From IMG/VR virus record IMGVR_UViG_3300036835_000437: a DNA stretch of 20,000 bases, one strand, 5' to 3'. The stretch comes from an uncultured virus (IMG/VR IMGVR_UViG_3300036835_000437). Lineage: Duplodnaviria; Heunggongvirae; Uroviricota; Caudoviricetes. The position numbers were made by a program, and so were the translations under genes. A model generated the notes under the pieces. That model saw only the letters and a program-made list of their open reading frames with translations, searched no databases and was not told the DNA's origin. Positions 1 through 20,000 of this stretch are shown in pieces (position 1 is the stretch's first letter; each line of letters begins with the position of its first letter).

Positions 1-137
1 GAGGTGCTGGGACCAAAGGTGCCCTGGTTGCTCTGTGCGGTCCACAAACCGCAGCCCGTGGTGCTCCATGTCGTGACGTTGTCAGCCAGCGCTGGCGTTG
101 CAGCAAGGATCACGATCGCGGACAGGAGGGCGCGCAT
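1..137 (-). CDS. Secreted/periplasmic hypothetical protein, 5' part only (runs off the window)
   Basis: Not in the ORF track. Manual translation from ATG at 137: MRALLSAIVILAATPALA-DNVTTWSTTGCGLWTAQSNQGTFGPST..., a typical Sec signal peptide with an A-L-A cleavage site, open to base 1. Confidence 0.7.
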   Translation of the reverse strand, partial: MRALLSAIVILAATPALADNVTTWSTTGCGLWTAQSNQGTFGPST

Positions 138-200
138 CGCGATAGGCTAAAGGTGATTCGGGCGTCCTGGCTGTAGCGGCAGGGTCACAGTTCCAGGGAA

Positions 201-235
201 AGCCCCGGCGCCGGGATGACAGGAGCGCCGGGGTT
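201..235 (-). terminator. GC-rich hairpin, possible intrinsic terminator for leftward transcription
   Basis: CCCCGGCGC (203-211) pairs with GCGCCGGGG (225-233). On the - strand it is followed by CTTTCCC, only a weak U-tract. Confidence 0.4.
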
Positions 236-310
236 AGTTGCGTTGCACGGGGAGGGCGGTTCAGTTCCTTCCCGTGATTGCACCATGCGGAGCCCACGAG
301 CCAGGGCATT

Positions 311-544
311 ATGCCGGAAGTATGGATCGCGACGTTCTTCTGCCTGAACATGGCCGATCCAACCTGCGCCCGCCTGGAGGGCGCAGTCGGGAACATGAGC
401 TTCGACCACAGCGAGATGTGCGAGCTGCTCGGCCAGTGGGGGGCAAAGTACTTTCGCGAGAAGCTCCGCATCCCTCTCGCCTACCGCTGCGATCTGGTCG
501 GTGACGTGTACGTGGCGATGCCACGCCCCAAGCGGTTACGCTAA
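311..544 (+). CDS. Small Cys-containing hypothetical protein, possibly exported
   Basis: MPEVWIATFFCLNMADPTC...EMC...YRC: hydrophobic N-terminus plus 4 spaced Cys. Its stop overlaps the stop of the convergent gene at 541-544. Start at ATG 311 preferred over TTG 278. Confidence 0.6.
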   Translation: MPEVWIATFFCLNMADPTCARLEGAVGNMSFDHSEMCELLGQWGAKYFREKLRIPLAYRCDLVGDVYVAMPRPKRLR

Positions 545-789
545 TCCAGCTGCAGCTTGCTGAAGCGCGCCGCCGCCGGATCAGGCGGCTCGGCTGGCTT
601 GGGCGGTGCCGGCTCCGGTAATGCGGGCGTCCTGGACAGGCTCATATACTTGTACAGCTCCGTGTACTGGTTGTAGTGCATCTGCTGCCGGGCGGCTTCT
701 ATGGCACGCTCCATCTGATGCTGCATGTAACTGATCTCGGTGGCCGTCTTCGGCGGGCTCGGCATCCCTGCCCCCTTAAGGCACATCAC
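541..789 (-). CDS. Hypothetical protein
   Basis: GTGATG start overlaps the TGA of the upstream gene (786-788), indicating translational coupling. Last gene of the leftward operon. Confidence 0.6.
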   Translation of the reverse strand: MMCLKGAGMPSPPKTATEISYMQHQMERAIEAARQQMHYNQYTELYKYMSLSRTPALPEPAPPKPAEPPDPAAARFSKLQLD

Positions 790-1142
790 TTGCCATTGTA
801 GCGCTGGAAGCTCTGCAGCAAGTCACTGCTCATGTCCTCCAGGTCTCGCTCCAGCTTCTGGAGGTCATCCCATCGGGCCTTGGCCCTGGCGCGGGCCTCC
901 TCAGCCTCAGCCTCGATCTGCTTGAGCAGGTTCTCAGCGCGGGTGACCTGACGTTTGCCGGCCTCGATGGCGGCGTCGTAGAGCTTGTCGGTCAGCTCCA
1001 CGAAGCGAGGTACCCCCTGGTTGTGGTGCAGCGGGTTGCGCGGCGGCTCGGGTCGCGTCGGCGCCTTGCTGTTCAGGTCCCTCGCCACACCCTTGAGCAC
1101 TGCCTCGATCCGGTTCGTGTCCGTTACCTGCTTCTCGTCCAT
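786..1142 (-). CDS. Hypothetical coiled-coil protein
   Basis: 118 aa with a helical E/A/R-rich C-half. TGAAAGGA Shine-Dalgarno at 1150-1157. Confidence 0.8.
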   Translation of the reverse strand: MDEKQVTDTNRIEAVLKGVARDLNSKAPTRPEPPRNPLHHNQGVPRFVELTDKLYDAAIEAGKRQVTRAENLLKQIEAEAEEARARAKARWDDLQKLERDLEDMSSDLLQSFQRYNGK

Positions 1143-1374
1143 TGTTGTGTCCTTTCACTCGTCTAAGTCTCAAACCATTGAGCGCTTCGCGACCCTCGTC
1201 GGTGATCACCCAGCCATCGGGGACGGCCTGCTTGCGTAGGAAGCCCCGGATCACCAGCGCCCGCCACACCCCATACGGGAAGTTGATCTGCTCGTGGGCG
1301 CGGAACGGTATGTAGTCCACGTCCGCAGCAGCCTGCAGTACAACTGCCTGTCTCCAACTAAGCAGTACGCTCAC
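934..1374 (-). CDS. Hypothetical protein; N-terminal ~70 aa resembles a small winged helix, and the tail overlaps the next gene
   Basis: WRALVIRGFLRK...GWVITDEGREAL resembles the wHTH wing motif (L..+G+ ... +T..G+.+L). The GTG start overlaps the end of the upstream gene. Confidence 0.5.
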   Translation of the reverse strand: MSVLLSWRQAVVLQAAADVDYIPFRAHEQINFPYGVWRALVIRGFLRKQAVPDGWVITDEGREALNGLRLRRVKGHNNGREAGNGHEPDRGSAQGCGEGPEQQGADATRAAAQPAAPQPGGTSLRGADRQALRRRHRGRQTSGHPR

Positions 1375-1810
1375 GCAGCATGGCCTCGATCTCTTCGCGC
1401 AGGTTGGCGCGCGTGATCCCCGGCAGAATCTCTTCGCAGATCACGGTCGTGATCCTGTCCGTCAGAAGGCGGAGCTGCTCATCGCTGATTCGCGTGAGGC
1501 TCTTCGCACGGCTCTCGATCTTGCGTGTGTGCGGGTCGTACACACCCTTCGAGAAACCGACCCGCTTCTTCAGGCTGTCCATCGCATCGTCCTTGTCCAA
1601 GAATAAGTCCGTATTGTCCGCAACCTTGTGAACCAAGCACCACAGATACCGTAATGCCTGGATGTTCTTCTCGCGTCTGAGGGACGCCATCACCTCAGCA
1701 TCCAGGCTGATGACCCGCAGGTCCTCGTCCGCCATCTCGCTGCTCGGGAACAGTCCGACCTCGCCCCGGTACTTAGCCTTGCGTTTGGTCAGGAACGTCT
1801 CGATTGTCAT
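1358..1810 (-). CDS. DUF1367/NinB-like phage recombination-region protein
   Basis: Pattern R.KN...RYLW.LV..VADN ... LK...G ... KSL..ISDEQ...TDR...VI..EILPG, lying directly downstream of ERF. Confidence 0.65.
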   Translation of the reverse strand: MTIETFLTKRKAKYRGEVGLFPSSEMADEDLRVISLDAEVMASLRREKNIQALRYLWCLVHKVADNTDLFLDKDDAMDSLKKRVGFSKGVYDPHTRKIESRAKSLTRISDEQLRLLTDRITTVICEEILPGITRANLREEIEAMLRERTA

Positions 1811-2948
1811 CGGACGGGTTCACCCTCTGCTCAGCGCGCTGGAACTCCGCCAGCAGCATGCTCCAATCGCTGTCATCGAACTCCTGCTCGCGCGGCGATA
1901 CGTTCTGGTTCCAGAACGCTTCGATGGCTTCCAGGCTCTGTAGCTGACCGAGCTGCCCGGCCACCCAGTTCATGAACTCGCCAGCGTCTGCCGGCGCTGC
2001 GCCCCCACTGACCTCGGAGAGATCGTTCAGCCGGCGCGTGACCGCGACCTGGATCGTATCGTAGGTGCCGGGGAAGTTGTCGCTGATGTTCTGCAGGATC
2101 GGTTCGTTGGCAGCATCCCAGGCCTTCACCTCGTCCACTGTCTGCGCCTTGCCGACAGAGCGTATGAAAGCTGACGCCCACTCGTCTGGGCCCTTGCCTG
2201 GGCCAAGCACGATGCGCTGCGGGGTATCCTCACCGACCTGCTTCAGCTCTGCGTCGCGTTCCATGCGCGATGCGGTCGCAGCGGTCGTCGCATCAGGCCG
2301 CTGCGAAGGCCCCGGCACCGGAGCCTTCTCCTGACGTTGATTCGCGTCGTCGTCCACGTCAGGGAAGTCGCCCGCCGGCACCTGGAACAGCGCCAGCAGG
2401 AAGTACTTCCTGGCGTTGGTGTGGCACTTGGCGACCGCCTTCTCGTCCCAGTTCCCCTTGCGGTCCCTGGAGATGCACAGGCCGGTGTAGCGCGGCTTCT
2501 CTGGCCATATCTCGCCAGACGAGTGGAAGATACTGAACTCGTAGGTCACCGCCAGCCGGTTGCCCTCCAGCACCTCCTTGCCGACCTCGTTCTGGATCAC
2601 CGCCAGCCCGACATTGCCCATCAATGGCGTGATCGCATAGAGCAGGTCCTCCATGCGGGCGTAGGCGTAGCCGAAGTACTCGTTCTTGCCCCGCTTCTCG
2701 ATGGTGCCAACCTTGGACATGACGGCGGCGATGGCGCCGGCAATGTGGCCGACCGGGGCGGGGGTCAGCGCGACGATGCGCTGGGCCTGCTCCGTAGACC
2801 GAAGGCCGGCAAGCCCGCCATTGGTGGGCTTGGGCTGAGCCTGCTCGCGCACGGCAACGGCGCGGCCGGCGATGCCGCCTGGGGTGGGCTGGGGTGTCGG
2901 GCCTGGAACCAGGGGTCGGCGTGGGGTGGTGGTCATACGTGACTCCAT
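1773..2948 (-). CDS. erf: ERF-family single-stranded DNA annealing protein
   Basis: ERF motifs IEKRGKN.YFGYAYARMEDL...I.PLM...GL and AKCHTNARKYFLLALFQVPAGDFPDVD. Long C-terminal extension. Start may be 2936 or 2948. Confidence 0.85.
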   Translation of the reverse strand: MESRMTTTPRRPLVPGPTPQPTPGGIAGRAVAVREQAQPKPTNGGLAGLRSTEQAQRIVALTPAPVGHIAGAIAAVMSKVGTIEKRGKNEYFGYAYARMEDLLYAITPLMGNVGLAVIQNEVGKEVLEGNRLAVTYEFSIFHSSGEIWPEKPRYTGLCISRDRKGNWDEKAVAKCHTNARKYFLLALFQVPAGDFPDVDDDANQRQEKAPVPGPSQRPDATTAATASRMERDAELKQVGEDTPQRIVLGPGKGPDEWASAFIRSVGKAQTVDEVKAWDAANEPILQNISDNFPGTYDTIQVAVTRRLNDLSEVSGGAAPADAGEFMNWVAGQLGQLQSLEAIEAFWNQNVSPREQEFDDSDWSMLLAEFQRAEQRVNPSDDNRDVPDQTQG

Positions 2949-3854
2949 CTAAACGGCCTTCGATTCTTCTATTACGGTAACGCCCGGAACGGTGACCCCC
3001 GCCCGCACAGCCCTGTTGGCGAGCATCTGTACGGTGCCGCGCAGGTCCTCGCTGTCCTTGAAGAAGGCTAGAGCCTTCTCGAAGTCATCGATCCGCGCCT
3101 TCTTGGTCGACTTGAGCGTCTGCGCCCGGCCACGGGTGCCGGCACGGGGACGGGGGGCATCAGCTGCAGCTGGCTCGCCCCCCGCCGCCGCTGCCTCGGC
3201 TTCCTGTTTGCGCTTTGCTTCCAGCGCCTGGAGCCAAGGCGTTAGCAGCTTGTACTTGAGGTTCTTGTAGGTCTCGGCGAGGCCGATGATCGTCACCCAC
3301 TTGACCTGAATCCGCTTCAGCTCGTCGTCGTGCGGCTTGCGCTCTTCTTTGCGACCGTCGTCGGCCTTCTTGCACAGCTCGGCGAGGCGATCGGCGAGGT
3401 TCGCAATACGATCAGCCTCGGCCTGATCGGTGATGGGCGGTCCGTCGAGGCGCCTGGAAGCCTCCTCGGCCAGGGGCTCGATGGCATCCCGTAGCCCTTC
3501 GTAGCTCTCGTCGTCCGGCGGGAGATTGTCCCCCATGGCGACCAGCTCGTGCTCGTCTGGCCAGGGCTTGCCGCGCTGGGCGACGTCGCGGTAGGCCTCC
3601 TCGGTCACCGGGTGCTGGCCGCAGCGGGTCCACAGCTCCAGGGCGCGCTCGGGCGCCACGTCCTCGTCACCGATGCGGCAGTGCAGCTGACCATTCTCAC
3701 CCGGCCAGTAGGCGACGGGCCGGAAGGTTCTCCGCGCGCCGTAGTGCTCCTTGCGCGGCTCGCGATAGAACCCGGCCTGGGGATGGCTGGGGCTCATCTC
3801 GACGGGCCTGCCGCTGAGCCGGTCGTGCCAGTATTGCCATTCCCATTCAGCCAT
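2949..3854 (-). CDS. Phage recombination-region protein, 301 aa; C-half coiled coil ending in VPGV (Gp157/Gam-like architecture, tentative)
   Basis: Start reassigned to ATG 3854 (MAEWEWQYW; GGAGG SD upstream). N-terminal PQAGFYR...PVAYW domain, long helix and a ...RAG..VPGV..IEE terminus. Adjacent to erf. Confidence 0.7.
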   Translation of the reverse strand: MAEWEWQYWHDRLSGRPVEMSPSHPQAGFYREPRKEHYGARRTFRPVAYWPGENGQLHCRIGDEDVAPERALELWTRCGQHPVTEEAYRDVAQRGKPWPDEHELVAMGDNLPPDDESYEGLRDAIEPLAEEASRRLDGPPITDQAEADRIANLADRLAELCKKADDGRKEERKPHDDELKRIQVKWVTIIGLAETYKNLKYKLLTPWLQALEAKRKQEAEAAAAGGEPAAADAPRPRAGTRGRAQTLKSTKKARIDDFEKALAFFKDSEDLRGTVQMLANRAVRAGVTVPGVTVIEESKAV

Positions 3855-4110
3855 TGTTCCTCCGCACGATGTTGCGCCAGACCCGCTCCTTGCCAAGGGC
3901 GCGGCCGGCCGCCTCGATAGTCGCGTTCTGCGGGCGCCGGGTGCCGTCCGGCTTGAACCATGAGCGCATGCAGGCGGCAGAGGGACCACCGTTCTTCACG
4001 ATCTGGGAGAGCTTGGTGTCGCCCCGCATCTGCTGCATCTGGTAGATAACCGGGTCCTTGTCGCGGAATGTGTATGCGCCGTAGCCGTGTCCGTTACGCT
4101 TTGCCATCAC
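3847..4110 (-). CDS. XRE/Cro-like HTH DNA-binding protein
   Basis: LSQIVKNGGPSAACMRSWF...TRRPQNATIEAAGRALG is an XRE-type HTH pattern. Coupled to both neighbours. Confidence 0.7.
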   Translation of the reverse strand: MMAKRNGHGYGAYTFRDKDPVIYQMQQMRGDTKLSQIVKNGGPSAACMRSWFKPDGTRRPQNATIEAAGRALGKERVWRNIVRRNNG

Positions 4111-4478
4111 TTGGCTCCTACAACGGTGTAAGTGAACTTGGCTCCCGATCCCTTCCTGCTGCCCTTTGGTCTTCGTCTGGTGATTACCTTGGCTCGCAGT
4201 GCCTTGTTGAGCACGTTCGAATAGGTTCCGCGCGCAAGCCCAACGGTCCTAGTCCAGTCAGCTGCGACCGAGGGGCCAAACTCGGTGATCTTGTTGTCGG
4301 CAAGATACTTCATGAGCATGTCGACACGGTCTCCCGAGGTCTCCGCGCGAATCTTGCCGTTCTTCACTTGGGCGTTCTGCACGGGTTGCGGCGGCTTCAT
4401 CTCGATGACATGCCCGGAGAGCGCCCAGAGCACATAGGAGAGCTTCTTGTCGTCAACGAATATCTCGATGCGGAACAT
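4107..4478 (-). CDS. Hypothetical basic protein, possible C-terminal winged helix
   Basis: ATGAAAGG SD at 4487-4494. Basic helical C-half (GLARGTYSNVLNKALRAKVITR...YTVV). Confidence 0.75.
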   Translation of the reverse strand: MFRIEIFVDDKKLSYVLWALSGHVIEMKPPQPVQNAQVKNGKIRAETSGDRVDMLMKYLADNKITEFGPSVAADWTRTVGLARGTYSNVLNKALRAKVITRRRPKGSRKGSGAKFTYTVVGAK

Positions 4479-4810
4479 CAGTGCATCCTTTCATGTGGTT
4501 CGTGGGGTGAGATCGTCGGCGACGGGAACTCCGCCCGGATGTGCTCGTGCATCTTCTGCAGGCACTCCTCGGTGATCTTGTCTAGCTCGGCGCGCATCTC
4601 CTCGCGCCACTTCTGGGTGACGCGCGGAGAGATCACCCACATAAAGGCGATGCCGGCGTGTACGCCGGAACCAAAGACCCAGATCAGCTGCGCGGAACCC
4701 TCGTTGTAGCCCCACAGCGCAACACCCATGAAGGCAAGGCACATCACTGTGCCGTACGTGACGTTGAACCAGCGGCTGAAGAGCACCTCAAGTGCGCGAT
4801 CTGGTTTCAC
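4478..4810 (-). CDS. Membrane protein, 2 predicted TM helices
   Basis: Hydrophobic segments VTYGTVMCLAFMGVALWGY and LIWVFGSGVHAGIAFMWVI. GTG 4810 (AAGGTGG upstream) or TTG 4828 as start. Confidence 0.7.
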   Translation of the reverse strand: MKPDRALEVLFSRWFNVTYGTVMCLAFMGVALWGYNEGSAQLIWVFGSGVHAGIAFMWVISPRVTQKWREEMRAELDKITEECLQKMHEHIRAEFPSPTISPHEPHERMH

Positions 4811-4934
4811 GGGTTCCCACCTTTGCAAGCGTCACCTTCACCTTCTTGGCTCGCTGTGTGTAGATCGCTTTGCGCACACCCTTGGAGCCGGCGCCCGGCC
4901 ATCGCGCGCTGATGTGTTTGGGAGGGCGCTTCAT
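4788..4934 (-). CDS. Small basic hypothetical protein (48 aa)
   Basis: Below the ORF-track cut-off. MKRPPKHISARWPGAGSKGVRKAIYTQRAKKVKVTLAKVGTRETRSRT. Its ATG overlaps the TGA of the HNH gene (ATGA at 4931-4934) and it fills the gap. Confidence 0.55.
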   Translation of the reverse strand: MKRPPKHISARWPGAGSKGVRKAIYTQRAKKVKVTLAKVGTRETRSRT

Positions 4935-5464
4935 CGCTTCACCACCGTGCCGTCCATCTTCTTGCGGAGGCGCTTGTCGAAACCGCGCGAGAGAATCTTG
5001 CGCCAGGGACGCAGGCCGGCGCGTTTGGCTTCTGCGTCGATGGCCTTCAGGACCACCTTGCCAAGGGGCGTGAGCGTGCGGGCCGGGCGAGGGGCCGCTG
5101 CAGCGTGAGCACCATGCCCAGCATGCCGTTTAGACTCGCCCGACCCTGTCCGCAGCGCAGGTGCGTCCGCTGCGGCATCTGAGAACTTCTTCTCGTTCCA
5201 TGCCCGGATACGCCGGCCTTTAGCGATTACCGTGGCATCTCGCTTCGTCTTCTCCCGATGTGGCTTGATCAGCATCGGGGTGAGGTTCCAGAAGCGATCG
5301 CGATCAGGGTGATTCGTCTCGTGCAGGATGTTGTGGTCAACAGCGTACAGGCTGATAATCTGGTCTTCCGTCATCGACTTTGCATCGCTATACGGGACAT
5401 CACCGAGCTTCAACAGCGCAGCTGCGTACTTCGTCTTCCAGCTGATGTGCTTGCGTTTGGCCAC
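4931..5464 (-). CDS. HNH-like endonuclease without Cys zinc ligands
   Basis: VDHNILH...D.FWNL..MLIKPHREKTKRD...IAK.RRIR and the C-terminal SRGFDKRLRKKMDGTVVKR typical of phage HNH proteins. Start set at GTG 5464 (alternative ATG 5488). Confidence 0.7.
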   Translation of the reverse strand: MAKRKHISWKTKYAAALLKLGDVPYSDAKSMTEDQIISLYAVDHNILHETNHPDRDRFWNLTPMLIKPHREKTKRDATVIAKGRRIRAWNEKKFSDAAADAPALRTGSGESKRHAGHGAHAAAAPRPARTLTPLGKVVLKAIDAEAKRAGLRPWRKILSRGFDKRLRKKMDGTVVKR

Positions 5465-5479
5465 ACCCTGATATACATT
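5451..5479 (+). promoter_or_regulatory. Sigma70-type promoter for the rightward operon, probably leaderless
   Basis: TTGCGT (5451-5456), N17, TACATT (5474-5479), N7, ATG (5487). No SD upstream of the ATG. Confidence 0.6.
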
Positions 5480-5497
5480 GGTAGCCATGAAAGTCAA
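5470..5497 (-). promoter_or_regulatory. Sigma70-type promoter for the leftward recombination operon, probably leaderless
   Basis: TTGACT (5497-5492), N16, TATATC (5475-5470), N5, GTG (5464). Confidence 0.5.
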
Positions 5498-5684
5498 CAA
5501 CGACGCCCCGACTATCCAGGTGTCTTTCCGACTGAACGCTGATCTCGTTGCGCGCATGCGCGAGGTCGCAAGTTCCAAGGATTGGCCACCGCCTCCGTCA
5601 CAAACTGAGATCGTCTCGCGCGGCATCGAGATGGTGCTGGCTAAGCTCAAACCCAAGCGGGGCCGGGCGCGTGTTGCGGCATGA
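5487..5684 (+). CDS. Ribbon-helix-helix (Arc/CopG-like) transcription regulator
   Basis: Alternating beta strand IQVSFRL, helix NADLVARMREVA, then S-x-T/S-E helix SQTEIVSRGIEMVL. First gene of the operon. Confidence 0.75.
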   Translation: MKVNNDAPTIQVSFRLNADLVARMREVASSKDWPPPPSQTEIVSRGIEMVLAKLKPKRGRARVAA

Positions 5685-5905
5685 TGATCCACATCGTGTT
5701 GCTGCAGGGCGTCGCGCCGGTCGAGGCCTGGACCGACAAGCTCTGGGCGATGCGCCGCGCGGCTGAGCTGGGCGGCGGTAATGTGGTGACGCTGGAGCTT
5801 CGCAGTGAGAATACCCCCGAGACCGCCGCCGACAACGCGACAGCGGATGCGGACAGGGAACCCAGGGCGCGACCCGGTGCACGCAAGGGGTCCGCAGCTT
5901 CATGA
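5681..5905 (+). CDS. Hypothetical protein
   Basis: ATGA overlap with the RHH stop. Globular-looking N-terminal 42 aa. Confidence 0.55.
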   Translation: MMIHIVLLQGVAPVEAWTDKLWAMRRAAELGGGNVVTLELRSENTPETAADNATADADREPRARPGARKGSAAS

Positions 5906-6440
5906 GACCCCGCCAGAAGCGACCTGGGCACTCCTGAAGGCTGAGCTGCTGCCGCCCCACATCTGGGAGCCGGCGGCCGGGCGCGGCGCCATCGTGAATG
6001 TCCTGCGGGAAGCCGGGCATACCGTCTTCGCCAGCGATCTTATGGATTACGGTATCGCGCAGGACTCCGGCAGGGACTTCCTGAACGAGCAGCGTGCCCC
6101 CTACAGCTGCGCTGCGATCGTTACCAACCCACCCTTTGGCAACCAGATGGCGGAGCGCTTCGTGCGCAAGGCGATCACCCTGGTGCCGCTGACGGTCATG
6201 CTCCTGCGGCTGGCGTTCCTCGAAGGAACAGGGCGCGACGACATCCTCGACCGGTTGACGCGGGTGCACATCTTCAAGAACCGCCTGCCGATGATGCACC
6301 GCGATGGCTGGGCCGGGCCCAAGTCCACCTCCATGGTCGCGTTCGGCTGGTTCGTCTGGCAGCGCGGCCACCGAGGGGCAACCCGGCTGCATCGCATCAG
6401 ATGGGAGAGGCTCGATGGCACTGCGGCTCGCGCTGCTTAA
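5847..6440 (+). CDS. Phage DNA N6-adenine methyltransferase
   Basis: Motif X (ETPPEAT), SAM-binding motif I (IWEPAAGRG), SDL/DFL, catalytic motif IV (IVTNPPF), LLRLAFLEG and a WFVW terminus. Confidence 0.9.
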   Translation: MRTGNPGRDPVHARGPQLHETPPEATWALLKAELLPPHIWEPAAGRGAIVNVLREAGHTVFASDLMDYGIAQDSGRDFLNEQRAPYSCAAIVTNPPFGNQMAERFVRKAITLVPLTVMLLRLAFLEGTGRDDILDRLTRVHIFKNRLPMMHRDGWAGPKSTSMVAFGWFVWQRGHRGATRLHRIRWERLDGTAARAA

Positions 6441-6651
6441 CACGCAGATTGCTCTGCGGGCGCGCCAGATCGCGCACGAGGCGACCAGGACCTGCAAGGG
6501 CGAGCTGTTGCCCCATGACGACGAGCATCACACGCCGAAGTGCAACAAGCTCAAGCACGAGATCGAGGACCTTGCCCGGCTGGTCAAGCTGGCCACGCAC
6601 CAGGGCGAGGTACGTCGCGAGGCGGAGCCGTTTGCGCTGTCGGCGGAGTAA
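6415..6651 (+). CDS. Hypothetical protein (C/H-rich, possible metal binding)
   Basis: MALRLALL...TCKG...HH..KC..., with GGGAGAGG SD upstream of ATG 6415. Confidence 0.6.
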   Translation: MALRLALLNTQIALRARQIAHEATRTCKGELLPHDDEHHTPKCNKLKHEIEDLARLVKLATHQGEVRREAEPFALSAE

Positions 6652-6662
6652 GAGGGGGCAGG

Positions 6663-7322
6663 ATGGTGACCAGGGAGATGTTTGAGTTGCGTGACTGGGA
6701 GGACGCAGTCAATCGCTGGGGGCACGAGATGTGCCCCAGGTTCAACGAGTACGCCCGCCGGCAAGCGCTCTATGGTGCCGAGAACGACCCCGTCACCCAG
6801 GCGGCCTCGCGCGCGGGGGAGATCGTGGCTTGTCTTGGGCTCGGCCTCGATCCTGATAGGGAGCTGCTCAAAGAGCCCTTGCCTGTCGGCGAAGACAGGC
6901 CGCACTTTGACCTACGGCTCGGTTACCGCCGTGCTGACGTCAAACAGACCATGCTGCATTACCAGTACCTGATCTGGCCACTCACCAAGGTCCTGGACTA
7001 CGCCACGCGGCGGTTTGATCTGCTGATCCTGGCGAAGATCGATTACCGGATAAACGACGAAGCGCGGACCATCCACAGCATCAGGGGGCACCTCTATGGC
7101 TGGATGACCAAGGACAGATTCCAGGAGAAGAAGCGGATCGCCAACGACATGCATCCGCACCTCGATGCCGGCACTTGGTACGTGCAGGACCTGGAGTTGG
7201 GCATCGACTTCTCGCGCTTTGAGGGCGAGCTTGATCTGCAACGACACCGTGGAGGTTATGATGGACGGCGAATGGCAACAGTACCGCAAGGTAGCGATCA
7301 CCGAGATGCGCCCATACGTTGA
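6663..7322 (+). CDS. Putative PD-(D/E)xK (restriction-endonuclease-fold) nuclease
   Basis: AGEIVA helix, then FDL...ADVKQT, FDLLILAKI and LYGWM. GAGGGG SD before ATG 6663. Confidence 0.55.
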   Translation: MVTREMFELRDWEDAVNRWGHEMCPRFNEYARRQALYGAENDPVTQAASRAGEIVACLGLGLDPDRELLKEPLPVGEDRPHFDLRLGYRRADVKQTMLHYQYLIWPLTKVLDYATRRFDLLILAKIDYRINDEARTIHSIRGHLYGWMTKDRFQEKKRIANDMHPHLDAGTWYVQDLELGIDFSRFEGELDLQRHRGGYDGRRMATVPQGSDHRDAPIR

Positions 7323-7484
7323 GGGCGAAGACCTGTCCAAGATCAGCGTGCGGCCCGACTACACACCCAAGCCGGGCGACCTCGTCGCGCACGCGATCCG
7401 GCCAAGCCGGAAGATCAGTGGCTGGTCGCTCAGGAGTTCGCAGAGGCGAACTACGAACAAGTGGAGGAAGACGACGATGCCTAG
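7258..7484 (+). pseudogene. Small conserved phage protein interrupted by an apparent 2-nt insertion near 7387-7391
   Basis: Frame 1 reads MMDGEWQQYRKVAITEMRPYVEGEDLSKISV...PKPGDLVA. The natural continuation RDPAKPEDQWLVAQEFAEANYEQVEEDDDA* is in a shifted frame from 7392 to TAG 7484. Confidence 0.65.
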
Positions 7485-7776
7485 CGAGTTGCTCGATTCC
7501 GACAAGCTCATCGCATGGCTGCGCCAGCAGCCGGCCGATGAGGAGTATCAGTGGAGCGATCCGGTGAAGTGCCTGATGGGGCGCTACATCACCGATGTCG
7601 GCACGCCAGCCGATCTCTACGCCTACAGCGAGATGCCGCACTACCACGAGATCGCCGAGACCAAGCCCTGGACGTTCGGCGCTGCGCTCCAACGTGCCGA
7701 GGCGTTCAGAGAGTTGGCGCCGCCGGCACCGGTGCTGCAGATCGAGGACCGCCATGCAGAGGTCGTTCAAGAGTGA
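7477..7776 (+). CDS. Hypothetical phage protein (LIAWL..QPADEEY...C...PWTFGAAL.RA type)
   Basis: Own GGAGG SD at about 7463-7467 before ATG 7477. Its stop overlaps the helicase GTG. Confidence 0.75.
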   Translation: MPSELLDSDKLIAWLRQQPADEEYQWSDPVKCLMGRYITDVGTPADLYAYSEMPHYHEIAETKPWTFGAALQRAEAFRELAPPAPVLQIEDRHAEVVQE

Positions 7777-9287
7777 AGGAACTGCGCCCTTATCAAGAAG
7801 AAGCCCTCCAGGCGATCCGGCAGACGGTGGGCCAGGGCGTGAAGCGCCTCGTCTGTCAGGCGCCAACGGGAAGCGGCAAGACGGTCCTGGCGGCGACGAT
7901 AGTTGAAGGCGCGCTGCGCAAGGGCAACCGGCTGTGCTTCACGGTGCCGGCGATCGATCTTGTCGATCAGACCGTCGAGATGTTCTACGCGCAGGGCATC
8001 CGCGACATCGGCGTCATCCAGGCCGATCACCAGATGACCAACTGGGCGATGCCGATTCAAGTCGCGTCGATACAGACCATCCGCTCGCGCAAGGTCTATC
8101 CCGAGGCCCAGGTTGTCGTCATTGACGAGTGCCACCAGCTGCACAAGGCACATGTAGCATGGCTACAACACCCTGACTGGCAAGCAGTGCCGTTCATCGG
8201 GCTCAGTGCAACTCCCTGGACGCGCGGCCTCGGGCGCCACTTCGAGACCCTCCTCGTGATGAGCACCACGAAGGAGCTGATCGAACAGGGCTACCTCTCC
8301 AAGTTTCGCGTGTTCGCAGCGGATCATCCCGACCTTTCTCAGGTTAAGGTCGTAGCCGGCGATTACGTCGAGAAGCAGCTGTCCACCGTGATGAGCGAAC
8401 AGCAGCTGATGGCGAACATCATCGAGACCTGGAAGGTGCGCCATGGCAAGGACAAGACATTGGTGTTCGGAGTCGACTGCGCGCATGCCCAGGCGCTTCA
8501 GGCGCGCTTCCTCGACGCTGGCGTCTCGTGCGCGTACCAGGACGCCGGCGCGCCAAGCTCGGAGAGAGCCGCGATCAAGCGGGGGTTCCACGATGGAACA
8601 TATCGTGTGGTTTGCAATGTCGGAACACTCACAACGGGAGTGGACTGGGATGTCCGATGCCTCGTCTTGGCCCGCCCAACCCGTAGCGAGATGCTCTTTG
8701 TGCAGATTCTGGGCCGGGCTCTACGCACGGCTCCTGGCAAGGACTATGCGCTTATTCTCGACCACACGAGCACGCACGAGCGGCTAGGGCTCGTTACCGA
8801 TATCCACCACGAGCGGCTGAGCCAGGGCAAGCTCGATGACAACAAGAGCGTGAAGCGCGGCCCGCCTCTGCCCAGGCCTTGCCCCCGGTGCTCGTGCCTG
8901 CTGGCAGTCGGCCAGAAGGTCTGCGAGGAGTGCGGCTTCGAGCGCAAGATCGTGAGCAAGATCACCGAGAGAGACGGTCAGCTGGTGGAGTTCGATGGGA
9001 CCTTTCGCAAGAAGGGCAAGACCAATCCCGACTTACTGCCCTACACCTACGAGGAGAAGCGGCGGTTCTACGCCCAGCTGCGCGGCCACGAGATCATGAA
9101 GGGCTACAAGACCGGTTGGGCCAAGATGCAGTACCGGGAGAAGTTCAAAGAGCCTTGGCCGCCTTGGCCCTGGGAGCGCGACGCCCCCATGAACCCAGGC
9201 CCAGAGGTGGTGAACTATGTCCGATCCCGTGCCATCGCCTGGGCGAACAGTCCCGACAACCCTCGCAACCGCCCGCGTTCAGCTTGA
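7773..9287 (+). CDS. SF2 DExH helicase, RadD/YejH-like, with C-terminal Zn finger
   Basis: Q motif LRPYQ, Walker A APTGSGKT, Walker B IDECH, motif III SATP, LTTGVD, motif VI QILGRALR, then CPRC..CEEC. Start is GTG 7773 (GTGA overlap), not 7551. Confidence 0.93.
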   Translation: MKELRPYQEEALQAIRQTVGQGVKRLVCQAPTGSGKTVLAATIVEGALRKGNRLCFTVPAIDLVDQTVEMFYAQGIRDIGVIQADHQMTNWAMPIQVASIQTIRSRKVYPEAQVVVIDECHQLHKAHVAWLQHPDWQAVPFIGLSATPWTRGLGRHFETLLVMSTTKELIEQGYLSKFRVFAADHPDLSQVKVVAGDYVEKQLSTVMSEQQLMANIIETWKVRHGKDKTLVFGVDCAHAQALQARFLDAGVSCAYQDAGAPSSERAAIKRGFHDGTYRVVCNVGTLTTGVDWDVRCLVLARPTRSEMLFVQILGRALRTAPGKDYALILDHTSTHERLGLVTDIHHERLSQGKLDDNKSVKRGPPLPRPCPRCSCLLAVGQKVCEECGFERKIVSKITERDGQLVEFDGTFRKKGKTNPDLLPYTYEEKRRFYAQLRGHEIMKGYKTGWAKMQYREKFKEPWPPWPWERDAPMNPGPEVVNYVRSRAIAWANSPDNPRNRPRSA

Positions 9288-9561
9288 GCGGCTCCACTAC
9301 GGGCTGGCGCTGCACGGTCCGACCGAGGACACCCCCGCGCTGTGCAAGGCGCTCGCCCGGTCTCCGCTGTGGCTGGAGGCCCGGTGTCTGCTCCGGGGGC
9401 ATGGATTACCGGAATACGAGATCAACCTGCTGATGGGCACGCACCCCCAGGGCTGTGCCTGCTGGGAGTGCGTGCGTCAGTTACGCAAGGATGTCTTGAA
9501 GCACCGTCGCCGGCTCAGCGCCCGCGCTGCCGCAGGAAAGCCTCAGCCGCGCGCCCGGTGA
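9217..9561 (+). CDS. Hypothetical protein with an H..GCAC.EC motif
   Basis: GAGGTGG upstream of ATG 9217. Overlaps the helicase end and the convergent gene end. Confidence 0.5.
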   Translation: MSDPVPSPGRTVPTTLATARVQLERLHYGLALHGPTEDTPALCKALARSPLWLEARCLLRGHGLPEYEINLLMGTHPQGCACWECVRQLRKDVLKHRRRLSARAAAGKPQPRAR

Positions 9562-10126
9562 GCGGCGCCTTGCGCCTCTGGCCGGTAAGCTCGGCGTGCT
9601 TGTGCTCATCGCGCACCTTGCGCTTCTCTGTCGCTACGAGCTTCTTCTGCTCCTCGGTGGGAATCTTGTTATGAGCGTTGGCGACGGCATAGGCGGCAGC
9701 GGCGACCTCGGGGTCGAGCACCTCGCTAGCGGGGAACTCACGCTTGAGAACGGCATCGACCGCAGCCTGGGCGGCCATGCCCCGGCGCAGGAAGGTCGGG
9801 ACAGGGCCAGGGTCATTCAGATCACCAGCCCGTGGTATTGCGCCGGCATTGTCCTGGACGGTGACCGGGTCATCGCCTTTGCTCCGATCCTCCGCTACAT
9901 GCGCTACTGGAACCGGCGGCGCATCCTTGGCTTCTGTAAGACCAGACACTGGACGGCCACAGAGCTTTAGCCGTTGCATGTCCAACCGCCGAAACCTCTT
10001 GAGCAATCCCGGCAGCTCGACCTCAGCCCTGACCAGCATCCTGATCGCCTGCTCGCGCTGGAGTTCAAGGCGCTTGATCTGATTGCGCAGAAGCCGAAGC
10101 TCACGTTGGCGCTTGGTTTCCTTCAT
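9515..10126 (-). CDS. Hypothetical protein with basic N-terminal coiled coil
   Basis: Own promoter (10162-10190) and ATGAAAGG SD (10136-10143). Confidence 0.75.
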   Translation of the reverse strand: MKETKRQRELRLLRNQIKRLELQREQAIRMLVRAEVELPGLLKRFRRLDMQRLKLCGRPVSGLTEAKDAPPVPVAHVAEDRSKGDDPVTVQDNAGAIPRAGDLNDPGPVPTFLRRGMAAQAAVDAVLKREFPASEVLDPEVAAAAYAVANAHNKIPTEEQKKLVATEKRKVRDEHKHAELTGQRRKAPLTGRAAEAFLRQRGR

Positions 10127-10160
10127 GACGTGTTACCTTTCATGGTTGACGCTAGATAGG

Positions 10161-10190
10161 TAGTGTAGCACATCTGCAACACTATGTCAA
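10161..10190 (-). promoter_or_regulatory. Near-consensus sigma70 promoter overlapped by a 24-bp imperfect palindrome
   Basis: TTGACA (10190-10185), N17, TACACT (10167-10162). Palindrome TAGTGTAGCA-CATC-TGCAACACTA at 10161-10184. Confidence 0.8.
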
Positions 10191-10202
10191 GATAGCATAT
10201 AC

Positions 10203-10307
10203 CTATCTCAGCGGCACCTGACAATGGGTCAGTAGCGAGATCGCGAAGATGCAGATCGCCACCGCCATAGCGAGGATCACCACCTCGCGGATGGTGTAGT
10301 GCTTCAT
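10203..10307 (-). CDS. Small single-TM membrane peptide (34 aa)
   Basis: MKHYTIREVVILAMAVAICIFAISLLTHCQVPLR, with an ATGA overlap with the upstream stop. Confidence 0.6.
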   Translation of the reverse strand: MKHYTIREVVILAMAVAICIFAISLLTHCQVPLR

Positions 10308-10753
10308 CGCTTGATCCTGCGCTCTACCGGAATGTTCTGCGAGACCGGCATCGCGCGCGGGCGCGGATGATCCGGCGGCCACCCGTTGCAGTGTCCGATC
10401 TCGTGCCGCAGGAGCGTGCCGGTGTTGTAGCCGCGCTCGCGCATCACCTTGTCCTCGACCAGATAGATCACGCAGCTCTCGCTGTTGTGCCAAGCGCAGC
10501 CAAGCATGCCCGGCTTGTCCTGACCGCAGGCTGCCTGCAGCGAGACGAGGTCGGGCACGACCCTGATGGTAAGGTCGCCGTCGTAAGGACGGTCGAACTC
10601 CTCCGGTGGAAGGATCATCTTGGGCGCAGGGGCCGGTGTCGGCTTGACCGGGAGTATCCTGATTGTCGGATTGAAGTCGCCCTTCTGGGCAACGGCGAGG
10701 CTCACGCTGATGTTGGCTAACACCAGCGCGGCGAACCATGCTCCTCCTCTCAT
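10304..10753 (-). CDS. Secreted minimal zinc metallopeptidase (HExxH)
   Basis: Signal peptide MRGGAWFAALVLANISVSLAVA, Pro-rich linker, Cys residues and LLRHEIGHCNGWPPDH. ATGA overlap at 10750-10753. Confidence 0.7.
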   Translation of the reverse strand: MRGGAWFAALVLANISVSLAVAQKGDFNPTIRILPVKPTPAPAPKMILPPEEFDRPYDGDLTIRVVPDLVSLQAACGQDKPGMLGCAWHNSESCVIYLVEDKVMRERGYNTGTLLRHEIGHCNGWPPDHPRPRAMPVSQNIPVERRIKR

Positions 10754-10935
10754 CGCACCCGCTCCCAGATCAGGAAGCTGGCAACGCCACCGATCACCGC
10801 CGCTGGCAGCAGCAGAATATCGGTCTGCCACGACCACGGCGGTGGCGGCAGGTAGTCAATGCCGGGAATGGCAACGGCGACGATGGTGCCGGCGATCAGA
10901 TAGAGCGCAAGCGGGTGCTTCAGATACTTCTTCAT
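10750..10935 (-). CDS. Small membrane protein, 2 TM
   Basis: Two hydrophobic segments flanking PPPPW. CCCCAAC..ATGAAAGG leader. Confidence 0.75.
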   Translation of the reverse strand: MKKYLKHPLALYLIAGTIVAVAIPGIDYLPPPPWSWQTDILLLPAAVIGGVASFLIWERVR

Positions 10936-10970
10936 CGGTGGTTCCTTTCATAGGTTGGGGTTAATCCTCA

Positions 10971-11186
10971 TCAGCCCAGCTGGCTGACCAGGGCCTCGAA
11001 CTTCCTCTCGCTGGTGGTGAGCCGTATCGTCACCAGGAGCCGCAGCAAGCGCGCTGCGGGCTCGGGGATGGTGTAGCCCTCCGCATAGCGATAGGGGGAT
11101 CGGCGCGAGAGGCCCAGGACCTCGGCCATACGCTTGTGCGTCCAGCCCAGGGTTTCTCGTGCATTACGGTATTCGCTCGTAGTCAT
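10971..11186 (-). CDS. XRE-family HTH protein
   Basis: MT..EYRNARETLGWTHKRMAEVLGLSRRSPYRYAEG..IPEPAARLL. Confidence 0.85.
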   Translation of the reverse strand: MTTSEYRNARETLGWTHKRMAEVLGLSRRSPYRYAEGYTIPEPAARLLRLLVTIRLTTSERKFEALVSQLG

Positions 11187-11470
11187 CGTCCTCTCTCTTT
11201 CAGGAATGCGATGGTGGCCGCGATCTCCGCCGCCCAGGCCTCCAGGTCGGCGATGGTGTGCGCGGTGTTGCTGTGTGCCCGCAACGCCTCGGTGCGGATG
11301 TCCGCCAACGAGAGCGGCAGCGGCCTGTTGGCGGGCGGCGGGCCAGGATCGTACCCACCCTGCGTCGGCATCGGTGCGCCGCCGTCTTCCGGGATCAGGC
11401 CTCCATGCTCCCGGATGGCGTCCTCCAGGGAGTTAACCTCCTGCTTCTTACTGTGCTTGCGCTTGGCCAT
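11183..11470 (-). CDS. Hypothetical protein
   Basis: CCCAACTGAGAAAGG leader; ATGA coupling to the HTH gene. Confidence 0.7.
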   Translation of the reverse strand: MAKRKHSKKQEVNSLEDAIREHGGLIPEDGGAPMPTQGGYDPGPPPANRPLPLSLADIRTEALRAHSNTAHTIADLEAWAAEIAATIAFLKERGR

Positions 11471-12272
11471 GCTCTTGGTCCTTTCTCAGTTGGGTTGAGA
11501 CATAGTCGTGGTGGTCGAACGGGATTACCGGAACGAGCTTGGCGAGCCCGTCCAGGTCGGTGTCAACGCTCTCGATGTACTTGGCGACGATGTTGCCAAT
11601 CATCGCCCCCTGCTCGCGCTGCTTGAGTTGGTAGGGCTTGTCCACACCGTAGGTCGGCAGCACGGTGAGCACATCGAAGAAGCTGTACTGCTGGGGCTCG
11701 TGCCGCAGCACGCCCACTGCCATCAGTTCGGTGTTGGCGATGCAGATCGAAGTATTACGATGCTGCTCGCTCTCGCGCATGATCATGCCGGCAAAGCCGC
11801 AGTAGGCGACCATGCTGCCGGCTTCGAAGATATCCAGCTTGCTACGCTCGGCGATGCCGCCCAGGGCATGCCAGGAGAAGAACGCGAGCCGCGTGCGCTG
11901 GGCGCTGAGGCGACCTTTGCGCTGCAGCCGCATGACATAGGCGCGCACCATCACGCCGGCCTCGCGGCCTGGGACCAGCGGGTGCTTGTCCACCTCCCAG
12001 ACCAGTAACTCCACGATGGCAGAGCGCGAGCGCTTGAAGTGCCCGTTGACGAAGCAGCAGCGCTCGCCCTGGGCAGCTCTCAGGCGCTTCACGCCGGCCA
12101 TGAACTGGTCGGCAGCCTGTCTGGGGCCGCCCGTGATCGACTTCAGGAACTTCTCGATGGCCTGGGTCCAGAGCGTGCAGCCGGGCATGAGCATCCCGGC
12201 CCCCGCCATCTGGCGCTCGGCCAGATCGCGGGTGAGCTGTGCGGTGAAGATGCGCCCGGCAGTGGTCTTCAT
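11448..12272 (-). CDS. Hypothetical protein, 274 aa
   Basis: AAGGAG SD. Globular alpha/beta composition containing FSWHALG..AERS. Confidence 0.75.
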   Translation of the reverse strand: MKTTAGRIFTAQLTRDLAERQMAGAGMLMPGCTLWTQAIEKFLKSITGGPRQAADQFMAGVKRLRAAQGERCCFVNGHFKRSRSAIVELLVWEVDKHPLVPGREAGVMVRAYVMRLQRKGRLSAQRTRLAFFSWHALGGIAERSKLDIFEAGSMVAYCGFAGMIMRESEQHRNTSICIANTELMAVGVLRHEPQQYSFFDVLTVLPTYGVDKPYQLKQREQGAMIGNIVAKYIESVDTDLDGLAKLVPVIPFDHHDYVSTQLRKDQEHGQAQAQ

Positions 12273-12299
12273 GACGCCTTCTCCTTGTCTTGAGGGGTC

Positions 12300-12764
12300 T
12301 CATCGCAGCATCCCCATGAAGCGACCCGTGCGTACGTCGTAGTCGTCCATATGCAGGGGCGAGAGCGTCGGCTTCCCGTGCTCGGGGCGCAGGATGTAGA
12401 ACTCACCTGAGATGCGGTTACCGTAACGGTCCTCGGCCTGGATCATCAGCGCCTCGCGCCGGTCGGGATGCACGCTCGGACGTGGACCATTCTTCGCCTC
12501 GTCCAGGGTACGCACCGTTGCCAGCCAGACCTCGCTGATGAAGGCGTAGCGCACGACCTTGTGGTCGGCGAACGCCAAGCGCAGCCCGCGCTGGACGATG
12601 TCCTTCTCCTCGTCGTTCGACCAGGGCGTGGCGATCAGCAGGTGCGCCCCCTCCTCGGGTTCGGCGTGCCACATCGGCAGCACCTCGCCGCTTTCGTTGA
12701 ACATACGCATGGCGTTCTCGGCGGCGTTGGCGAAGAACTCCTGAAGCTCGGCAAGGTGAGTCAT
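12300..12764 (-). CDS. Hypothetical phage protein (SEVW...PS.HPDR.E type)
   Basis: GAGGAG SD and natural composition. Confidence 0.8.
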   Translation of the reverse strand: MTHLAELQEFFANAAENAMRMFNESGEVLPMWHAEPEEGAHLLIATPWSNDEEKDIVQRGLRLAFADHKVVRYAFISEVWLATVRTLDEAKNGPRPSVHPDRREALMIQAEDRYGNRISGEFYILRPEHGKPTLSPLHMDDYDVRTGRFMGMLR

Positions 12765-12767
12765 GGT

Positions 12768-12968
12768 TCACTCCTCCTCGACCGTCGTGACCCGCTTGAC
12801 GATGCGGAACTTGTTCTTCTGGGTCTCGCGGAGGCGCTGGCACGCCTCCTGCGCCTCTTCCTTCGGGTCCTTCCTGGGCTCGCCAAAGGCACGGACATCT
12901 GCCCACTGGCCGTCGCTCTCCAGGCGCTGAACCCAGTAGAGCGTGTAGTTGTCGTCGTTCCTGGACAT
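12768..12968 (-). CDS. Hypothetical protein
   Basis: ATGAAAGGAG SD at 12975-12984. Confidence 0.75.
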   Translation of the reverse strand: MSRNDDNYTLYWVQRLESDGQWADVRAFGEPRKDPKEEAQEACQRLRETQKNKFRIVKRVTTVEEE

Positions 12969-13063
12969 GTCGTTCTCCTTTCATGTTCTCCGGTAATCAC
13001 GCCCGCCCCGAAGCTCCTCAGCGAACAGGGCGGGCGCTTATCCGCTGGGATGCGGTCGGGGGA

Positions 13064-13435
13064 CTATTTCCCAGCAGAACAGATGCGGGCGATGCGCAAT
13101 GGGATCACCACCGTGCGGTCGCACTCGTCGCAGCACCGGCCCTCCGCTGCCGGCTCGGCGTTGTTGCCGCCCCTCCAGGTGCCCTTGGCGGGGATCGGCT
13201 GGTCACAGATGACGCAGATGAGCGGCTCGGGCAGCGCGCGGAGCTTGCGGTCCACGTAGGAGTAGTTGACCGGATCGTCGCTCTCCACGACACGGGTCTC
13301 GCGCACCATCATCCAGCGCATCGAGAGGTCGTAGACGTTCTGCTCGGCCTCCTCCCTGGTGGCGAAGCGCAGCTGGTTGCCGGTCCACTGTCCAGAGTTG
13401 TCGGCGATCACTTCGGGGGCATAGCTCTTGGGCAT
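13064..13435 (-). CDS. Two-domain small protein with C-terminal Zn finger
   Basis: N-domain W.GNQLRFATREEAE...RW...ETRVVESDDPVNY. C-domain CVIC...GNNAEP..EGRCCDEC...VIP.R. Confidence 0.8.
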   Translation of the reverse strand: MPKSYAPEVIADNSGQWTGNQLRFATREEAEQNVYDLSMRWMMVRETRVVESDDPVNYSYVDRKLRALPEPLICVICDQPIPAKGTWRGGNNAEPAAEGRCCDECDRTVVIPLRIARICSAGK

Positions 13436-13436
13436 G

Positions 13437-13712
13437 TCAGTCTCCTTTCATCAGGTTGGGGTTGGGGTCTTTAGCTTCAGTGTCGAACACCAGCGCGCAC
13501 GCCTCTAGGAACCTCTGCCTCTGCTTCGGGCCCGCGCCATAGACCTGCACAGCGATCATGGCGGTGACTCGCATGAACATCGCAGTGAGGCACGCAAACG
13601 TGTCGCGCTGCCGTCCGGCGATCTCGAACGCCTGGGTGACGTCTTTGAGCATGTTGTAGAGCTTGCCCTCGGCATAGCCCTGGAGGTCCTGCTGGAGTTG
13701 AGAGAGGGCCAT
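13437..13712 (-). CDS. Hypothetical helical protein
   Basis: GAGGAGGG SD; TGATG coupling with the upstream gene. Confidence 0.7.
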   Translation of the reverse strand: MALSQLQQDLQGYAEGKLYNMLKDVTQAFEIAGRQRDTFACLTAMFMRVTAMIAVQVYGAGPKQRQRFLEACALVFDTEAKDPNPNLMKGD

Positions 13713-13921
13713 CAGTTGTCCCTCCTCGGCATGCCGTGACGGGCGAACAGTTCGTTGGCGATGGCCTGGGCGGGATGCTTCTCGTACACCTCGACCAAGA
13801 CATCGACTGCGTGTCCGATTGCCTCTGCAGTGTTCTTGTTGCGCTCGCGTCTCCAGGCACGATGCGCCCGCACCACCGCCTGGATGGCGTCGATCAGTTC
13901 CTCGACGGGGGTCTGTGCCAT
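13712..13921 (-). CDS. Hypothetical helical protein
   Basis: GGAGGAG SD; tightly packed between its neighbours. Confidence 0.7.
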   Translation of the reverse strand: MAQTPVEELIDAIQAVVRAHRAWRRERNKNTAEAIGHAVDVLVEVYEKHPAQAIANELFARHGMPRRDN

Positions 13922-13922
13922 C

Positions 13923-14507
13923 TCACTCCTCCGCCCTGATCTCGGTGTGCAAGGTCTCGACGCCGGGTTGCCGCTTGCCCATGAACAGTCTCTCCTCGTC
14001 GCCTGGGCGGCACATATGCGGCAGGCAGGCCGACACCGGCACCAGCAGGAAGCGGAAGTTGCCCAGACCCAGCTGATGGCGCCGGCACAGGCGATGGTTG
14101 CCGTCGATCATGGTCTGGTAGCCGTTGCCCCAGTCCACCATGATGCCGGGACGGTCCAGGTCGCGCCCGGGGCTGATCTTGGGCAGTCGCTCGGGCACCA
14201 CGCCGTTGTTGGCGAGGACATGCCGGTAGAAGTCCTCGGGCGTGCGCTCCAGGCGGCACATCTGCGCCGCGATGCGACCAGCAGCGAGCCCGTCCTTGAT
14301 GCTGCGTACATCGAACACGACCGTACCCATGCTCGGCTCGGTGAACGTGAACACCTCGCGCTTCTCGTGGCCCTCCACGATGGTGCCGTCCTCCACCTCG
14401 CGTACCACCTCGATGGTGCGAGGTGCCTCGCGGTGGGCGAGGTCGCGCATGCCGGCGCGGTCCTCGTCGGTAAAGGTATCGAGGAAGACTTCCATGGCGT
14501 TGCTCAT
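13923..14507 (-). CDS. ParB/sulfiredoxin-like N-terminal domain protein
   Basis: DRPGIMV...TMIDGNHRL matches the ParB-N P-I-x-V...IDGxHR motif. No HTH seen. Start reassigned to ATG 14507. Confidence 0.7.
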   Translation of the reverse strand: MSNAMEVFLDTFTDEDRAGMRDLAHREAPRTIEVVREVEDGTIVEGHEKREVFTFTEPSMGTVVFDVRSIKDGLAAGRIAAQMCRLERTPEDFYRHVLANNGVVPERLPKISPGRDLDRPGIMVDWGNGYQTMIDGNHRLCRRHQLGLGNFRFLLVPVSACLPHMCRPGDEERLFMGKRQPGVETLHTEIRAEE

Positions 14508-14508
14508 G

Positions 14509-15231
14509 TCAGCGAATCCTCTCAAGCTCGGTGCGCGCGGCAGCGATTCTGTCGCCCAGGCGCTGGGGAGGGTGCTCGCCATAGATGGCCGTTCGCTGCT
14601 CGACGTAATCGGTGAGCGCCTCGCGCAGCATCTCGTTGCGTACCTCATGGCGGTAACGGTTGCGCTCGTCACTCCAGGCCTTATCGTCCCTCTCGGCCTG
14701 GGTGATCAGCTGATAGCGCTCGATCTCGTTAGTGGTCGCGATGGTGTTGTGCTTGAGCGCCCACTGCACAGCCGTGTCGAACTCATCGCGGTTGATACCG
14801 TGCGTGGTCCTGAACCCATTGACCTTGGGGTGCGTCAGGCTGATCCAGGTCTTCTCATCAACGCGGCCCTTGAGGTCGAAGCCGGCGCGACTCCACTGCT
14901 GCCTGTTCTCGAACGTCGCGCGCCACTCGCCATCGATCAGCACCTTGTAGTGGTAGAGCGTGCGCGGCTTCTTGCTGCGCCAGCTGGTGGCGGTAAACGG
15001 GGCGGCCTCGTAGGTGATGGTGGGCATGGTCGTTGGTCCTTTCATGGGGTTGATGGGTTCTCGGCGGATAATCTGTGCGCGCTGGCATTCCCAGCCACGC
15101 TCCTCGGCGACTGCGCCGGCCACTGCTAGGGCAGCTGCGTCATCGGTGGCGTTCACGGTGAGGCTCTGGGCGTCGAAGACATCCAGCGAGCCCTCGGGCC
15201 GTACGTGCACCAGGAGGAGATAGCGGGTCAT
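14509..15231 (-). CDS. Hypothetical protein; probably two in-frame units, with an internal start at 15027
   Basis: ATG 15231 (GGAGGGAG SD) gives MTRYLLLVHV.... An internal CAACCCCATGAAAGG leader precedes the in-frame ATG 15027 (MPTITYEA...). Confidence 0.65.
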   Translation of the reverse strand: MTRYLLLVHVRPEGSLDVFDAQSLTVNATDDAAALAVAGAVAEERGWECQRAQIIRREPINPMKGPTTMPTITYEAAPFTATSWRSKKPRTLYHYKVLIDGEWRATFENRQQWSRAGFDLKGRVDEKTWISLTHPKVNGFRTTHGINRDEFDTAVQWALKHNTIATTNEIERYQLITQAERDDKAWSDERNRYRHEVRNEMLREALTDYVEQRTAIYGEHPPQRLGDRIAAARTELERIR

Positions 15232-15232
15232 G

Positions 15233-15553
15233 TCACTCTCCCTCCAACTGCAGCGCAGCGAAGCGGGCGCTCGCCAGCATGGCGATGATGTCGGTGTCGA
15301 GCCCTGGCCGCGCCTCCAGGCGGCTGAGCCGGCCCAGGATGTCGTGCAGGTGCTTGCAGGTGCGGTGGTGGCGCCAGCCTGGGCACGAGCACCCCCACGA
15401 GCCATCGCTGCGCCGCTGCGCCACGTTATAGAGCGCATCGGAGGTGTGCGAGCGCACGACGAATCGGTTCGTCCACTGGGCGTTGTCGGGCATGAGGGCA
15501 GAGCCAATCTGCTCAGCGATCTCGGCGACCTGGGCGCGCTGGTTAGTGGCCAT
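15233..15553 (-). CDS. SWIM zinc-finger protein
   Basis: V.S....LYNV.....WGCSCPGW.HHRTCKHL matches SWIM CxC-xn-CxH. GGAAGGA SD. Confidence 0.8.
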   Translation of the reverse strand: MATNQRAQVAEIAEQIGSALMPDNAQWTNRFVVRSHTSDALYNVAQRRSDGSWGCSCPGWRHHRTCKHLHDILGRLSRLEARPGLDTDIIAMLASARFAALQLEGE

Positions 15554-15878
15554 GGTGCCAAGTCCTTCCACCGTCATGGCTGTGAACTGCAGTGCGCTGA
15601 TCTACGGTGCGACCGGCGAGTGCCTGGGCTTGACGCACAAGCTCGATGAACATCGGGCTCCCGGTCTTCGCTATCGTTCTGAAGGCACAAGCATCACTCA
15701 CACCGTCCTTGCTGGCGGCGTCCCAGCCGGCGAAGGCTGGGGCACCGGTTGCCGGGTCGATCACCAGGGTGATGCGCTTGGCGGCGAGTCCCTGGGCGAG
15801 GCGGACGACAGCAGCGCGGACCTCGGCCGCACGCTGCTGGATCGTCTGCCTGGGCTTCAACATCGTCTCGCAAGACAC
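15543..15878 (-). CDS. Hypothetical protein with C-terminal HSHDGGRTWHHGH; partner of the AAA ATPase module
   Basis: GAAGGGAG SD with GTG start. Motifs MSC.T, G..AF.GW, DGVSDACAFR and a His-rich tail. Confidence 0.8.
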   Translation of the reverse strand: MSCETMLKPRQTIQQRAAEVRAAVVRLAQGLAAKRITLVIDPATGAPAFAGWDAASKDGVSDACAFRTIAKTGSPMFIELVRQAQALAGRTVDQRTAVHSHDGGRTWHHGH

Positions 15879-15880
15879 GG

Positions 15881-16693
15881 TCAGTCTCCCTTCTTGGCGC
15901 TAAGGTCCGAGAGGGCGGCGTTCACCTCGGGCTGATCGCGCCAGTAGGTGACCGGCTCGTCGTCCAGGTCCACGGGGCGGCCCTCGGCCTCAGTGGCGGC
16001 CTCGACCGGCGCGGCGTCGTCCAGGTCTAGGAAGGAAACGCGAGCCTCCTCCAGGCGCTCGATGGCGACGGCGTCCACCTCGATGGCGGCGCCCTCGCCG
16101 GCCTTGACGATGTCCCTGGCGACTTGTCTGGCGACCGTGATGGCCTTGGCGACCTTCTCGTTGGCGCCTGGCTCCAGCATCTTGCCCAGGGTGCGCGCCT
16201 CGTTGGCGGCCTTGCGGATAGCCTGGGGGTCCAGGTTCTTGACGCCATCGGACATAGCCGAGACGAGGTCGCGGACCTGTTCGTTGATGGCGCGGACGGC
16301 CTCGACATCGTCGCTGGAGACGCGGCCGATGAGGACGGTCACGCCCACGTAGGTCCAGGTCGCGGTCTCGTTGAACGCCTCGGCCAGGGCGCGAGCCTCG
16401 CGCACAGCCTGCCGAAGCTTGTCCTCGCGCTCGACCGGGCACATCAGGCCGAAGTCGCCGGCCTTGACGCAGGCCGACTGAATCTTGGAGCGGGCAGCGC
16501 TGCGGACCTTGCTGGCGCGCTTCTGCTCGCCGGGGTCCTTGGTTGTGCGCTCGGTCTCCCAGCGGGCGCGGCCCTCGCCCTCGATGGTGATGTGGTCCTG
16601 TTCAAGCTCAAGCGTCTTGTACTTGACGTTGCCCTTGATGGTGGTGCGGGCGCGGACCAGGAGGCCTGGGCGGAGGGTTGCGATGTCTGACAT
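15881..16693 (-). CDS. 270-aa largely helical protein (DUF3150-like, tentative)
   Basis: N-terminal beta strands, long A/E/R-rich helices and an acidic tail ...FLDLDD...VDLDD. Own promoter and leader. Confidence 0.75.
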   Translation of the reverse strand: MSDIATLRPGLLVRARTTIKGNVKYKTLELEQDHITIEGEGRARWETERTTKDPGEQKRASKVRSAARSKIQSACVKAGDFGLMCPVEREDKLRQAVREARALAEAFNETATWTYVGVTVLIGRVSSDDVEAVRAINEQVRDLVSAMSDGVKNLDPQAIRKAANEARTLGKMLEPGANEKVAKAITVARQVARDIVKAGEGAAIEVDAVAIERLEEARVSFLDLDDAAPVEAATEAEGRPVDLDDEPVTYWRDQPEVNAALSDLSAKKGD

Positions 16694-16725
16694 TGTCGTG
16701 TCCTTTCAGGTGGCGGTTGGGGTGC

Positions 16726-16764
16726 CGCCCTGGCATACATAGGCGCATGCCAGGGCGATGTCAA
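16726..16764 (-). promoter_or_regulatory. Sigma70 promoter embedded in a perfect 11-bp inverted repeat
   Basis: TTGACA (16764-16759), N17, TATGTA (16741-16736). Arms CGCCCTGGCAT (16726-16736) and ATGCCAGGGCG (16747-16757). Confidence 0.7.
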
Positions 16765-16770
16765 TACATG

Positions 16771-18396
16771 TCATGCCAAGTCTAGCGCACGCTCGGTGGA
16801 GAACGCCGGACGCTCGGCATCGGGGGTGGTGGCGAGGCGGGCGCGCTTGCTCCAGGTCCGCAGCCGCTTCACCTGATCGGCCATGCTATCCACCAGCGGC
16901 ACAACCTTGCTGGCGGCGTTGAGGATGTCGGTGGCTGCGAGCGCACGCTGACCATCGGTGAAGCTCGCGAACAACGCCTCCTGCACAAGGTTGGCGACCT
17001 CTGCCGCTGTGAAGGTGTCGGTGGCTTTGACGATGGCCGCCGTCTCCTCGTCATTGAACGGCAGGCGCTTGAACTTGGCCAAGGTGACGTTGAGCACCTC
17101 GGCACGCTCGCGCGCGGTCGGAACGTCCAGGAACCACATCTCGTCCCAGCGCCCCTTGCGGAGAAGCTCGACGGGGAGCCGGTCGGGATCATTGGCCGTC
17201 GCCAGGATGAAAGCCTCGGACTTGCGGTCGTTCATCCAGGAGAGCAACACCGCGAGCTTGTCTGCGGCCACGCCGCCGTCGCCGGCAGGACCCGCGCCAC
17301 CGGAGAGGGTCTTGTCCACCTCATCGAGCCAGAGCACGCAGGGCCCCAGGGCATCGACGGTGTCGAGCATGGCGCGGATATTCTGCTCGCTCTCGCCCAG
17401 GAACTTGCTGCCGGTGGCGCCCAGGTCGCCCTGGACGAGCGGGCACAGCCATGACGTGGCGAGGGCTTGCGCAGTGAAGGTCTTGCCGCTGCCGGGGATG
17501 CCCACGAGCAAGCAGCCCTTGGGGCGTTGGATGCCGTAGGCGCGCGCCTCGGGCGTCCAGGCGAGCTTGCGCTGGATAAGCCAGGGCTTGAGGGCATCGA
17601 GCCCACCAACGGCGTCCAGGCCGCCAGGGAGCGGCTCAACCCAACGCAGCATGCCGTTGGAGGCGATGATGCGCTTCTTCTCGTCAGAGATCACCGCTGG
17701 CTCGATGGCGCGGCTTTGAACGATGCTCTTGGCGAAGCAGCCCTCGGCCTGGGGGCCGGTGAGGCCGACAGCGGCATCGATGATGAGGTCGCGCTTGCCG
17801 TTGAGCGGCTGGACCTTGCCGGGGTTCTGCCGGATGGCAGTGGCAATGGCCACATCGGCCATGCGGCCAAGCTCTTCGCGGTCGGGCAGTGGCCAATCGA
17901 CCGTGACGGCGTCGTTGGCGACATCGCTCGGGACCTTGGCCCCAGGTGCAAGCACGATGACGCTGGTGCCGGTGGCAGGCAGGGTGCGGGAGAGGTTGCG
18001 CAGCCAGCGGGTGACGGTGATGCCTGGGCCGCCATCGCACCACTTGTGCAGGTCGCGGAGAATCCAGACCACCTTGCCGGCCTCGGGGGCGCGCTCACTG
18101 ATCTTCTTCAGGAGGTTCACCGCATCGATGGGTGCGGAGCTTCCGGCGGGCACTTGCTGAAGAGCAGCAGCGATAGGATCGGAGGTGTCGGCACCCATGC
18201 CGGGGACCGGCTTGCCGGTGGCATCGGTGGCGCCTGCGGCGCAGTCCCAGAAGAACGGCATATAGCCTGCGCTCTTGCAGGCGTCGATCAGGCAAAGCTC
18301 GATGCGGCGCTCTTCGCGGGAGTTGACCCAGAGCACGCCGTTACGTGCCTTGACGAGCGTAGCGATGTCATCGGATTGGACTTTGGACTTGGACAT
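16771..18396 (-). CDS. AAA+ ATPase, Ycf46/SpoVK-like (degenerate N-terminal AAA plus active C-terminal AAA)
   Basis: EERR and ILRDLH in the N-domain. VGGLD.LK.WL, Walker A GIPGSGKT, pore loop SKFLGESE, Walker B VLWLDEVDK, sensor ATAN, SRH LP.ELLRKGRWDE and LRTW. Confidence 0.92.
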   Translation of the reverse strand: MSKSKVQSDDIATLVKARNGVLWVNSREERRIELCLIDACKSAGYMPFFWDCAAGATDATGKPVPGMGADTSDPIAAALQQVPAGSSAPIDAVNLLKKISERAPEAGKVVWILRDLHKWCDGGPGITVTRWLRNLSRTLPATGTSVIVLAPGAKVPSDVANDAVTVDWPLPDREELGRMADVAIATAIRQNPGKVQPLNGKRDLIIDAAVGLTGPQAEGCFAKSIVQSRAIEPAVISDEKKRIIASNGMLRWVEPLPGGLDAVGGLDALKPWLIQRKLAWTPEARAYGIQRPKGCLLVGIPGSGKTFTAQALATSWLCPLVQGDLGATGSKFLGESEQNIRAMLDTVDALGPCVLWLDEVDKTLSGGAGPAGDGGVAADKLAVLLSWMNDRKSEAFILATANDPDRLPVELLRKGRWDEMWFLDVPTARERAEVLNVTLAKFKRLPFNDEETAAIVKATDTFTAAEVANLVQEALFASFTDGQRALAATDILNAASKVVPLVDSMADQVKRLRTWSKRARLATTPDAERPAFSTERALDLA

Positions 18397-18424
18397 GTTC
18401 AGATACCTTTCATGCGTTGGGATA

Positions 18425-18468
18425 GGTTACTGTAACCGGTATATGCCACCGTGACATCCTGGCGTCAA
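18425..18468 (-). promoter_or_regulatory. Sigma70-type promoter with two operator-like palindromes
   Basis: TTGACG (18468-18463), N17, CATATA (18445-18440). Palindromes GGTTAC-T-GTAACC (18425-18437) and TGCCAC-C-GTGACA (18444-18456). Confidence 0.7.
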
Positions 18469-18668
18469 GCCCCACATCCTTCGCAAACGAGGGAGACATG
18501 GCGCACGCTGGCGCCAGGGAACTTGGCCTGGAGGTCGGCCCGCACGAGGTGAGCCGGCGCATCGGCGGTGTAGGGCAGCGGATAGGTGCCCTCGGGGAAG
18601 CCTGGGCCGGTGAACGTGGCAGTCCAGCAGTGGCCTGGGCGGTTGGGGCGGATGACGATGGTGGACAT
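18465..18668 (-). CDS. Hypothetical protein
   Basis: CCCAATGAAAGG leader. PLPYT...A..VRADL...FPG motif and a CEGC tail. Confidence 0.7.
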   Translation of the reverse strand: MSTIVIRPNRPGHCWTATFTGPGFPEGTYPLPYTADAPAHLVRADLQAKFPGASVRHVSLVCEGCGA

Positions 18669-18734
18669 GGGAAACACCTTTCATTGGGCTAGAGCGGGCC
18701 AGGGACGGCGGGATTGCCGCCCTTGGTAGGGAAG

Positions 18735-18932
18735 TTAGTTCACCAGCACCTGCCAGCCCTCATCGATCAGCTGATGGACAAGGGCGCGGGCGGCGCGGTG
18801 ATCGGTGTTGAAGTTTGCAGCAAGACCTTGCCAGCCCTCCACCGGGAAGTTCTCCTCGGCGAAGGCGATGGCGTCGGCTGACACCGCCTGGATGTTCCAG
18901 ACGGTGCCGAAGTCGGTGATACGGAAGTCCAT
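18735..18932 (-). CDS. Small hypothetical phage protein
   Basis: MDF.I.D.GTVW....S..A.AF.EEN...EGWQ.....HR.A..LV..L.DEG. GGGGAGG SD and TGATG coupling. Confidence 0.8.
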   Translation of the reverse strand: MDFRITDFGTVWNIQAVSADAIAFAEENFPVEGWQGLAANFNTDHRAARALVHQLIDEGWQVLVN

Positions 18933-19648
18933 CAGACGGCCTCCCCGGCGAAAGTGGCGGGCTTGCTACCCCATGCCACGCCGTAGTGCTTGGCGCAGGT
19001 CTCGCCGTAGCCCACTGCGGTCGAGCGCTCATCGGAGAGGGCGCGGTTGCAGAAGCAGCACTTGCCGGTCAGGCGCCCGTGCTCGGCCGCGATCTTAGCT
19101 GGGTCACGAGCAAGCTCACCCAGGCGGCGTGCGATGGCGTCGGTGCGCCCGTTGGCGGCGCGCGCCGGCTGATACTCGCCCTCGACGGTGACGCGGCCCA
19201 GCCAAGCGCGGGCGGGCTCGCCATAGTCGTTGGTGGTCTCGTAGGCGTCGGTGGTGACGGTGAGAGAGCCGGGGACCTTGGCCTTGGGGCCAGCGATGGT
19301 GAGGCGGATGCCCCAGCCTTCCAGGTCGTTGTCCTGGTCCACCTCGGGGACGCACAGCACGATCGCCGGGCGCTTGAGGTGGGTCTTCGCCTTGGCGAAC
19401 AGCGCCAGCACGCCGGTCAGCTGACCCACAGCCAGGGAGGCCTGGGCGGCTGCGGCCTGGGGGACAACGGACCAGAGCGTATCGCCGTAGCGGTTGCGGC
19501 CACGCGGCTCGGCCAGGGTCACGTACTTGGTGCCGCCAGCGCGGGTGCTGATGGCGACAACGTCGCCGGCCTTGGCGAGGCTGGGGGAGGGGATGCGGAC
19601 ACCCCAGGTGCCGTCATCGAGCTTAACGAAGGATGCGGGGAAAGACAT
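18932..19648 (-). CDS. DUF6011-like zinc-ribbon protein
   Basis: C-terminal HGRLTGKCCFCNRALSDERSTAVGYGETCAKHYG. N-terminal small beta domain (DGTWGVRI...GDVVAISTRAGGTK.VTL). Confidence 0.8.
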   Translation of the reverse strand: MSFPASFVKLDDGTWGVRIPSPSLAKAGDVVAISTRAGGTKYVTLAEPRGRNRYGDTLWSVVPQAAAAQASLAVGQLTGVLALFAKAKTHLKRPAIVLCVPEVDQDNDLEGWGIRLTIAGPKAKVPGSLTVTTDAYETTNDYGEPARAWLGRVTVEGEYQPARAANGRTDAIARRLGELARDPAKIAAEHGRLTGKCCFCNRALSDERSTAVGYGETCAKHYGVAWGSKPATFAGEAV

Positions 19649-19685
19649 GTCAGAGGCCTTTCATATGGTTAAGAGTGAACCAAGC

Positions 19686-19742
19686 GATACAGTGCTATAC
19701 GCCTACTGTGCCACGGTGTCAATGGCCTTGGTTACGGTAATC
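19686..19742 (-). promoter_or_regulatory. Main leftward early promoter with clustered YAC-N-GTR boxes
   Basis: TTGACA (19722-19717), N17, TATAGC (19699-19694). Boxes at 19686-19696, 19702-19712, 19709-19721 and 19730-19742. Confidence 0.7.
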
Positions 19743-19859
19743 CGAAGTGAGATAGTTACATATGAAACAGTTATCAAAGCGGTACCAATCCAGATGCGCC
19801 CGCAACTATGCGGCGCTGCATCAAAGTGGGTTGTCCACCGCCCAACTAGAGGGGATAAA

Positions 19860-19888
19860 GGTCAGTCAGCCTGACTGATTGACTGACC
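19860..19888. repeat. Three TGACTGA units (one inverted, two direct) forming an inverted repeat
   Basis: GGTCAGTCAG-C-CTGACTGA-T-TGACTGACC. Confidence 0.7.
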
Positions 19889-19958
19889 CCACGAATCACC
19901 TGACGCTCGCGCGCGGCATCACGGCATCGGGCCGAAAGCGGGCTGTCCGAGGGGTGCA

Positions 19959-20000
19959 ATGGCTCAAGCCAAGCCCAAGCCGAAGAACACAGCGAGCTTC
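19959..20000 (+). CDS. 5' end of a gene, possibly terminase small subunit (speculative)
   Basis: GAGGGG SD then MAQAKPKPKNTASF, open to the window end. Only 14 codons are visible. Confidence 0.4.
   Translation, partial: MAQAKPKPKNTASF

What the first reader, a model, noticed from the sequence alone, without database searches (positions are those of the whole stretch)
15233..18396. Candidate undescribed phage system: Ycf46-like AAA+ ATPase, 270-aa helical protein, HSHDGG His-tail protein and SWIM finger
Seen: four contiguous co-oriented genes in the early region. The ATPase has an intact Walker A/B, an aromatic pore loop (KFLGE) and an Arg finger, behind a degenerate first AAA domain. The ATPase and the 270-aa protein both end in similar acidic motifs (RALDLA; FLDLDD, RPVDLDD). 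The 111-aa protein has an N-terminal Cys, DACAF and a HSHDGGRTWHHGH metal-binding-like tail, and overlaps the SWIM gene. Established: Ycf46-type ATPases belong to the classical Cdc48/Vps4-like unfoldase clade and in bacteria commonly travel with DUF1257 (Ycf35) and DUF2997, which I do not recognise here; SWIM proteins often accompany ATPase-chaperone conflict modules. Inference: a phage-encoded protein-remodelling machine (unfoldase, polymer/substrate, adaptor and Zn-finger recogniser) used early for host takeover or anti-defence. I know of no functional characterisation.
Basis: partly seen in the sequence, partly recalled or inferred. Interest (0 to 1): 0.75.

Follow-up and report, generated by a model that had tools for sequence, protein, structure and literature searches.

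The report
Three-gene phage AAA+ unfoldase cassette
This phage carries a strictly conserved set of three genes, a protein-unfolding motor and two partner proteins with no known fold, that is a phage-specific version of a widespread but still unexplained bacterial motor cassette; the neighbouring zinc-finger gene is not part of it.

Summary
The four ORFs exist as described, but the conserved unit has three genes, not four. These are the AAA+ ATPase (16771-18396), a 270-aa protein (15881-16693) and a 111-aa protein (15543-15878), all on the minus strand.

In 80 viral loci chosen by the 270-aa protein, the ATPase lies upstream in 80 of 80. The 111-aa gene lies downstream in 77 of 80, and the 3 misses are cut contigs. 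The SWIM gene occurs in 2 of 80. All 34 Cluster O mycobacteriophage records carry the trio.

The ATPase has an N-terminal domain shared with bacterial ATPases that are followed by DUF1257 and DUF2997 (9 of 9 Myxococcota loci). That supports the "Ycf46-type" call.

Two relatives carry ATPase, 270-aa protein, then a DUF1257-position gene and DUF2997. So the 270-aa protein is an extra component, and the 111-aa protein is the alternative to DUF1257 plus DUF2997.

New here: the ATPase ends in R-x-L-D-L, and the 270-aa tail carries two to four copies of the same peptide.

Neither partner matches a solved structure. The function is untested. I read it as a new variant of a known but uncharacterised cassette, of moderate to high interest.

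The parts
16771..18396 (-). AAA+ ATPase, 541 aa (phrog_8638). It has an N-terminal ~258-aa non-P-loop domain, one active classical-clade AAA domain, and a flexible C-terminal tail.
   Evidence: ORF. PF00004 E 5e-24. phrog_8638 E 2.5e-134. Best solved relatives are Cdc48/p97 D2, E 5e-49. Found upstream of the 270-aa gene in 80 of 80 loci.
17623..18396 (-). ATPase N-terminal domain (residues 1-258). This domain defines the subfamily.
   Evidence: No Pfam match and no solved-structure match. A profile of this part alone finds 23 bacterial-genome loci, including 9 Myxococcota ATPases followed by DUF1257 and DUF2997. Atlas structure matches at TM 0.74-0.85 to N-terminal parts of viral AAA ATPases and to 223-aa cyanobacterial proteins.
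17131..17514 (-). Active AAA domain core (residues 295-422). Walker A is at 17479-17502, pore loop KFLG at 17395-17406, Walker B at 17317-17334 and SRH arginines at 17149-17160.
   Evidence: Invariant columns.
16774..16791 (-). ATPase C-terminal docking-type peptide R-A-L-D-L-A (residues 536-541).
   Evidence: R536 is nearly invariant and D539 invariant. 71 of 81 ATPases end this way against 16 of 6555 background ORFs. The Myxococcota relatives end R-K-L-E-V or similar.
15881..16693 (-). 270-aa partner (phrog_11021). It has an alpha/beta N-domain (16319-16693), a four-helix bundle (16016-16306) and a disordered acidic tail (15884-16015).
   Evidence: phrog_11021 E 4e-50. No Pfam match in 43 members. 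At least 946 relatives in metagenome proteins. AF2 pLDDT 84. No solved-fold match beyond generic helical bundles.
15959..16033 (-). Tail motifs of the 270-aa protein: F-L-D-L-D-D (residues 221-226) and G-R-P-V-D-L-D-D (residues 238-245).
   Evidence: F221, D223 and D242 are invariant and R239 nearly so. 68 of 70 family members have 2-4 [LIVMF]-D-[LIFMV] motifs in the tail. Many end in R-x-L-D/E-L, like the ATPase.
15543..15878 (-). 111-aa partner (phrog_11784). Small alpha/beta protein with probable Cys/His metal ligands (C3, C64, H99, H101) and a C-terminal Asp-box hairpin (15558-15584).
   Evidence: phrog_11784 E 7.4e-22. Conservation. Sub-threshold BNR/Asp-box match in 58 of 67 members. AF2 pLDDT 89.5. 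No fold match: Foldseek best E 3.7, VIA best Z 4.0. 176 representative clusters.
15233..15577 (-). SWIM-type zinc-finger ORF, 114 aa (motif at 15350-15391). It is a neighbour and NOT part of the conserved cassette.
   Evidence: C-x-C-x8-C-x-H read. PF04434 E 0.042, below cut-off. Present in 2 of 80 loci. One hit in 50,697 phage records.

Best explanation
What it is: a self-contained three-gene phage cassette, and a phage-specific variant of the Ycf46-type (DUF1257/DUF2997-associated) AAA+ ATPase cassette.

Shown:
- Gene 1 is an ATPase with the subfamily's own N-terminal domain, one catalytically intact Cdc48-D2-like AAA domain with an aromatic pore loop, and a tethered C-terminal peptide R-x-L-D-L.
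- Gene 2 (270 aa) is an extra component. In relatives it can sit in front of DUF2997 and a DUF1257-position gene.
- Gene 3 (111 aa) occupies the slot that DUF1257 plus DUF2997 fill elsewhere. The two alternatives were never found together in the 34 trio-bearing viral records searched.
- The SWIM gene is a chance neighbour.

Inferred mechanism:
- The ATPase forms a hexameric unfoldase or remodeller.
- The R-x-hydrophobic-D/E-hydrophobic peptide is a docking signal.
- The 270-aa protein carries two to four copies of the ATPase's own tail peptide on a disordered acidic tail. It is therefore recruited to the same receptor site as the ATPase tail. That site could be on the ATPase ring, on the 111-aa protein, or on a third protein.
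- Once recruited, the 270-aa protein acts as adaptor or as the threaded substrate.
- The 111-aa Cys/His protein is the cofactor that replaces DUF1257/DUF2997.
- The cassette lies among recombination and replication genes. In Cluster O phages its products were seen in infected cells or lysate, and the ATPase was not found in purified virions. It therefore acts in the cytoplasm during infection, not in the virion.
For: Conservation:
- ATPase upstream in 80 of 80 loci; 111-aa gene downstream in 77 of 80, with the 3 misses being loci that end within about 150 nt.
- ORF clustering of the 80 loci plus the window finds only these three real gene families in 78-80 of 81 sources. The next true neighbour family is in 19; three larger clusters were alternative-frame artefacts over the ATPase gene.
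- 34 of 34 Cluster O records have all three genes.

ATPase type:
-.
- An N-domain profile finds 9 Myxococcota ATPases (full-length HMM scores 455-529 bits). These are followed by DUF1257 (Pfam E 2e-21 for L107; tblastn in 9 of 9) and by DUF2997 (regex in 8 of 9, the ninth read by eye; Pfam precomputed).
- Pseudomonas phage SM1 and Rhizobium phage P11VFA have ATPase, a ~200-aa protein, DUF1257 and DUF2997. Rhodobacter phage RcKickapoo has the same order, but Pfam recognises only its DUF2997.

Hybrids:
- L098 has ATPase, 270-aa homolog, DUF1257 (E 3.5e-12) and DUF2997 (E 1.4e-10).
- L097 has ATPase, 270-aa homolog, an 'MSH...' ORF with no Pfam match, and DUF2997 (E 8.6e-7).

Exclusivity:
- DUF1257 and DUF2997 are each found in 0 of 34 trio-bearing viral records, and in 0 of the 25 that are at least 90% complete.

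Tail motif.

Context: ERF recombinase, exonuclease and SF2 helicase lie in the window.

Expression: the Cluster O paper (passages read) found gp96 peptides only in infected cells and detected Catdawg gp95 and gp93 in lysate.
Against: - No physical interaction has been shown.
- No receptor for the tail peptide has been identified.
- The last residue of the ATPase tail and that of the 270-aa motif do not co-vary.
- The SM1, P11VFA and RcKickapoo ATPases lack the R-x-L-D-L end, so the peptide is not universal in the wider family.
- Hexamer formation and unfolding are inferred from family membership only.
- Metal binding by the 111-aa protein is inferred from conserved Cys and His alone. I had no model coordinates to check the geometry.
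- The name 'Ycf46' itself was not tested against a plastid or cyanobacterial Ycf46 sequence.
- The biological target and the benefit to the phage are unknown.
Confidence: 0.6

Rival explanations
1. The two partners are simply very divergent DUF1257 (270-aa protein) and DUF2997 (111-aa protein). On this reading the cassette is the ordinary Ycf46/DUF1257/DUF2997 operon in disguise.
For: - Same gene order after a homologous ATPase.
- The beta-hairpin of the 111-aa protein (V-x-x-V-G-P-x-G-A-x-A-F, followed by G-x-x-D-x-C and a helix) looks like the DUF2997 core. hhalign aligns 16-17 columns there, at probability 9% and 19.7%.
Against: - hhalign of the 270-aa family against DUF1257 gives probability 0.06%.
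- The 270-aa protein co-occurs with genuine DUF1257 and DUF2997 in L098, and with DUF2997 in L097, so it cannot be their replacement.
- No DUF1257 match appears among the families listed for the 43 members of the 270-aa family. No DUF2997 match appears among those listed for the 67 members of the 111-aa family. Both scans were at E <= 1, and only the 25 most-matched families are shown.
- Neither Pfam model matches the contig at E <= 10.
- For the 111-aa protein alone, a distant DUF2997 origin remains open.
Confidence: 0.12
2. One reading: a four-component machine in which the SWIM zinc finger is the substrate recogniser.
For: The SWIM ORF overlaps the 111-aa gene by 35 nt and is co-oriented with it. 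It recurs next to the cassette in L054 and L055.
Against: - Present in 2 of 80 loci, and those two are near-identical to each other.
- Absent from the Corndog locus.
- Only one hit in 50,697 phage records, in an unrelated 595-kb uncultured phage.
- No PHROG family.
Confidence: 0.03
3. The tail peptides are host-directed rather than internal. On this reading R-x-L-D-L mimics a short linear motif that docks onto a conserved host hub, such as the sliding clamp, a protease ring or another hexamer. The ATPase would then dismantle or hijack that host complex, for takeover or anti-defence.
For: - The peptide sits on long variable linkers and is multivalent, as host-directed docking motifs often are.
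- The cassette's flanks are not conserved.
- The cassette was found in 10 contigs of 185,579 species genomes (two scans, some loci on the same contig). Nine are metagenome bins and one is an isolate scaffold.
- It is carried by phages with GC content from 53 to 71%, which fits an accessory module.
- Cyanobacterial Ycf46 is reported to interact with the KaiC hexamer (passages of PMC13683863).
Against: - No host partner was identified.
- The phage-encoded clamp idea failed: DnaN is in 1 of 34 trio-bearing records.
- The motif does not match the clamp-binding consensus as I recall it.
- Cellular relatives in Myxococcota carry the same kind of ATPase tail, which argues for a receptor inside the system.
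Confidence: 0.2

Closest known systems
Bacterial Ycf46-type AAA+ ATPase with DUF1257 (Ycf35) and DUF2997
   Same: - Same ATPase architecture, including the N-terminal domain: 29-36% identity over residues 1-254, full-length HMM scores 455-529 bits.
- The ATPase is followed directly by small partner genes.
- The ATPase ends in R-K-L-E-V or similar.
- No molecular mechanism is in print in what I searched.
   Different: - The phage cassette has no DUF1257 or DUF2997.
- It adds the 270-aa protein and uses the 111-aa protein instead.
- The Myxococcota copies sit in a larger FHA/vWA/tandem-AAA/eCIS-core neighbourhood.
Phage cassettes of Pseudomonas phage SM1, Rhizobium phage P11VFA and Rhodobacter phage RcKickapoo: ATPase, a ~200-230-aa protein, DUF1257, DUF2997
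   Same: - Related ATPase: 27.6-30.7% identity, covering 45-77% of the query.
- Same order: ATPase, a mid-sized unknown protein, then small partners.
   Different: - Their mid-sized proteins show no profile similarity to the 270-aa family: hhalign probability 0.1-0.3% for the two SM1 proteins tested.
- Their ATPases lack the R-x-L-D-L end.
- They keep DUF2997, and in SM1 and P11VFA also DUF1257.
Cdc48/p97/VAT (classical-clade AAA+ unfoldases)
   Same: - Best solved-structure relatives of the active domain: E 5e-49 to the D2 of yeast Cdc48.
- Aromatic pore loop and two SRH arginines.
- From recall: p97 also uses a flexible C-terminal peptide to recruit cofactors.
   Different: - Only one active AAA domain.
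- The N-terminal 258 residues are unrelated by sequence to the Cdc48 N or D1 domains.
- No ubiquitin-type partners.
DUF3150 (PF11348) phage and plasmid proteins
   Same: The 270-aa model aligns over its full length to several 268-315-aa uncultured-phage models, one of them named DUF3150. Foldseek E 3e-4 to 8e-3, probability 0.99-1.00, TM 0.38-0.46.
   Different: - No DUF3150 HMM match in the contig or in Corndog at E <= 10.
- DUF3150 is not among the 25 most-matched families shown for the 43 members at E <= 1.
- TM is below 0.5.
- DUF3150 itself has no known function: one paper holds the word.
SspB-ClpX type adaptor logic (recalled, as an analogy only)
   Same: A folded adaptor body carrying a flexible tail whose terminal peptide docks on the unfoldase.
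   Different: No sequence or fold relation was tested or expected. Here the unfoldase itself carries the same peptide.

Membership tests
Classical-clade AAA+ ATPase (PF00004) | Walker A GxxGxGK[ST], Walker B hhhhDE, pore-loop aromatic-hydrophobic-Gly, and second region of homology with two arginines | tested here: met
   PF00004 85.7 bits against a 21.2 cut-off. G299/G302/K305, D358/E359, K331/G334 and R413/R416 are invariant, and F332 is >=90% conserved, in 45 sequences. Cdc48 D2 E 5e-49.
Ycf46-type (DUF1257/DUF2997-associated) AAA+ ATPase | Shared N-terminal ~250-aa domain in front of a single active AAA domain | tested here: met
   An N-domain-only profile finds ATPases in 9 Myxococcota loci (tblastn E 1e-22 to 1e-29), all followed by DUF1257 and DUF2997. 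Atlas structure matches include cyanobacterial proteins.
Ycf46-type (DUF1257/DUF2997-associated) AAA+ ATPase | Neighbouring DUF1257 gene | tested here: not met
   PF06868 has no match in the contig at E <= 10. 0 of 34 trio-bearing viral records at E <= 0.01. hhalign of the 270-aa family against DUF1257 gives probability 0.06%.
Ycf46-type (DUF1257/DUF2997-associated) AAA+ ATPase | Neighbouring DUF2997 gene | tested here: inconclusive
   PF11211 has no match at E <= 10 in the contig. 0 of 34 records. It is not among the 25 families shown for the 67 members. However, hhalign of the 111-aa family against DUF2997 aligns the hairpin at probability 9-20%.
Ycf46-type (DUF1257/DUF2997-associated) AAA+ ATPase | Orthology to plastid or cyanobacterial Ycf46 proper | not tested
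   The libraries hold no Ycf46 model and I had no named Ycf46 sequence in hand. The only hint is the cyanobacterial N-domain look-alikes in the Atlas.
DUF3150 (PF11348), for the 270-aa protein | Match to the family HMM | tested here: not met
   No match at E <= 10 in G001, Corndog, SM1, P11VFA or RcKickapoo. Not among the 25 most-matched families shown for 43 members.
DUF3150 (PF11348), for the 270-aa protein | Same fold | tested here: inconclusive
   One DUF3150-named BFVD model at E 1.4e-3, TM 0.41, 307 columns.
PspA/ESCRT-III, for the 270-aa protein | Long helical-hairpin fold, with a PspA_IM30 or Snf7 HMM match | tested here: inconclusive
   Neither family is among those listed for 43 members. 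The model shows an alpha/beta domain plus a compact four-helix bundle. VIA hits are generic bundles at Z <= 9.8, including MIT-type three-helix bundles.
SWIM zinc finger (PF04434), for the 114-aa ORF | C-x-C-x(n)-C-x-H signature and an HMM match | tested here: inconclusive
   The signature C63-x-C65-x8-C74-x-H76 is present. The HMM scores 13.8 bits, below the 19.6 cut-off.
BNR/Asp-box (PF02012), for the tail of the 111-aa protein | S-x-D-x-G-x-T-W hairpin motif | tested here: inconclusive
   The motif S100-H-D-G-G-R-T-W107 is present and conserved. The HMM match is sub-threshold in 58 of 67 members, best E 0.0029.

The most novel reading that the evidence does not exclude
The R-x-hydrophobic-D/E-hydrophobic end peptide is a previously unnoticed docking code of Ycf46-type unfoldases. 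On this reading, phages have built a new machine around it. A 270-aa protein of unknown fold displays up to four copies of the motor's own tail peptide. A 111-aa Cys/His protein, also of unknown fold, replaces DUF1257 and DUF2997. The cassette would then capture and dismantle a conserved host complex early in infection, or jam the host's own Ycf46-type stress or defence module.
Probability: 0.2. Interest if true: 0.8.

Novelty: new variant of a known kind. Interest (0 to 1): 0.6.

Why it matters
- **Open mechanism.** Ycf46-type ATPases are widespread in cyanobacteria, plastids and other bacteria. In the papers I read they are tied to stress and growth arrest, yet their mechanism and the roles of DUF1257 and DUF2997 remain unknown.
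- **Abundance.** The phage cassette is common. The 270-aa protein has at least 946 relatives. Patterns from its alignment found 111 viral contigs encoding a relative. The 111-aa protein falls into 176 clusters at 50% identity.
- **Compact and modular.** The cassette has only three genes, and natural hybrids show which parts are interchangeable.
- **Testable handle.** The shared tail peptide gives a concrete way to find binding partners.
- **Tractable hosts.** Cluster O mycobacteriophages grow on the laboratory strain Mycobacterium smegmatis mc2155, and a cultured Bradyrhizobium carries the cassette. The phage version may therefore be the easiest route into the biochemistry of the whole family.
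- **Fold discovery.** Two confidently predicted folds without a solved counterpart are of interest in their own right.

Tried and rejected
- **Complex prediction.** ATPase + 111-aa + 270-aa proteins, own alignments, 270-aa as partner. Verdict 'no answer', score 0.01, so it says nothing either way.
- **Phage sliding-clamp link.** Cluster O phages encode a clamp and the tail motifs looked loosely clamp-binding. DnaN is in only 1 of 34 trio-bearing records. Dropped.
- **Fold searches of the 270-aa model.** Foldseek against PDB: best E 0.059. VIA wide: only generic helical bundles on residues 130-230, Z <= 9.8, and the N-domain was barely tested.
- **Fold searches of the 111-aa model.** Foldseek against PDB: best E 3.7. 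VIA wide: best Z 4.0.
- **ESM Atlas with the 270-aa protein.** No usable hit.
- **hhalign of the 270-aa and 111-aa profiles against SM1 gp027, gp028 and gp029.** Probability <= 0.3%.
- **Solved structures for DUF1257 and DUF2997.** None found.
- **Apparent fusions.** An apparent 270-aa/111-aa fusion in L077 came from my ORF script; a stop codon separates the genes. The longer 111-aa hits look like gene-call run-ons. One (P0389) joins a 270-aa C-terminal fragment to a 111-aa sequence, and I give it no weight.
- **Co-variation of the last tail residue between the ATPase and the 270-aa protein.** None seen.
- **Sigma-70 promoter and terminator scan of 14900-18800.** 0 and 0 found.
- **megablast of the region against phages.** No match.
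- **Single-protein scan of viral contigs with the ATPase.** Gave only one close relative.
- **Earlier notes of this scan.** Nothing on this sequence. The word search returned other Cdc48-like cassettes that did not bear on this one.
- **PF30482.** Could not be looked up.

Full report
**Where the window lies.** The window is the right-hand 20 kb of a 49.9-kb IMG/VR viral contig (handle G001), estimated 72% complete. GC content is 0.59-0.68 across the window and 0.67 over the finding. The region from about 9.5 kb to 19.7 kb is read on the minus strand. The window also encodes an ERF-family recombinase (1773-2948, E 6e-18), an exonuclease-like protein (2949-3989, phrog_10477), an SF2 helicase (7551-9287, plus strand) and a DUF6011 protein (18932-19648).

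**The observation.** The four ORFs are present at the stated coordinates.
- The 541-aa protein has one AAA domain (PF00004, residues 295-422, E 5e-24) and an AAA lid.
- Its closest solved relatives are the D2 domains of Cdc48/p97 (E 5e-49).
- Walker A, Walker B, the K-F-L-G pore loop and two SRH arginines are conserved in 45 aligned family members.
- Residues 1-258 match no Pfam model. A 33-sequence profile of this part matches no solved chain (best E 1.3).
- 'Degenerate first AAA domain' is therefore not established. By eye the conserved pattern does resemble an AAA alpha/beta subdomain without a P-loop, ending in (V/I)-(E/D)-W-P-L-P-D-R-x-E. The ESM Atlas assigns the region to a separate family, PF30482, which is not in the Pfam copy at hand.
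- The 270-aa and 111-aa proteins have no Pfam, NCBIfam or PADLOC match. Each belongs to a PHROG of unknown function: phrog_11021 (E 4e-50) and phrog_11784 (E 7e-22).
- The 114-aa ORF carries a C-x-C-x8-C-x-H signature, with a sub-threshold SWIM match.

**The unit is three genes.**
- tblastn against 50,697 phage records finds full-length ATPase relatives at about 40% identity in 34 Cluster O mycobacteriophage records. The 270-aa and 111-aa proteins hit 34 Cluster O mycobacteriophage records each. In Corndog they are gp96, gp95 and gp93, with an unrelated 86-aa gene between the last two.
- The 270-aa protein has at least 946 relatives among metagenome proteins.
- An alignment of 43 of these (A1) found 111 viral contigs encoding a relative, of which 80 were kept.
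- In those 80 loci the ATPase is upstream in 80. The 111-aa gene is downstream in 77, and the other three loci end within about 150 nt of the 270-aa gene. The SWIM ORF is in 2, L054 and L055, which are near-identical to each other.
- I clustered all ORFs of the 80 loci plus the window. Three clusters turned out to be alternative-frame artefacts over the ATPase gene. Setting them aside, only the three families are found in 78-80 of 81 sources, and the next real family is in 19.
- Gaps between the genes are mostly under 150 nt. Some loci have inserts; in Bradyrhizobium sp. Tv2a-2 the insert is an HNH endonuclease.
- The carriers are mostly 60-120-kb contigs. 25 of the 34 checked are at least 90% complete by CheckV. 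GC content ranges from 0.53 to 0.71.
- Two pattern scans of one genome for each of 185,579 species found the 270-aa gene in 10 contigs. Nine are metagenome bins, and one is a 380-kb scaffold of the isolate Bradyrhizobium sp. Tv2a-2.

**Relation to Ycf46, DUF1257 and DUF2997.**
- A profile of the ATPase N-domain alone (A3) found 23 loci in bacterial genome contigs.
- Nine of them, all Myxococcota bins, hold an ATPase with 29-36% identity in the N-domain and 455-529 bits to the full-length profile, but no 270-aa or 111-aa homolog.
- In all nine the next gene is DUF1257 (Pfam E 2e-21 for L107; tblastn in 9 of 9). The one after that is a ~68-aa DUF2997. My regular expression found it in 8 of 9; the ninth, L108, I read by eye in the same output. 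Pfam PF11211 is precomputed on its relatives.
I did not compare with a named Ycf46.
- Other cultured phages with a more distant ATPase (27.6-30.7% identity) have ATPase, a ~200-230-aa unknown protein, then small partners. In SM1 and P11VFA, Pfam recognises both DUF1257 and DUF2997. In RcKickapoo it recognises only DUF2997.
- Decisive are two hybrids. L098 (a Kofleriaceae bin) has ATPase, a 270-aa homolog, DUF1257 (E 3.5e-12) and DUF2997 (E 1.4e-10). L097 (an alphaproteobacterial bin) has ATPase, a 270-aa homolog, an 'MSH...' ORF that Pfam does not recognise, and DUF2997 (E 8.6e-7).
- Conversely, neither DUF1257 nor DUF2997 is found in any of the 34 trio-bearing viral records.
- The 270-aa protein is therefore an additional component, and the 111-aa protein is the alternative to DUF1257 plus DUF2997.
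- Profile comparison finds no relation between the 270-aa family and DUF1257 (probability 0.06%). It finds a weak, local one between the 111-aa family and DUF2997: 16-17 columns over the beta-hairpin, probability 9-20%.

**The partners themselves.**
- The 270-aa model (pLDDT 84) has three long strands, two helices and two further strands in residues 10-125. A four-helix bundle spans 130-226, followed by a disordered tail.
- It has no significant match among solved structures.
- In BFVD it matches its Cluster O homolog (E 2.6e-24). More weakly, but over the full length, it matches five uncultured-phage proteins of 268-315 aa at probability 0.99-1.00. One of these is labelled DUF3150 (E 3e-4 to 8e-3, TM 0.38-0.46).
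- The DUF3150 HMM does not match.
- Invariant residues in the first alignment include R8, P9, G10, N22, Y25, W45, T47, E56, C75, C85, N108 and R189. Some of these drop to nearly invariant in the second alignment.
- The 111-aa model (pLDDT 89.5) has a long helix, a hairpin, three short helices and a C-terminal hairpin. It has no structural neighbour: best Foldseek E 3.7 and best VIA Z 4.0.
- Its invariant C3, C64 and H101, its nearly invariant H99, and also D62 and D102 suggest a metal site. I could not check the geometry.
- The 'HSHDGGxTW' tail fits the Asp-box consensus.
- A profile search of 1.84 billion representatives gives 176 clusters, nearly all stand-alone proteins of 105-120 aa.

**A shared tail peptide.**
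- Aligning 68 ATPases shows that, after a conserved helix (L-R-x-W-A-x-G-R-A-R-P-A-[ST]) and a variable linker of about 15 residues, the protein ends in R-x-[LIV]-D-[LIFM], usually as the very last residues.
- The pattern R..D[LIFMV] within the last 8 residues is found in 71 of 81 ATPases, 16 of 81 270-aa proteins and 16 of 6555 other ORFs of the same loci.
- The 270-aa tail has an invariant F-L-D-L-type motif, and 10-20 residues later an R-x-[LIV]-D-[LFI] motif. Often a third copy sits at its own C-terminus, for example ...P-R-Q-L-D-L or ...S-R-A-L-D-L.
- 68 of 70 distinct tails carry 2-4 such motifs.
- The Myxococcota ATPases end R-K-L-E-V, R-K-I-E-V, F-K-V-E-V or R-K-L-E-L.
- The SM1, P11VFA and RcKickapoo ATPases do not end this way.
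- The hybrids keep the motifs.

**Mechanism.**
- Shown: an intact classical-clade AAA motor, strict three-gene linkage, interchangeability of the third slot, and a tail peptide shared by motor and partner.
- Inferred: the motor is a hexameric unfoldase. The peptide is a docking signal. The 270-aa protein mimics the motor's own tail, so it is brought to the same site, either as adaptor or as the substrate whose disordered tail enters the pore. The 111-aa protein is a metal-binding cofactor.
- The receptor could be the ATPase N-domain, the 111-aa protein or a host protein; I cannot tell which.
- The biological role (host takeover, anti-defence, or a chaperone step in replication) is open.
- In Cluster O phages, ATPase peptides were found only in infected cells. 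Catdawg gp95 and gp93 were detected in an unpurified lysate (passages of PMC4351075).

**Literature.**
- For PMC4351075 I read passages only. It lists the AAA ATPase among the unusual genes, without a function.
- For PMC13683863 I read passages only. It describes the cyanobacterial ycf46 operon as a stress-induced three-gene unit whose ATPase interacts with KaiC, with no mechanism.
- PMC4284462 (one passage) lists a duf2997-ycf35-fed7 gene cluster.
- PMC12870095 (two passages) only uses 'SpoVK/Ycf46/Vps4 family' as an annotation label.
- Full-text searches for Corndog/AAA-ATPase/Cluster O, Ycf46/DUF1257/DUF2997, Ycf46, DUF1257 and DUF3150 found no study of this cassette.
- Subscription journals are not covered by these searches, and I did not open any supplements.

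**Verdict.** This is a real, abundant, strictly conserved three-gene phage cassette. It is a new variant of the known but mechanistically unexplained Ycf46-type cassette. It has two partners without known folds and a newly noticed docking peptide shared by motor and partner. The SWIM finger does not belong to it.

Noticed in passing
L030:4297-6661: In one viral relative the ATPase gene is interrupted exactly between Walker-B residues D358 and E359 by about 820 nt, and the two halves lie in different frames. The ESM Atlas also lists a 147-member cluster of AAA/intein/LAGLIDADG fusions as a structural neighbour of the N-domain. Mobile elements appear to target this gene.
   Followed up: partly
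L102:7777-8406 (Bradyrhizobium sp. Tv2a-2 scaffold): An HNH homing endonuclease (phrog_374, E 7.5e-56) sits between the 270-aa and 111-aa genes of a cassette in a cultured isolate. RcKickapoo has an annotated HNH gene at the equivalent place.
   Followed up: partly
L107:338-10661 and the other Myxococcota loci (L101, L103, L105-L111): The cellular ATPase-DUF1257-DUF2997 trio lies in a larger conserved neighbourhood. Upstream are three FHA-domain proteins, one with a zinc ribbon and one with a vWA domain. Downstream are a 717-aa tandem AAA protein with a winged-helix domain and an eCIS-core-domain protein. It looks like a signalling or conflict island.
   Followed up: partly
window 13064-13435 (minus strand): A 123-aa Cys-rich ORF (C-x2-C ... 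C-C-D-E-C-D) is the most often shared flanking gene. tblastn finds it in 10 of 80 loci, at 44-91% identity, and at varying positions. It has no family match.
   Followed up: no
window 13923-14672 (minus strand): A 249-aa ORF contains 'DGNHR', which I recall as the ParB-like nuclease motif. Corndog has an annotated ParB-like nuclease a few genes downstream of its cassette. Pfam and PHROGs gave no match for the window's ORF.
   Followed up: partly
window 18932-19648 (minus strand): A DUF6011 protein (E 9e-13) lies upstream of the ATPase. It recurs upstream of the cassette in 7 of 80 loci.
   Followed up: no
window 1773-3989 (minus strand): An ERF-family single-strand annealing protein lies next to an exonuclease-like gene (phrog_10477). 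This is a phage recombination pair.
   Followed up: no
ATPase genes of all 80 loci: Alternative-frame and antisense ORFs over the ATPase gene formed large false 'families' in all-against-all BLAST (clusters 0, 4 and 5). This is a high-GC artefact to keep in mind when counting conserved neighbours.
   Followed up: yes
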